From Candidatus Latescibacterota bacterium (lineage in GTDB: Bacteria > Latescibacterota > UBA2968 > GCA-2709665), in contig CBDCOX010000002.1 in the NCBI GenBank assembly GCA_965219995.1, forward strand, positions 3,872,001 through 3,936,000: a stretch of DNA of 64,000 nucleotides, in the 5' to 3' direction. Of the stretch, positions 1 through 64,000 are shown piece by piece (within the stretch, counting starts at the first letter, position 1; every line of letters begins with the position of its first letter). The notes beneath the pieces are model-generated. The model saw nothing but the letters and a program-made list of their open reading frames with translations. It was not told the origin of the DNA and made no database searches. The translations under genes and the position numbers were made by a program.

Positions 1-1
1 T

Positions 2-2203
2 CCTGACAACCAGTATCTGTTTCTCGACGGCCTGTCCAACGGCGGTCACAAGCATTACGACGGCAACTCGATCTGCCGCCTGACCCAGAACAACCGCATC
101 TGGCTGGCCGACTGCGATTATATCAAATCGCTGCCCAAATTCCACAACGGGGTCCTCATCTTCAAGGAAGGACAATCAGCCGAAATCCCCCCTTTCGTGG
201 AACTCGAACGATTTTCCGCCAACCGGGATACCGGGTTCTCCCAGACGACCCTCCGGTCCTACAGCGGCGTGGACTGGCGCCGGAACATCCTTTGGAACCG
301 AGGGGCCTTTTTCCTCGTCGTCGACGAGATGGAGGCGCTGAGCGAGGCCGACTACAGCTTCCGCGCGGTGTGGCAGACGCTGGGCGACGTACACCTCCGC
401 AAGGGCGGCCTGGCGATGGAGCAGAACGGCGAGCGATTCTTCATCCACGGCCTGCCGGGACCGCGGCTCAGGCTGGAGGATGACGCGGTTACAGGTAAAA
501 ACTGGGACCGATACGAACACGCCGAACCGATCGTGCGCATCCTCCAGCAGATCGCCGACGTACGACTCGAGAAAGGGGAAACCTACCGGTTCTTCAACCT
601 GCTCTATTGCAGCCCTTTGAAGCTCGCTATGACGCAAGTCGCCGCGAACGCCGTGCGCATCGACGGGGGTCCGGAAACCGTTTTCGCGGGCGTCGGGAAT
701 GCCCGTGTTGCGGCGGCGCTGCCGTCCGGCCCCGCCGTCGCGGCGGCTCAGTTTCAGATATCTCCCCGTTCATTCTCCATTGTCGACGGCACGGAAGTCT
801 CGTGGGAAGATACCGCGTTCAAGAGCGATCGCCCGGTGAGTCTCGAATACGATCTGTCGGCTGCACAGGGCAGGCTTGCCACCTCCGGGCCGACGACGAT
901 CACGCTGTCCGCGGGAAGCGGGACGCAGGTGGAACTGGACGGCGAGCCGATCGCCGCCGCCGACTCGAACGGCGCCGTCACGTTCCGCGCGCCGGAGGGT
1001 AAGCGCCGGTTCGCGTTGATTCCACCGGCCCTCGCGGGAATCCGCCGCGCCGCGGTAACGTCTGATGCGACCGAATTTACGCCACGCGTTCGAACGACCC
1101 GCAGGAAACGCCGGGTTCCCGACCTCTGGACGGTCTGGTCGCACCGGGCGGACGGTGCATTCCTTTCCCTGCAAGCCGCGGACCTGGACGGCGATGGCGA
1201 AGATGAAGCCATCGCGGGCGGACGTTCGCAGTCCATCCATGCGTATAAGGACGGTGGCGAACTCTGGCGTTTTCCCACCGGAGGCGCGGTGCGTTCCGTC
1301 TGTGCGGCGGACCTGGAGAACGACGGCCGGCCCGAAATCATCGCCGGTTCGGAAGACGCCAGGGTGTACGTCCTCGACGCGACCGGAACGTTGAGGTGGA
1401 GCTACGAGATTCCATTCTACTTCCAGGACCCGGTCGTGCGCTCCGTTTTCACCGGCGACATCACGGGCGACGGCAATCTCGAGGTCATCGCCGCCGTGGA
1501 ATCCTGGAGATATCACGCCCTCACCCACCACGGCGAGGAACTCTGGCGCCAGATGACCGTTCGCCCGTCGTCCACCGGCTGCGCCGCGGACCTGGACGGT
1601 GACGGACGCGACGAGGTGATCGCCGGGACCGACTACCACCGGTGGCACTGCATCGACGGCAACGGTGAGATCCGGTGGTCCTACCATCCGGCCACGGGCC
1701 CGCGCGCAAACAGCGCGGCCGCCGGGGACGTCGACGGCGACGGGCTGAAGGAAGTCGCATTCGCGGGCGCGGACACGCACATCCACCTCCTCAAAGCCGA
1801 TGGCACGCTCATCTCGCAATTCAACACCGGCGATGAAGTCACCCGCGTGGCGATGGTCGATATGGATGGCGACGGGCTGGACGAAATCGTGGCCTCGTCC
1901 ATGAGTTTCAACGTCTACGTCGTCAAAGGCGACGGCAAGACCCTCCACTGGCGCACCGATCTCGGTGAAGTCGTCAATTGCATCGCCGCGGCCGATTTCA
2001 ACGGGGACGGAAAACCCGAAATTGCGGCGGGTGTCGCGGACGGAACGGTGTACCTCCTCGGCAATGCGGATGGACGTCCGGTGGGCCGGTATAAAACGGG
2101 CGGACCGATTCTGGATATCGTCGCCGCGGACGTCAACGGAGACGGCATTCCCGAAATCGCCGCATGTTCAGAGGACGGATTCCTGCACGTATTCAAGGCG
2201 TAA
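2..2203 (+). CDS. 5'-truncated large protein: heparinase II/III-like region followed by FG-GAP/PQQ-like beta-propeller repeats
   Basis: Frame is open from base 2 (PDNQYLFLDGLSNGGHKHYDGNSI, a GHxHxD-type motif). The C-terminal half has many DxDGDGxxEI FG-GAP repeats. Confidence 0.8.
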   Translation, partial: PDNQYLFLDGLSNGGHKHYDGNSICRLTQNNRIWLADCDYIKSLPKFHNGVLIFKEGQSAEIPPFVELERFSANRDTGFSQTTLRSYSGVDWRRNILWNRGAFFLVVDEMEALSEADYSFRAVWQTLGDVHLRKGGLAMEQNGERFFIHGLPGPRLRLEDDAVTGKNWDRYEHAEPIVRILQQIADVRLEKGETYRFFNLLYCSPLKLAMTQVAANAVRIDGGPETVFAGVGNARVAAALPSGPAVAAAQFQISPRSFSIVDGTEVSWEDTAFKSDRPVSLEYDLSAAQGRLATSGPTTITLSAGSGTQVELDGEPIAAADSNGAVTFRAPEGKRRFALIPPALAGIRRAAVTSDATEFTPRVRTTRRKRRVPDLWTVWSHRADGAFLSLQAADLDGDGEDEAIAGGRSQSIHAYKDGGELWRFPTGGAVRSVCAADLENDGRPEIIAGSEDARVYVLDATGTLRWSYEIPFYFQDPVVRSVFTGDITGDGNLEVIAAVESWRYHALTHHGEELWRQMTVRPSSTGCAADLDGDGRDEVIAGTDYHRWHCIDGNGEIRWSYHPATGPRANSAAAGDVDGDGLKEVAFAGADTHIHLLKADGTLISQFNTGDEVTRVAMVDMDGDGLDEIVASSMSFNVYVVKGDGKTLHWRTDLGEVVNCIAAADFNGDGKPEIAAGVADGTVYLLGNADGRPVGRYKTGGPILDIVAADVNGDGIPEIAACSEDGFLHVFKA

Positions 2204-2213
2204 CGGAACCTGT

Positions 2214-2247
2214 CGATCGACGCTCGCGGCAACTTGCGCGTCGATCG
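2214..2247. terminator. Hairpin after stop codon, possible terminator
   Basis: CGATCGACGC (2214-2223) and GCGTCGATCG (2238-2247) form a perfect 10-bp inverted repeat. No U-tract. Confidence 0.35.
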
Positions 2248-2539
2248 CCGTGCAGCTCTGAATTCACCTCACGTCGGCTCAATCCTCGCTGAGGATGCCC
2301 CGGACCATTTCCTCCAGATGGTCCGTCCTCCCGAGATAATTCCCACCACCGCGGTCCGAGCGACGTCATTCTGCCCAAACCGCCCACAGCAGGCCGGTCA
2401 AGTTCCCTCTTGCGCCGGATGCCGCCCGGCGTGGATATTACAGGACCCATGAAGGTCTGAAAAGCGCAAACCGTCGGCCCTTCACCCGGAGCCGAACTCG
2501 CGATTCCCAGCCGCAAACTCACGACTAAAGGAAATCACC

Positions 2540-3754
2540 ATGAAAATCACCGACATTGAGATCATCCCGATCTACCCGAAGATCGCCGCGCGGAATGCCG
2601 ATCAGAAGACCCGCTTCATCAACCTGAACCATCGGACCATTTTCAAGATCACAACGGACACCGGAATCGTCGGGTACGGCGACGCGCGCTGCGCGGCCCC
2701 CGACAGGTCCACCGTCGAGCACGTCGTGGGGCACGATCCCTTCGACTACCTCAACGCCAATCTGAATTCCGGCCTGATGGGTGCGCTGTACGACGCCATG
2801 GGCAAGCATCTCGAGATACCCGCGTACAAACTCATGGGCCAAAAGATCCGCGACCGGGTGCCCGTGGCGGCGTGGACCCGCCCCGCGTCGCCGGAAGACC
2901 TGGCAAAGGACGTGGTGCGGGCCGTCGACCAGGGATATATGATCTTCAAAATCCATACCTGCGCCTATTACGACGTTTTCGAACAGACACGGGCCGTGGA
3001 AGAGGTGGCGCCGGCGGGATTCAAGATGCACTATGACTTCAATCACAACCGGCCGCTTGCCGCCGTCCTGCGAATCCTGAAAGAGCTGGAAGGCTCACCC
3101 GTGGTGGGGATGATCGAGGACCCCCTCGTTCTGTCCGACGTGGAAGGGTGGCGCCTGCTGCGGCAGAAGACCAGCTTTCCCCTTCTCATGCATGTCCCGC
3201 AACTTGGCGGCGGGCAGGAGATAATCCGGGGTTGCGCGGACGCCTACATGATCGGCGAAGGCGGGATCGGTCCCACCCTCGTGCGCGGTTTTGCGGCCGG
3301 CCTGGCCAACCTGTCCTCGGTGATCCAGCTCACGGGCGGCACGCTGACCAAGGCGATGGCCCTGCATATGGGCGCAGTGATTCCGAACGTGGCCCATTGC
3401 ACGAACCTGGACGATCAGTACGACGAAGACGTTGTCAAACAGCGGATCGAGGTTGCGGCCGGTTCGTCTCCGATCCCCGAGGGCCCCGGCCTCGGTATCG
3501 AGGTCGACGAAGAGGCCCTGGCCGCGTGCGCGGCCAACAAACCCACCGTGATCCCGACCACAATCGGCATCCTGCACCTGCCCGGCGGGAACAGGCTCTA
3601 CACGAAAGGGTTCCCGAACGTGCCCCGTGTTACGGGCTTTCCCGAAGGAAATACCCGGGGCATCCGGCTGGAGGTGTGGGAGGAGGACGGTACGGACGCG
3701 TTTCGGGAGACACTGCAACGCATCGAAAAGAGCGGTCCGTTTATGGAGAAATAG
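2540..3754 (+). CDS. Mandelate racemase/muconate lactonizing (enolase superfamily) enzyme
   Basis: MKITDIEII start, ALYDAMGK..P.YKLMG, FKIH, DFN/EDP metal ligands, PGLGIEVD. AAAGGA RBS. Confidence 0.9.
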   Translation: MKITDIEIIPIYPKIAARNADQKTRFINLNHRTIFKITTDTGIVGYGDARCAAPDRSTVEHVVGHDPFDYLNANLNSGLMGALYDAMGKHLEIPAYKLMGQKIRDRVPVAAWTRPASPEDLAKDVVRAVDQGYMIFKIHTCAYYDVFEQTRAVEEVAPAGFKMHYDFNHNRPLAAVLRILKELEGSPVVGMIEDPLVLSDVEGWRLLRQKTSFPLLMHVPQLGGGQEIIRGCADAYMIGEGGIGPTLVRGFAAGLANLSSVIQLTGGTLTKAMALHMGAVIPNVAHCTNLDDQYDEDVVKQRIEVAAGSSPIPEGPGLGIEVDEEALAACAANKPTVIPTTIGILHLPGGNRLYTKGFPNVPRVTGFPEGNTRGIRLEVWEEDGTDAFRETLQRIEKSGPFMEK

Positions 3755-3838
3755 ACGTTCAGTTCGCCCCGGTGCCCGGAGACATCGACCTTCCGTGTGA
3801 TTGAACGCCCGGGCAGAATCGTTCGAACAGGAGTCGCC

Positions 3839-6553
3839 ATGCCGCTTCTCAACGTAGAGAACGCACGTGAAAACCTGCGCCGGCATTCCTGGGCTCAGGC
3901 CATCGTCGAAGGCTGGAAGAAAGAGGTCGCCTACCTCATCCGCCAGGACCGGGAATTCGTGGATGCGATGGTGTCCGAGCTCACCCCGTGGCCCGAGTAC
4001 GGCCAGAACTGCCCGGTCTGCGTGAACCGCCTGTCTTCCATGGGAGAAACCGGAATTTATGACTGGGACCCGACCGATCCGGACCGGCTGGTCTGCAGAT
4101 ACTGCAAAACCGAGTACCCCAACGAAGACTATCCCGAGACCGGCAGCGTGACCGCTCCCGGAATGAACCAGACCTTCACCTTCTACCTCACCGATGCGGA
4201 GCGCGCACACCCGGAAGACCGGTCTGGCGAACACGCCTTCAAATGGGTCCGGACGCCCGTACATACAAGCTGGACCGGCGTTATGCGTTCAAAGAAATGC
4301 CGCTGGTGCTGGGAACAGATGCTTCCTCTCGCCAAATTGTACGCCCTCACCGGGGACGTGCGGTACGCCCGGTGGAGCGCATGGATCATGGATTGTATGG
4401 CGCGGCGGTATCCCAACTGGCTGTTCCATTCCTACGACGGCACCGTTGCGGACTGCCCGCCGGCGGAGGCCGCGGTATCCATGGGTCGTTTTCCTCCCGC
4501 CGGCCGGTTTCCCCCGGAAACAATCATCTCCGCGTTCGAAGGCCGGCACCGGGTGGGCGATCACGCGGTACTCAACAACGGCTTCTGGGGCGCCGGACGC
4601 GTCGGGTGCAGTGGGTCCGACGGCTGGTACATTCTCGACGTCGCGATGGCCTACGACCTGATTCGGAGCGCCCGCGATGCGGACGGTGCGCCCGTCATGA
4701 CGCCGGAAATGGACCGGCGGATCGTGGACGACCTGATCCTGGCAGGTTGCGCGGACACCGAAAACTGGAACGACATCAACAACAAATGCGGCCCTGGGAG
4801 GGCGCTCAGCGCCGCGGTGGGCATTCTGTTCGGGAAACCGGAGAGTGTCCGCCGCGCCATCGAGGGTTTTGAAGCCCTCATGGACGACGCCTTCCACTTC
4901 GACGGCTTCTGTACGGAGTCGCCGAGTTATTCCAGCATGCATCTCAATCAGTTGCGGAATATACCCGAACTGTTGAATGGATATTCCGACCCCGAAGGAT
5001 ACGTGCCGAAGTCAGGCTCCGTATTGAAGGACCTGGATCCGTTTCAACACTTCGACCGCTATCGTCTCGCCCTGGAGAGCATGGTCCGCATGCTGGACCC
5101 GAACCTGGAAGAGCCGGTCATCGGAGACTCCAGGGAAGGCAGTAGTGTCGACCCCATCTACGCCGAGGTTCTGGCCGCCCGTTACGGAAGCCGCTACGCC
5201 GGCCTGCTGGAGAAGTCTCAGGGGGCCCCGCTGTCCGAAAAAGGCACCGAATACGCCCTGTGGAACCGGGACCCGGATCTGAAAGCGGACGAGGACGCCC
5301 GTTTGCCGCACCGTACCGAATGGTTCCCGGGCTGGCACGTCGCTGTTTTGCGGGGGGGTAACCCCGGAGGCCATACGGCATTTTACCTTAACGGATATGC
5401 CTATGGGGGCCACCGCCACGCGGACACCCTCGGGATCATCTACGTCTCGAACGGGAAGGAAATGGCGGCGGACAGAGGCTATATCTGGGATGACCCCAGA
5501 AACGCGTGGACCGGCAGCACGCTCGCCCACAACATCGTCACCGTCGACGGTCAGAACCAGGCCAGAAACAACATGCCGTCCGTGCTGGAACTCTTCGGCT
5601 GTGGCGCGGGAATCGAAGTCGTCCAGGCATCCGCCGCGCCGTACCCGCAATGCGATCAATACAGGCGCACCTGCGTCCTGGTTCAGGTGCCGGGCGATCA
5701 GACCTACGCTGTCGATCTATTCCGGGTCGGCGGCGGCAGCCTCCACCAGTACGGCTTCCACAGCAACGGCCGCCTCACCGGCATTTCCGGCGCCGATCCG
5801 ATGCCGGTTGACGAACACATCGAGTGGCTGGATAACATTCGCGCCGACCGGCCCCGGGAGCCATTTACCGCAACCTGGGATAACCAGGGCGTGCGCCTCG
5901 ACCTCACCCTGCTCAACCCCATCCATCGTCTGCTACTCGTGGACGCGCCGGGCTGGCGTTCGGACCTGGGCGAGGAACTCAACGCCCCACCCGTCCAGCA
6001 GATCCTTGCGGAACGGAACGGCGATGAGGTCCGGAACAGCCGGTATTCGGCGGTGATTTCACCGTACGTCGACCGTTCGCCCGTCCTGTCGTCCCGCCTG
6101 CTGCTGGACGATCCGGACAGCGGCGCCATGGCGGTTGCCGTCCGCCGCGAGGGATGTACGGACTACATCCTCTCCGCGCCCGAGGGCGGCTCCCACGACG
6201 TCGGTCCGCTGTCGATCGTCGGACATTTCGCATTCGCGTCGGTGAATGACGGCGGCTCCCTGCTGCGCGCTTATCTGCTGCGCGGTACTGAACTCCGCTG
6301 CAACGGGCACGTGCTGACCCTCGACAAATCAGAGGTCTCTCTGGACGTCGCCCGCGTCACCGATTCCACCTACCACTTGCGAAACGCCGTGCCCGACCCC
6401 GATACCCTTCCAGGCGGCTATCTTCTGTGCGGCGATACCGGGTACGAAATCGAGGATGCCACCGAAGTGTCCATCACCGTCCGTGACTACCCCGCCACCG
6501 AATGCGACTCCGTCACGTTGCTGAAGGCCGCCGAGTACGTGAAAGACGACTGA
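3839..6553 (+). CDS. Heparinase II/III-family (alginate-lyase-like) protein with N-terminal CxxC...CxxC
   Basis: E-S-P-S-Y, GHRHADTLG and TLAHNIVTVDG motifs. Start placed at ATG 3839 after GGAG. Confidence 0.8.
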   Translation: MPLLNVENARENLRRHSWAQAIVEGWKKEVAYLIRQDREFVDAMVSELTPWPEYGQNCPVCVNRLSSMGETGIYDWDPTDPDRLVCRYCKTEYPNEDYPETGSVTAPGMNQTFTFYLTDAERAHPEDRSGEHAFKWVRTPVHTSWTGVMRSKKCRWCWEQMLPLAKLYALTGDVRYARWSAWIMDCMARRYPNWLFHSYDGTVADCPPAEAAVSMGRFPPAGRFPPETIISAFEGRHRVGDHAVLNNGFWGAGRVGCSGSDGWYILDVAMAYDLIRSARDADGAPVMTPEMDRRIVDDLILAGCADTENWNDINNKCGPGRALSAAVGILFGKPESVRRAIEGFEALMDDAFHFDGFCTESPSYSSMHLNQLRNIPELLNGYSDPEGYVPKSGSVLKDLDPFQHFDRYRLALESMVRMLDPNLEEPVIGDSREGSSVDPIYAEVLAARYGSRYAGLLEKSQGAPLSEKGTEYALWNRDPDLKADEDARLPHRTEWFPGWHVAVLRGGNPGGHTAFYLNGYAYGGHRHADTLGIIYVSNGKEMAADRGYIWDDPRNAWTGSTLAHNIVTVDGQNQARNNMPSVLELFGCGAGIEVVQASAAPYPQCDQYRRTCVLVQVPGDQTYAVDLFRVGGGSLHQYGFHSNGRLTGISGADPMPVDEHIEWLDNIRADRPREPFTATWDNQGVRLDLTLLNPIHRLLLVDAPGWRSDLGEELNAPPVQQILAERNGDEVRNSRYSAVISPYVDRSPVLSSRLLLDDPDSGAMAVAVRREGCTDYILSAPEGGSHDVGPLSIVGHFAFASVNDGGSLLRAYLLRGTELRCNGHVLTLDKSEVSLDVARVTDSTYHLRNAVPDPDTLPGGYLLCGDTGYEIEDATEVSITVRDYPATECDSVTLLKAAEYVKDD

Positions 6554-6584
6554 CGCCGGACCGCTCCCCCGGCCCCTCAACACC

Positions 6585-6770
6585 GGGGGAGACGTGAGAC
6601 GGGAGACGGGAGATGACATCAGTGCCCTATGGTCTTTCTTGTCGTTACCATTTCGGTAAAAAAACAGGCACGGTTAGCGTGAAAACACTGTGGTAACGTT
6701 ATCATCTACCGTCTACCCTCTACCGTCTCCCCGCTTTCTTCTACCGTCTAACCTCTACCATCTCCCCGCC
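6585..6770. repeat. Intergenic element with inverted heptamer-rich ends (GGGAGAC/GGTAGAC units)
   Basis: 6585-6620 GGGGGAGACGTGAGACGGGAGACGGGAGATGACATC faces 6698-6737, which is a near-exact reverse complement of 36413-36451. Confidence 0.75.
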
Positions 6771-6774
6771 TCTA

Positions 6775-7623
6775 TTACAGACTAACAAAACCTGACAGTG
6801 CCCGTTTCTGTCCGGCGGCGTCCAGAATCCTGCGAATGATCAGGCTCTCTTTTCGATCGATCGCGGGCTTCCCCGTCTCGAACAGGTCCAGCACGGCATT
6901 CGCGGTATTCAGAAAGATACGGCTGGAATCGACCTGGAAGTGACGTGTCGCATCGGCGGTGGTCACGGAAGCCGCATAGGGGGTACTCGATCCCGTATAG
7001 ACGTTCACGACGGCCGTGCGGCCGCCTGAGAAATCCAGCAACAACTGCGACTGTTTCCCGCCGCCCCTCCGCATCATCCGCCGCACATTCGGACCCATAC
7101 AGCTGACGGCCAGCTCAAGGGGATGGATCGCGTATTCGCCGAAGGACCTCCCGCCGCCCCAGGTGACCATGTGCCGGACCTCCCGGCGTCCGACCTCCTC
7201 CACGTAGTCCTGGACTTCGGTATAACGCAGCGCGGACGTGGTCTGCATGGGCACCCGATGCCTGTCCGCCAACGCGAAGATACGCCTGGCAGTTCTCAGG
7301 TCCGGCGCGAAGGTTTTGTCCACGTACGTCGGTTTTCCGAACGGAAAAACCTGCCGGCACAGTTCGAGGTGCGTCTCCGGCGTTGACGGCGCCAGCACCA
7401 CATAGGTGTCCACAGCCTCGTTCAACGCGGCCGCGTCGGGGAAGTACGGGACGCCGTTCGCCTCGGCCCACGTTCTTCCGGCTCTCGGACGCATCCCCGT
7501 ACATCCCGCCACGACAAATCCGCGATGCTTCAGTTCGTTACGGAGAAGCTTCAGGTACACGTTGGAATGAAAGTTCTCCAGATTGTCATCCACGAACCCG
7601 ATCCGCTTTTGTCCTTCCGTCAT
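6775..7623 (-). CDS. Gfo/Idh/MocA-like oxidoreductase
   Basis: RIGFVD, YVDKTFA, SALRY and YAIHPLE motifs. Start placed at ATG 7623 after GGAG. Confidence 0.8.
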   Translation of the reverse strand: MTEGQKRIGFVDDNLENFHSNVYLKLLRNELKHRGFVVAGCTGMRPRAGRTWAEANGVPYFPDAAALNEAVDTYVVLAPSTPETHLELCRQVFPFGKPTYVDKTFAPDLRTARRIFALADRHRVPMQTTSALRYTEVQDYVEEVGRREVRHMVTWGGGRSFGEYAIHPLELAVSCMGPNVRRMMRRGGGKQSQLLLDFSGGRTAVVNVYTGSSTPYAASVTTADATRHFQVDSSRIFLNTANAVLDLFETGKPAIDRKESLIIRRILDAAGQKRALSGFVSL

Positions 7624-7651
7624 TCGTCTGTTCTCCATTCCAAAATGCCTT

Positions 7652-8686
7652 CTAAGGCCACGCGGGCGCGGACGCCACCTGTACGATTCCGCCGTTTTCG
7701 ATAGACTCGTGCCAAGCGTCCAGCACGGCCGTTGCACGCCATCCGTCCAGCGCCGTCACGAAAGGCGCCCGATCCTCGATCACGGCGTCCACAAAGCTGT
7801 TCACGCACGACGGAAACGCGCCCACCCATTTGTCGAAGACTTTATAGTTCAGCAATGACCGCGGCCATTTGAACTTCTCCTCGGTACTCATCTCTATCGC
7901 TTCGGCCTTGCGGTCCAGACTTACGTGCCCCTTTTCGCCGATGACCTGCATGAAGGAGTCGGGCATCGACGGATGGGTATTGGGATAGATCCACGCCGAC
8001 TCGAACGTGGCGACGGACCCTCCGTCGAACTTGACGAGCCCCTGCAGCATGTCGTATGCATCGATGCCTCTGGCCGTGAGCACCTGTTTGATGCCATAGC
8101 CGTGGACCTCGACCGGACTCTGATCGAACCACCAGCAGATCAGGTCGATATCGTGCGCCGACAGAAACCAGGCGGGGGAGGACTGCGCCGACCACGGCAG
8201 CATCTCCGTAGGGACGGAGATGGGATTGTTCTTGCGCGCGTACGCCATCAGCGGTTTGCCGATTTCCCCTTCGCGAATCATATTCCACGTGGCATTGTAG
8301 GGCGCGAGCCACCGGTGGTTATACGAGACCTGGAGCTTCAGTCCGGTGCGTTTCACGGCATCCACGATTTCCGTGGCTTCGTCCAGATCGGTTGTCATCG
8401 GTTTTTCCACGTGCACGTGACAGCCGGCCTCCAGGCACGCGATGACGGGGTCGCGGTGGGCCCAGTCCGGCGTGGCGATGTAGACCATATCCAGGGATTC
8501 ATTCTCCAGCATCTCCCGGTAGTCCGCATGACCGGCGGAAACCGAATACTCGGCCTGCGCCTTGCGGAGCTTTTCTTCGTCGAGTGTGCAGAATGCCGTC
8601 AACTCGACGAGCGGATTCCGGTGCAGGACCTGCGTCACGCTGCTGCCCATAATGCCAAGCCCGATCACTCCCACGCGCTGCGCCAT
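7652..8686 (-). CDS. Gfo/Idh/MocA oxidoreductase
   Basis: GVIGLGIMG, ATPDWAH, EKPM and HDIDL motifs. Confidence 0.92.
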   Translation of the reverse strand: MAQRVGVIGLGIMGSSVTQVLHRNPLVELTAFCTLDEEKLRKAQAEYSVSAGHADYREMLENESLDMVYIATPDWAHRDPVIACLEAGCHVHVEKPMTTDLDEATEIVDAVKRTGLKLQVSYNHRWLAPYNATWNMIREGEIGKPLMAYARKNNPISVPTEMLPWSAQSSPAWFLSAHDIDLICWWFDQSPVEVHGYGIKQVLTARGIDAYDMLQGLVKFDGGSVATFESAWIYPNTHPSMPDSFMQVIGEKGHVSLDRKAEAIEMSTEEKFKWPRSLLNYKVFDKWVGAFPSCVNSFVDAVIEDRAPFVTALDGWRATAVLDAWHESIENGGIVQVASAPAWP

Positions 8687-8771
8687 CTGCTTCCCTCCTC
8701 AACTCAGTGTTTTATCGTGAATCACTCACGAAAATTCTCCGTTTTCTCGCGCTTTTTGGTCTTTTATCCTG

Positions 8772-8975
8772 TTCATCCTGTCTATCCATGTGAGTTCTGT
8801 TTTTGTGGATGATTCAGGTTGTAGCCTTTTTCGTGTGTTTCGTAGTTTCTGATGTTTGCTTTCTCGTGCTTTTGTCACGTTTTCTGATTTCATCCTGTTT
8901 ATCCATGTGAGTTCTGTTCTTGTGGATGATTCAGGTTGTAGTCTTTTTCGCGTGTTTCGTAGTTTCTGATGTTTG
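8772..8975. repeat. Tandem direct repeat: two ~87-bp copies with a 117-bp period
   Basis: 8772-8858 versus 8889-8975, four mismatches, all C/T. Each copy contains CATCCTG and TTCG(T/C)GTGTTTCGT motifs. Confidence 0.9.
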
Positions 8976-8998
8976 TTTCGATTTCCAAATGATCCGGG

Positions 8999-11900
8999 CT
9001 AATCAAACCTCACGAACGCCATCGGCCGAATCACGCAGGAGTCCCCGGGCCCCAGGTCGTAGATCACCGGCATGTCATCCGGCGCATTGGGCCACGGAAT
9101 CGCATCCCGCAGCACGAACCGGTGTCCGCCCTCGTCTCGCGGAATGACCCGCTCGATGGTGTGGAGCCGTTCCCTGTACGCCAGACGAGCGCCCTTCAGA
9201 TAATGGCATCCGGAATCTTCCGTATCCTCCCATTCCCGGTGGATCCACGTCCGGGTCAGCAGTCCGTCGTCCGTCTCAGCTTCGACGACGAACCGCCCGA
9301 TGTGCAGCCGCTCCGCGTCCAGCGAACACAGCCACCCGCCGCCCGATGCCTCGACCGACCGGATGGGGAAGTTGCACGCGTGGGGCGGGTTCGACACCAT
9401 CAGGGTCTCCCCCGCGGGGGGCGCCCCGCCGGTGTCCGACGTAACGCTCACCCGGCAGTTTTCCGCGTCCATATCCGTAATCCGTCCCCGCCATGTACCG
9501 GCGCCTTCTGCTTCGATGTCTCCGAGTCCCAGTCTGTTTCCCGACAAGCACGCCCACTTCGGCCGACCTGCGGCATCCAGGTTCAATACGCCGAAGCCGC
9601 CGTCCAGTTCGAGGTTGTCCTCGAAGACGGACACGCCGTCGTCCGCCAGCGCGCTGAGAACATAACATTTGCCATCCTGCCACGAAATCTCCAGGCCGAT
9701 CGCGTCTTCGCCGTCGATCAGATCCAGCCGCCTGACCCCCGTCAACCTGGGGTTCTTCCCATAGGTTTCGCAGACAACGGCGAACAGGCTGTTCAGGTCG
9801 CCCTGCCGGCGGCCCGAACGATTTCGCAGGAGGACGTAGTCCAGGTGCTCGGGCGCTCCCGGTCTTTTCGGCGTTTTGCCATGGGCTGTGATGACCTCCT
9901 GCGCGACGCCCTCCGGGACGATCATCCGCAGACCCATCTCCGCATCCCGCCATACGGCCTGGAATTCACCCGCGGGCTGCCCGCGCTTCACGTCGTACAG
10001 GTAGGAAAAGCCGCTGCCCCGGTACGAGTGGTAGCTGCGCTTGCCGTTCGTCCCCGGCGGGCCCGGCAGGTTGGCATGACGCTCCAGTTCGGGATCGTCG
10101 TACAGCTGCCGGAAGGGAACCTTCGGTCCGGCCAGCGTACCGCCCTCCTGGCGCTGGAACGAAACACCTTGGGTCGAAAAATCCCCGTCGAATCCGTGGA
10201 AGGAATAATCGTGCGCCCAGCCGCCCTTTAGGCGGAACAGGTCGACCAGGACCTGCAAATCCGGGGCCAACTCCAGCAGCGTCACGCCGCGCCGATACAC
10301 GTCGACGTCCAGGTAAGCCCGCGGCGCCGAGAGTTCCACGTGCTGCACGTGCGGGGCGGTCCCGAACCGTTCCAGACGCCCCTCGTCGGCCGTGTCCTGC
10401 CGGCTTTCGTTCACGACGACGGTGACGTGACTGACGGTATTCTTCTCCCAGGCCGGCGGGTCCGGGTGTTCGGCGGCGTGGCTGGGATAACCCGTATCGG
10501 GCACCACGCGTTTGCCGCCGGCGATGACCTCCAGATTCAAGCGGTCCCGGTGCGCGTGGCCGGCGTTGGCATGTCCGTACTGGAGCACCGCCGCCGTCTG
10601 GTGCTCCGCCCGGCCGCTTCGCAGGATCACGAATCCCACGCCGCCGAGGTTATCGCTCGTCTCCGGCCATTCCGGCAGATTGCCCGCGGCGTGTTCCAGT
10701 TCGGCTCTCGTCAGCGGCGCTTCGAACAGGTCGTCGTAGCTCCGGATCCCGCTTTCTTCCATTGCGCCTTCGTTCAGCAGCGCGCGCGCGTACTCGGGCC
10801 ACCCGTAACCCCGGAAGAACCGCCGAAGCGAGGACGTATCCAGCATGGGATAGGTTGCCTCCGCCCCTGTATCCGCAATGGCGGGCATCTTTCCGCCCCA
10901 GCACGCCAGCCGGCGCGACCAGTTGCCCAGAGAACGCACGTGTTCCCCCGGAAGCCGGCGTTTGTCAAGGCGCTTCAGGACCAGGTCCGTATCCAGCATA
11001 TACCGCGTCCAGCATCCAGCCGAATATCCGATGGCCACCTCGAACGAGACCCCGTCGCGGAACAGGAAGTTATCCAGCGCGTGATTCCAGCCCTCGACGC
11101 CGTACGCCCACACTTCCGTGTTTGGTCCGCATCCCGTGTACGTCTCCAATTTCCCGATCGCCCAATCCGTGAACAGGTCGTCGTCGATCACGACGAGCGC
11201 CTTCACCGCCGAGGCCTGGTGCAGCCCGTAGTTCCCCCGGATCTTTCCTTCCCAGATGTCCCGCACCGACTGCCGTACCAGGTTGTCTTCCACGTGCCGG
11301 ACCAGCGCTTCCGGTTTTTTGCCCAGAAACTCGTGTACGCTGCTCTCAACCTGCAACGCCGGAAACAGGTTGTCGTACGCCTCGGCATAGAGCCCGATAT
11401 TGAACGATTCCTGTACGGCGTACAGAAAACGGCCCGTATAGCCCACCTGATAGTTCAAGCCGTACCAGGACTGGTCGGCGTGGTCCATGGTCGGAAACAG
11501 CGCGGCCATCCTATCCAGCAGGATCGCACCCTTGCGGCCGTAACGCGCGTCTCCGGTCATCAGATACGCCCGCCCCAGGTCCTGAAGCGCCGGAATCAAC
11601 TGGTGCCAGAGCCGGTAACAATAGTGCGCGACGAACCAGAACCGGGACCGTCCGTCGCCGGGGTCCCAGCCAGAACCGTCGTCGGCGTAATCGCCGGTAA
11701 GCAGGGCGCGGTCCCCTGTCCGATAGAACGCCATAAAGTCGTTCGAAGGGTACTCCTCTCCGCCCACGGCGCACTTGATCTTCCACGGGCGGTTGAAGAT
11801 ATCCACCTGCCAGGGTCCGCCCGGCGCCTGGAAGACCGCCTCGCCATGGACGGGACATCCGTCGAACGAAGGCAGAAACCCCCGGAAGATGTCCGCCGGA

Positions 11901-12058
11901 GGCGGCAGGTCGCGTACGTACGCGTCGTCCAGTTTCGCCCAGACCTCCGCACGGGCGACGATCTCATCGGCTATCTTCTTCGCCGCGGGAAACCGGACCA
12001 CGTGGTCCTTCATCCTGCGGACCTCGTCCGCCGTATGCCATGTGCGACCGGTCTTCAT
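8999..12058 (-). CDS. Heparinase II/III-family protein
   Basis: GNYGLHQ, GHAHRDRLNL, DTGYP and NTVSHVTVVVN motifs. Start placed at ATG 12058 after GAAAGGA. Confidence 0.8.
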   Translation of the reverse strand: MKTGRTWHTADEVRRMKDHVVRFPAAKKIADEIVARAEVWAKLDDAYVRDLPPPADIFRGFLPSFDGCPVHGEAVFQAPGGPWQVDIFNRPWKIKCAVGGEEYPSNDFMAFYRTGDRALLTGDYADDGSGWDPGDGRSRFWFVAHYCYRLWHQLIPALQDLGRAYLMTGDARYGRKGAILLDRMAALFPTMDHADQSWYGLNYQVGYTGRFLYAVQESFNIGLYAEAYDNLFPALQVESSVHEFLGKKPEALVRHVEDNLVRQSVRDIWEGKIRGNYGLHQASAVKALVVIDDDLFTDWAIGKLETYTGCGPNTEVWAYGVEGWNHALDNFLFRDGVSFEVAIGYSAGCWTRYMLDTDLVLKRLDKRRLPGEHVRSLGNWSRRLACWGGKMPAIADTGAEATYPMLDTSSLRRFFRGYGWPEYARALLNEGAMEESGIRSYDDLFEAPLTRAELEHAAGNLPEWPETSDNLGGVGFVILRSGRAEHQTAAVLQYGHANAGHAHRDRLNLEVIAGGKRVVPDTGYPSHAAEHPDPPAWEKNTVSHVTVVVNESRQDTADEGRLERFGTAPHVQHVELSAPRAYLDVDVYRRGVTLLELAPDLQVLVDLFRLKGGWAHDYSFHGFDGDFSTQGVSFQRQEGGTLAGPKVPFRQLYDDPELERHANLPGPPGTNGKRSYHSYRGSGFSYLYDVKRGQPAGEFQAVWRDAEMGLRMIVPEGVAQEVITAHGKTPKRPGAPEHLDYVLLRNRSGRRQGDLNSLFAVVCETYGKNPRLTGVRRLDLIDGEDAIGLEISWQDGKCYVLSALADDGVSVFEDNLELDGGFGVLNLDAAGRPKWACLSGNRLGLGDIEAEGAGTWRGRITDMDAENCRVSVTSDTGGAPPAGETLMVSNPPHACNFPIRSVEASGGGWLCSLDAERLHIGRFVVEAETDDGLLTRTWIHREWEDTEDSGCHYLKGARLAYRERLHTIERVIPRDEGGHRFVLRDAIPWPNAPDDMPVIYDLGPGDSCVIRPMAFVRFD

Positions 12059-12269
12059 TTCAAACGTCCTTTCGTCCGCGCCATAGTCAACGTCGATTTC
12101 CGAAGCAGCAAAGTACACAGGAAGGGAACAAATGGAAAAGGAAAATGACCGGGCCGAATGCACCATGGGCGGACTGACGGGGTCCAAGAAACGCACGAGC
12201 GATACTGCGCCTTTCCCGTTGACACGCCTTGGAGGATTGTCCTGTGTTCGGCAGCGGAGACCGTAGGTT

Positions 12270-12447
12270 CAATCTGGGATTCGTGCTGGCGACCGCGGAC
12301 CGATGGCTGATCACGGGCGCGATGGCCGGCGTCGGGCTCGTCACCGAGTTCAGCGCGCTTAGGACCGCTGGGGTCCAACCCTTTACCCTGGCCATCGTTT
12401 CCACCACCGTCATCGCCGCGCTGGGCCTGGCATATGCCAATCAGTAG
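12270..12447 (+). pseudogene. C-terminal fragment of a YeiH/UPF0324-type membrane protein
   Basis: WLITGAMAGVGLVTEFSALRTAGVQPFTLA resembles the AMAxxGL..LxxxGxKP C-terminus of that family. The rest of the gene is absent. It lies at the island edge. Confidence 0.55.
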
Positions 12448-12551
12448 CGGGTGGCAACGATCGAATCGCTTATTAGAACGGCATTTGTAATACAGTGTTA
12501 TGCGGTGTAATACGAATCGCTCGGAATCGATGGAAAAACACAGGGAATAAA

Positions 12552-12580
12552 GGCAGCTGATCCAGATAGGATCGGCTGCC
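12552..12580. terminator. 12-bp hairpin downstream of the island's last gene
   Basis: GGCAGCTGATCC-AGATA-GGATCGGCTGCC (one G-U pair). Confidence 0.35.
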
Positions 12581-12896
12581 CTACGATTATATATACACAA
12601 CATCCAAGGCGGCGATTTGTAGGCATGGGCGCGGTGCATCCGTTCAAATCGACAACGGGGTCTACACCGAACTTCGTTCCGGTAGGATACCGCTCCGCGA
12701 ATTGCTATCTGCGCAATTAGGACGGTTAAGTGGAAGGATTCTCAGTCGTTTCAGGGAAGGAAACCTGCTCTCAAGAGCACGTACGACGCACCGTCGATGT
12801 CGAAACGCATACGTGAGCTGCGATCAACCAATCTGTTTGGGATAATTGTTCGCGTGATGCCGATTGCGTGAGAGTCGGGAGGCCAGTACGTATTTC

Positions 12897-13922
12897 TCAT
12901 GACTTGATAGAATGGACGTTGGGCCCTTCGCCAATGACAGCTAGGATTCGATTCATCAACGCTTTGTGAAGACCTTCGTTAGTGTCCCAAACGACATGGT
13001 GATACTGTCGCGTATCAAAGTGGAGTTTGCACACCTTGTCCTTTCGACAAGTGCGAATTACAGGTATCGCTAAACCATGTGCGAATCCCGCTTCGTAGTA
13101 CACTCCACCTCTAGCTCCGCCGTCTCCGTGCGTGAAGTCGGCAACGAGGAATCTAGAACGTCTAATTTCAGCAATTATCTCATCATCGATTTTATCGACA
13201 TCTGGTTTCTGGTCAATCCTCATCGGCTTAAATCCAGTTTCCAGTACGGCTGGCCTGATCCCCGTCTCATATGCTTCCTGTACTTCATCAGCAAACCACA
13301 TAGCAATGAACGCCTGGTCTGTTCTTGGTTTCGCAGATTGTGTCGCAGCATGTTCATATCCATCGACGAGCACAGTACATGTCTTAGACCGTCCAGAAAT
13401 CTGAGCTTCGATCCAATCTTGACGGACCAAATATTCAGTCAAGAACTGAACCTCTTGTTCTGAAGTTGATTCACTCCAAGCCATAGCATTTTGTTCGGTC
13501 GGAGAATCGGGGAATTCTATCCACTGTCCGTATGAATCTCGCGTGCCTTCGTTGCCTATCTTAACCGGATATCCGATGTTGTTTGATCTGCTGATAATAT
13601 GCGTCAGTAGCCTGTCTGCCCTTTCGTGAACCGCCAAAGCGCGAGTGACCATGGCTTCTTTCACGAGCCCGGGGGTAACCAATGGGTTTTCTTCACCTTG
13701 CCCCCTCCTCTCAACGAGCATCGATGTGAGTCGGGCTCTTAGTCCATCGCATTCATCTTCACTGAGCCGTTCAAGTGAAAGTTTTAGCTGACCGACTGCC
13801 GCGTTTGTTATAGCGTAACCTCCACCTGTACGGGGACAATCGCGAATTGTCACCACAAAGTTGTCATCATGGGAGAACCCCGATCCAGGATGATCTGGCC
13901 AGATTGAATAGTCTTTCTCCAT
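12897..13922 (-). CDS. Nucleoside 2-deoxyribosyltransferase/TIR-like domain effector with N-terminal extension
   Basis: QAFIAMWF...IDDEIIAEIRRSRFLVADFT...GVYYEAGFAHG..PVI...HFDTRQY. An alternative TTG start at 13982 overlaps the upstream stop. Confidence 0.75.
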   Translation of the reverse strand: MEKDYSIWPDHPGSGFSHDDNFVVTIRDCPRTGGGYAITNAAVGQLKLSLERLSEDECDGLRARLTSMLVERRGQGEENPLVTPGLVKEAMVTRALAVHERADRLLTHIISRSNNIGYPVKIGNEGTRDSYGQWIEFPDSPTEQNAMAWSESTSEQEVQFLTEYLVRQDWIEAQISGRSKTCTVLVDGYEHAATQSAKPRTDQAFIAMWFADEVQEAYETGIRPAVLETGFKPMRIDQKPDVDKIDDEIIAEIRRSRFLVADFTHGDGGARGGVYYEAGFAHGLAIPVIRTCRKDKVCKLHFDTRQYHHVVWDTNEGLHKALMNRILAVIGEGPNVHSIKS

Positions 13923-13978
13923 TGATATCACTACGGAATCCCTTTCAGTACGAGTAAGCCCCCAAGCTGCAATTTGGA

Positions 13979-16900
13979 TCAACCGTCCAGTATTTCCTTC
14001 AACGTCTCTTCTGTTTGCGGTTTGTCCTGCGGTGTTGTGAACTCGGGAGGTGTAAAGAGTGGGTTGCCTGGGGACCAGAGCTCCACGCTCTCCGCGTTTT
14101 CCTCGAAATATTTCGGATTGGTAGTCACTCGAAGGCGGTCGCTCATTCCCGGAGCCAGGAGGCCGTATTCTCGTTTGCTCAAAGACTGGACATCTGTACC
14201 CTGTGGCATCACGTCAGGCGACGCGATAACTCTGTCCAGATCAGCCATGGAAACAGGCGATGGACCCCGCCTAGGCATCGTGAGTTCTTCATCCGTCACG
14301 TCGTCGATATTGAAACCCCGTCCCTCGGTCTCTTCAGCCTGTTGTTCGATCTCGTCCACAACGCTGGCGCGTCGCAATGCGTCCCTTTCATCTCCCGAAA
14401 GCACGGTCCGTGATATTGTGCGTGGCAATTGTGCGAGAATAGGTTGCAGGCGGCCTACGACGGACTCGAAGAGTCCAATTCGGTTTCGGAGTGCCCGATA
14501 AACGTCCGTTTCGACGGTGCCATCATAATGGAGGTTTATGATTCTAATAGTCCCGTGTTCTTGTCCGAGCCGGTCGATGCGACCGATGCGCTGTTCGACC
14601 CGCATGGGATTCCATGGCATATCGTAATTGATCACGGCGCCGCAGAACTGGAAATTCAAACCTTCCGCCGCAGCGTCGGTGCAAAGGAGAATCTCGGCCT
14701 CTCCTTCCCGGAACCTTTGTTTGGCATGGTCGCGTGTAAGCCCTTTCCAGGAGCCGTCGTTTGACGGCATTTCCGCACCGCGTCCGGAATAGCACATCAA
14801 CGCCAAATCGCCTGCCTTGAGGAGTGCTTCACGAAGGAAGTCCATGGTATCTGTGTACTGGGTGAAGACCATTACCTTGGAATACCCGTCCTTGCGAAGG
14901 TCAGAAAGAGCTGTCTTGAGGTGCTGAAGCTTACTATCAGGCGGCAAATTGGAGATACTGTTGAGAAGGAATTCGATGTCAGCCGTTTCGGCGGCAGCGA
15001 GTGCCTGTCGCTCCAGTTCTTCTACTTGGTCGGCTTCTGGAACCTCGTCAGCTGCCTCGTCATCGGGAATGTCTTCTTCCAACGCTTCGCCACCGACTAA
15101 ATTGTCATTGGCAACAGCGTCGAGATGGCGTTCAAGTGTCGTACGCAGGGCGTGAAAACTACTGGCAAGTCGGCGACGGTAGATCGTCATGACGAATCCT
15201 ACTGCCGTTCGCTCCTTGGGGCTGGCCTGATTGTAAGTGCTGGCGATATAATCCTCGACCGCATCGTAGAGTGCATCCTCGTCGGTATTCATATTCAGAA
15301 AGCGATCTTCGACCCGGCGCACGGCAACAGGTGTTGACGACGGCTTACTCTTGAAATACCGCCGGAGCAGTTCCCTTGTATGCCGGGACACCAATCGCCG
15401 CAACGGTGTGTTCGCTCGCACAAGTTTGATTGCCGCCTTGCGCTCCCCTGTTTCCAGCCTGCGTCGCGGGATGCTGGCTTCATTGCGGAGTGCACGCAGC
15501 ACCTTGTTGACCCTTAGATTAGACATGCCCATTAGCCGTCGTACATCATCAACATCCGTTGTACCGTAAACACGTTCAACTGACCGGTAGAGCCGTGCCA
15601 TGCGTTCCATTGCCTCGGCTGACGGGTTTGGCTCTTCGGAGTCATCGAAAAAGCCCAGAAACGCGCTGTCAGTCCACTCCTGAGGAAGTCCGAGCAAATT
15701 CAGCAAGTCCCAGACCTCGATTGGATGCACCTGCATGGGGGTCGCGGTCAGCAGAATCAGCCCCTGAGTGCGATCCTTCAAACCCAGCATCAGACGCAGG
15801 AGTGCGTTCGGTCCGCCCTGCTGTGGCGTTCCTGCCGCTCGCCGACGGGCGTGATGTGCTTCGTCAAGCACAACCAGATCCCACGGCTCCGCCTCGAGCA
15901 GCGTTTCCGCACGGTCGCCACGTCGCATCAGTTGACTTGAGGCAATCACGACCGGTTCTCGATGCCATTGATCGGGCTCCACATCGCGCTCGTTGCTTCC
16001 ACGCAGGGCAGGTGATGGATACCTGACCATCCTGCTTCCGTCGTAGATAGGCCAATTCAGGTTGAATTTTTCACGTAGTTCTATCTGCCACTGGTTGAGG
16101 ATGGCCTTCGGCGCCAGGATCAGGATCCGTTTCGCCCGACCGGCGATATACGCCTGTCTGAGTAACATACCGGCTTGTATGGTCTTACCTAGGCCGACCT
16201 CGTCAGCGATCAGGAGTTTTGGAGGCCAATTGTGATACATGCGTTCATACGCCCTTACCTGGTGCGGCCATGGTACAACTGCCGATGTCGCTTCGCCAAC
16301 CCGATCGCCTCCATTTTGGAACGTAGGTGCTTGATGGATGAAAGACCACACGCGGCTTCTGAGATCACCAGGGTCGGGTACCGCCGGCGTTGGAGATTCT
16401 TTCGCCTCAGGTTTCGGCCGAGGTTTGGCACGCTTCTTGCCGAGCTTCTTAAGCCGCGCCGGTTGGTCGTCTTTGGGCATAAAGCGCATCAAGTCCTCAC
16501 GTACCGCGCCGGGCACGTCAAGTACGATTGTGCGGCGGGCCTGGCCGGACCAAATCCCTGCAAAGTTAGTTGCTTCTCGATCAACCCGCTGGTGATCCGG
16601 CCCCCAACTCGTGAAGACATTGATGCTTTCCCAATTGTGTTGCCAGCCTGCGGCCGTCTCGTTCAAACTGCCGTTCCAGGCGATCTTGTTTCCGTCGCGA
16701 TCCTCGATGATTCCGGACTTCTCATGGAAGATACCGTCCATCGGGATCGGCTTGCCATTGGTGTCGCAAGGTACGGCAACCTTTACATTCAGATGTTTGC
16801 GAGCGACCATCCATGCGAGCAACTCGAGTGCATCGGAGGACGCGTTGTCGGGTGGAGCTAATGGGACATCTGCTAATCGTCGCTCGATCAGGTCCCTGAG

Positions 16901-17149
16901 CCGCTCGCCTTTTTCGATCGCAACTATCTCCGGCGGATCCAGGGTGCAGCCGACTACGAGGCGCATGCGTCCGTCATTCCGGACGAGCCCTTCAATGCCC
17001 CGCGCGGCCAGTGACAGCGCACCGGCGCTGAAGTATCCGGTCAGCCGGTCGTAACGCTCGGCATCCTCAAGCGCAGGCAAATAAAACAGCCTGACGAGGT
17101 CTCCGTCATCAGGCGTATATTTGAGTCTCCATTTGTGATCGCTGAGCAC
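13979..17149 (-). CDS. PLD-nuclease + SNF2-family helicase
   Basis: FHEKSGII...GSLNET (PLD-like), ADEVGLGKT, DEAHH, TATP, EGLNFQ and EQRIGRIDR motifs. Confidence 0.93.
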   Translation of the reverse strand: MLSDHKWRLKYTPDDGDLVRLFYLPALEDAERYDRLTGYFSAGALSLAARGIEGLVRNDGRMRLVVGCTLDPPEIVAIEKGERLRDLIERRLADVPLAPPDNASSDALELLAWMVARKHLNVKVAVPCDTNGKPIPMDGIFHEKSGIIEDRDGNKIAWNGSLNETAAGWQHNWESINVFTSWGPDHQRVDREATNFAGIWSGQARRTIVLDVPGAVREDLMRFMPKDDQPARLKKLGKKRAKPRPKPEAKESPTPAVPDPGDLRSRVWSFIHQAPTFQNGGDRVGEATSAVVPWPHQVRAYERMYHNWPPKLLIADEVGLGKTIQAGMLLRQAYIAGRAKRILILAPKAILNQWQIELREKFNLNWPIYDGSRMVRYPSPALRGSNERDVEPDQWHREPVVIASSQLMRRGDRAETLLEAEPWDLVVLDEAHHARRRAAGTPQQGGPNALLRLMLGLKDRTQGLILLTATPMQVHPIEVWDLLNLLGLPQEWTDSAFLGFFDDSEEPNPSAEAMERMARLYRSVERVYGTTDVDDVRRLMGMSNLRVNKVLRALRNEASIPRRRLETGERKAAIKLVRANTPLRRLVSRHTRELLRRYFKSKPSSTPVAVRRVEDRFLNMNTDEDALYDAVEDYIASTYNQASPKERTAVGFVMTIYRRRLASSFHALRTTLERHLDAVANDNLVGGEALEEDIPDDEAADEVPEADQVEELERQALAAAETADIEFLLNSISNLPPDSKLQHLKTALSDLRKDGYSKVMVFTQYTDTMDFLREALLKAGDLALMCYSGRGAEMPSNDGSWKGLTRDHAKQRFREGEAEILLCTDAAAEGLNFQFCGAVINYDMPWNPMRVEQRIGRIDRLGQEHGTIRIINLHYDGTVETDVYRALRNRIGLFESVVGRLQPILAQLPRTISRTVLSGDERDALRRASVVDEIEQQAEETEGRGFNIDDVTDEELTMPRRGPSPVSMADLDRVIASPDVMPQGTDVQSLSKREYGLLAPGMSDRLRVTTNPKYFEENAESVELWSPGNPLFTPPEFTTPQDKPQTEETLKEILDG

Positions 17150-17151
17150 GG

Positions 17152-20133
17152 TTAGATGCTTTCTTCCTGCCAGAGCTTGAGTTGCTCCGGATCGTCGATA
17201 TGGTCACCGTATGCAAGCCGTGCCAGATTGTAGAGGACCTCGAAATCGTCGGCAGCGGCGGCGACTTCTCCCTTCAAATCGATCCCGGAAAACGAACGAG
17301 AAACCGGTAGTACTTCAAGTACGGCTTCGAGCGAGGCGAAGAAGCGCGGATCCTGGTCGACCAGCGATTCTGTGAGCAACTCCTTGGCCGCAGTGAGGGA
17401 TCTGATGCGAGCCATATTGGCGGCGTGATGGATGGCATCGATCATGCTCCGTGAACCATCAGCTGGACCGAGTGTCCCCTTGGCGGCTCGCCGCGAACTA
17501 TCCCACAAGATAATATCACTGCTTTTTTTCTCTGCGAACCGACCGACAATGTCATTTTCGATATCGACACCCACTGCACGGGCAAGCCGTAAAGCTTCAT
17601 CGTAAGAAAATTTCGGCGCTTTAAACGCGTCCCACGCAAGGACAATGAAAGCCGTGATTCCATCGAGATCCTCATCGGCTCTTAGATGGGTCAGCTGTTC
17701 CAGCCGCCAGCGCTTGACCTCCCGACGAGCCGCATCCAAGGCGTCTTCAGGTGTAGCCGCGTAAGGATCCCACTCTTCCTCGAAGAGTTCCGGCTGGCGT
17801 CGCCGAAGGCGCTCTGCCGGGATTGGACGGGGCGTGCCTCGCTTCAACGGCCAGTGCCGCGAGAACTCCTCTAACGCGGGTCCGAATGAGGCCAAGTAAA
17901 GATCCACTCCGGTAATTCCGGCTTCTTGAAATCCCTGGATCCGCGAACGAACTGAGCGGGCAACAAGGGGCTCGACATCTTCCCAATATGCGGGTATAGC
18001 TTCTCCATAGTAATGTGTCGACCCTTCGCGCACCATGTCAGCGTCTGTCTCGTTCGTGCTGGGACTTCGCGGCCGACAGACTAGAAAAATAGTACTGTTA
18101 GCCGCAGCCTTTTCCTTGATGTGCAGGCTGCCCTGTGCTTCAGTGTTGATCGGCCACGACGCGGTAATCGCAAAGCCCGCATCCATAAGCCCTTTGGATA
18201 GTGCATCCCAGGCGTCTGTTTCCTTGTGCGTGAACATCAAGGTCATGATGCCGTTCGCCTTCAATGTCCTGCGGCATTCGGTAAAGATCGAAGCCATGCG
18301 CTCCTGATATTCACGCCCCGCGAGCGCCGTGGCCCCCCTCTGTCCTTTAAATTTCGCAGGATTAGCGACGGCTTCGCTTTCCTTGTCCGTCAGGTTGCGT
18401 CGGAAAAATTCCGGGAATGCATAGCCAGCGGTACGCTTGAGCCATACATAGAAAAAATCCGATAACTCGGCGTACATGACGTTGGCGTAATATGGTGGAT
18501 CAATGACGACGGAGTCAATACTTCCATCAGCGATGTGATCGAGACTATCTCCAGGTTTACACGTGATGGTGACAGCCGAAGGTGTGTGTTTGTCGACGAC
18601 ACAATCAAATAAGCCCACACCGTTCGTTTCGTGTCGAATCAAAGCAGTGAGTTCATCAATGCATTTTGCGGTCTGACGGATCGCCCAGTCGTAGCCAAGT
18701 CCGTCTATTAGAAGTGCCATTTCGGCAAAAGACCACTTGAACGAAAAATCATGTCGATCGAATGTATTCGTCATTACCTGCCTACCGACATGCCACCTTG
18801 TCATGCGTGAGTCGTAGTCACACATCTTACTCAAAGACAATGCCAAATACCCATAGGCCGCTTTCCGCATCTCGTCGAGCTTGCCTGTGTCCATATCGGA
18901 GGAGAGCATTTCACGGAATACTTCGACACTTGTTCCGTGGCAAAGAAGCTGTCGGGGAGAGAATAGATCACGCCAACGCCGCATTCCATATCTCAATGGT
19001 TCTGAGGTCTTGCTTCCGTCCGGAATTCCCTCGGCTGGTACAATGTCCAACGCCTCCCACTCAGGCAATTTTTCAGCGAGGAATTCCCGAACCTCGGTGC
19101 TATTGTCGTCCTCAGGGAGCGGCGCCCTAAATTCCCGGACCCACTTTTCGCGTGTCTTTCCAGTCTTCGTCTCGATGACGATCCGTTTCTTGTAAACAAC
19201 TGTGTAAAGCTGCTCGCCCATATGGCCCGACTGTGCCTGGGCTTTGACTTCATCACCGTCTATGACGCGTCCGCAATCGGAATACGGGCACGTGCCAGCG
19301 CCACGCGCGACCGTTCCAGACGACTGTAGCGCTGCGGAATGCACGATCTCGAATGAGCAGACACGGCCCGGCGCGCCACTGCCGGTAGCGAGATTTGGTT
19401 TCAATCTGATCCCAGTCCCATCTGGAGCCAGGCGCCAATTAGGGGAAAGAGGCACAACGCCTGCGCAATATGGACAGTTGATTGTATGTGCCCAGAGGTA
19501 GGTCACGTCAACCCGTTCTGGAAAATGTCGCTGAGGGAAGAGATCCTTAAGGCGATTTTCCACTCGACGACGCCACTCCGCGGCCAAGCCTTCGAAATAT
19601 TCCTTCATCTGCTGGGGAAAGGCAGATGGCCACTCTATAGTAGCACGCATAACCAAGGCTGCCACAGGATTCAGATCGTTGGCAATTGACGTAAGACCCA
19701 TTCGAATCGTCTCAAACGGAATACTCCCGCCGCCTGCTGTGGGATCAAGCACGGTGCGATTATCCGTACCATTCCCAAGCGTTGACTTAAGCCATATGTT
19801 GTCGGCTTTGTCCATCAAATAGCCAAATGCGCGATTGTATCCGTATGGATCTTTAACCCTGATTCCAGTCCTCCGCGCCTTCAAAATTGCATTGCGAGCA
19901 GCCACAGGATCACCATGAATCCCAAGTACGTGTAGGAACATCTCCCGATCTGCATCAGCTGGAAGAAGGGAGGCGAGGATCGCAGCACGCGAAGCTACAA
20001 GCGGGCGCCGTGCCCACCAAACGTGAAGGCGGTTCGGAGCGGGGAACGGCGTCATTGGCGTCCGTTCACGGGTGCTCTCGATACCAAGTTCGGCAATCGG
20101 GAGCCAGCGTTCTATAAGGCGGGTGTCCGACAC
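17152..20133 (-). CDS. DUF1156-family adenine DNA methyltransferase
   Basis: HVWWARRPL (DUF1156), DPTAGGGSIPFE (SAM binding), DPPYY (catalytic), and a zinc ribbon CPYC...CPYSDC. Confidence 0.92.
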   Translation of the reverse strand: MSDTRLIERWLPIAELGIESTRERTPMTPFPAPNRLHVWWARRPLVASRAAILASLLPADADREMFLHVLGIHGDPVAARNAILKARRTGIRVKDPYGYNRAFGYLMDKADNIWLKSTLGNGTDNRTVLDPTAGGGSIPFETIRMGLTSIANDLNPVAALVMRATIEWPSAFPQQMKEYFEGLAAEWRRRVENRLKDLFPQRHFPERVDVTYLWAHTINCPYCAGVVPLSPNWRLAPDGTGIRLKPNLATGSGAPGRVCSFEIVHSAALQSSGTVARGAGTCPYSDCGRVIDGDEVKAQAQSGHMGEQLYTVVYKKRIVIETKTGKTREKWVREFRAPLPEDDNSTEVREFLAEKLPEWEALDIVPAEGIPDGSKTSEPLRYGMRRWRDLFSPRQLLCHGTSVEVFREMLSSDMDTGKLDEMRKAAYGYLALSLSKMCDYDSRMTRWHVGRQVMTNTFDRHDFSFKWSFAEMALLIDGLGYDWAIRQTAKCIDELTALIRHETNGVGLFDCVVDKHTPSAVTITCKPGDSLDHIADGSIDSVVIDPPYYANVMYAELSDFFYVWLKRTAGYAFPEFFRRNLTDKESEAVANPAKFKGQRGATALAGREYQERMASIFTECRRTLKANGIMTLMFTHKETDAWDALSKGLMDAGFAITASWPINTEAQGSLHIKEKAAANSTIFLVCRPRSPSTNETDADMVREGSTHYYGEAIPAYWEDVEPLVARSVRSRIQGFQEAGITGVDLYLASFGPALEEFSRHWPLKRGTPRPIPAERLRRRQPELFEEEWDPYAATPEDALDAARREVKRWRLEQLTHLRADEDLDGITAFIVLAWDAFKAPKFSYDEALRLARAVGVDIENDIVGRFAEKKSSDIILWDSSRRAAKGTLGPADGSRSMIDAIHHAANMARIRSLTAAKELLTESLVDQDPRFFASLEAVLEVLPVSRSFSGIDLKGEVAAAADDFEVLYNLARLAYGDHIDDPEQLKLWQEESI

Positions 20134-20155
20134 TTTAATCCTTTGGTCTCTTTAT

Positions 20156-21118
20156 CTATCGCTTGGTGAGCTTTGGACCGGCATATACGATGTAGACGGG
20201 CTCGCCGAATCGTATGGGCCAGGAGAAGTGCAGGCGGAGGTTCAGGTGGCGCTCCTTGCCGTGCCACGCACAAAAAATGGCTTTCTGCCGATCCTCCGGA
20301 TGTGGAAATGTCAATTCCCCTTGAAATTCGTTTTTTTCCGAATCTGACGAGTCTGAGAATAACGCATTCTTTCCACCCGTAAAGTAGTTTCGGTAAATCC
20401 AATGGCCTTCACGTGTCCTCGCACCATCTGCATCGAACGCGCAAGCAAATTGATCCAGAGTGCCTAGCAGGAAGAGAATGCGCTGGGAAGAGCTCTGGGA
20501 GAACGGTCTCCCCACAAGGCGCTCGAAGCAGTCGTCGGCGAATGTAAGCCTCCTGAAACGGTTCGTCGCAAAAACCCGCAAAGCTTCCCACGACCGGAGC
20601 GGTGCCGGATTGTCTTGTAGTGTCTTTTCCAACCCTGCGGCATCAAGGCAATTCTCGAGTAGTGCAATTTGATCGTCCAATCCCTCCGCCTGTCGCCTCC
20701 AGGTCACCTCCACGGGCGAAAAGTTCCAAAGGGAGGGTGTAACGCTAACCAAGCCACATTCGACCTTGTGTAGCATTCGATACGCCGCTTCCCCCACCGC
20801 AGAATCCGTGACGATATCGTCTCTGCATTCCAGGTAATCGTCTCGACCGTGCTGGCGAAGATCGTCCCAGAATGGACCGCCGCGCGTCAGCCACGCCATT
20901 GCGGCTCGCCGTTCACTGATGCTGAGGCGCCCAAGCGCCTGCTGCATCGTCAAGTGACGCATTGGGTTGGTCGTAAGGATCGCACGATGGCAATGTACCT
21001 CACGACCGAATCTGCGGGCAACATTGCGCATGGCCATGAGCCGAGCAAGCGATTCGCGAAAGGAAAAAATGTCGTGGAATTGTTCGTGAATCGAGAGGTC
21101 GTTCGTGAAGAGTTCCAA
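20156..21118 (-). CDS. Hypothetical effector (Menshen NsnC position) with a RelE-like C-terminus
   Basis: Coupled to the upstream ATPase. C-terminal WHGK...RLHF...VYIVYAG pattern. Confidence 0.6.
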   Translation of the reverse strand: MELFTNDLSIHEQFHDIFSFRESLARLMAMRNVARRFGREVHCHRAILTTNPMRHLTMQQALGRLSISERRAAMAWLTRGGPFWDDLRQHGRDDYLECRDDIVTDSAVGEAAYRMLHKVECGLVSVTPSLWNFSPVEVTWRRQAEGLDDQIALLENCLDAAGLEKTLQDNPAPLRSWEALRVFATNRFRRLTFADDCFERLVGRPFSQSSSQRILFLLGTLDQFACAFDADGARTREGHWIYRNYFTGGKNALFSDSSDSEKNEFQGELTFPHPEDRQKAIFCAWHGKERHLNLRLHFSWPIRFGEPVYIVYAGPKLTKR

Positions 21119-21119
21119 G

Positions 21120-22259
21120 TCAACTCCAGCCCGCGAAATAATTCATATCCTTGTCGAATTGGTCGAAAAACCCATCCGGCCAACTATCGACATTGCCGTC
21201 GCTGTCCAAGATTGGACTCTCCACCTGAATTGCACCCTCCAGTTCTTCGTCCTTTCGAAGTCTAAAGAAATGCAGAGCGGTGTCCTCGGGAGCCAGAATG
21301 CGCCCTTTTACAGCGCGTCTAACACCGTTCAGCACGTGATCGCTATGCGTCTCAAGAATGACCTGGACTCCTGCAGCCGCGACCTCGGCAAGAAACCCGC
21401 CCATCGCCGCCTGTCCTGCAGGATGGAGATGCACTTCCGGATTTTCAATCAGCAGCAAACCATCCTCGTCAGTGGACAAGGCTGCAACGACAATAGGAAG
21501 AACCTGCGTCAATCCGAAGCCGGTATGAATCGGTCGATGGAAATCTGTGCTCCTCGATGTCCGAATTCCCAGAGTCACTGCATTGGCTTGAGGGACCTTT
21601 TCGACAGTCAACTCGCAACCCGGGAAAAAGCGGCTCATACGCGCCTCGACCTGGCGGAGCCGGGTCGGTACCACACCCTCAATTATTAAGTCATCCAGAA
21701 CACGCAGGTCACGGCCAGAGTACAAAACACTGGCAGCGTGTTCTCCCCTTGGACCGACGACGGACGTACGCTGAGGATCCTCTAACGGATAGGTCTCGCG
21801 TGGCCCCAGTCTCTCCGCTGTGAGGTATGCGAGCCTGCACAGGCGATCAGCCAATTCTTCGCCGCATGACGTTGGGATTAGGTGGTGCAATACCGCGGGT
21901 GGATTTTCCTCGACGTCGCCGCTGCGGACGCGCGTCACCGCCATCGACATCTCGTCGCGTTGGCCCGCGAATTCCCATTGATACGATGTCTCACTGTCCC
22001 ACAGCCCGATCTCGCAGGAACGACGCCCGTGAACCTGGTCGATCACGTCGAACACGGTGCCAAGTTCAACGGAAGCACCGTTGAGCATCAGGCGGTAGGA
22101 CCATTCATATTCCCGCATCGTCTGGTGGAGAAGGACGAGTGCTTGTAATACAGAGGACTTCCCAGAAGCGTTGGAACCCGACAACAAGGTCAGCGGGCTC
22201 AGTGGGAGCTGTAACAACGTGAAGCACTTAAAATGCCGTAGATCAAGCCGTGTGAGCAT
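21120..22259 (-). CDS. ABC/OLD-type ATPase with DUF3696 C-terminus (NsnB-like)
   Basis: FKCF, GSNASGKS, GFGLTQVLP, IENPEVHLHP, ETHSDH and WPDGFFDQ motifs. Confidence 0.9.
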   Translation of the reverse strand: MLTRLDLRHFKCFTLLQLPLSPLTLLSGSNASGKSSVLQALVLLHQTMREYEWSYRLMLNGASVELGTVFDVIDQVHGRRSCEIGLWDSETSYQWEFAGQRDEMSMAVTRVRSGDVEENPPAVLHHLIPTSCGEELADRLCRLAYLTAERLGPRETYPLEDPQRTSVVGPRGEHAASVLYSGRDLRVLDDLIIEGVVPTRLRQVEARMSRFFPGCELTVEKVPQANAVTLGIRTSRSTDFHRPIHTGFGLTQVLPIVVAALSTDEDGLLLIENPEVHLHPAGQAAMGGFLAEVAAAGVQVILETHSDHVLNGVRRAVKGRILAPEDTALHFFRLRKDEELEGAIQVESPILDSDGNVDSWPDGFFDQFDKDMNYFAGWS

Positions 22260-23352
22260 CAAGAATCTCCTCGAAAACTACCCGTGTCATCTCAAACCGC
22301 GTTCTTACCTTCTTGGCATTGTTTGGACCATAGGTAATCGCGCCATTGAACTCCTCGTCCCTGAAAAGACGATATATGGCTTTTCGAAGAGGACGAGCGC
22401 ATGCTTCTACATGCTCTGCCGCGTAGAAGGACAAGCCGGTGGACATTACGTCCCAAAAGGATGCATTCAGCACGCTTCGCCACTCCTGTCCTGGCTCGTG
22501 CTTTCTGAATGCATGCCGTCCGAATAGCAAGTAATTATTGGCAAGGCCCCCGTGAAATTGCTCCTTAAGTCGTGATAGACGCGATTCCTCCATCTTGTTC
22601 ATTTGACGCAAGCAATTTGCAAGAAAGTCATCCATGTCGCCGCGATACTCAGCAAGCTCTAGAAGCCGAAAAGCGCAAAATCGATTTACAAATTCACGAT
22701 CGCGCATTGTCTTCCTGTTCAGGCTTCCGCCCGTTGCCTTAAGGAAAATCTCGCTTCGCGACTGCTCCTTCAAAAAGCGAGTCGCTCTTCCCACGAAGAG
22801 GCAGTTACGCATCTGTTGCCGTGTAAGCGGCACTCCTCCGTTCACCCGTTCAAAAATATCAAGGCGGGCGCGTTCGGGTGCCTTCGAGTCAATTATGTAG
22901 AAGATTAGGTTGCAGTCTTCGACACGATTCTGAAGCTTTGGCGACAGGTCAAAAAAGCTTCTCCCATTTAGTTCATTCCGGTCCGGCAGCGATAGCTTCA
23001 GATCACCTTGCACAAATCGCTGGAATGTGGATATGCGCTGTAAACCATCGACGACAACCATCCGACCTTCATCATCCTCCGCAAGATAAAACACGGGCAG
23101 CGGAATCCTCATGATCACGGATTCGATTAGTTTGCTTTGCTTATCTTCAGGCCAGATGAAGTCTCGTTGAAAGTCCGGATCCATGACGTAGTTGCCCTGA
23201 TCAATGCGCCGAACGACGTCATGAATCGTCCGACTCTCTTGGCGAATCAATAGATCGTCAATCGGGTAGTCGCCCCAAGATTCGCCTTCGCTGTCCAAAC
23301 CTTCGATTTCTTCTACAAAGTCAGTCGACTGATCGGATTGTTGGGCTTCCAT
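22243..23352 (-). CDS. DUF262 (ParB-like) protein (NsnA-like)
   Basis: PDFQRDFIW, LIESV..RIPLP, VVDGLQR and IFERVNGG motifs. Overlaps the ATPase start. Confidence 0.92.
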   Translation of the reverse strand: MEAQQSDQSTDFVEEIEGLDSEGESWGDYPIDDLLIRQESRTIHDVVRRIDQGNYVMDPDFQRDFIWPEDKQSKLIESVIMRIPLPVFYLAEDDEGRMVVVDGLQRISTFQRFVQGDLKLSLPDRNELNGRSFFDLSPKLQNRVEDCNLIFYIIDSKAPERARLDIFERVNGGVPLTRQQMRNCLFVGRATRFLKEQSRSEIFLKATGGSLNRKTMRDREFVNRFCAFRLLELAEYRGDMDDFLANCLRQMNKMEESRLSRLKEQFHGGLANNYLLFGRHAFRKHEPGQEWRSVLNASFWDVMSTGLSFYAAEHVEACARPLRKAIYRLFRDEEFNGAITYGPNNAKKVRTRFEMTRVVFEEILDAHTA

Positions 23353-23730
23353 TGTGTCATTTCTCCGTATCGATCCATTATCGGATGTGCCGCCCATTTC
23401 TTCATTCTACTCGTTAGGAAACGCCGCGCCCCCTCGCACATAAAGCCCTTCTTTGAGGGTCAATTGAAAACCCGCCTCGAAGCCTTTGGGACTTACACCG
23501 CAAAACTGCGGAACCAGGAATTCCTTCACCAACAGCGAGTTCACTCGCAGTGCTATTGATGCCAGGCTGTTCGATCCGAAGCCAGCGTACGGTCAAGCGA
23601 AAGTCGCGCGTTTAAAATACTCGTGGCTGGTTTCAAGTCAGAGGTGATGCTGAAATCGACTCCTTTCCGACCGCCTTAGCTAAGGCCGAGTAACCCGACT
23701 TCAAGGTCATTGCTGCTTTCTCTGCTCATG

Positions 23731-24051
23731 TTATTGCTCAAACGCCGCGGTGATTTTGTGCGCCCATTTCGAGCCTTCCCGGAGGTCGTTCTTTGTTACC
23801 ACAGGAAGATCGCGAAAGACGATTCGAGACATCCACTTTTTCGAACCGGCAATGCACTCATAGCCGATTGTCCACCGAAAGATACTACCAACCTGCATTT
23901 TTGCTTCTTCGTTTTCTGACAATTTACCCAGGGGTATATGTGCTTCTTCTTTCGCATACTTCATTCCTGCCGTGAGGTCGGTCAAACGTGCAGAAAACTC
24001 TGTATCACCAATTTCAGTGACATCACCTTCCCATTCCTGCTGTATCTCCAT
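23731..24051 (-). CDS. Small hypothetical protein, possible OB/S1-like beta fold
   Basis: 106 aa with a GGAGGG RBS. WEGDVTEI...FSARLTDL...GSIFRWTIGY is beta-rich. Confidence 0.65.
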   Translation of the reverse strand: MEIQQEWEGDVTEIGDTEFSARLTDLTAGMKYAKEEAHIPLGKLSENEEAKMQVGSIFRWTIGYECIAGSKKWMSRIVFRDLPVVTKNDLREGSKWAHKITAAFEQ

Positions 24052-24129
24052 TCAGTCTGTCCCTCCGCAGTAGCTAGCGGAATATTCCGTGACAATTCAA
24101 ATCTTGACAAGAGGCCATTCCGATCTTGT

Positions 24130-24609
24130 TCATCGTCTCGGCTCCGTTAAAAGAAGCCGTAAAGCCGCGAGCACGCGGCGAGGATACTTGCGGTGGACTG
24201 CCATGCCCAGCCAATATGCCGCCTCTTCGCGACCCATTGCCTCGATGCCTTCAGCAACCGCCCGTATGTTCTGACGACTTCGCATTGGAGCAAGCGTACG
24301 GAATAGGAGCCCAATCATCAACGCTACATCTTCGGTTACGGTGTAGCCTCGTTTTTTGGTGTCCACGCTACGCGTTGGATTGACGCCCGAGCGCGTCAGC
24401 CGCTTAAGTACTCGATGCTCGACCAATTCCAGGTTGCGGCCTCGAAGGCCGGCGACACGAAGCGGTGACGTGACCTGTGGAGTAGCTATCGTGGGGACCT
24501 GCCAGATCTCGTATTCGGCGCCAATAGATCCGTATCGCCGTACTCGCAATTCGTACCGAGGCGCGGAGTCTGGAGGATTGACTTGGGCAATTGTCTCAGG
24601 TTGCGCCAT
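24130..24609 (-). CDS. Small DUF499-associated protein (DUF3780-like position)
   Basis: Overlaps the DUF499 stop. The C-terminal GIEAMGREEAAYWL motif resembles EExxW/YW in DUF3780-type partners. Confidence 0.7.
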   Translation of the reverse strand: MAQPETIAQVNPPDSAPRYELRVRRYGSIGAEYEIWQVPTIATPQVTSPLRVAGLRGRNLELVEHRVLKRLTRSGVNPTRSVDTKKRGYTVTEDVALMIGLLFRTLAPMRSRQNIRAVAEGIEAMGREEAAYWLGMAVHRKYPRRVLAALRLLLTEPRR

Positions 24610-27600
24610 CTGATTCCTCGATTCTCGCCGTTGCGGAAACATAGGCGCCGCCGCTTGCAAACCGGGTAAGCCGCTCGGTAATTTTCTCCGCCGCATCTCC
24701 CCGCAACGGAAGCCCCAGCTCGAATCTTATTTGGAATGCGGTATCAATAGACTTTGTACTTGCCGCCCGCAGTTGTGGTTCCAGAAACTCCTTAACCGGC
24801 TGAGCATCCGATACCGAGCCCTGAAATTCCAGTTCTAACGACCCTCGTTCGGTGGTTTCATAACCTCCGGTTAGTTTTACTACTTTTTCTGCTCCTGATA
24901 TTCCGCCAACGGCGCCGAAGATACGGAATGCGTCGCTCGCCTCAAATAGATTGATGGACAATTCCCCGATGGCCTCCACTTCCTTTGCTCGTGCCTGCTC
25001 CCACAACTGGACGAGCGCCTCCTTGAGAATTCCCTCGGCGCTGAAGGATTCGGATCCATCTCCAGCCGAATAGGGTTTGATCGGACTTCGGTGCAAGGAT
25101 TCACGAGACCCAGTGATCTGTCCGGTCGGAACTGCCGAGTGTTCTTCTTCAGTCTCGTTCTCTTGACCACCAGCGGGACTCCGTGGCCAGATGCCGGTAT
25201 TTTCGGCGTATGCCATCGTGAAGACGACTGCTTGTTCGTCGATCATTATGGCAGCCACGGGATCGCCCTGACCGAACAACAATTCCCCGCGCTGGTACAC
25301 GTATTCGCCCTGCTCGATGCCGCGCCGTATGCCACGAATGTAGATGTCGTCGCCAATCAGGATTGGGAGGGCGGGATCCCGCCTGAATTCCTCGCGCAGC
25401 GCTAGCGTGGTAAGCTGCCCCTTCTTGAGCGGCGTACGGTCCCTGACATAAGCGGGCGAATCGGGCTGGTCTTCGGATAGACGCAGTTTATTGAGATCCC
25501 GCAATGCTCGCACAACCTGCTTTTGTCCCGCTCCAGGTCGATCCGAAGCCGATTGAATGTCGATAGCCGTATGGCCAAGATCGGTGTCACTTGCACCAAT
25601 CCGGTTACGTGACGGGTAGAAAACGTGGCGATAACATTGTTGAACTGCAATCGCCAGCTCGTGTTCGGATCGGGCTTCCAACTCGCGCACCTTGGCTTGC
25701 TGGTGCTCCACCAAATCCTTCATTCGCTCCGGCTTTTTCAGTTCCTGCAATGCCAGACGGCGACTGGCCATCCGCCGCATATCTTCCTTGCGAGTTTCGT
25801 CCGCGACCACAAAGACCAGGTTGTTTCGAAGAGCGCGCAAGGCCGAACCCTCGGATCCCTTGCGGGAAAAGATACGGTCGATCAGTTCGGGGACCTCATC
25901 AACAGAGCCACCTATAGTAAGCCCATCGTAGGCCAAAACCGCCAGTTTGGGCCGGCCGTCGCCGACCTCATCAGGAACGTCAAACGGCCCACCTGGGAAA
26001 AGCACTGTCTCAAACGTCTTGTTATCAAAAATGTCGCGAATTGTGTCATTGAGTTCGGCGCGGGTTTCTCCGGCATCGACGTGCTGTTCCTCACGGCGGA
26101 TGATTTGGCGCAGATTGGCCTCAGCCAGAAAACGCATTGGCGCGCCCGGACGGTCGTCCAGATAAGCCGACTCTGCAATGAACTTCCTCCGTGCCACTTC
26201 GACAAAACTGATGTCTATCGTGGGTCCAACGATCGAATAGCGAAGTTGCTCTTGCGAGATGCCCTTTAGTGGGTCGTTAAAGGCAAGTGTATGCATGAAT
26301 ACGGTGCGTGCGACATATACAGTATAGGGCGGCAATCCCGCGTGATCCCTCGCATCGATATCTTCAGCTAAGGCCTTTTTCTCGACCGGTCCTGCGGCAA
26401 TATCGTTGGTGATGGCCGGATTATATGCAGACTGTCCAAGCCGTGTTACGATTTCCTGACGAATCGGTTGGTATCCAGGATTGACATGATGAAGATGGAT
26501 TGCTGTCGCGTCCTTGGGCTTTTCTGTCCAAAGATGGGAAATCGTGCGTGCCAATAGCCGTAACATCCCGCGAACCCGTTGAAAATTACCCAGTGTCGCC
26601 GTTTTGCCAGTCAGGGTTGACAAGATTTCTGGATGAAGCGGATAAGTCGATCCTAATGTCTCGACTGTTTCGGCACGGTTCGCATCATCATGCAGGTCGT
26701 CTCTGTTGGCCATCCAACAGGCCTTATAGGCATCTACGATTGCTGGAATTCTCGTTTCATCGATGGACTCAAACAGCCGGCGTCGGAGGACTTGAACTGT
26801 TTCGTCTTCCTCAGTGGGGTTCAATAGCGTCGCCTTACGCGCGGAGACGCTCTCCGCTTCCGCCATATTGTCAGCGATAAATTGGTTCTCTTCGTTGTAT
26901 GCGTCGGTTGCCCGACCGTCTTTTCCAATCGCCAGTGTATAAACTAGGACTGCATTGGGAACGCTTTCGACCGCCTTGAACAACGAAGTCAGGAATGCGG
27001 TCAACTGAAAACGAGCGTCTTCAATGTTGCGTACCTTGCGCAAGTAAACGGACAACTCATCGAGAAGTATCAGCACGGGTTCGTGACCGAACAGTTCGCG
27101 GAGTGTCCCGGCGCCAGGCGCAATCCGACTCTCGTCGCTTTTGCGTACCCGTTCGTATCCATCCTCGCCGGCAAGCGCATAGGCGATCTCTCCCCATGGA
27201 GTGTAGGCGAAAAGCCCTTCACTCATTCTGCGCCCATTCGCAGGATCGGCGTTCTCACCGTCGAAGGCCGCGATGCGTACGCGGGTCTGCGGCAAGATAG
27301 TTGGATCGACAAATTCGGCAATATCCGACACTCCCTCCATGCCCCGCGCGGCATGACATAATGCGATCAGCCCATGTGTCTTGCCGCCCCCGTAGGAGGT
27401 GTCCAGCCGAAAAATCGAAGCGACTTCACCACCTGTGCCGGACAAACGCTGGCAGACGTTTTCCAACAGGTTCTTCAAGCCCCTTGTGGGATAAGTGTTT
27501 GCGAAGAATCGCGCCGGGTCGAGGTATTCGGCATTCCCCTCTCCCGTGATGACCTGTGCCAGATCCGCCGCGAAATCGGCTTCGGTGATCGTTCCTTCGA

Positions 27601-27646
27601 GTACATCGGTACGTGGTTGGCATATATCGAATATCGTTGGCGCCAT
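24596..27646 (-). CDS. DUF499-family AAA+ ATPase
   Basis: FAADL..V, FFANTYPT.GL, YGGGKTH.LIAL.H, LLDEL, YPLHP and FQRVRGMLR motifs. ATG 27646 follows GGGAGG. Confidence 0.93.
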   Translation of the reverse strand: MAPTIFDICQPRTDVLEGTITEADFAADLAQVITGEGNAEYLDPARFFANTYPTRGLKNLLENVCQRLSGTGGEVASIFRLDTSYGGGKTHGLIALCHAARGMEGVSDIAEFVDPTILPQTRVRIAAFDGENADPANGRRMSEGLFAYTPWGEIAYALAGEDGYERVRKSDESRIAPGAGTLRELFGHEPVLILLDELSVYLRKVRNIEDARFQLTAFLTSLFKAVESVPNAVLVYTLAIGKDGRATDAYNEENQFIADNMAEAESVSARKATLLNPTEEDETVQVLRRRLFESIDETRIPAIVDAYKACWMANRDDLHDDANRAETVETLGSTYPLHPEILSTLTGKTATLGNFQRVRGMLRLLARTISHLWTEKPKDATAIHLHHVNPGYQPIRQEIVTRLGQSAYNPAITNDIAAGPVEKKALAEDIDARDHAGLPPYTVYVARTVFMHTLAFNDPLKGISQEQLRYSIVGPTIDISFVEVARRKFIAESAYLDDRPGAPMRFLAEANLRQIIRREEQHVDAGETRAELNDTIRDIFDNKTFETVLFPGGPFDVPDEVGDGRPKLAVLAYDGLTIGGSVDEVPELIDRIFSRKGSEGSALRALRNNLVFVVADETRKEDMRRMASRRLALQELKKPERMKDLVEHQQAKVRELEARSEHELAIAVQQCYRHVFYPSRNRIGASDTDLGHTAIDIQSASDRPGAGQKQVVRALRDLNKLRLSEDQPDSPAYVRDRTPLKKGQLTTLALREEFRRDPALPILIGDDIYIRGIRRGIEQGEYVYQRGELLFGQGDPVAAIMIDEQAVVFTMAYAENTGIWPRSPAGGQENETEEEHSAVPTGQITGSRESLHRSPIKPYSAGDGSESFSAEGILKEALVQLWEQARAKEVEAIGELSINLFEASDAFRIFGAVGGISGAEKVVKLTGGYETTERGSLELEFQGSVSDAQPVKEFLEPQLRAASTKSIDTAFQIRFELGLPLRGDAAEKITERLTRFASGGAYVSATARIEESDGAT

Positions 27647-27983
27647 CGTTTCGTTTCCCTCCCACCGTCGAGTGGGGTGCTTCCCATAGAACGGTTCTAT
27701 ACTCGATCTACTCTGCCGCGCGGGGTACGGACATAAATCCGATTGTCGTGGCGATAATTCATGAAAATCGGTAATCTTCTGGGGACGATATGTTGGGATA
27801 AGGTTGAATTCGTCTATTATAAATGATCCGCTGGCAACTTGCAAGATGTCAGCGCACGCCTTGGACATCATAACTTATTGTCAGGAGCAGCAAATAGATG
27901 ACGTCGTATGCTCCTGCTAAGGTGGGAAGGGACTTGCCCGAACGGGGACGCTTAGCATTTCGAAGCTCCCGCGTTTCGGTACC

Positions 27984-28030
27984 TTTTTGACCCTTCGCCG
28001 ACCCTTCGACAAGCTCAGGGAGCGGTTCAA
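27984..28030. repeat. REP-like repeat, CCCTTCGACAAGCTCAGGG family
   Basis: Related to 36658-36743, 52961-53193 and 61006-61078. Confidence 0.75.
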
Positions 28031-28166
28031 GGTGCCAGGCGAATGGTGTGAGGCAATGCAAACTGTAGAGTGCTCACTGTAATAATAGACACGACATCCC
28101 AATTCGATGTCGAGTCTTTCGTGTCCGCCGACCGGCATTTCCACCGTATTCTGAGATAACACCACC

Positions 28167-28943
28167 ATGAAAATCCTCATCACCGGCGCTACGGGCGTCA
28201 TTGGCAGCAGGCTGGTACCCGCGCTCGAGGGCGAACACGAACTGCGCCTGTTGAGCCGGCGTGCGTTTCCGGGCGACTCCCGGTGGCGTCAGGTGGACGT
28301 GACGGATATCGACCAGGTCTGCGACGCCGCCGAAGGGATGGACATGGCCATCCACCTGGCCATCGCCACCGGACGGGAAGGCGACTACGAAGACGACGCC
28401 TTCAACAGCCAGCGGATGGATATCAACGTCAAGGGCACGTATCACCTGTTTGAAGCTGCGAGGCGTCAGCGGCTCAAGCGAGTGGTCTACACCAGCAGCC
28501 TGACGGTTGTCTGGGGCTATCCCCCGCCGGAATGGGTGGCGGGCGACGCGCCCGCGAAACCCGTAGGGACCTACGCCCTGACCAAGTATATGGGCGAAAA
28601 GATCGCCGAATACTATGCTGACCTGCACGGACTCTCCGCGTTGTGCATGCGCATCCCAAAGCCCTTCGATGTCGACGATCCGAAGTCGAAGGACGCATCC
28701 GTTCTGCCCCAGTGGCTCGCCTTTCCCGACCTGATTCAGGCCTACAAGCTCGCCATCGATGCGCCCGACGTCGGCTGTGAGATCATCACCCTCGTGGGCG
28801 AAAGCAGCAGGCGCCGCTGGGACCTGTCCAGGGCGGAGAAGATCATCGGATACCGACCTCGATACCGGCTGGAAGACCTGGGCTACACCCTCCGGGAAGA
28901 ACCCGACACCTACAACCGCCCCAATATCGTCACTGCCCCCTGA
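28167..28943 (+). CDS. NAD-dependent epimerase/dehydratase (uronate dehydrogenase-like)
   Basis: ITGATGVIG, YTSS and YALTK motifs. Confidence 0.88.
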   Translation: MKILITGATGVIGSRLVPALEGEHELRLLSRRAFPGDSRWRQVDVTDIDQVCDAAEGMDMAIHLAIATGREGDYEDDAFNSQRMDINVKGTYHLFEAARRQRLKRVVYTSSLTVVWGYPPPEWVAGDAPAKPVGTYALTKYMGEKIAEYYADLHGLSALCMRIPKPFDVDDPKSKDASVLPQWLAFPDLIQAYKLAIDAPDVGCEIITLVGESSRRRWDLSRAEKIIGYRPRYRLEDLGYTLREEPDTYNRPNIVTAP

Positions 28944-29098
28944 ACTCCCCTCCGCAGCCCCCGGCTCCGTTACAACTTGCCGTCCGTGCGTCTTTCTTCG
29001 TAATTTACGGGCCGCCGCCGCGTTTTCGCGCCAGGCAGTCACGTAATTCAGCGTGCGATCACGTTACGCTGATGCGCCTCGATATCCGGGAGTCGAAT

Positions 29099-29875
29099 AT
29101 GGAATCCTTACCCCTGCTTTCCGGCGACACGATGCCCGTGGTGGGCCTCGGGACCTATCCACTGAAGGGGGAACAGTGCAAGCGGGTGATCAAACAGGCC
29201 CTTGACCTCGGCTACACCCACTTCGATACGGCCTGGATCTACCGGAACCAGCGGGAGATCGGCGAAGCGCTCCGGGAGGCCGGCGTAGACAGATCCAGGC
29301 TGTTCATCACGACAAAAGTCGGTCAAGATTACCTGCGATACGACGTGGCCGTCAAACAGGCGGATGAGAATCTGCAGCTTCTCCAGTTGGACTACGTGGA
29401 TCTGCTGCTGGTACACTGGCCGCCGGATGACGTGCCGATGGAGGAAACGATCGGCGCCTTCAACACGTTCTTCGACGCGGGCAAGGCCAGAAGCATCGGT
29501 GTCAGCAATTTCTCGGTCGAGCAGATGGAAGAGGCCTGTTCCGTTTCGAAAGCGCCGATCAGCGTAAATCAGATCAAATACCATCCGGGCTATGAACTGC
29601 GCGACGTGCTGCAGTGGTGCCTGGAACACGACGTCGTCGTAACGGCGTACTCTCCGCTGGGCAAAAAGAACATCCTTCAGGACCCCGTACTGACGAATAT
29701 CGCCCGCAGCCACAACCGGACGTCCGCGCACGTCGCGCTCAGGTGGCTCGTCCAGAAGGGTATGAACGTCATCCCGAAAGCCAGTTCGGAACAGCATCTC
29801 CGGGCCAATCTGGATGTCTTCGGCTGGACCCTGTCCGAAGAGGAGATGGCGGCGATCGACGAAATGGCGAATTAG
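29099..29875 (+). CDS. Aldo/keto reductase
   Basis: GLGTY, DTAWIY.N, LVHWP, IGVSNF and IPKAS motifs. Confidence 0.93.
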   Translation: MESLPLLSGDTMPVVGLGTYPLKGEQCKRVIKQALDLGYTHFDTAWIYRNQREIGEALREAGVDRSRLFITTKVGQDYLRYDVAVKQADENLQLLQLDYVDLLLVHWPPDDVPMEETIGAFNTFFDAGKARSIGVSNFSVEQMEEACSVSKAPISVNQIKYHPGYELRDVLQWCLEHDVVVTAYSPLGKKNILQDPVLTNIARSHNRTSAHVALRWLVQKGMNVIPKASSEQHLRANLDVFGWTLSEEEMAAIDEMAN

Positions 29876-29900
29876 CCTGAATAACTCAGTAAACATGAAC

Positions 29901-29930
29901 TTACATGGATGGACAGGATGAACAGGATCC
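29901..29930. repeat. Short (CA/TG)GGAT triplet repeat
   Basis: TTACATGGATGGACAGGATGAACAGGAT. Same family at 51054-51083 and, inverted, at 8764-8790 and 8889-8907. Confidence 0.75.
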
Positions 29931-29933
29931 ACG

Positions 29934-31073
29934 ATGAGTTATGACGCCATTGTCATCGGCGGGGGCATCGTCGGGATGTCCGCCGCCTACCATCTCGTCC
30001 ACGCGGGGGCGAACACCCTGCTCGTCGACCGGAAGGATCAGGGCCGCGCCACGGACGCGGGGGCCGGTATTCTGTCTCCCGCAACCAATACGCGGGACCC
30101 GGACCCGTGGCAGCGCCTGGCCGCTCATGCCGTCGGATATTTTCCGGGACTGATCGAAAGCCTGAAAGCCGAGCAGGAGGGAGAGACCGGGTTTGCGATC
30201 TGCGGCATGATGATCGTCGCCGTATCGGACGACGAACTGGAGCCTTTCGAAATTGCCCGCCGGCACATCTTCAGCCGCCGGAGCCGGCAGGGCAGGCCCT
30301 CCGCGGAGGACCTTTACGAAATATCGTCCGACGAGGCACGCAGCCGGTTTCCCGCCCTCGCCGACGTGCAGGGGGCCATCTTCTACCGCGAGGCCGCGCG
30401 GGTGGACGGCCGCCTCCTGACGGCCGCCCTGCGCCGGGCCGCCGTGGCCGGGGGACTCACCATCCGGGAAACGGGCGTAGAAGGGCTGCGCATCGACAAC
30501 GATGCGGTCACCGGCGTCCTGACGGACGCGGGGGCCGTTTCGGCGGCTCATGTGGTTATCGCCGGCGGAGCGTGGTCGCACGCGTTCGGGCTTCAACTGG
30601 GAGTCCAGATCCCGGTGGAACCGCAGCGCGGTCAGATCATTCATCTGGGTCTTCCGGACACCGCCGATACGTCCACATGGCCCATCATCAGCGCCATTCG
30701 CGGCCACTATATGGTGCCCTGGCCGGACAACCGGGTGGTGGTGGGCGCCACGCGGGAAACCGGTTCCGGATTCGATGCCCGCACGACGGCCGCGGGTGTC
30801 CGGGAGGTGCTCGGCGAGGCGCTTCGGGTGGCGCCCGGCCTGGCCGCGGCGGAGATTCGCGAAATCCGGGTCGGTCTTCGCCCGTATACGCAGGATCTGT
30901 TGCCCGTGCTCGGCCCCGTTCCCGGCAGGAAAAACGTCTACCTGGCAACCGGCCACGGCCCCACCGGACTCCAGTTGGGGCCGTACAGCGGCAAACTTGT
31001 TGCCGACCTGATTCTGAACAGAGCCCTTTCAGTTGAACTCGATGCTTATCGAATCAATCGATTTCTGTCCTGA
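29934..31073 (+). CDS. FAD-dependent oxidoreductase (DAO/glycine oxidase family)
   Basis: VIGGGIVG, AGAW, P.RGQ, GLRP and ATGHG motifs. Confidence 0.9.
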   Translation: MSYDAIVIGGGIVGMSAAYHLVHAGANTLLVDRKDQGRATDAGAGILSPATNTRDPDPWQRLAAHAVGYFPGLIESLKAEQEGETGFAICGMMIVAVSDDELEPFEIARRHIFSRRSRQGRPSAEDLYEISSDEARSRFPALADVQGAIFYREAARVDGRLLTAALRRAAVAGGLTIRETGVEGLRIDNDAVTGVLTDAGAVSAAHVVIAGGAWSHAFGLQLGVQIPVEPQRGQIIHLGLPDTADTSTWPIISAIRGHYMVPWPDNRVVVGATRETGSGFDARTTAAGVREVLGEALRVAPGLAAAEIREIRVGLRPYTQDLLPVLGPVPGRKNVYLATGHGPTGLQLGPYSGKLVADLILNRALSVELDAYRINRFLS

Positions 31074-31141
31074 GTGACCCGACGTCCGGCAAGGTCGCGG
31101 GAGAGAATCCATACCTGAGTCAGATGAACCCGGAAAAAGCG

Positions 31142-32143
31142 ATGACCGCCCGAATCTTCAAATGTCTGGTCGTCCGCGATGAGGACGGCAGGTACGCCCG
31201 GCACGTGGATCGCCGTCCCGTCAACGATCTTCCGGACGGTGACGTCCTCATCAGGGTCCACTATTCGTCCCTGAACTACAAGGACGCGCTTTCGGCCACC
31301 GGCCACCGCGGCGTCACCCGACACTATCCGCATACGCCCGGCATCGACGCCGCGGGCGTTGTGGAATCAAGTACGGACGCGCGCTTCAACCCCGGCGATG
31401 AAGTCATCGTCACCAGCTACGACCTGGGCGTGAACACGCCCGGCGGGTTCGGCCAGTACATCCGCGTGCCGGCCGATTGGATCGTGCCCCTTCCCGCTGG
31501 TCTTGCCTTGCGCGAATCGATGGTCTACGGGACCGCCGGATTTACCGCCGCCATGTCGGTACACAGACTCGAAGGCCATGGCGTCGTTCCGGACACCGGC
31601 GAGATTCTGGTTACGGGCGCCACGGGCGGTGTGGGCAGCCTGGCCGTCGCAATCCTCGCCGGGCTGGGTTACAAGGTGGTCGCGGCCACCGGCAAACCCG
31701 ACAGGAAGCAGTTCCTGCTCGACATCGGCGCGGCCGAAGTCGTGTCCCGCGGTGAGGTCGACGATTCCGGCGGGCGCCCGCTCCTGGCGGAACGCTGGGC
31801 AGGCGTCGTGGATACGGCCGGCGGTAATATCCTGGCAACCGCCATCAAGGCGACGCGCAGCCGGGGAATTGTGACGTGCTGCGGTCTCGTCGCTTCCGCG
31901 GAACTGAGCGTCAGCGTCTTCCCGTTCATCCTGCGAGGCGTCAGCCTGACGGGGATCGACTCCGCCGAGTGCCCAATGCCGGAGAGAACATCCCTCTGGA
32001 AAAAGATCGCGGGCCCCTGGAAGATCGACGCGCTGGACGACCTGGCAACGGAACGCACGCTTGAAACGCTCGATCCGGAGATTCAACGCATCCTCAAGGG
32101 CGAACAGACGGGCAGGGTCGTCGTCAACCTGACTGAAGAATGA
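31142..32143 (+). CDS. YhdH/AcuI-type quinone oxidoreductase (acryloyl-CoA reductase family)
   Basis: YSSLNYKDAL, GTAGFTAA, TGATGGVGS and PFILRGV.L.GIDS motifs. Confidence 0.9.
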   Translation: MTARIFKCLVVRDEDGRYARHVDRRPVNDLPDGDVLIRVHYSSLNYKDALSATGHRGVTRHYPHTPGIDAAGVVESSTDARFNPGDEVIVTSYDLGVNTPGGFGQYIRVPADWIVPLPAGLALRESMVYGTAGFTAAMSVHRLEGHGVVPDTGEILVTGATGGVGSLAVAILAGLGYKVVAATGKPDRKQFLLDIGAAEVVSRGEVDDSGGRPLLAERWAGVVDTAGGNILATAIKATRSRGIVTCCGLVASAELSVSVFPFILRGVSLTGIDSAECPMPERTSLWKKIAGPWKIDALDDLATERTLETLDPEIQRILKGEQTGRVVVNLTEE

Positions 32144-33141
32144 ACCGCGCGAAGATCGGCGTTATCGGCCTCGGTCGATTCGGCGTCCAGCACGCCCGCG
32201 TCCTGGCCCAGCTGCCGCAGGTGGAACTGACCGCGGTCTGCTCGCGCTCTGCCGAACGCGCCGCGTGCGTCGCCTCAACATATAATGTACCAGGGCATTA
32301 TACCGACTATCGCGACCTGATACGTGACCCCGACGTCGAGGCGATCGACATCGTCACGGAAGTGGACCGGCACACCGAGATCGCCCTCGCCGCGCTTCGT
32401 CTGCACAAACACGTCTTCAGCGAAATCCTGCTGACCGACAGTCCGGATGAGAACGACCGGCTCGTCGAAGAGGCGGAAAAAAGCGGCGCCGTGTTCATGG
32501 TCGGCTTCCTCGAGCGGTTCGACGTGCGGCGCGCCAACATCAAACGGAAAATCGACGCGGGTGAACTCGGCGAACTCGTCTCCATCTACGGCCGTCGCAA
32601 TATCTGGCGCGGCATCCTGGACGCGCCGCGATTCAAGCCCTGGCCGCTCGTGCTGCAGCCAGGGATTCACACCGTCGACCAATTGCTCTGGATGGCCGGA
32701 GAGGACGTCCGGGAAGTCTATGCCCGATCGCGCAGCATGGCGGAGCCGGGCCGCCCGGATACGTGGTGGGCCATGCTCACTTTCGAGAGCGGTCTCGTCG
32801 GCGTCATCGAGCAGAGTTTCTTCATGCCCGACGGGCGGCTCTACTGGTCCAACGCGGGCCTGGAAGTGGTCGGCACGGACGGGACGGCTCACATTACCGA
32901 ACCGAACGACGCCTCCTGGGTCTGGACCCGCGACGCGACGTCCAGCCCGGATCTCTATCTCTCGCCGGAACTCCATGGCAGGATCGTCGGCGCGCTGGAG
33001 CAGGAACTCGCCCACTTCGCCGACTGCGTCATCGGAGGTCGGGATCCGCAACAGGGGACATTGCAGGACGCGCGCAATGCCCTGAAGGTGGGTCTGGCCA
33101 TCGTGGAATCCGCGCGCGAACAACGGGCGGTTCATTTATAG
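32140..33141 (+). CDS. Gfo/Idh/MocA oxidoreductase
   Basis: IGVIGLGRFG, MVGF.ERF and IH.VD motifs. ATGA overlap with the upstream gene. Confidence 0.88.
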   Translation: MNRAKIGVIGLGRFGVQHARVLAQLPQVELTAVCSRSAERAACVASTYNVPGHYTDYRDLIRDPDVEAIDIVTEVDRHTEIALAALRLHKHVFSEILLTDSPDENDRLVEEAEKSGAVFMVGFLERFDVRRANIKRKIDAGELGELVSIYGRRNIWRGILDAPRFKPWPLVLQPGIHTVDQLLWMAGEDVREVYARSRSMAEPGRPDTWWAMLTFESGLVGVIEQSFFMPDGRLYWSNAGLEVVGTDGTAHITEPNDASWVWTRDATSSPDLYLSPELHGRIVGALEQELAHFADCVIGGRDPQQGTLQDARNALKVGLAIVESAREQRAVHL

Positions 33142-33157
33142 GCAGGGAGGAGACCTA

Positions 33158-34462
33158 ATGACGTCCAGCGACACGTACCGGATCGGCGTGGCCGGTGAAG
33201 ACATCACACCGCCGGTGGGCATCTACCTGGCCGGGTTCGCCGCCCGCACGGACCCCTCCACGGCCGTTTATCATCCCCTGAAAGTCAACGCCATCGCCAT
33301 AGACGACGGCAGCGATCCGCTGCTCATCGTCAGCGCCGAAATCCTGGGTTTCTACGAACACACGCCGCATGTCCGGTCCCGCATTTCGGCGGCGACGGGT
33401 ATCGCTTCTTCAAACGTCATTCTGAGCGGGTCCCACACCCACTGCGGTCCCTGCATCCGCGACATGGACCGGCATCGCCACGGCGACCTGGACGAGAATT
33501 ATATCGCGGATCTCTTCGAGAAGGTCACCCGTTGCGCGGCAACCGCGTGGGAAGGCCGGTCGCCCGCCCGGCTTCGTTTCGGGACCGGGAAGTGCGATAT
33601 CGCCGTATCCCGCCGGAAACCCGATGGGAAGGGCGGCGTTGAGTGGAAACCCGGCGCCGAAGCGCCACACGACCACGACGTGGCGGTTATGGTCGTCGAA
33701 TCTCCCCGCGGTGAGCGCCGAAGCGTCATCTTCAACTACGCGTGCCATCCCACCAGCCGGGCCGGCACGCTCATCGGCGGCGACTATGTCTGTTTCGCCT
33801 GCGACCAGGTGGAATCGATGTACCCGGGCGTCACCGCGTTCTTCCTCCAGGGCTGCGCGGGAGACCAGAAAACAAAACCGGTCGACCCCGCGTCGGATGC
33901 CTTCGGACACCGGACGATCGATGAAATCCGCGACATCGGCGTCCAGCTGGGCGAAACCGTGGCCGGCGTTGTCGCGTCGGACGCCCTCGAGCCGGTCGAC
34001 GGCCCGATCTCCGTGAGTCAGACCGTTCTCGGCCTGGATACCGAACCCGTCGACATGGACCTCGTGAAGGCCGGCCTGAACGACAACCGGGCGTTTGTGC
34101 AGGCCTGGGCCCGCCATCTGTTTGAATGCGTCGAAAACGATACTCCGGTCGCGACCAGCATTCCGTTTGAAATCCAGACCGTGCGTTTCGGAAACACGCT
34201 GGCGGTCGTCACGCTCGCGGGGGAGATGACCGTCGAACACGGCCTGCGCCTGAAACGGGAACTGGGCCCGCATTTCGACAACGTCTTGATTCTGGCGTAC
34301 ACCAATGACATCGTCGGTTACGTACCCGTCAGACGCCAGATTCCCGAGGGCGGCTACGAAGTCTGGTTCAGCCAGCAGTACTGGAAACGTACGGGACCCT
34401 ACGTGGCCGCCACCGAAGACCGGATTCACGCCGCCGTGAGCCGGGCTCTCGACATCACATAG
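33158..34462 (+). CDS. Neutral/alkaline ceramidase-like hydrolase
   Basis: DITPP.G, SHTHCGP, NYACHP, QGCAGD and GYVP...GGYE motifs. Confidence 0.85.
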   Translation: MTSSDTYRIGVAGEDITPPVGIYLAGFAARTDPSTAVYHPLKVNAIAIDDGSDPLLIVSAEILGFYEHTPHVRSRISAATGIASSNVILSGSHTHCGPCIRDMDRHRHGDLDENYIADLFEKVTRCAATAWEGRSPARLRFGTGKCDIAVSRRKPDGKGGVEWKPGAEAPHDHDVAVMVVESPRGERRSVIFNYACHPTSRAGTLIGGDYVCFACDQVESMYPGVTAFFLQGCAGDQKTKPVDPASDAFGHRTIDEIRDIGVQLGETVAGVVASDALEPVDGPISVSQTVLGLDTEPVDMDLVKAGLNDNRAFVQAWARHLFECVENDTPVATSIPFEIQTVRFGNTLAVVTLAGEMTVEHGLRLKRELGPHFDNVLILAYTNDIVGYVPVRRQIPEGGYEVWFSQQYWKRTGPYVAATEDRIHAAVSRALDIT

Positions 34463-34506
34463 GATTGGAAAGGCCGAAACAATCCTGCATCTCCGGCTCG
34501 GCCGAT

Positions 34507-36414
34507 ATGACAGACGCGTTGCCCGAAATCGCCCTGGTCCAGATGGACGTGAAGCCGGCGCGGCCGGACCTGAACGTGGAGCGGATGCTGCGTTACATCG
34601 ACAGGGCGCGGGAGGCGGGCGCGGAACTGGTCGTCTTTTCGGAACTCTGCATTCCCGGCTACATCCTGGGCGACCTGTGGGAGGTGGACGCGCTCGTCGA
34701 GGATTTCGCGGCGTACAGCGATACGATCCGGGAGGCAAGCCACGACATTGTCGTACTGTTCGGCAACGTGGCGGTGGACCGGGCGAACATCGGCGAGGAC
34801 GGCCGGATACGCAAGTACAATGCCGTCCACGTCTGCGCGGACCGCCGCTACGTGGCGCGCGAAAACGTCCCGGCCGGGCTGCCGCCGGGCGTACAGCCCA
34901 AGACGCTGCATCCGAACTACCGGTTCTTCGACGACGACCGCCATTTCTACTCGCTCCGGAAACTCGCCGATGACCGCGGGAGGTCGGTTTACGACTGGAT
35001 TGCGCCGTTCGAGGTCCGCCTAAGGGACGGCCGGACGTTCCGCTTCGGCGTGCAACTCTGCGAGGATATCTGGTGCCAGGACTACGGTTATGCGGACGAT
35101 ATCCTGGATACGCTGCGCGTCTTCCACGAACGCGGGGCACAGGCGCTGTTCAATCTGTCCTCGTCCCCCTGGACCTGGCAGAAGAACGTGAAGCGAAACC
35201 GGGTCGTCCGGGAGATACTGCGGCGTTCACCCCTTCCCGTCTTCTACTGCAACCACGTGGGGGCGCAGAACAACGGCAAGAACATCATCGTCTTCGACGG
35301 CGATACGACGGTCTATTCCCCCGGGGGCGACATTCTGCGCCGCGCACGTCCCTGGCGGGAGCAGATGGTCCTGAGCCGGGGCGGAAACCCACCGGCTGCC
35401 TCCCAGGACGAGATCGCCGCGATCCTCGATGCCATCCTGACCGGGTTGCGGCATCTGGACGACGTCCGCGAGAAGGAGAACCGGTTTCTGGTTGGCGTCA
35501 GCGGGGGCATCGACTCGAGCGTGGCGGTATCCATCCTCGCGCAGGCCTTCGGGCCCGAACGGGTGTTTGCGGTGAATATGCCCACGCGGTTCAACGCATC
35601 CATCACCCGGAATAACGCGAAGCAGGTCTGCCGTACCCTCGAAGTGGATTATCTGAGTTGCCCGATCCAGGACCTGTACGAGGCCCTGTCCGAGAAGATA
35701 AAGGACATGCGCTTTTCCAGGTCGCCGGGCGACTATACCCGCCTGGTCGACGAGAACCTGCAGGCGCGCATCCGGGGCGCGGATATCCTGCCCGCGCTGG
35801 CCGCGAAGTTCGGACTGGTCTTCACCAACAACGGCAACAAGACCGAAACAGCGCTGGGTTACGCCACGCTCTACGGGGACGTGAACGGCGCCGTGGCCCC
35901 GATTGCGGACCTCTACAAAGTGCAGGTTTATGAACTTGCGCGGTTCTTGAACGGGGAGGTGTTCGGCAGGGAGGTCGTTCCGGACAACCTGATCAGCGGG
36001 GAGACGGTACCCAGCGCGGAGCTGTCGGACGCCCAGGACGTGACCCGGGGCCTGGGGGACCCGATCAAGTACGGTTACCACGATGCCGTCCTGCGCCAGA
36101 TCATCGAATACCGGAAAGATCCGGTCGATTTTCTGCAATGGTTCGTGGACGGCGTCCTGCTGAACGAGATCGGGTGGAACGACAGGGAACAATTCCAGGC
36201 CTGGTTCCCCGACGTGAACGGCTGGATAGATGACCTGGAATGGGTCGCGCGGCAGCTGAGGATCAACTATTTCAAGCGCGTCCAGGCGCCGCCGATCATC
36301 GTGCTCAGCAAACGCGCCTTCGGGTTCGACCTTCGCGAAAGCCAGTTGCCGTCCTATCAAACACGGCGATATGGAGAATTGAAAGAGCTGGCGCTCCAGA
36401 TGGAAATACCTTAA
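34507..36414 (+). CDS. nadE: Glutamine-dependent NAD+ synthetase
   Basis: Nitrilase domain (FSEL, K, CEDIW) plus SGGIDS, ENLQARIRG, NKTE...GY.TLYGD and PSAEL. Confidence 0.93.
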   Translation: MTDALPEIALVQMDVKPARPDLNVERMLRYIDRAREAGAELVVFSELCIPGYILGDLWEVDALVEDFAAYSDTIREASHDIVVLFGNVAVDRANIGEDGRIRKYNAVHVCADRRYVARENVPAGLPPGVQPKTLHPNYRFFDDDRHFYSLRKLADDRGRSVYDWIAPFEVRLRDGRTFRFGVQLCEDIWCQDYGYADDILDTLRVFHERGAQALFNLSSSPWTWQKNVKRNRVVREILRRSPLPVFYCNHVGAQNNGKNIIVFDGDTTVYSPGGDILRRARPWREQMVLSRGGNPPAASQDEIAAILDAILTGLRHLDDVREKENRFLVGVSGGIDSSVAVSILAQAFGPERVFAVNMPTRFNASITRNNAKQVCRTLEVDYLSCPIQDLYEALSEKIKDMRFSRSPGDYTRLVDENLQARIRGADILPALAAKFGLVFTNNGNKTETALGYATLYGDVNGAVAPIADLYKVQVYELARFLNGEVFGREVVPDNLISGETVPSAELSDAQDVTRGLGDPIKYGYHDAVLRQIIEYRKDPVDFLQWFVDGVLLNEIGWNDREQFQAWFPDVNGWIDDLEWVARQLRINYFKRVQAPPIIVLSKRAFGFDLRESQLPSYQTRRYGELKELALQMEIP

Positions 36415-36872
36415 AGCGGGGAGACGGTAGAGGGTAGACGGGAGATGACATCCTTGCCCGATTGGATCGGCCTTATTGCCTCCGGCATGAGATGATACCG
36501 CAAGGGGCGATAAAAGCGTTGAGACGGAAGACGGTAGACAAGGTGAAAACCAACGACGATCTCCACTCATGTCTTGAGCTTAACGTAACGCGACTTCGGG
36601 ATGTTTAGCCGCAAATGAATAGGTGGGAGTTGACGCGCGCCCGTTAGACGGTCTAATCACTCCCCCCTTGAGGGGGAGTCGCAGAAGCCGAGCCGGTCCC
36701 TGAGCTTGTCGAAGGGCGGCGACGGCTGATGCGGTGGGGGGATTTCAGGAAATACAGTGGTCAGCGTTCAGCTTGAAGCAAGAGCTAAAAGCCAAACAGA
36801 AGAACACTTACATAAGGCACATCGCAAATCCGTTGCAAGGCGGGTTGTCATCTCCCGTCTTCCGTCTCCCCG
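36413..36872. repeat. Composite intergenic element: inverted heptamer-rich ends with a nested REP-like unit
   Basis: 36413-36451 faces 36846-36872 (TGTCATCTCCCGTCTTCCGTCTCCCCG). The inner 36658-36743 matches both ends of 52961-53193. Confidence 0.75.
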
Positions 36873-36904
36873 AATCTGGAGATTTGTCAACGAGGTGAAC
36901 CGGA

Positions 36905-37774
36905 GTGACCTCAATTAAAGACGCAATTTCCCATATACAGGGAACCGTAGGGCTGTCGGCCAGGCACCTGGAGTCCGGGCGGGAGATCCAACACAATGCC
37001 GACGACGTGTTCTTCACCGCCAGCACGCTGAAAGTGCCGGTGCTCGTCGAGCTCTACCGCCAGGTGGACCGTGGCAGAATCGATCTGAACCGGCGCGTCG
37101 AACTCTCCGGCGAACTTCGCGTGCCCGGCTCAGGCATCCTCAAGGAAATGGCTCCGGGCCTCAACCCCACCGTACACGATCTGGCGATGCTGATGATCAT
37201 CATCAGCGACAACACCGCGACGGATATTCTGTATAACCTGGTCGGCGGAGACAACCTCAACAATACGATGCGGGAACTCGGCCTGTCGCGCACACGTATT
37301 CCGATGACGGTCAGGGAACTGCTCTTCAGCGTCGTCGGCCTGGACCCCGGGAACCCCGATCATACTTACGAAACGTGCGCAAGCCGGCTCTTCAACCAGG
37401 AATACGTGCCCGACGGCGCGGGTTACGACGTCGACCGGTCCGACGTTTCCTCACCCGGCGATATGTGCAAACTGCTGGAATCGCTGTATTCGGGCGATCT
37501 GCTTTCAGCCGCATCCCGGAACGGCGCCCTGGACATCCTGAAGCGACAGCAGCTCAGGACCGTGATTCCCCATGCGCTGCCCGTCGGGACCGACGTTGCG
37601 CACAAGACGGGCTTTTACGACGGTGTGCGCGCCGACGTGGGCATCGTCTACTCGCCGGCCGGTCCATACGCCGTTGCCATCATGGCCAAAGATGTGACGT
37701 GCCCCGACCGCCTGGTCTTCGACCTCAGCCTCGCCGCGCTTTCGAGGGCGGTGTACGACTCCATGGTCGGATAA
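36905..37774 (+). CDS. Serine hydrolase, class A beta-lactamase-like fold, no signal peptide
   Basis: ASTLK (SxxK), SDN and HKTG motifs. Confidence 0.88.
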   Translation: MTSIKDAISHIQGTVGLSARHLESGREIQHNADDVFFTASTLKVPVLVELYRQVDRGRIDLNRRVELSGELRVPGSGILKEMAPGLNPTVHDLAMLMIIISDNTATDILYNLVGGDNLNNTMRELGLSRTRIPMTVRELLFSVVGLDPGNPDHTYETCASRLFNQEYVPDGAGYDVDRSDVSSPGDMCKLLESLYSGDLLSAASRNGALDILKRQQLRTVIPHALPVGTDVAHKTGFYDGVRADVGIVYSPAGPYAVAIMAKDVTCPDRLVFDLSLAALSRAVYDSMVG

Positions 37775-37815
37775 TCGGAATCCAGAGACGCATTGAGGAG
37801 ACACGCAAAGTGGGG

Positions 37816-38532
37816 ATGGCCGTTGAAACCAACATGGACGCGCTCAGGGCTTCCCGATATCCGGGACGCGGCATCATTATCGGGCAGACGCCCGACGCTC
37901 GACACTACGTCCAGATTTACTGGATCATGGGGCGCAGCGCGGGGAGCCGGAACCGGGTCTTCATTGCCGACGGCCATACGGTCAGGACACGGGCTCTCGA
38001 CGAATCCGCGCTTGAAAATCCCGCTCTGGTTGTGTACCGCCCTGTCAGAGCCCTGAATGGCTGCCACATCGTTTCCAACGGCGACCATACGGACACGATT
38101 TTCGACGCGATTCGGCACGGCGGTACATTCGAATCCGCCCTGAATACCCGGACCTTCGAGCCGGATCCGCCCATCCTCACACCCCGGATCGCCGGTCTGG
38201 TCGACCTGGAGGACCGGTGCGTTGCCTATAAGCTCGCGATCCTCAAGGCCGTCGGCCGAAGTGGCGATTTCGCCGCCAGGCACTACTTCAATTACGAGAC
38301 GGGGATCCCGGGTGTCGGCCATTGCGTCACGACTTACAGCGACGACGGAGACCCGCCGCCGGCGTTTTCAGGCGAACCGTATGCCGTTGACCTGCACGAC
38401 AGGATTGAAACGACCCGCGACGATTACTGGGATGCCCTGAACCGGGAAAACAGGGTCTCGCTGCTCGTCAAGTTCATCCACGTTACGTCGGGAAAAACCG
38501 ACCTCAGCATCGTCAACAAGCACCAGGAATAG
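37816..38532 (+). CDS. IMP cyclohydrolase-like protein (PurO-like family)
   Basis: YPGRGII, YWIMGRS..SRNR, VSNGDHTD and EPD.P..TPRI motifs. Confidence 0.82.
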   Translation: MAVETNMDALRASRYPGRGIIIGQTPDARHYVQIYWIMGRSAGSRNRVFIADGHTVRTRALDESALENPALVVYRPVRALNGCHIVSNGDHTDTIFDAIRHGGTFESALNTRTFEPDPPILTPRIAGLVDLEDRCVAYKLAILKAVGRSGDFAARHYFNYETGIPGVGHCVTTYSDDGDPPPAFSGEPYAVDLHDRIETTRDDYWDALNRENRVSLLVKFIHVTSGKTDLSIVNKHQE

Positions 38533-38534
38533 AG

Positions 38535-39251
38535 ATGGTGGCGACCCTCAAACATTTCTGGCCCGCGATCGTCTGCGCAGTCGTCGCGCTGGCGTTCTGG
38601 GACACGCCCTACGTCAAACCCTTCAGGGTCTTTATGGTCCAGGTACACGAAATGTGCCACGCGGCCGCCACGCTCGGTACCGGGGGCGAGGTTCTTGAGA
38701 TCCGCGTCAACTGGGACGAATCCGGCCACGCGAAGAGCCGGGGCGGCATCTTTCCGATCATCGCGTCGGCCGGTTACGTCGGATCGGCCTTCCTGGGCGC
38801 CATCTTCATCTACGTCAGCCTGTGGCCCACGCTCCAACGGATTCTGCTTGCCGGGATCGGATGCCTTTCCATCGGGGTGGCGGTGCTCTACACGCCATTG
38901 GGCAGCCTCGACTTCACGTTCGGAATCATAAGCGGCTTCGTTCTTCTGGTACCGGCCGTCCTGCTGCCGAGAGTTGCGCGCTGGGTGGCCACGTGGGTGG
39001 GCGTGATGCTCTGTCTCTACAGCCTCTACGACTTCCGCACCGATCTCTGGCTGTATACCGAACGCACCGATGCCGGCATCCTCGCCCGACATTGGGGCGC
39101 GCCGCTTCTGGCCTATCCGATCGCCCTGGTCTGGGCGCTGATCTCCGTATACGCGATGTATCGGTCCATGAAGTCCGTCGCGCGCAGGGGCCAGGACCGG
39201 GAATCCGGTAGCGTCTCTCAAGGCAACGCGGCTTCCCCGGGCGGGACCTGA
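38535..39251 (+). CDS. M50B-like membrane metallopeptidase
   Basis: HEMCH (HExxH), SAGY.G and TDA motifs, with multiple hydrophobic segments. Confidence 0.85.
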   Translation: MVATLKHFWPAIVCAVVALAFWDTPYVKPFRVFMVQVHEMCHAAATLGTGGEVLEIRVNWDESGHAKSRGGIFPIIASAGYVGSAFLGAIFIYVSLWPTLQRILLAGIGCLSIGVAVLYTPLGSLDFTFGIISGFVLLVPAVLLPRVARWVATWVGVMLCLYSLYDFRTDLWLYTERTDAGILARHWGAPLLAYPIALVWALISVYAMYRSMKSVARRGQDRESGSVSQGNAASPGGT

Positions 39252-39337
39252 CCCGGGGGCATCCCGATCTTGCGCCGATCGGGTCGGTCGCGGCGGCGCC
39301 CGTCTCAGGTTCATCGCAAATCTCGAGGTCATCCGCA

Positions 39338-40099
39338 ATGCATACCAGCAGCGTCATTTCCGCTACGGATTTCCAATATTGGCAACGTGGCACGAACGGT
39401 CCCGCTCGCGTGCCATTCTCGGCCTTCTGTCCCGACTATGAGGCGTCCGACCGTACGGGTTTCGTCTCGCCCTGCCTGGAAGACGGGATCCTGCACACCT
39501 CGCATGCGATTCTGGCCCTCACCACGGCGTTCTACGACGCCTGGCGCGACCGGACGGATGACTTCTTCATCTATCCCCAGCACTTCGCCATTCTCGACAT
39601 CTCGGCGGAAGGGGTCAATTCCGGAAGCGGGCGCCTGCGCCTGAACAGGGACCGCCTGGGATGGCCGTGGGGCAACCTGGACGTCTGGCCCGACTCGCAA
39701 TGGGTTCGGTCTGACGGCAGCGTATCCGGCGCGCTGAAGAAGGCGTTCGATCTCCATATCAACCGGCTCTTCTTGCCCGAGTCATTCGTCCCCGGCGCCC
39801 GCGAGAACCGGCTGCCCGGGTACGCGCTCAAGATCATGAGGACCCGCCTGAAGTCGGTGTATTTCTACAAGTCCGACAAACCCGATATCGAGATTCGCGC
39901 CAGATCGAACGCGAATGAGGTCGCGGCGCAAAGCGTATGGAGGCTGTCCCAACTGGAAGGGTTGTCGGCGGAGCATTTGGCGTTGGCAGGCGAAGAGGAA
40001 GATTCCAAAACAGGCCACTGTTACGTCGAACGATTTCGCAGGGCAGACCCCGGACAATTCCTGGAAGCCATGGGCGCTTGCTTCGAGAACGGTGGGTAG
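39338..40099 (+). CDS. Hypothetical protein
   Basis: 253-aa ORF with a GAGG RBS, host-like codon usage and co-orientation with neighbours. Confidence 0.7.
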   Translation: MHTSSVISATDFQYWQRGTNGPARVPFSAFCPDYEASDRTGFVSPCLEDGILHTSHAILALTTAFYDAWRDRTDDFFIYPQHFAILDISAEGVNSGSGRLRLNRDRLGWPWGNLDVWPDSQWVRSDGSVSGALKKAFDLHINRLFLPESFVPGARENRLPGYALKIMRTRLKSVYFYKSDKPDIEIRARSNANEVAAQSVWRLSQLEGLSAEHLALAGEEEDSKTGHCYVERFRRADPGQFLEAMGACFENGG

Positions 40100-40188
40100 G
40101 GCTCAGTCCCTTCGCTGCTCAGCCACATATTCACTTCCGCTTCCTCAGCGTCTCGACGAAAACCATGACCCGGCTTTCGAGGTGTCCC

Positions 40189-41541
40189 GTGTCCAGCGCT
40201 GATACCCGATACAGAAGACCTGGCCGCGCCGATTCCGGAAGTCCCGTGAGAGTCGGGCTCATCGGCGCCGGAAAATTCGGCACGATGTTTCTGGCCCAGG
40301 CCCGCCGGATCCCCGGTCTGCACGTTCTGGGCGTGGCCGATCTGTCTGTCGATCGGGCGCGGGAGGCGCTTTCCCGCGCGGAGTGGCCGCCTGAACAAGC
40401 TGCCGCATCGGACTTCGAAGATGCACGCAAGAGCGGGGCGACGCACCTCACCGACGACGGCGATTCTCTGGTGGCCGCCGACGGTCTGGACGTTCTGGTC
40501 GAAGCAACGGGAAATCCGATGGCCGGAATCCACTACGCCCTGAAAGCCATCCACGAAGGTCGCCACCTGGTCATGGTGAACGTCGAAGCCGACGTTCTCG
40601 CGGGTCCCGTATTGGCGCAACGTGCGGCGTCGGCCGGTCTCGTCTACTCGCTCGCCTACGGAGACCAGCCCGCCCTGATCTGCGAACTCGTCGACTGGGC
40701 GAGGACCAACGGATTTGACGTCGTCTGCGCCGGCAAGGGTACGAAACAACGGCCCGTGTACCACGAATCGACCCCCGATACGGTCTGGGACCACTACGGA
40801 ATCGACGCGGAAACCGCTGCGCGAGCCGGGATGAATCCGAGGATGTTCAATTCGTTCCTGGACGGTACGAAATCGGCCGTCGAGATGGCCGCCGTCGCGA
40901 ATGCCACGGGGCTGGAACCGCAGCCGGAGGGATTGAACTTTCCGCCATGCGGCATCGACCGGCTGCCGGACCTATGCCGGCCCCGCAGCGCTGGCGGTTG
41001 TCTTTCCCACAAGGGAACCGTGGAGGTCATCTCCTGCGTGCAGCCCGACGGCACACCCGTCGATAACCACCTTCGATGGGGTGTCTACGTCACGATCGAG
41101 GGGTCGGGAGAATACATCCGGCGCTGCTTCACCGAATACGGGCTGCCCACGGACGACTCCGGTCGATACACCGCCATCTACCGCCCCTATCACCTGGTGG
41201 GCATGGAACTCGCGACCAGCGTGATGCGCGCGGGGCTGCACGGTGAGGCCACCGGCTGTCCCCGCGCCTTTGTCGCGGACGTCGCCGCTACCGCCAAGCG
41301 GGATCTCGAGGAGGGAGAAGTCCTGGACGGCGAAGGCGGGTACCGCGTTTATGGCAAACTCATGCCGGCAGCGAGTGCTATGAGGGAAGGCGTCCTTCCC
41401 ATCGGACTGGCGCACAAACTCAAACTGAAACGCGGAATCGTGGCCGGCCGGCCGATCCTTCGAGCCGACGTGGACCTGGACGAAGACAGCGACGTTTTCC
41501 GCCTTCGCAGGGAAATGGAAGGACAGTTGGAGGATTTGTAA
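40189..41541 (+). CDS. Homoserine-dehydrogenase-like NAD(P) oxidoreductase with SAF domain
   Basis: GLIGAGKFG, MVNVEAD, GDQP, DGTKSA.EM and LDGEGGY motifs. Start is uncertain (GTG 40189). Confidence 0.88.
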   Translation: MSSADTRYRRPGRADSGSPVRVGLIGAGKFGTMFLAQARRIPGLHVLGVADLSVDRAREALSRAEWPPEQAAASDFEDARKSGATHLTDDGDSLVAADGLDVLVEATGNPMAGIHYALKAIHEGRHLVMVNVEADVLAGPVLAQRAASAGLVYSLAYGDQPALICELVDWARTNGFDVVCAGKGTKQRPVYHESTPDTVWDHYGIDAETAARAGMNPRMFNSFLDGTKSAVEMAAVANATGLEPQPEGLNFPPCGIDRLPDLCRPRSAGGCLSHKGTVEVISCVQPDGTPVDNHLRWGVYVTIEGSGEYIRRCFTEYGLPTDDSGRYTAIYRPYHLVGMELATSVMRAGLHGEATGCPRAFVADVAATAKRDLEEGEVLDGEGGYRVYGKLMPAASAMREGVLPIGLAHKLKLKRGIVAGRPILRADVDLDEDSDVFRLRREMEGQLEDL

Positions 41542-41616
41542 GCGCGAGAACGTATCGCAGTTCAATCACTCCCCTCTCTCCGCATCTGAAAATCTGCCAA
41601 CGAGGAAATTTCGCCA

Positions 41617-43476
41617 ATGAACACATCACAAGACCTGGGCAACGGATTCCGCCACCACGGGGTCGCGACGGACATCGCCAACAGCCGGGGGCTCGTCGCC
41701 ACGGTGGACGGGCAGGGCCGCAACGTGGTCCTGTTGTGGCTGTACGACCATCGCGGCTGCTATGCCCTGCTGCTGATCGACGCGGAGACCGGCGCCAGCG
41801 AACAGTTCGCCCTCCCGTTTCCGCCGGGCGATGACTTCAACGCCTGTCCTTTTTCGTCAATACTCTCCAGCGGCAACCTCTTCTGCAGCCATTTCCACAG
41901 CCGTTTCCTGGCCTTCGATCCCGTCGAGCGGGCGTTTACGTTCTGGCATGAGACCGTACCGCAGATGGCCATGGCGATGACCGAAGACGACGATGGCCGC
42001 ATCTGGGCGGCCACCCATCCGGACAGCGGCGTTCTGTCTTACGATCCCCGGAACCGTGCGTTCAGGGACTACGGTCACGTCTACAAGCAGAACTGGCGGC
42101 AATACCCGCGTTCGGTCGCCGCTGACGTCGCCGGCTGGGTGTACTTCGGCATCGGCAGTACCGCCAGTCAGATCATCAGCCTGAATCCGGATTCCGGCGC
42201 CGCGGAGCCCATCCTGTCCGAAGACGAACGCGTCCAGGGCAGCGGCCACGTCTACCGCGACGTCAACGGCAAGGTCTACGGACATGCCGGGGACGGCTCC
42301 AACAACTGGTTTGAACTCTACCGGGGCGCGCGAAGTCCCGTCGGGGCGCTCGAAGATCAGAACGAGAAACCGATCGTCACGGGCAGCCAGGGACTCTTCC
42401 ACCGGGATTTCCCGGATGGCAAACGCATCGGGTCGTGCAATCTGGAAACACGCACGCTATCGGTGGAAGACCCCGATTCCGGTGAAATCCGGGAAGTCGG
42501 CTTCGAATACACGACCGAAGGCGCCCACGTAATGGGGCTTGCCGCGGCGCCCGATGGGACCGTCAGCGGGGGCACAACGTTTCCGGCGCGCTTCTTCAGC
42601 TTCGATCCCGCGGCCGACACGTGGGTCAACCGCCCTAACCTCGGCCAGTGGAACACCGTCGCGAGGCAGCTGGACCGGTTCTTCGCGGGCGCATACACCG
42701 GCGGACTCCTGCTGGAATGGGACCCCGCCGCGCCCTGGGCGCCTACCGAAAGGGACAACCCCGGATCCAATCCCCGGTTCCTGACCGATTGCAAACCCGC
42801 CATCAACCGCCCGCATACGCTGCTCGCCCATCCGGACGGAAAGACCGTCATTCTGGCCGGCACCCCCAACTACGGGCACACGGGCGGCGGGATGCTGTTC
42901 TGGGACCGGAAGACCGGATCGGGCAATCTGCTGGACCACACAGAGATTCTCCCCGATCACAGCACGATGAGCCTGATCGCCCTTCCGGACGGCGATCTAC
43001 TGGGCGGTTCCACGACCGATCCCGGGACCGGAGGCGAGCGGAAGGCGGAAGAAGCCGAACTCTACGTGATGGATGTAGATACGAAGCGGATCCTGTGGCG
43101 CGAGGCGGTCTTCCCCGGTGTGCAATCGTACACGGATCTCTGCCCGGGGTCGAACGGCGTCGTCTACGGGATTGCAGACCGGGAACGCTTTTTTGTGTTC
43201 GATCCCGACTCCAGAAAGGTCCTGCGCAGCGAAATCACCGCGGGCAGTTACGGATTGACGGCCAGACAGCAGGGCCCTCGCGTCTTCGCGACCACGCCGT
43301 CGGGCAGGGTCTACTTGCTTTTTATCAAGGGCATCGTCCGCGTAGATCCATCCGACCACAGCCTCACCCTGGTGGCAGAGTCTCCCGTGCCCGTCGGCTT
43401 CGGCGGGGACTGGCTGAACGGACGCATCTACTTCGGAAGCGGCTCCCACGTCTACAGCTACGGGGAGTGCGAATAG
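41617..43476 (+). CDS. Beta-propeller hypothetical protein
   Basis: Repeated YDP/FDP...G units, GTPNYG..GG, and a GAGG RBS. Confidence 0.75.
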   Translation: MNTSQDLGNGFRHHGVATDIANSRGLVATVDGQGRNVVLLWLYDHRGCYALLLIDAETGASEQFALPFPPGDDFNACPFSSILSSGNLFCSHFHSRFLAFDPVERAFTFWHETVPQMAMAMTEDDDGRIWAATHPDSGVLSYDPRNRAFRDYGHVYKQNWRQYPRSVAADVAGWVYFGIGSTASQIISLNPDSGAAEPILSEDERVQGSGHVYRDVNGKVYGHAGDGSNNWFELYRGARSPVGALEDQNEKPIVTGSQGLFHRDFPDGKRIGSCNLETRTLSVEDPDSGEIREVGFEYTTEGAHVMGLAAAPDGTVSGGTTFPARFFSFDPAADTWVNRPNLGQWNTVARQLDRFFAGAYTGGLLLEWDPAAPWAPTERDNPGSNPRFLTDCKPAINRPHTLLAHPDGKTVILAGTPNYGHTGGGMLFWDRKTGSGNLLDHTEILPDHSTMSLIALPDGDLLGGSTTDPGTGGERKAEEAELYVMDVDTKRILWREAVFPGVQSYTDLCPGSNGVVYGIADRERFFVFDPDSRKVLRSEITAGSYGLTARQQGPRVFATTPSGRVYLLFIKGIVRVDPSDHSLTLVAESPVPVGFGGDWLNGRIYFGSGSHVYSYGECE

Positions 43477-43486
43477 GGGAGGGAGG

Positions 43487-44125
43487 CTAGAATCTGAACT
43501 CCCGATCCCGGATCCGAAATCCCAGGAGCGACGCGCGTCCATTCGGGTCTACCCGGACGAGCGCTGCGAATTCGTCAGGGTGTTTCCTGATGTCTTCGAC
43601 GATCTGCCTGCGCAATCTCTCCGGCACATGATAGGTTCCGATCCCGAAGTTCACGTATTTCTCCCTGAACGATCCCCTTGCGACGGTCCGATCCGTCTCC
43701 CCGTATCCGAGGGGCTCGTCCTCCTTCCCTGTCACCACCGAATCCGCGATCCATTCTCCGGAGCTGTCCCGGCGCAGGGGAACGTGAACGGGTACCCATC
43801 GATACGCGGTCTTGCCGCGGATCACGACGTCTCCCGCCGGAACCGCTGACGGCATCTCCAATTCCGTACTTTCGACGGACCAGGTGGAATCCACCTGCAA
43901 CCGCAACGTGACGTAGACCGTCTCCCCGCGTTTGCGATGCGCTTCGGCCCGTGCAAATTCATACTCGATGCGGATGCCGGCGCCGCGCATCACGTGCTGC
44001 AGATTCGTGGCCTTCGCCGGGAGCCGGATTTCCCTTCCCGATTCCCCTCGATTCAGGGGCAGCGCGGCCAGGATGCCGATCTGCGCGAGTAGCGCGACGC
44101 CGAACCAGGCGGACCTCTTAACCAT
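43487..44125 (-). CDS. GDYXXLXY-like membrane-anchored protein
   Basis: N-terminal TM segment, G.EIRL, degenerate MRGAGIRIEY, FGI..Y.VPE. Overlaps the DUF2157 gene. Confidence 0.7.
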   Translation of the reverse strand: MVKRSAWFGVALLAQIGILAALPLNRGESGREIRLPAKATNLQHVMRGAGIRIEYEFARAEAHRKRGETVYVTLRLQVDSTWSVESTELEMPSAVPAGDVVIRGKTAYRWVPVHVPLRRDSSGEWIADSVVTGKEDEPLGYGETDRTVARGSFREKYVNFGIGTYHVPERLRRQIVEDIRKHPDEFAALVRVDPNGRASLLGFRIRDREFRF

Positions 44126-45452
44126 TGTGCGCCTCTCCCTGTTTGAGATGCCTCTCAAATCGAATGCCACCCAGGATCACGCCGATGCCACAGGCGATGA
44201 ATACGAACGATTTCAGGAACAGATTCGTATCCCACTCTATGAAGGTGTGGACGATCACCCACGCCAGAATCAACAGCCCCGCCCAGTAGGACGTCCTGCG
44301 CTGGACCCGGACCGCCGAATAGAGCAGGCTCACCGCGATGGCGCCGGCGGCGATCTTGGCGGCCACCGGCAACCCGGTTGGATGCATCGCCAGCGTTCCG
44401 GCGACGAGGACGACGCCGGCCGCCAGCGTCGCGATCGAGCGGTGCCTCAAGGGAGTCCTTTCGGGCGGCGTCCTGATCACGGAGGTCCAGACGGCGACCG
44501 CCGCCAGGCCGACAAGCCCGAGAGGTACAGTCCACATCCATCCTTCCGAACGCCAGCCGTGTTTCGAGAATTCACGTGCGACCTCCTCGAACGACATCAT
44601 ATAGGCGAGCAGCAGAATCACCGTCATCCCAACCGTCCTGGCAATGGTCCCCGTCATGCGCGCGGATTGGACCCTGTCCAGCCGGAGGCCCAGTCCATAC
44701 AGGAACGTCGCGGTCGCGGCTACGGCGAGGAGCGGCGGCCATTGCTCGCCGCTGTCGAGCGCCGCGCACACGGCAAGCGCCGCGCCCGCCGCCAGGATAA
44801 CGCCGCCGAAGGCCGCGGCGCTGCGACGCATCAGAAACGGTCCGCAGACGGCGACGACCGCGAAGGGATACCAGCAAAACATGTGCGGATGGTTCGCCGT
44901 GTACCCGCAGAACCAGGCAAAGCTCGCCACACACGTCACCAACATGCAGGGCCCGCTCATCGTCGCGAAAGCGATGACCGCGGAACCGAGCGCCCAGATC
45001 CCGAAGGCGCCGTACGGTTCTCCGGTCAGGTGAAACATCTGCGCGATCAGGAAAACGTTCGCACCGAAGACCAGGGTACCCAGCACGATCAGCGCCTCTC
45101 CGAGTCTCTTGCGACTTCCCGACAACTTCCACAGGTAGAAGCCCGCAATCTCGCAGGCGAGCAGGGTTCCGACAAGAAGCGCCATTCTCCCTGGCACAGG
45201 GATCTCGTCCCACCTTGAAGCCACGAAGCTGACGGCGCCGCCGCCGATCAATACCGCGCCAATCAGATAGAGCGCCTGCACGAGCAGGCCGCCCGATCTC
45301 CCGGCAACGTCGTCCAGGCCGTAGCGTTTGGATATCGCGGCGGACTGATCCGTATCGACAACCCCGTCGTCCACCCAATCGTTCAGCTCCCGTCGAAGCA
45401 TCGAGCGGAAGGCCGGGGACACCCGCCTGCCGCCTGAATCGCTTTCGCTCAT
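44118..45452 (-). CDS. DUF2157 membrane protein
   Basis: L..W...G.V, IGA.L.G.G...FVA..W and GANVFLIAQMFH motifs. Confidence 0.85.
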   Translation of the reverse strand: MSESDSGGRRVSPAFRSMLRRELNDWVDDGVVDTDQSAAISKRYGLDDVAGRSGGLLVQALYLIGAVLIGGGAVSFVASRWDEIPVPGRMALLVGTLLACEIAGFYLWKLSGSRKRLGEALIVLGTLVFGANVFLIAQMFHLTGEPYGAFGIWALGSAVIAFATMSGPCMLVTCVASFAWFCGYTANHPHMFCWYPFAVVAVCGPFLMRRSAAAFGGVILAAGAALAVCAALDSGEQWPPLLAVAATATFLYGLGLRLDRVQSARMTGTIARTVGMTVILLLAYMMSFEEVAREFSKHGWRSEGWMWTVPLGLVGLAAVAVWTSVIRTPPERTPLRHRSIATLAAGVVLVAGTLAMHPTGLPVAAKIAAGAIAVSLLYSAVRVQRRTSYWAGLLILAWVIVHTFIEWDTNLFLKSFVFIACGIGVILGGIRFERHLKQGEAHNG

Positions 45453-45455
45453 TGC

Positions 45456-45866
45456 CTAATGATCCTTTCCGGAGTAGATCCACATGGGCTCCGTCCTCCC
45501 GGCCCTCGTGAACCCGCATTTCGTGTAGAAATCGATCGCTCGTCCATCCGCTATCAGCACGTGCTGGTGGAAGCCTTCATAGTTCGCCATCAGCCTTTTC
45601 ATCAACTCCGTTCCGATACCCTTCCGCTGGTATTCGGGATCCACCAGCAGGTGCGGATAATACACGACAAGATGACCGTCCGAGATGGCGTTTCCCAGCC
45701 CGACCAGCCGGCCGTCGTCCCAGGCCGTGAGCAGGGAATGCGAGTTCATCAACGCGTCGCGCAATTCCGCCGGCTTGTCTGCGGAAGACCATTCGTTGGC
45801 GGCATAGAGGCTCAGTAGCGCATCAAGTGGGACATTCCGGTTGTCGCTATATGTGATCGATGCCAT
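45456..45866 (-). CDS. GNAT acetyltransferase
   Basis: LLVDPEYQRKGIG and FY.KCGF motifs. Confidence 0.9.
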   Translation of the reverse strand: MASITYSDNRNVPLDALLSLYAANEWSSADKPAELRDALMNSHSLLTAWDDGRLVGLGNAISDGHLVVYYPHLLVDPEYQRKGIGTELMKRLMANYEGFHQHVLIADGRAIDFYTKCGFTRAGRTEPMWIYSGKDH

Positions 45867-46866
45867 CGGATCTCCATTGCATCATATTTCTCATCTGGTC
45901 GACCCGATCGCTTACGAATCCCGCGATGCCGTCGCGCAGGCCCGGGTTGTCCCGGCGGCCGGCCATCCAGACGGCGATCTTCAGTCGGTCTGCGATCAGA
46001 AAGGAGGTCAGCGTTGGCTCGTGGCCGGCATCGAGGGGGCGTACGCCTCTGTATCCGTGAAGAAACGCGGCGCGCAGCGAGGCGAAATCCTTCCGGCTGA
46101 CCAGGGGGCCGAGGGTAGCACCCATATCGCCGAGGTAGTAACCCCATCCGCAGTCGTCAAAGTCCAAAGCACGCGCTTCGCCCTTCAGGAATACGTAGTT
46201 CATCTGGTGCAGATCGCCGTGTATCAGACCGAAGACGGACGGGCCCTCTCCCAACCGCTCCATTGCGCGGCGCGTGATCGATTCTGCCCGGTCAACGATG
46301 GCCTTTCTTGCGGGATCGAGTATTGCTTTCGCATGGGCGATCGTTCCACAGTAGACACCGCCGAGCAGACCCCCGGCGTCCCAGCGGATGCGCGTGAAGC
46401 CGGGCGGGGGGACGAAACCCTCTGCGTGACAGTGCAATCTGCCCACGAGGCGGCCGACCCTTTCAAGATGTCGCCCGGTCAGGACGTGCTGGCTGACAAA
46501 GCGTCCCTTCACCCAGCGAAACAGCGCGCAGACTCTCGGTTTCGGGATCCCCGGCGCCGAGGCGACCGTCAGCAGACTCCCTTCCCGATCCGCAACCGGC
46601 GCGGGCACAACGAGGTCCGTCTCCCGGGCAATCGCATCCAGCCACATCAGCTCCGACCGGAAGAGCGCCAGATCCCTGTGCCCCGGCCGGTTGACGCGCA
46701 GGACGTATCGGCAGCCCCCGGCCCGAACCAGGAACGTGGCGTTGTGCCGGTGTTGTATTGGCCGAAGCGTAAAATCACCCAGGTCGTAGGACGCCAGCGC
46801 CTCGAACGCGAGGCGACGAAGGCGGCGAAGCTGGCCCCTGTACGTGAGATCCTCAAATGGTGTCAA
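45847..46866 (-). CDS. APH/homoserine kinase type II-like phosphotransferase
   Basis: LIHGDLH..N and LDFDDCG motifs. Confidence 0.88.
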   Translation of the reverse strand: MTPFEDLTYRGQLRRLRRLAFEALASYDLGDFTLRPIQHRHNATFLVRAGGCRYVLRVNRPGHRDLALFRSELMWLDAIARETDLVVPAPVADREGSLLTVASAPGIPKPRVCALFRWVKGRFVSQHVLTGRHLERVGRLVGRLHCHAEGFVPPPGFTRIRWDAGGLLGGVYCGTIAHAKAILDPARKAIVDRAESITRRAMERLGEGPSVFGLIHGDLHQMNYVFLKGEARALDFDDCGWGYYLGDMGATLGPLVSRKDFASLRAAFLHGYRGVRPLDAGHEPTLTSFLIADRLKIAVWMAGRRDNPGLRDGIAGFVSDRVDQMRNMMQWRSDGIDHI

Positions 46867-46981
46867 GTATTCGGATTCCCTCCCGCCTCGAGAGAAGACC
46901 TCCAGGCCGTCGGCGTCTATCGATTGGGCCCACCTTGCCGAGATTTACGCTGAGTCCGGAAAGCCTGACGTGGCGTCCGCT

Positions 46982-49435
46982 TTATTCGCATTTCAAAGAA
47001 GCGACCGGATTCGCAGAGGCTGGCTTCATCGCGTGATAACCTACCGTTGCGGTTGCTATGAGCAACACAGCGCAGCCACCCCATACAAAGGGCTCCGGAT
47101 TGAGATCGACGCGATAGGCGAATCGCTGCAGCCAATTCGATGCAAGATAATATGCAAGCGGCCAGGCGATCGCGTTGGCAACGACCACCCATTTTAGAGA
47201 TGCCCTGCCGAGCAACACGACGATAGACGCAACAGATGCTCCCGAAACCTTTCTGATACCGATTTCTCTTGTCCGTTGCTCGGCAGTAAACGAGGCAAGG
47301 CCCATCAGCCCCAGACATGCGACGAAGATCGCGAGAAATGCTCCGGTTGCGAACATCTGTCCATGCCGAATTTCCCTTCGATACAGTGAATCGATCCGTT
47401 CATTGAGGAAGTGATAATTGAAAGGTCGTTCCGGCACAAACCGCTTCCAGGTTGCCTTGATAAAACCCAAAGTTTCGGATAGCTCTTCCGTTCGAACCTT
47501 CAATGACAGAAACCTCAATCTGACAGGGGATACCGATAAGACAACGGGCTCAATCCGGCGCCGCAAATCCAGATGAAAGTCTTCGATCACACCGATGACC
47601 CGTCCTTGCGACAAATGTCCCTGTCCACTCAACGACTTGCCTACCGGATCTTCCCATCCCAGGCGCCTGGCTGTCGTTTCCGTGATGATATAGCTGATCT
47701 CTGAGTTTCCACGCCAGCTCTTTGCGTCTTTATCCGAAAACGACCTGCCCGCGACAAGCCTTAAATCGAAAAATCCTATGAAATCCACGTCCACATCAAA
47801 CATCCGAACTTCAATCTCTCTGTCGTTTTCTGTCTTCAGAGTCGGCGCATAACTTCCGCTTCGAAGCCTGCCGGGGATTCCGCGCGAGGCTGTCGCCATT
47901 AAGACATTGGGATGTTTAAGAAATTCCCGCTTTACGATATCGTATTTTTTCGACAGGGCGCTCTTTTCCGCGATCATCAGCTGAGTATTATCGAAAATAG
48001 GCATGACCAACACATGATCATCATCGAATCCCAGGTCTTTATTGTCAATGAATTCCAATTGTCGATACGCGACGATCGTACAGATTATTAACAGCGTGGC
48101 GATCGAGAACTGTGAAACAACGAGTGATCGTCTGCACCAGACGGCACCCAAACCGGTCTTCGAAACTCCTCGTAAAGCGGCCGCCGGATGAAAGCCCGAC
48201 ATAAAAAAAGCAGGATAGCTGCCCGACAGTAATCCTGCAAAGAGGGCAATTCCAATCAGCCAGGCTGGCACCGTCGAATTCCTGATCAGATTCAGAGACA
48301 AACCGCCGCCAACGAACATCGTAAAGTAGGGCAATGACAGCGCAGCAATGAACAACGCGAGCAATATGGCAATGCCCGACAGAAAAACAGACTCGCCCAG
48401 GAATTGTAAAATCAGTTGATGCCGCTTCGCCCCTACTACCTTTCGCATCCCGATTTCTCGAATGCGATTTGTGGCGCGTGCCGTTGCGAGATTCATAAAG
48501 TTGATACATGCGATGACCAGAACAAAGGCCCCGATCGCAATCAATAGATACAGACCCTGTATATCGCCCCTTCCGCCTTGATGGTATCCAAAATCAACAC
48601 CTGAATAGAGGTGAATCCGTGTCAGCGGTTGAAGATGATAGAGATTCCTTGTGCCCTTATGTTCGCCCCTGTCATCACCCAGATATCTGGCGAGTGCATC
48701 GGGCAGTTTACGCTCAATTTCCGATGCGGAGAATCCTTCCGCAAGCCGCACATACGTGTGTGCGGGGGTCGTGATTCCGGATTTCTTCCAGACGTCCCAG
48801 AGTTGCTCCCTGCGAATGTAATCTGTCGGAGTCGCCGTAATGAAGTCAAATCTGAAATGAGAATTGGAGGGCATGTCCGCCAGAACGCCCGTGATTTTCA
48901 GGTCCACCCTCCCAAAGTACAGGCGTTCTGTCGTAATGGTCTTCCCAATCGGGTTCTCACGCCCGAAGTATTTCTGCGCCATTTCCTGAGTGAGCACAAC
49001 GGATGACGGTTCTGAAAGAACGGATTCAGGGTCACCGGACACGACTTCGATGCCGAAAAATTCCAGGATGTTCTCATCCGCGAGACAAAACCTCTGTCTG
49101 AATCCGGTGTCTCCGGAACTCACCCAACTGGCGACAGCCCAGAATCGCGTTGCATCTTCCACTTCTTCGAAATCTTCGCGCAGCGCCGAGGCCAGGGCGC
49201 CTTTCTGACCTGCTGACCATTGAATGCGTCCACTCGGCCACCGCGTTTCTCTCAGAATTCTGTAGACTCGGTCCGATTGCGGTCGAAACCCATCAAAGCT
49301 CAATTCAGATTGCACATAGAGTGCGATCATCAGCGCAGGGGCCATGCCAAGGGCTAACCCAATAATGATGATAAGAGTATATTTCGTGTTTCTTCCCAGG
49401 TTTCGAATTGCAAGGATGAAATGGTTCTTGAACAT
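46982..49435 (-). CDS. ABC transporter permease (MacB/FtsX duplicated type), no adjacent ATPase
   Basis: IACINFMNL, REIGMRKVVGA, GSYPA and EIGIRKV.GAS motifs. Confidence 0.92.
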   Translation of the reverse strand: MFKNHFILAIRNLGRNTKYTLIIIIGLALGMAPALMIALYVQSELSFDGFRPQSDRVYRILRETRWPSGRIQWSAGQKGALASALREDFEEVEDATRFWAVASWVSSGDTGFRQRFCLADENILEFFGIEVVSGDPESVLSEPSSVVLTQEMAQKYFGRENPIGKTITTERLYFGRVDLKITGVLADMPSNSHFRFDFITATPTDYIRREQLWDVWKKSGITTPAHTYVRLAEGFSASEIERKLPDALARYLGDDRGEHKGTRNLYHLQPLTRIHLYSGVDFGYHQGGRGDIQGLYLLIAIGAFVLVIACINFMNLATARATNRIREIGMRKVVGAKRHQLILQFLGESVFLSGIAILLALFIAALSLPYFTMFVGGGLSLNLIRNSTVPAWLIGIALFAGLLSGSYPAFFMSGFHPAAALRGVSKTGLGAVWCRRSLVVSQFSIATLLIICTIVAYRQLEFIDNKDLGFDDDHVLVMPIFDNTQLMIAEKSALSKKYDIVKREFLKHPNVLMATASRGIPGRLRSGSYAPTLKTENDREIEVRMFDVDVDFIGFFDLRLVAGRSFSDKDAKSWRGNSEISYIITETTARRLGWEDPVGKSLSGQGHLSQGRVIGVIEDFHLDLRRRIEPVVLSVSPVRLRFLSLKVRTEELSETLGFIKATWKRFVPERPFNYHFLNERIDSLYRREIRHGQMFATGAFLAIFVACLGLMGLASFTAEQRTREIGIRKVSGASVASIVVLLGRASLKWVVVANAIAWPLAYYLASNWLQRFAYRVDLNPEPFVWGGCAVLLIATATVGYHAMKPASANPVASLKCE

Positions 49436-49480
49436 ATCGTCCTGTCAGCAATCATGCAGGCCTGTGCGGTGTTCAGACCA

Positions 49481-50245
49481 TCAAAGCCTGATACAGGCAT
49501 CTATTGCCAACCGCAAAAGCGCCTCTCTGGCAGAGTTCTCTCTACCCATTTCTCTGGGATCCCACTCCGTGCTGCTGACGTCGTCCGATCCGTACAATAC
49601 CTGCGCCAACTGTACGCCGCGGAAACGGGCGACCGCAAAGAACGCTGCCGCCTCCATTTCAACTGTGACACACCCTTCGCTGCGTCGTTTCGCGACCTTT
49701 GACCGGGTCTCCCGATAGAATGCGTCCGTTGTCCACGTCTTGCCTTCCACGTAGCAGCATCCGTGTTCATCGAGGGACACCCTGATCGCGTCGAGGGCTT
49801 TCGGCGTCGGTTTGACTTCACGGGCCGGCGGCAGGTAGTGGTAGGATGTACCTTCGTCCCGCAAGGCGGACGTCGGGACAACGATATGTCCGCTCGCTAT
49901 CGACTGATCGAGGACTCCGGCGCTTCCGCACACGATAAATTTTCGGCCGCCGCGAGCAATGATTTCCTCGAGACAACCCGCGGCGAGCGGGGCGCCGACC
50001 GCACCGGCAAGAATCGCCAGACTCTGCTCGTCATGTGTGCCTGAATAGACGGGAATCTCGCCCATGACACACTTGACCGGGCGCAATGGCCGGAGATCAA
50101 GTCGTTGTTTCGCCTGTTCGATTGTCTTTGGAAAGTAGCAGACGACGCAGCGCTCGGGAACGTCTCGATGTTTGATTGCTTTCGACGGCTCGATGACGGC
50201 TTCCCGTTCCTCGTCGAACTCAAGAATTGGAAATGAAGTCGGCAT
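49481..50245 (-). CDS. Nucleoside (uridine-like) phosphorylase
   Basis: GAP, RDEGTSYHY, WTTDAFYRET and VEMEAA motifs. Confidence 0.9.
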   Translation of the reverse strand: MPTSFPILEFDEEREAVIEPSKAIKHRDVPERCVVCYFPKTIEQAKQRLDLRPLRPVKCVMGEIPVYSGTHDEQSLAILAGAVGAPLAAGCLEEIIARGGRKFIVCGSAGVLDQSIASGHIVVPTSALRDEGTSYHYLPPAREVKPTPKALDAIRVSLDEHGCCYVEGKTWTTDAFYRETRSKVAKRRSEGCVTVEMEAAAFFAVARFRGVQLAQVLYGSDDVSSTEWDPREMGRENSAREALLRLAIDACIRL

Positions 50246-50367
50246 ATCTGGCGCGGTCCTGTTGACTTCTGCGTGTGTTGAATTCTTGCGTCAACTCCAC
50301 TGTATCGGCGCTCGCGTTATCCGCCGCTGCGTTTGCGGATGGCGGAAATGTCAATGCCGGCCCGGCG

Positions 50368-51006
50368 TCACTCTCCGAGGCGTTTCAATATCGCGCTGGC
50401 GACCTGATCTGCCAGACGCTCGGAACCCTCTTGTGTGAAGTGCACGTTTTGCGGCAGCTGAATATCCTTCAGTCGCGGCAGAGCGAAGGCATAGAGATCG
50501 TTGACCGTAATGCCAGACTGGTTGACAATCTCCATGGCGGCGGCGTTGTACACCGCTGCGTCTCCCTGCTTTCGGCCGTTTGCGCCCGCCGGAACGGGCG
50601 TCGTTGTCGCCCAGATCAACTTTGCACGCGTCGCCTTCAGCCTCTCCACCAGCGTACCCAGGTTTTCCCTGTACTGTTCGATGGACGTCAACGGACCACC
50701 GCCGTTCGGGTCGTCGAGTCTGCCCTCGGCATCCACATATTTCAGGTCGTGCAGACCCCAGTTGAAATGGATGACGTCCCATTTCCGGTTGCCCAGCCAT
50801 TCGTCCATTTGCGCCTGCCCCCGGCTCGTCGGTCCGCAATTGTCAGCCGGGCGGTGGACGTTCGCTCTGCCTGCAAGGCGTTCCCGGGTTGGAATCGTAT
50901 ACCCCATCGAGATCGAGTCTCCGATCAGGAGCACGTCCGGCAGGCTCGGGTCTCCGGTTATCTCGACAAATGAAGGATGGCGTTCGGCGGCGTTCGTATT
51001 CCGCAT
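50368..51006 (-). CDS. SGNH/GDSL hydrolase
   Basis: IGDSIS, FNWGLHD and NVHF motifs. Confidence 0.9.
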   Translation of the reverse strand: MRNTNAAERHPSFVEITGDPSLPDVLLIGDSISMGYTIPTRERLAGRANVHRPADNCGPTSRGQAQMDEWLGNRKWDVIHFNWGLHDLKYVDAEGRLDDPNGGGPLTSIEQYRENLGTLVERLKATRAKLIWATTTPVPAGANGRKQGDAAVYNAAAMEIVNQSGITVNDLYAFALPRLKDIQLPQNVHFTQEGSERLADQVASAILKRLGE

Positions 51007-51159
51007 CTGGATCCCCCTGGCGTGAATTCGACCGAAAAGCATAAAACACAGCGTACACGGATGGACAGGATGTGCAGGATAAAGACCAGCAGCAGTAAAC
51101 CGCGTGAATCGCGTCGGCCGTACATGAGATTCCGGCTCCCGTATCCAGGTCGGATCGCG

Positions 51160-51813
51160 TCAGTTATAATGCCGGATTTTTGGATCTCTGAATCGAGCAA
51201 CCGTACGGTGCCCCCAGGTGCCCAGCGCAACCGCTCCGTTCGGATTCGTTTCGAGCGTCAACCGGTTGACGAGTTCACCATTTACATAGGTGGTAACGGA
51301 ATGTCCTCGAACTGCCACAACAAGATCGTATTCCCGTCCTTGCTCGAGCGCCAGGTTGACAACGTCGAGCTTGGTGACGCCGCGTTTACCGCGCTCGTAG
51401 GCGCTGATCGCCAGCGCCTTCCAGCCGCCGAGATAATCGACCATATACTCCCGGCTCTCGTCGGTTATGCCGAAGCGGATCTGCACGTTGGCGCCCCTTA
51501 CCGGCGTAACCTGGACCTTGAACTCATAGTGTGACCAGGAACTGTCTCCCTGGACGAGTCTGGTGGCTGCATCCTGTCCACCCGCTCTCGCGATTATCGT
51601 GTCACCTTCCCGGGACCACACCTTTTCGTCTCCTGGCCTCCAGCCCTCCAGTCCGTCTCCCGTCAGCATCGACTCCCAATGGATCCTGCCCGTCATGCCG
51701 CCAATCCGGGAGCGGCCGTAATCTTCCTCCGATCCCGGCTGTTCATCCGCGGCTTCCGGTGACACGATGGATAGCAGGAAATAAGTCAGAATGAAATATG
51801 CGGACATTGTCAT
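51160..51813 (-). CDS. DUF1080-like (3-keto-glycoside hydrolase-like) secreted protein
   Basis: Signal-like N-terminus, L.GW, YVNG.LV and FRD.KI motifs. Confidence 0.65.
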   Translation of the reverse strand: MTMSAYFILTYFLLSIVSPEAADEQPGSEEDYGRSRIGGMTGRIHWESMLTGDGLEGWRPGDEKVWSREGDTIIARAGGQDAATRLVQGDSSWSHYEFKVQVTPVRGANVQIRFGITDESREYMVDYLGGWKALAISAYERGKRGVTKLDVVNLALEQGREYDLVVAVRGHSVTTYVNGELVNRLTLETNPNGAVALGTWGHRTVARFRDPKIRHYN

Positions 51814-51892
51814 AGACTTCCCTCCGGGTTGATATTGGCTCGGTGGCAGGCGGACGGACTTCGTACAAATGGGCCCGGCAGTGTTTTCTTTT

Positions 51893-52930
51893 TCAGAGGT
51901 CCTCCATCCATTCGAGGACGAACGGTTCGCCTTCGAGATATTTCCGGCAGGCGGCTTCCACGAAACGGGGTATTTTCGAGAAATCTTCTCCAGGATTCTC
52001 CGTACGCCAGGATAGGAGTCGAATGCAGGACTCGATATGGAAACTTTCGATTATTCGCAGATGGTTATCTGGAAGATTGTGCTGCCGTTCGTACCCGTCC
52101 AGAAAAGCCTGGCATCGCGCCGGACTCATCGGATTTACGACGAAGCACCATCCAACGTCTGCCAGTAAATGCCCGAACCGACACCAGTCGAAATCAATCG
52201 GACGGATCTCGCCCAGATGTACGATGCAATTGCCGCATGAGAAATCTCCGTGAAGCAGTCCCCGGGATTTCGGTGATCCGTTCATTTTCGCGATGTGCTC
52301 GATAATCTGGCGCACAGTCAGTTCCAGAACCGCGAAATCATCGGTGGCGATCCGTCCGTCCTCTGCGGCCGGACGTAAGCGGTTCAGGTCGAGTTGCAGG
52401 TCTTCATGTTCGCTCCCGGGACGAAAGAAGCCTTCGGGAAGGGTCCACTGACTGCCGTGCCGGTGGATTTTGCCGAGGACCGTTCCGACGTTGTAAAGTG
52501 TTTCCGATGGCAGGTCAACGAACACCTCTTCTCCGTAGTTGTCCCAGACCAACTCGCCGTCAATCCAGCGAAGAAGGGTCACAAGAAGGGACTGATTGCC
52601 ATCGGACGGGACGTCTGTGATGAGATCGCCTGACAGATTGCGGACGGGTTTCTGTATGACCAGATCGGTGTCGCGGTCCAGGGCTTCGAGCCAGAGAAGG
52701 TGGGACCGGATTGCTGTTCGATAATCATGGATGTCACCGTCTCCCCTGGCATAATACACGGTGACGAGCCAACTCCCGGATGCGCCGTCCGCACGGAACT
52801 TGACCATTCGGTAGCCGGAAAAGCCTATATGGCCCATTGGTTTGCGCGCGTCGATGCGGACTTCCCCTGTATCGTAGTTTTCCAGGGCCCGATCGGCAGC
52901 GTGCAGGTAATGCTGAAGATGCTCGCACAT
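51893..52930 (-). CDS. APH-family phosphotransferase
   Basis: LLHGDF...N and IDFDWC motifs. The ORF track start extends into a repeat, so ATG 52930 was chosen. Confidence 0.82.
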   Translation of the reverse strand: MCEHLQHYLHAADRALENYDTGEVRIDARKPMGHIGFSGYRMVKFRADGASGSWLVTVYYARGDGDIHDYRTAIRSHLLWLEALDRDTDLVIQKPVRNLSGDLITDVPSDGNQSLLVTLLRWIDGELVWDNYGEEVFVDLPSETLYNVGTVLGKIHRHGSQWTLPEGFFRPGSEHEDLQLDLNRLRPAAEDGRIATDDFAVLELTVRQIIEHIAKMNGSPKSRGLLHGDFSCGNCIVHLGEIRPIDFDWCRFGHLLADVGWCFVVNPMSPARCQAFLDGYERQHNLPDNHLRIIESFHIESCIRLLSWRTENPGEDFSKIPRFVEAACRKYLEGEPFVLEWMEDL

Positions 52931-52960
52931 AAGCTCGGGAGCCCGTTTGACGCTCGAATG

Positions 52961-53193
52961 ACTCCCGCCTTGAGGGGGAGTCGCAGAAGCCGAGCCGATC
53001 CGCTGGCTCGTCGAAGGGCTATTGAATAGCGGGCATTTCGACAAGCTCAATGACCACGCGTAATTTAGTTCATTGGACGTCATGAAGCCGCTGGCAGGAG
53101 ACCCATAGCCTGCCCTGAACCGTTGTCCTGAGCCTGCTGTAAGGATTGTCGAAGGGTCGAAGGGCCGGCGACGGCTGATGCGGTGGGGGGATT
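52961..53193. repeat. Composite REP-like cluster
   Basis: CCTTGAGGGGGAGTCGCAGAAGCCGAGCCG...TTCGACAAGCTCA...GTCGAAGGG...GGCTGATGCGGTGGGGGGATT. Confidence 0.8.
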
Positions 53194-53274
53194 GCAACAC
53201 CTTTTTGTTCACTTGCACCTTGAAAAAACATCAACGCGTTTTGCGGAGAGGTCTTTCTGTAAGACCCCAAATCC

Positions 53275-53949
53275 CTATTGCCTGCGTCCCACCAGGAGCG
53301 TAATGGGCGGATCCTGCCACGTGCATTCGGCAACGAATCCTGTCTCACGCATCGCGGCGAGCTCTTCTTCGACCGGGAAGTAGGTGTCTTCGGAGGACCA
53401 CTCATCGAAGTGCTTGTGGGCGCGCTGTTCGTCAATGCCGCGGGAAACCAGGTGGGCCGCCCAGATGCGGTAGGTCTGCTCGCGTTCCCCCTGGTCGGCG
53501 CTCATCGTCACGTCCCCGTTCACGAAAAGACCACCGCGGCGGAGCACCCGGTAGATGTGCTCGTACAGGGCGCGCTTGCGATCCATCAGGGGAATGTGAT
53601 GCAGGGCCAGGGAAGCGGCCACGGCATCGCATGGGGGCAGCGGCGCGTCGAACGAACATTCGCGGAAACGCGCACGGGACCCGAACCGTTTGAGCCGGGC
53701 GCGCGCCCGTTCCAGCATCTCCGGATCGACGTCGATGGCTTCAACGGTTTCCACGACGTCGTGTTCGAGCAGCACCTCGGCCAGCGCGCCCGTACCCGCG
53801 CCCAGGTCCAGCACCAGGGCGGGGCGGATGGCAGCGACCTCACGGGCGATCCGGTTCAATCCCTCTTCGTATCCCGGGATGAACCTCCGGATCGTCTCGT
53901 CGTAGGCATCGATCTCAAGTCGAAGATGATTTCGAACGGAGTGACTCAT
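53275..53949 (-). CDS. Class I SAM-dependent methyltransferase (CmoA-like)
   Basis: LDLGAGTG, SLALHH and L..GG.F motifs. Confidence 0.88.
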   Translation of the reverse strand: MSHSVRNHLRLEIDAYDETIRRFIPGYEEGLNRIAREVAAIRPALVLDLGAGTGALAEVLLEHDVVETVEAIDVDPEMLERARARLKRFGSRARFRECSFDAPLPPCDAVAASLALHHIPLMDRKRALYEHIYRVLRRGGLFVNGDVTMSADQGEREQTYRIWAAHLVSRGIDEQRAHKHFDEWSSEDTYFPVEEELAAMRETGFVAECTWQDPPITLLVGRRQ

Positions 53950-53968
53950 TTTCGGATATTGATCCGTA

Positions 53969-55159
53969 TCAGTCCTTGTACGGATCGAACACGTCAGCAC
54001 CGGCCATAGCCACTCCCAACGGCGTCAACGTGTGCATCACGTCAATACAACCCTCGTGGTTCTCGATCACATCGTCAATGCGGCGATAGCAGTGCGGGCT
54101 TTCGTCCGTTCCGCCACCCCTCAACTGAACGCCCATAGGACGTATCCACTCGTGCATCATATCCATCGAAATCTCACCTGGCTTTTTCAAAATACGGCGC
54201 CCGCGCCTACGCCTCCACTTGCCCGCCGCCCGCGTACGGCTCATCACACGCCCCGCCCCGTGGATCGTCGAATACAACGCCTGCTTGTTCTCGTCAGTAT
54301 CCTTGCCGCGAATGATGTAGCTCTTGTCTCCCATCGAACCTCCAACGAAAGACCACTGACCGGGGAAGGAAGGCGTGGAACCCTTACGGACGACGTGATA
54401 CGTCTGGCCGTTGTGTTCCTCTTCCCACGAAAAGTTGTGGTGATTATTAACAACATCTTCCACCACGCCGCCGATAATGTGGGCCGCCTTGCCACAGACC
54501 CACTTGCGACCCTTCTCCGCCAGAAGACCGGCCAGTTCCATGCACGCCCTGTACTCCCGGCCCAGGTCCGAGTCAACATCCAACAACGCGGGAGCCACGT
54601 GCATACCGTCCTCACCGCCTGCCGCCTTGATGTAATGCGTGGCGATCTTGTGGCCGAAGCCCCGCGAACCGAAGTGAACGCCTACCCACACGCGACCTTC
54701 CTCGTCTTCAAAAACGTCCACGTAATGATTGCCGGAACCCACTGTGCCAAGCTGGCCCTCCGCCAGTCGCTTCAGGGTCTTCGCCGGCTCGATGTCCCAC
54801 GCCGGGTGGCCGCCATGCTCGAAGATCGGATCGTCGACCGTCTCTTTGTTCTTCATACCTATCCCGAACGAGATTTCGTCAAATATCGTATCCATGATCG
54901 CGGCAATGTTCGCCTTCACGTGGCCAAGCGGAGAATCGAGGCGTACGGCCGTGTTGCCGCAACCTATGTCGAAACCAACACCCGATGGAGAAACCTTGTC
55001 AGGATACGCTACAACGCCACCGATGGGCATCGAGTATCCCACGTGATGATCTGCCATAAGGGCAGCGACAGAACCCTTCGTACGGCAGCGGATGATCTGC
55101 TCTACAGCCTCGGGCGTGGGAGGCCCGAACACAAAAACGTCATCGACAATCTGTGCCAT
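53969..55159 (-). CDS. rtcB: RtcB-family RNA ligase
   Basis: MADHH.GY..PIG, VGFDIGCG, GTVGSGNHY, HFGSRG, HHN, RKG and HGAGR motifs. Confidence 0.95.
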   Translation of the reverse strand: MAQIVDDVFVFGPPTPEAVEQIIRCRTKGSVAALMADHHVGYSMPIGGVVAYPDKVSPSGVGFDIGCGNTAVRLDSPLGHVKANIAAIMDTIFDEISFGIGMKNKETVDDPIFEHGGHPAWDIEPAKTLKRLAEGQLGTVGSGNHYVDVFEDEEGRVWVGVHFGSRGFGHKIATHYIKAAGGEDGMHVAPALLDVDSDLGREYRACMELAGLLAEKGRKWVCGKAAHIIGGVVEDVVNNHHNFSWEEEHNGQTYHVVRKGSTPSFPGQWSFVGGSMGDKSYIIRGKDTDENKQALYSTIHGAGRVMSRTRAAGKWRRRRGRRILKKPGEISMDMMHEWIRPMGVQLRGGGTDESPHCYRRIDDVIENHEGCIDVMHTLTPLGVAMAGADVFDPYKD

Positions 55160-55434
55160 CATGATACCTCGTACTCTTCATGAAGTTTATCATCATCCAA
55201 CACTTCGGCTTTGTGGCCGTCTGCAACAAGCCAACTTCCTTCCGGGATTTCACAACTCAGAGTTACGCGGTGATATGATTTGTTGGTTCCGGGAATCAGA
55301 ACCCCTTTGAATTCCCCCACGAAAAACGCCGGCTCCCGCTTCGCAATCCAGTACTCTACCTCGTTCAAATTGCGTCCAAGATACCGGATTGCATCGAACT
55401 TCTTGCGGTAACGCTTTGGGTATTTAACTACAAT
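55159..55434 (-). CDS. Small phage-type hypothetical protein, start codon unclear
   Basis: The frame is open upstream of the TTG at 55368, giving IVVKYPKRYRKKFDAIRYLGRNLNEV...EGSWLV...LHEEYE. It overlaps the rtcB start. Confidence 0.6.
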   Translation of the reverse strand: MVVKYPKRYRKKFDAIRYLGRNLNEVEYWIAKREPAFFVGEFKGVLIPGTNKSYHRVTLSCEIPEGSWLVADGHKAEVLDDDKLHEEYEVS

Positions 55435-55552
55435 GTGTCACCTCAGTTCCGTACGAACCCGTAGAAGCAAAGCATGTACAATTCCGGTCGCGGGTGCCTC
55501 GGGCGGAAACCTGTTGCGATGCTGGATCAGCGGGATCCATCCACCCGATGGG

Positions 55553-56335
55553 TCAGAGATTGCCAGATTCGTCTTCACGTGGCTTTTTTTGCTCCCACCA
55601 TCGCTTCGCCGAGGTCAGGCACGCAACCCCTTTTTCGATCAGGTCCAGGGCGGTGTCCGGCCCGGGTCGCTCTTCACGGTAATGCATCAGGACGGACGCA
55701 TAGAATTCACGCATTTGTCGTCTGAGTCCGAGGTCCTCAGGAAGCGCATCGCAAGCCCGGTCCTTCGGAAGTTGCCAGGCCGATATCGGATCGTTCGAAT
55801 GAATCGTCAGCACTTGAAAGAGGACCGGCCATACTTTCGTGCACAGCAGTCTCACGTCCCTCTCGAGCCGTCCGTCCCCGTGATCGAGAAGACCCTTGCG
55901 CAGGAAGTCAGGCGACGGTTCCAGGGCGGCCAACGCTTGGCTGGCGGACGCGACAAGCTGTTCGGCGCTCGCTTCTGCCACCGGCAGGCGGCCGCGGACA
56001 ACCCGATACGTTCCGGGGACCGGGCCGTGATTGTCATCCGCCGCCTGCTGGACTGGAGTCGGGGTGCACTGGATATATCGGAACGGACGGGGGTCGATCA
56101 TTGCTAGATCACGGTGGATCCCCAGACCAAGTGTAAGCGGAAGGCATCCATCTGCATCGAAAGCGGCGGCGTCCAGAAAGAGTTGAAAGTCGATATCGCT
56201 GCATCCCGCGATGAAGCCTCCCTTGACGGCGGAACCGAAAACAATCAGTCCGGCGAACCATCCCTTCGTATGGGAATGGATGACGGCGGCCACCGATTCC
56301 ACGATATCTCCGGCTTCCTCGACCGCAAACTTCAT
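55553..56335 (-). CDS. Nucleotidyltransferase-fold protein
   Basis: FGSAVKGG...SDID (GS...DxD). Start placed at ATG 56335. Confidence 0.75.
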   Translation of the reverse strand: MKFAVEEAGDIVESVAAVIHSHTKGWFAGLIVFGSAVKGGFIAGCSDIDFQLFLDAAAFDADGCLPLTLGLGIHRDLAMIDPRPFRYIQCTPTPVQQAADDNHGPVPGTYRVVRGRLPVAEASAEQLVASASQALAALEPSPDFLRKGLLDHGDGRLERDVRLLCTKVWPVLFQVLTIHSNDPISAWQLPKDRACDALPEDLGLRRQMREFYASVLMHYREERPGPDTALDLIEKGVACLTSAKRWWEQKKPREDESGNL

Positions 56336-56380
56336 TTCAGGGATCAACCTCAATTCGAAAAAAGAAAACCGAAAAATTGG

Positions 56381-56408
56381 CCACAAAAAGCACAAAGGGC
56401 ACAAAAAG
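56381..56408. repeat. CACAAA triplet repeat
   Basis: CCACAAAAAGCACAAAGGGCACAAAAAG, with a 9-nt period like the CAGGAT family. Confidence 0.65.
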
Positions 56409-56640
56409 CATCCGTGCAAAGCGGCGTGTGTCGTAACGCGGCGACCCTGCAGTTATTTCCACACCGGGCCGAAAAGGTCGTCCAAAAGCACTCTTTTCGT
56501 TCACGTCCAGTGACCTGAAGTTTCCTGGAAATCCGATGTTAACTCGCCTTTATCAACTTGCGTATATTCGATTCAACGTCATAGAAGAATGACGAATCAG
56601 AGTCAATTCCTGTCAAAAGGCCATCACTTATCGTGAACAG

Positions 56641-57870
56641 TCATCTGGAGTATGTCCGGGCTTCAATCGCCTCTACGGCTGCCTGATTCACGTAGCTCCG
56701 GTCGTGAAATCGAGCGGCGTATTCGATCGGCGTCACATCTCGATATTTTCGTACAGCTTCATCAGCGGTAAACTTCAGGCCCTTTCGGATGGACGCCCGA
56801 TGGGACGGATCCGCTCCTCTGTCGAGGAGCTCGATAGTTACTCTGTCTTCCTTCCGGCCTTTCTTGACGACACAGTTGAACAGCGGGGTGTGCCCCCCAA
56901 AGCCGTCGGCATCGACGTCGGCCGCCGCGTTCGGGTCCGCGCCGTGTTCGATTGCCCAATCGAAGACCTCATCCTCGTCAAATTCGATCGCCATGTGCAG
57001 GAGCGTAGTCCCGTCCAGCGGTGTACCGTGGAGACCGGTGTCGTCGCCGACACGGAAGTCAGGAGGATAGATGTCGTCATACCCAAACCTGCGGGAAATA
57101 AGTTCGGGGTCCCTGTCAAGATGACGCTCCAGCAAGTCGATCCGCCCAAAATGGAAAGCCAGAGCGGGGGTTTCCGGGAATTCCACGCCACTTTCGGCAA
57201 GGATTTTCAAACACTCGTGTTTTCCGACCGGGTTGCGGCTGTATGTCTCCAGGACCATCGCGGCCGGCGCGGTGAAGTCCCCATCTGCGTCGCAAAGTTC
57301 CCCGCCCAGATCCAGAACCATCTGCAGTCCCTTGCTGTTCAGGGTTTCACAGGCGCCCATCGCGACGCCGCGTTCTACTCGTGCGCCTTTCTTAACCAGC
57401 GCATGAGCGGTTTCGGCATTTCCCTGAAGGATGGCTCGCCCGAAAGCGTGTTGGATCTCGGGACTGCCCAGATCGGCCAGCATCTCCACAATTCCGGTCT
57501 TGCCCAGTTCAGCGGCAAACCCCATCGCGGCGCCCCAGTGTGAACCCCGCCCGCGAGCTTCTTCTGTCAGGAGTTCGGGGTGCTTCCTGACCAGCTCACG
57601 AACGGTTTCCAGGTCTTCGCGAGACACGGCTGCACACAGTCTGGCCGCAAGCAGCAATCTGGGCCAGCTTGCATATCGATACATACGCGCGAGCACGAGT
57701 TGTGCGTCGGCCAGCCTGGCGCTTTCGGGGGAGACGTCCCGTGGATGCAGACTCTCAAAGGCGGAAACGGCCTCGGGATCGCCCGATCGATAGGCGGCCA
57801 GAAGCGATTTTGCCCGCTTCCTGAGGTTCTCGATGTTGGGATTGACGGGAAGACTTTGACGGCGGGGCAT
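56641..57870 (-). CDS. Ankyrin-repeat protein with N-terminal helical domain
   Basis: LP.NPNIENLRKRAKSLL...LADAQLVLARMY...SWPRL, followed by GTTLLH.A, GADPN and GHTPLF. Confidence 0.88.
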   Translation of the reverse strand: MPRRQSLPVNPNIENLRKRAKSLLAAYRSGDPEAVSAFESLHPRDVSPESARLADAQLVLARMYRYASWPRLLLAARLCAAVSREDLETVRELVRKHPELLTEEARGRGSHWGAAMGFAAELGKTGIVEMLADLGSPEIQHAFGRAILQGNAETAHALVKKGARVERGVAMGACETLNSKGLQMVLDLGGELCDADGDFTAPAAMVLETYSRNPVGKHECLKILAESGVEFPETPALAFHFGRIDLLERHLDRDPELISRRFGYDDIYPPDFRVGDDTGLHGTPLDGTTLLHMAIEFDEDEVFDWAIEHGADPNAAADVDADGFGGHTPLFNCVVKKGRKEDRVTIELLDRGADPSHRASIRKGLKFTADEAVRKYRDVTPIEYAARFHDRSYVNQAAVEAIEARTYSR

Positions 57871-58005
57871 AGCAGCCTCCTCTCGCAGAGTCGCCCGGCG
57901 TCCGCATCTTCGGGCAGAAAGAAGGTGCTATCGGAACTTCAGGATCTGGTGAGGTGGGTGGGCTTAGCCCTTTCCGCGGACCGGAGGCTCCCTTTCGAGC
58001 ACGGC
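57871..58005 (-). promoter_or_regulatory. Candidate structured cis-regulatory RNA leader
   Basis: Nested complementary segments, including an anti-SD AGCCTCC that pairs with the RBS GGAGGCT. Confidence 0.6.
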
Positions 58006-58009
58006 AGTT

Positions 58010-58038
58010 AAAATAACCATAACCGGGCCCCATGGCAA
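58010..58038 (-). promoter_or_regulatory. Sigma70-like promoter
   Basis: TTGCCA-17 nt-TATTTT on the minus strand, immediately before the structured leader. Confidence 0.55.
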
Positions 58039-58189
58039 GCCGGCTCTTTGAGTATCTCCGGCAGGAAGGTTAAACGTACGCTGTTTCGGCGGCTTCCAGA
58101 TAATCAAGGCCTCGCGGGCATTCTAACACCTGGTGCAAGGACGCCGCCAGGAATAACGACGGCGTACACGAAGGAAGCGCCCGGCTGTT

Positions 58190-58468
58190 TTATACCAACG
58201 CGATGCGCAGTTGCCGGCCGAGAGCCCTTGCAGCGCGGTCCAGTGTCCGCAGGGTTACCGAAGCATTGGAGGCGTCGAGCAAACGGTCCAGCGCCGATCG
58301 GCTGGTTTGCATACGCCTCGCCATCTCGGACTTGGACAGCTTGTGTTCCTTCATGAACTGGCTCAACTGAAACGCAATCACGCGTTTTGCTGCCGTCGCT
58401 TCTGATTCACTGAGGAGACCCTCTTCCTCGAGGAACTCATCGAAATTGCTGCCGAAGTGTTTTCTCAT
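58190..58468 (-). CDS. XRE/HTH antitoxin-like protein (orphan)
   Basis: HFGSNFDEFLEEEG...KRVIAFQL...SKSEMARRM.TSRS.LDRLLD. Confidence 0.88.
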   Translation of the reverse strand: MRKHFGSNFDEFLEEEGLLSESEATAAKRVIAFQLSQFMKEHKLSKSEMARRMQTSRSALDRLLDASNASVTLRTLDRAARALGRQLRIALV

Positions 58469-58518
58469 CTCGCCTCCCATAACGTCATGAGCCCAACTTG
58501 TCACACGAAGAGTGTTTC

Positions 58519-58805
58519 TCACAGGAAGTCGCGCAATGCCAGCAGGTTTTCGATCTCCGCGAATGGCTGACCGTCGCCGGGTTCTCTGCCTTGCCGATTG
58601 ACCCAGATTCCCCTGATTCCGGCCTCTTGCGCTCCGGCGATGTCTTTATTGAGATTGTCTCCGACCATCAATGTCTGGTCGGGGCCGGCATCCGCAAGCC
58701 GGAGCGCATGCTCGAAAAAACGGGGATCCTGAGCGCGACGGGTTTTTCGAGAACGATCGTCTCGTCAAGATCGAACAGGATCGTTCTCACTGCGTCCTGG
58801 CTCAT
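58519..58805 (-). pseudogene. HAD hydrolase with internal deletion and frameshift
   Basis: MSQDAVRTILFDLDET in one frame joins DPRFF...MVGDNLNKDIAGAQEAGIRGIWVNR in another. The middle of the protein is missing. Confidence 0.85.
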
Positions 58806-58845
58806 CGGTTCGCCCGTCTTCCCGCTTTCTCAATGTAGTTTTCGC

Positions 58846-59244
58846 TCAGCCACCCGGCGCGGCCCCGGCAGGAGACCGATCCCGCGCGGCGGACCGGAAC
58901 AGCTGCGCCGATGCGATCCATAGCGCGATGAAGAATCCGTTGAATCCAAGGATCTCGCGTACGGACATGTACGGCGCGTGGTGCAACCCGGCGATCAGCG
59001 CGATTACAGCGACCAGCGTCTGCGCGAGCGCGGTTGCGAAGACTGCGCGCGCCATTCCGGCCGGCCGAAAGCGCGCGGCGACGGCGCAGATGATGCCCAC
59101 CGCGAATACGCCGATGAACATCAGATCGGCGGGGTTGCCCTCGCGCCCGAGAACGCCGACGGCGCCGATCATCCAGGCGAGGAGTAATGGGGTAGCGAGC
59201 GCAAGGCCCACGGCGAGTTTGTACACGGGTTTGCCCATCTTCAT
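58846..59244 (-). CDS. Small four-TM membrane protein
   Basis: W..GAVG..G.E.NPA.LM and ARFRP.GMA motifs, hydrophobic. Confidence 0.75.
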   Translation of the reverse strand: MKMGKPVYKLAVGLALATPLLLAWMIGAVGVLGREGNPADLMFIGVFAVGIICAVAARFRPAGMARAVFATALAQTLVAVIALIAGLHHAPYMSVREILGFNGFFIALWIASAQLFRSAARDRSPAGAAPGG

Positions 59245-59301
59245 TCCTTTCCCCCGGCGTTCGCTCGTTTCTCCCGTCGATGTTTCTTTGCTCGCGGACA
59301 G

Positions 59302-60111
59302 CTACTTCTCCACGACAAAGACGACATGGTCGGTTATATCTCTGAACTGAGGCAACTCCGACGTCTCCGGTGCGAATTCCAGGACATTCTCATATGCTTC
59401 GGGTTCGTTCTCTCTCAGCGACTCGAAAAGTGGCGCCATGCCTCCGACAAAGCCCTGCGCGCCTGCGTAGCTTACAATTCGCAGTCCTGCGTCCCGGAGT
59501 TCGTTGCCGGCGATCTCAGGGTTGGACCAGTGACACTCCGTAAAGTTCGGGCGTTCATGGTCTTCAAAATTCGTTTCGCCGAGCAAGCTCCGCAGAAAGG
59601 CGGGATTGCGGTAGAGGTGGGGGAAACCGGCCACTCCCGTTCGGAGCAAACCCCATGCATTGAGGAAGGCGACAATTGCCCTGCTCCCCGGTTTCAGAAT
59701 GCGAATCATCTCCCTCAAAGCTTGTGCTCGATCATCCCGCTCGATCAAGTGATAAAGCGGACCGAGAAGGAGGGCCGCGTCGAACGACTCGTCGGCAAGA
59801 ACGCCCAGGTCGCGTGCGTCTCCATGGATAAACTCCGTTGCATTGACTCCTTCCGATGCAAAGGCACGCTCTGCCCGCGCCAGCAGTTTTCCGGACAGGT
59901 CGCATAACGTCATCCGGTACCCGCGTCTGGCGAGCTCGATGGAATAGCGACCCGGACCGCTCCCGATATCGCACACGTCTCCGTTCACGGGAAAGTATTT
60001 CTTGATTAGCCGGAGGGTAGAAGCGAACTCGATTCGTGCAAGCCCCGTGTCCAGTCGTTCCCACTCGCGCTCAGGCGCCGAGTCGTAGTAGTCCCGGACG
60101 TGCGTGCTCAT
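59302..60111 (-). CDS. Class I SAM-dependent methyltransferase
   Basis: EWERL, DIGSGPGRY and GPLYHL motifs. Confidence 0.9.
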   Translation of the reverse strand: MSTHVRDYYDSAPEREWERLDTGLARIEFASTLRLIKKYFPVNGDVCDIGSGPGRYSIELARRGYRMTLCDLSGKLLARAERAFASEGVNATEFIHGDARDLGVLADESFDAALLLGPLYHLIERDDRAQALREMIRILKPGSRAIVAFLNAWGLLRTGVAGFPHLYRNPAFLRSLLGETNFEDHERPNFTECHWSNPEIAGNELRDAGLRIVSYAGAQGFVGGMAPLFESLRENEPEAYENVLEFAPETSELPQFRDITDHVVFVVEK

Positions 60112-60157
60112 TCAAGCACCAATCTCCCTCGACGTCTTCATGGTCTTCGACTCTCGA

Positions 60158-60961
60158 TCAAGCCGATGGTTCACGAAGCGCCGCTTCCCATAGCCCGGAA
60201 ACATCCTGAGCGCATCCGACCTCGGGAAAATACCGGGCCATGTTTTCTGCGCAGATCGACCGGACCATTTCTTCGATATACCCCGGGTCTACGAGGGACT
60301 CGAGCCGGTCCTGCCAGGTGCTGCGGTTCTGATGCCCGTTGTCCACGTCGAGCGAATCCACAGGGATTTCCAGGAAGTCCGCCAATCGCCCGTGCGAACG
60401 AGCCAGTTCGTGGGTCCTGATCACCAGACGGCGTTCTACCGGAATCGGCCCGGTGCACCTGTCGACATGATCGTTCCAGGCGTGCAGGAAGGCCGGGATC
60501 GAATAGAGCCCTCGCTCCGCAAGCGCGCGGTCGTGACGTGAGTGGGGATAGCGTTCCGGCTTGATCCACCAGGGGAGAAAGTCCAGGATTTCCGATGGCA
60601 TCTCGCGGCTGATCAGGTGTCCGACAGCCGATTGAAGCCAACTATAGCTGTCACGGACGAGAACGATGAACCTGGCGGAAGGGAAGAGGTGCAACAGATG
60701 GCCGATGACGAACTGGTTCACCCACGAGACATCGTATTCCAGGTTCAGCCGGGTATCGCGTTCACGGAGGAACACTCGGAAGGCGGAGGCGGAGACTTCA
60801 CCCCGGGCCTCGCGGAGAATCATGTCGAGCAACTCGGGGCGCTCCGGTTCGTGCGCCGCGAGGTAGTTGGTTGAAAGCAACCCAACGAGAGATGCCGTTC
60901 CGGACTTTGCCTGCCCGACGCAGAAGGCTTTGACACGGACGGACGTGTGGCTATCAGTCAC
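60158..60961 (-). CDS. Sulfotransferase-family protein
   Basis: G.AKSGT.S (PAPS binding), HEP and FIVLVRD..SW..S motifs. Confidence 0.8.
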   Translation of the reverse strand: MTDSHTSVRVKAFCVGQAKSGTASLVGLLSTNYLAAHEPERPELLDMILREARGEVSASAFRVFLRERDTRLNLEYDVSWVNQFVIGHLLHLFPSARFIVLVRDSYSWLQSAVGHLISREMPSEILDFLPWWIKPERYPHSRHDRALAERGLYSIPAFLHAWNDHVDRCTGPIPVERRLVIRTHELARSHGRLADFLEIPVDSLDVDNGHQNRSTWQDRLESLVDPGYIEEMVRSICAENMARYFPEVGCAQDVSGLWEAALREPSA

Positions 60962-61005
60962 AGGTTTCTCCGGATTCGTGAAAGCACCGGACGCGTTCTG
61001 GCGCC

Positions 61006-61078
61006 TTTTTGACCCTTTGCCGACCCTTCGACCCTTCGGCAGGCTCAGTGCACCGCAAGCTCAGGGACCGGCTCAGGT
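61006..61078. repeat. REP-like repeat, CCCTTCG...GCTCAG family
   Basis: Shares TTTTTGACCCTT.GCCGACCCTTCGAC with 27984. Confidence 0.75.
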
Positions 61079-61133
61079 CGCCAGGTCCATGGCTTGTAAT
61101 AATGTAAACTGTGGAGTGTTCCCAAAATAATTC

Positions 61134-61727
61134 TCAAATAAGGACGGCCCCAACGGCGTCGAGTCGATATTGGCTGCCGTCGTATGCAATGGTCGTAACG
61201 GAGCATTCCCGTACTGCTTCACTGCTATACGGGTCATCGCAGAATCCCGGCCTGATCCGGTTCAATTCATCAGCCGAAAACACGTTGAGAAGGAAGTCCG
61301 CCAGGACACCTCCATGGGTTACCCCGATCACGGTATCTCCTGATGACCGACGATGGCAATCGGAAACAAAAGCCTCTATGCGTCTGCCAGCCCCGATGCT
61401 CGAATCGCCAACATCGGGTTCGTAGTCCCGTTCCATGGAACAGCGCTCCTACTGGGCCAGGAATTCGTCGAAGGTCTGGCCTTCGATATCTCCCCAGTTC
61501 AACCGTTCACGGAGGCGTGAATCTTCAGTCAACTCGAGATTCAGAACGGCGGCGATGATTTCTGCCGTCTCTCTCGTCCGTGCAAGCGGACTGCAGAAGA
61601 TCCGCGCGACGCCTTCCGATACCAGCCACCCTGCCAGACTCTCCGCCTCTTCCCGACCCTCGGACGTCAGTGACGGATTCCCGATCCTTCGTTCTCTCTT
61701 CCCGTGTCGAATAAAGTGACAACGCAT
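61134..61727 (-). pseudogene. Histidine phosphatase interrupted by an in-frame TAG
   Basis: RHG, SPL.R..ETA and L.E, then a stop at 61449-61451. The same frame continues to VTHGG. Confidence 0.85.
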
Positions 61728-61945
61728 AGCGTCTGCCCGATCGTATTCCCCGATCCCCCGAATAACCCGGTACCGCGTGGTACAAGTACCTATGCTACGT
61801 CCCCTCTGACGTCGCCCATCGCTCGTTTCTTAGCCATCCTGACGATCTGCGCCGATACAACCGCTGAGGCTGCCGTCAGGGACACCAGGCCTCCGCGCAT
61901 ATGGGTTGGTGAAGGCTTCCGCTTCACGTCAAGCCGAGAAGACGG

Positions 61946-62039
61946 GAGATTCTTCGCTGCGCTCAGAATGACAAGTTTTGCAATCGTCATAAGTAAATGT
62001 TACGGTAATACATGCGCCTGTTTTGTCATCCTGACGAAG
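61946..62039. repeat. REP-like repeat, GATTCTTCGCTGCGCTCAGAATGACA type
   Basis: 61946-61973 with a partial inverted partner TGTCATCCTGACGAAG at 62024-62039. Confidence 0.6.
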
Positions 62040-62092
62040 CCGTTGTGAAGGTGGGGCGGACATTCCTGTCTGCCTGCCTCGCTGGCCTTGTT

Positions 62093-62674
62093 TCACGGCT
62101 CAATCGGAGCAAGATCAATCGGTGTCAGGACGCCGAAGAAGCCATATTTGATACCGGATGGATCGCCCTTGCCAGGCGGAAAGTACTCCTCGATCAGCTC
62201 CAGGAGACGGCGGTTGAATTCGGCCGCCTGTTCTTCCGAGAGACGAGCGCGGTTATGGTTGACCGAACTTTGAAATCTCGGGCCGAATATGCCGTCCGCG
62301 CTTTCGCGAAACGCCTGGTTGAATTGGCAAACGACCTCGCGAGGCAAGGGCTCGTCGGTTTCAGCCGTCTCATCAATCGGGTCGACAAATCGTATCCTGC
62401 AGGCCGCGGGCACGCAACGTCACGCCCTCGGGTCTCTATCGGTTTTGTCAAGATTAACGACATCTGAGTCCGCGAGACGTTCCAGGTGACGGAGAACCCG
62501 GGTGTCGGTAACGCCCAGCATTGACGAAATCTCCGCCACGGATTTCCCCGCGCCAAGCGTCTCCAGGATGCGCAACCGGAGGGGGTCCGAGACGACATTG
62601 ACCCGCTCGTCATCGATAACAAGCACCGATCCGGTTTTTGCACCAGGAAATGCCAATTCGCGCCAGCCCGCCAT
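62093..62674 (-). pseudogene. ArsR-like winged-HTH protein interrupted by an in-frame TGA
   Basis: DPLRLRIL..L...SVAEIS...HLERL, stop at 62420-62422, same frame continuing to RLSEEQAAEF..RL.EL. Confidence 0.75.
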
Positions 62675-62725
62675 TCAATGCCTCCGTCGGAATGGTATCG
62701 CAGGTTTCCCGCTTTGTTTGACGTT

Positions 62726-62941
62726 TCATTGGACCACGACAATTTCACGTTCCGCTTCTGCAGGCGCAGCACGAAGTCCGTCCTCTCGCCGGTCTTCGAG
62801 GATGAGGGATATTGCTTCCTTTAAGCTCGCAAGTGCTTCATTCTTCGTCTTACCTTGCCCGTTGGCGCCCGGGATCTCAGCGCAATAAGCGATGATCCAA
62901 TCGTCGTCGTATTCGATCACGGCGGTGAATTCGTTTCTCAT
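62726..62941 (-). CDS. hicB: HicB-family antitoxin (orphan)
   Basis: FTAVIE....W.IAYC.EIPGANGQGKT..EA...L.EAI. Confidence 0.88.
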   Translation of the reverse strand: MRNEFTAVIEYDDDWIIAYCAEIPGANGQGKTKNEALASLKEAISLILEDRREDGLRAAPAEAEREIVVVQ

Positions 62942-63051
62942 TTAAATCCCTCCTGGAATTCCTTTCCAATGCTGATTGCATATAACTACTGCAGATTGTC
63001 AGGGAAAAATACGTCAAAAGGGAGCTGCGTGTGCCACTTTCCAGGTCCGCA

Positions 63052-63528
63052 CTATCCCAGCCTGGTGCTGAGCCATGCTCGCAGCTTTTCCGCGTAGGGT
63101 CTGCGCTGTTCCGGGCTCGTAAAGTGACGACGTTCGAAATACAGTTTGTCGTTTTCCCACCGCGGGAAGACGTGCAGGTGATAATGCCAGACATCCTGGT
63201 TGCCGGCGGGCTCGTTGTGCTGGCGAGATGAGACGCCGTCGCAGCCATAGGTCTCCTTGAACCCGATGGAGATCTCTCTCGCGACCTCCTGAATTCGCGC
63301 CAGCAGATGCGTTGGCATGGCGTAGACATTCTCGATGTGCTCGTTCGGAATCACAAGCGCGTGACCGGGATTCCTCGGCCACCAGGCGGCAGAGATAAAA
63401 GCCGTAACGTCGCCGTCCCGAAACACAACGTCATCCTGCTTCGTCCAAACGTGCTCGTTTTCAACTCCCTGCGCCACAAGACAGAACGGGCAGGTATAGT
63501 CCGCAGGGGCGTGAGTGCGCATTTCCAT
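63052..63528 (-). CDS. HIT-family hydrolase
   Basis: CPFC, GHALVIP and QDVWHYHLHVFPR motifs. Confidence 0.92.
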   Translation of the reverse strand: MEMRTHAPADYTCPFCLVAQGVENEHVWTKQDDVVFRDGDVTAFISAAWWPRNPGHALVIPNEHIENVYAMPTHLLARIQEVAREISIGFKETYGCDGVSSRQHNEPAGNQDVWHYHLHVFPRWENDKLYFERRHFTSPEQRRPYAEKLRAWLSTRLG

Positions 63529-63569
63529 CTGTGTGGGTCTTATTTTTACCGCTGCTCTTTCGCCCGAAT

Positions 63570-63860
63570 TCAACTCGCCGGTTGTCTTGCGCCGGATCGT
63601 TCCAACTCAACCTTCAGATCAAGGGCGTGGCATACCTTTAGAAACGTCGTCAGATTGCAATTGATCCCATTTTCCACCTTTGACAACTGCTGCTGCGTGA
63701 CCTTCGCTTTCCTGGCGACCTCCAACTGAGAAAGCCCCAGTTGTGCACGCATATGGTGGATCTTCAGAGACAGTTCAGTAAGCTGTCGCTCCTCCTCGTA
63801 CAGTCTTCTGAATCGCTCATCTCTTAGCTTCTCTTTCAGATGACGTCTAAAGCTCCTCAT
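63570..63860 (-). CDS. XRE/HTH antitoxin-like protein
   Basis: F..HL.E.L.D..F...YEEE and GLSQ.EVA....VTQQQLSKVENG motifs. Confidence 0.88.
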   Translation of the reverse strand: MRSFRRHLKEKLRDERFRRLYEEERQLTELSLKIHHMRAQLGLSQLEVARKAKVTQQQLSKVENGINCNLTTFLKVCHALDLKVELERSGARQPAS

Positions 63861-63959
63861 CCAGTACCGCCTTTAGCCTGTTCTCGTCAAATCGAGACCC
63901 GAGGATTCGCGACTGCACCGAAACGCACCACCCCGAAATCTCAGCATTCCCAATATACC

Positions 63960-63983
63960 AAAAATGCCCCCGAACGGGGGCAT
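63960..63983 (-). terminator. Rho-independent terminator
   Basis: ATGCCCCC-GTTC-GGGGGCAT followed by TTTT on the minus strand. Confidence 0.7.
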
Positions 63984-64000
63984 CATCTCCAATCGCATCC

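Follow-up and report, generated by a model that had tools for sequence, protein, structure and literature searches.

A candidate translational switch: a conserved pseudoknotted leader RNA ahead of genes sharing an N-terminal domain

The ZTP (pfl) riboswitch (RF01750) has two folded sub-domains, a variable-length linker, and a joining pseudoknot, and is found directly ahead of the gene that it regulates. SAM-II, preQ1-II, and guanidine-III riboswitches are compact single pseudoknots of 40-80 nt in which the Shine-Dalgarno (SD) sequence is buried. In the autoregulatory leaders of ribosomal proteins and threonyl-tRNA synthetase, the proteins are known RNA binders and the leaders mimic the main RNA target. 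The fourU and ROSE thermometers are short and poorly conserved in sequence.

The leader of the ankyrin-repeat gene described here is an SD-sequestering leader, of the same kind as translational riboswitches and autoregulatory leaders. Like ZTP, it has two sub-domains, a variable linker, a joining pseudoknot, and a position directly before the gene; however, it has no Rfam match, its conserved bases are different, the genes that follow it have no relation to purine or folate metabolism, and the 3′ sub-domain's own stem contains the SD. It is not a member of that class. With SAM-II, preQ1-II, and guanidine-III it shares a predicted control of translation by SD burial in a pseudoknotted fold, although it is ~135 nt long, has five helices and a second pseudoknot, and gives no match to the models of these classes. 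As with the ribosomal-protein and threonyl-tRNA synthetase leaders, it goes with a single protein family and conceals the start site, but the protein domain is without a known RNA-binding fold and the motif spans several phyla. As in fourU and ROSE, a U-rich strand pairs with the SD via A-U and U-G pairs, whereas this leader also has a conserved pseudoknotted domain that lies at a distance and contains covarying pairs. The near one-to-one tie to one protein domain and the many copies per genome are distinctive of this leader.

The locus is on the minus strand of the 64,000 nt stretch of DNA that was analysed (the window), where the gene and its promoter have the following features.

56641 to 57870, minus strand: coding sequence of a 409-aa ankyrin-repeat protein, from the open reading frame list, with its ATG at 57870
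57616 to 57858, minus strand: N-terminal domain of the protein (residues ~5-85, ~85 aa), four helices, co-occurring with the leader
58010 to 58015, minus strand: -10-like hexamer TATTTT, from the promoter scan
58033 to 58038, minus strand: -35-like hexamer TTGCCA, from the promoter scan

The promoter TTGCCA-17-TATTTT, which had been pointed out in an earlier note made from this sequence, is present on the minus strand at 58038-58010 and is the only sigma-70-like site in the scanned interval (57500-58600), in which 0.3 are expected from shuffles. No terminator-like site was found. The predicted transcription start is at ~58005-58001, immediately 5′ of the first leader hairpin, P1. When 94 leaders are aligned, 82 have a TAnnnT box ending 5-14 nt 5′ of P1, with a peak at 7-8 nt, and there is a T/T/G-rich signal 38-36 nt ahead of P1, ~23 nt above the TAnnnT box. 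In one relative (L011), a textbook TTGACA-17-TATAAT is directly ahead of the conserved block. Based on the placement of the TAnnnT box in 82 of the 94 leaders, the transcript that contains the motif is therefore predicted, in most lineages, to begin with it, and transcription appears, from sequence, to start just ahead of P1. Contigs from RNA libraries (four runs, two studies; relatives 95-99 % alike) span the leader, and two of these reach 58047 and 58106, upstream of the predicted start; such contigs are no proof of start, strand, or transcription, and the stretches that they leave uncovered carry no meaning. Neighbouring genes in the window encode an RtcB ligase, methyltransferases, a sulfotransferase, and an XRE-type regulator, none of which has an obvious connection to the leader.

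A covariance model, R1, was built on a MAFFT alignment of 114 leaders (A2) and includes only the nested helices P1, P2, P4, and P5. P3 and the pseudoknot PKa cross the nested helices and were omitted from R1, so they were not used in making the alignment fitted to it. R1 matches the window at 57865-58015 with 100.8 bits (E 3.6e-26), and the leader has these elements, from 5′ to 3′.

57871 to 58003, minus strand: the whole leader RNA motif, ~133 nt (~135), from the predicted start to the start codon, from covariance model R1
57987 to 58000, minus strand: P1 hairpin, GCUC (58000-57997) with GAGC (57990-57987), loop GAAAGG, from covariation
57991 to 57993, minus strand: PKa 5′ side, AGG within the P1 loop, pairing with bases after P2
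57976 to 57981, minus strand: P3 5′ strand, GUCCGC, from covariation
57971 to 57975, minus strand: unpaired conserved junction GGAAA linking P3 and P2, from the alignment
57960 to 57970, minus strand: P2 hairpin, GGGC, loop UAA, GCCC (57970-57967 with 57963-57960), from covariation
57952 to 57958, minus strand: PKa 3′ side, family register CC (57958-57957), alternative register in the genus CCU (57954-57952)
57932 to 57951, minus strand: variable linker from the 5′ domain to the 3′ stem-loop, differing among loci in length and sequence
57917 to 57931, minus strand: P5 5′ strand, the anti-SD strand AUAGCACCUUCUUUC, from the minimum-free-energy and consensus folds
57893 to 57915, minus strand: P4 hairpin, GCCCG (57915-57911) with CGGGC (57897-57893), capping P5, from covariation
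57900 to 57905, minus strand: P3 3′ strand, GCGGAC, within the P4 loop, from covariation
57869 to 57884, minus strand: P5 3′ strand, the SD GGAGG (57880-57876) with the A and U of the start codon, from both folds and covariation

In this fold, the 5′ half consists of P1 and P2, with PKa joining the P1 loop to the bases after P2. The 3′ half is an extended stem-loop made of P5 with P4 as its cap, where the pyrimidine tract pairs with the SD and the start codon, and P3, formed by GUCCGC with GCGGAC in the P4 loop, ties the two halves together over the variable linker. P5 is a 15 bp helix in the window (57931-57917 with 57884-57869) in which C57875 is bulged and the outer six pairs are offset by one relative to the model. 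The partner of the SD is the pyrimidine tract at 57925-57917 (the CCUUCUUUC tract; CACCUUCUUUC in the best single-sequence fold). Freeing the segment from the SD to the AUG is computed to cost 11.8 kcal/mol for the window's copy, and the median cost for the 94 leaders is 9.1, in a computation that takes nested structures only. PKa is weak in the window: in the family register A opposite C leaves it with two G-C pairs, and the alternative pairing, AGG/CCU, is four bases further on. The single-sequence fold (151 nt) has an energy of -50.9 kcal/mol and the shuffles average -51.07 (z 0.04), with 102 of 200 shuffles doing as well or better. The finding would not stand on one sequence alone.

Comparison between leaders supports the structure. 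In the MAFFT alignment (A2), which was not fitted to the model, 87.6 % of cells are paired versus 83.2 % in shuffles, 21 of 37 pairs have compensatory changes, and none of 500 shuffles is as high. In the alignment fitted to R1 (A3; 94 matches from 100 sources), 91.0 % are paired versus 81.9 % in shuffles, with compensatory changes at 30 of 38 pairs, and again none of 500 shuffles reaches this; when the partners are slid by 1-3 columns, pairing falls to 42-49 %. The near-invariant core of A3 is so by construction, because the core pattern selected those loci. A set of 34 distinct leaders found with the model and not with the pattern (A6) has 89.2 % of cells paired versus 79.3 % in shuffles and compensatory changes at 31 of 38 pairs (0 of 500 shuffles), its members being related because all are from one class.

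Each of the nested helices has compensatory changes, in counts that lean to the model since they were made on alignments fitted to those helices. For P1, these are at all four pairs, with 96.8 % of cells paired in A3 and 94.1 % in the non-pattern set, and its pairs are among the top mutual-information pairs. P2 is paired in 100 % of cells, with compensatory changes at 4/4 pairs; P4 in 97.8 %, with changes at 5/5 pairs, including the strongest covarying pair (UA 49, CG 34). The family pairs of P5 have compensatory changes at 13 of 14 in A3. Both pseudoknots covary although they are absent from R1. P3 is paired in 100 % of A3 cells, with G-C replaced by A-U in three sequences, and in 99 % of the non-pattern set, with compensatory changes at three of six pairs. 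The key pair of PKa is AU in 48, GC in 27, and CG in 5 of the A3 sequences, and in the non-pattern set compensatory changes are present at 5/5 of its pairs. When mutual information was scanned without a given structure, the proposed pairs, including PKa, ranked top. The junction GGAAA is invariant by construction in the pattern-selected set; among the non-pattern leaders, AAGG is kept but the base that follows GCGG varies. The structure is that of an RNA, because the frequent U-G pairs (e.g. UG 58 at one P5 pair) suit the sense strand of the gene only.

Compensatory changes are already present among the orthologues. Those of full length are at eight loci in the same genus with 85-90 % identity, one at 66 %, one at 60 %, and three at 52-54 %. 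When the 330 nt upstream are aligned, similarity extends from just after the -10 box to the ATG in 12 of the 13 loci, down to 52 % protein identity; L013 is the single orthologous locus without the leader (1 of 13). In this set, three loci have A-U in place of the terminal G-C of GUCCGC/GCGGAC, and one has A-U as the pair that closes the GGGC hairpin.

It is very likely, based on these comparisons, that the leader is a conserved structured cis-acting RNA. The earlier note had proposed such an RNA, hiding the ribosome-binding site, and had called for a covariation check on the leaders of homologues; the present comparison of leaders found conserved covarying structure and bears the proposal out. 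All of the strings named in the note are present on the minus strand: AGCCTCC at 57989-57983, GGAGGCT at 57880-57874, GTCCGC at 57981-57976, GCGGAC at 57905-57900, GGAAAG at 57975-57970, CTTTCT at 57921-57916, GGGCTAAGCCC at 57970-57960, and CTCTGCGAGAG at 57890-57880. Two of the pairings drawn between them belong to the conserved fold, GTCCGC with GCGGAC being P3 (kept in 100 % of A3 cells, with compensatory changes) and the GGGCTAAGCCC hairpin being P2 (GGGC/GCCC, 100 % of cells, compensatory changes). There is also a hairpin near CTCGAAAGGG, as had been suggested, but not in the register given; the real pairing is P1, GCUC at 58000-57997 with GAGC at 57990-57987.

The remaining pairings concern how the SD is hidden. 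In the fold first put forward, AGCCUCC (57989-57983) acts as the anti-SD, with GGAAAG/CUUUCU nested and a CUCU-GCG-AGAG hairpin. The AGCCTCC is a perfect 7 bp complement of the SD in this genome and genus, which favours that fold, but the minimum-free-energy fold does not use it, four of its bases take part in the covarying P1, and across 94 leaders 60.4 % of cells are paired versus 61.0 % in shuffles, with 447 of 500 shuffles equal or better. The GGAAAG/CTTTC helix can form in ~90 % of leaders, which equals shuffles, and does not covary. The small hairpin changes without compensation even inside the genus and competes with the supported P5. The ribosome-binding site is therefore hidden as claimed, but by the pyrimidine tract 57925-57917 and not through AGCCUCC, and the first fold is highly improbable.

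Two segments were considered as strands that would release the SD. The GGAAAG/CUUUC helix, if formed, would free it, and both of its sides are conserved for other reasons; it gives no signal above controls and was rejected as an anti-sequestering helix. The linker was also rejected as an anti-sequestering strand, as its complementarity to the anti-SD strand has a median z of -0.22, is below -2 in only 12 of 94 leaders, and is ~0 in the window.

The motif is not in the catalogues that were searched. In agreement with the earlier note, which could assign no named family, Rfam 15 gave no match within 57871-58010 at E ≤10 and, for six diverse representatives, none in their leaders at E ≤1. A Trp_leader match at 58069-58155 is upstream of the leader and below threshold (E 0.23; 21.6 bits versus a gathering score of 41). 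No description of the motif was found in the literature searched on ankyrin with riboswitches, candidate structured RNAs, and bacterial noncoding RNAs. In the main texts of PMC5737381 and PMC11109978 the words ankyrin and Acidobacteri- are absent; their supplements could list the motif under another name.

A core pattern of 24 nt with 19 fixed bases, scanned against one genome per species, is present at at least 120 loci, compared with ~4 expected by chance from random-sequence arithmetic. Among the matches listed, most are from Acidobacteriota (phyla as labelled in the records), and others are from Actinomycetota (Amycolatopsis, Nonomuraea, Rugosimonospora, and others), Gemmatimonadota, Verrucomicrobiota, Planctomycetota, Chloroflexota, and one alphaproteobacterium. 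L060, from Achromobacter, is the only listed locus resembling a chance match. R1 finds one copy in this genome and 28 in five relatives, and the motif occurs in 58 of 151 genomes sampled from the window's phylum, with a maximum of 16 copies in one genome.

The same N-terminal domain is encoded within 480 nt downstream at 116 of 120 pattern loci among the matches listed, using a profile of the first ~100 residues; of the four misses, three are cut by the locus end and the fourth is a chance match. Likewise, 28 of 29 R1 matches in six genomes have the domain directly after the motif, the exception (L167) being a weak, partial match. Conversely, 23 of the 27 matches to the N-terminal domain in five genomes have the motif directly upstream and four do not. 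Among 49 full-length downstream proteins, 44 have ankyrin repeats (three of these also TPR, and one an Imm1 domain), and the other five have LRR, HEAT, or methyltransferase domains, or no Pfam family. It is therefore the N-terminal domain that the motif follows, not the repeats. The expectation that the leader travels with this protein family is thus confirmed, with the N-terminal domain as the part to which it is tied, and the motif precedes one protein family only.

The protein of the window is an ankyrin-repeat protein, with matches to Pfam Ank families at residues 282-357 (Ank_2, 45.3 bits versus a cut-off of 27.3) and a full-length AlphaFold2 model (pLDDT 91.6, pTM 0.86) that is an all-helical solenoid matching ankyrin-repeat structures. 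The N-terminal domain alone is also modelled with confidence (pLDDT 92). It had been described as a basic helical domain separate from the ankyrin repeats; it is helical and usually basic, but in the full-length model it runs directly into the ankyrin solenoid and continues it.

The window's copy of the domain has no family match in Pfam or NCBIfam. PF20066 (Glyoxalase_8) gives weak matches in 14 of 61 relatives (best E 4.7e-4) and PF25607 (DUF7939) in 6 of 61 (best E 3.9e-5); both cover the same helices as the N-terminal domain and neither has a known function, and the window's domain matches neither, at E ≤0.1 in the case of PF20066. A profile search finds the domain in 10,611 cluster representatives (50 % identity), 5,668 of these at E ≤1e-10, nearly always N-terminal and often as two or three tandem copies. 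The ESM Atlas gave only unnamed clusters for residues 1-85 (best score 0.87), and a word-index protein search with residues 1-90 gave 49 matches, all named 'hypothetical' or 'ankyrin repeat protein'. Matches from PADLOC and NCBIfam are of ankyrin type only, besides one Amycolatopsis N-terminal domain weakly matching the start of NF004629. Comparison with solved structures gave a best E of 0.027 by sequence (a designed protein), a best Foldseek E of 1.2, and a best VIA-align Z of 3.9; the absence of a usable structural match is no proof of a new fold. No known RNA binder was found among the structural or sequence relatives of the domain, a missing match that excludes nothing.

The tie between leader and domain (116/120 listed loci; 28/29 R1 matches), which holds for proteins with LRR, HEAT, and methyltransferase C-termini, is what would be expected if the N-terminal domain binds the 5′ domain of its own leader, and the leaders of paralogous genes, and locks the helix that hides the SD, so that free protein represses the whole family; binding by this domain was a possibility raised in the earlier note. 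The position is that of an autoregulatory leader, ahead of the gene for the putative binding protein, as a matter of linkage and not of binding. Such autogenous control would also fit the charge of the domain, which has a median net charge of +4 and a pI of 9.7, with at least +3 in 41 of 61, in a protein whose remainder is acidic (median -12). It would fit, too, with the lack of a conserved neighbour gene pointing to an outside pathway: none was found when the nearest upstream open frames were compared with Pfam (46/68), the results being unrelated families or nothing, for frames that run from stop to stop and of which some are surely not genes.

However, 8 of the 61 domains are neutral or acidic, including those of the orthologues L012 (-3) and L014 (0), both of which keep the leader. 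The confident domain model resembles no solved RNA-binding fold, and the domain is not set apart from the helical solenoid. In addition, it is ~30-40 % identical between loci whereas the RNA is far more alike, a comparison that is biased by the selection of loci. Autogenous control is therefore rather doubtful. A further step, that leader and domain form a self-contained RNA-protein module in which the domain is a new RNA-binding fold for the pseudoknotted 5′ domain and the paralogues (up to 16) cross-repress, is slightly more doubtful again; if it is true, the output of repeat proteins would track free versus target-engaged protein.

It is likely that the leader controls translation through access to the SD. 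Two of the features expected of a riboswitch are present: the leader is a conserved structured 5′ element with covarying pairs (30/38 and 31/38) and, as an expression platform gating the SD, P5 pairs with the SD and the AUG. Overall, the best explanation, with a probability of about 0.5, is that this is an uncatalogued translational switch ahead of genes that share the ~85-aa domain, and that it senses probably a small molecule or ion. The closed P5 helix would be the resting OFF state. The conserved 5′ domain would be the sensor, and its occupancy, acting via P3, may set how firmly the stem-loop stays shut. With up to 16 genes per genome having the leader, one factor could set them all.

Whether the signal is a small molecule or ion, making this an orphan riboswitch class, is close to an even call. 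A ligand of this kind is somewhat likelier in view of junction bases that are conserved yet unpaired, the two pseudoknots, and an occurrence in several phyla. However, association with a single protein family is unusual for a metabolite riboswitch, and feedback by the protein accounts for it at least equally well. The comparisons support no particular ON structure, with GGAAAG/CUUUC equal to shuffles and the complementarity of the linker confined to a subset of leaders. Also against a switch are the single-sequence fold, which is no more stable than shuffles, the weakness of PKa in the window, the genes with the N-terminal domain that are without the leader (L013 and the 4 of 27 in five genomes), and the RNA-library contigs that run upstream of the predicted start.

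The lack of an alternative structure with comparative support, together with a closed state computed to be stable and an SD paired to a U-rich strand via many A-U and U-G pairs, would also suit an element without an effector. In this case, the stem-loop would damp translation, set the stability of the mRNA, or open with temperature, and the 5′ domain would aid folding or stability. This is improbable, as a plain hairpin or thermometer would not need the two covarying pseudoknots or the unpaired junction bases distant from the SD, all of which are conserved across phyla. Thermometers of the fourU and ROSE type are short SD hairpins with no distant conserved structure, whereas here the P1-P2-pseudoknot domain and P3 covary, and the cost of opening, computed at 9-12 kcal/mol, is high for an RNA thermometer.

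If the reading as a translational switch is true, the leader represents a class of structured regulatory RNA that is new and strongly supported by comparison between genomes. It reaches across several phyla of mostly uncultured bacteria, where it guards a large protein family of unknown function. Either outcome would be useful, whether an orphan riboswitch or a new RNA-binding domain with family-wide feedback. To our knowledge, there has been almost no study of the ankyrin, LRR, and HEAT repeat proteins in free-living bacteria, and a common switch would, if true, show that these proteins are co-regulated and provide a handle on their function.

The following features flank the structured leader and its ankyrin-repeat gene in the window.

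58190-58522, minus strand: gene for a Cro/C1-type helix-turn-helix protein of 110 aa (HTH_26, E 6.9e-8), upstream of the leader
58069-58155, between the helix-turn-helix gene and the promoter: sub-threshold match to Trp_leader (Rfam search, E 0.23)
55553-56419, minus strand (as the leader), downstream: ORF of 288 aa, weakly similar to nucleotidyltransferases (E 0.019)
53969-55162, minus strand (as the leader), downstream: gene for an RNA ligase of the RtcB family (E 1.2e-63)

The leader is not retained at every related locus. In the genome of a relative (G051), the orthologue of the window gene on contig C5 (L013; 52 % identity) is without it; the region upstream of this gene, which includes N, has no relation to the other leaders, and its SD region resembles those of two further orthologues, L012 and L014. 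The motif may have been lost naturally at this locus. The same genome contains a weak match to the covariance model of the leader (L167, G051:C11:44796-44934; 28.8 bits), in which the 3′ stem-loop is present, including the strand that hides the SD, and the 5′ core is absent. No N-terminal domain was detected downstream of this match, which may be a divergent or decayed copy of the motif. At three other loci (L174, L179, and L157), the N-terminal domain that follows the motif is divided, either between two reading frames or between short ORFs, which suggests paralogues that are frameshifted or decaying, or assembly errors.

In a subset of mostly acidobacterial loci, including L076, L070, L049, L057, and L103, the variable linker between the 5′ domain and the 3′ stem-loop contains a stretch of the GAAGG type whose sequence complements the anti-SD strand. 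The duplex between linker and anti-SD strand in this subset has a predicted energy of -8 to -11 kcal/mol (z < -3), and the stretch could form a lineage-specific anti-sequestering hairpin.

Tandem N-terminal domains, two or three at the start of the protein, are frequent, as seen at L173 and L159. When the domain profile was searched against protein cluster representatives, two to three matched stretches per protein were found in most of the best 150 of 10,611 matches. Residues 12-61 of an Amycolatopsis protein (L047), within its N-terminal domain, match positions 1-58 of NCBIfam NF004629, a family named 'DNA helicase' (E 6.2e-7). Other protein families may also be headed by related domains.

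At one locus (L032), the motif-linked protein combines the N-terminal domain and ankyrin repeats with an Imm1 immunity-protein domain (E 8.2e-9). Ankyrin, LRR, HEAT, and TPR repeat proteins are also common as immunity proteins in polymorphic toxin systems. Together, this fusion and the existence of repeat-type immunity proteins are a possible clue to the role of the motif-linked protein family.
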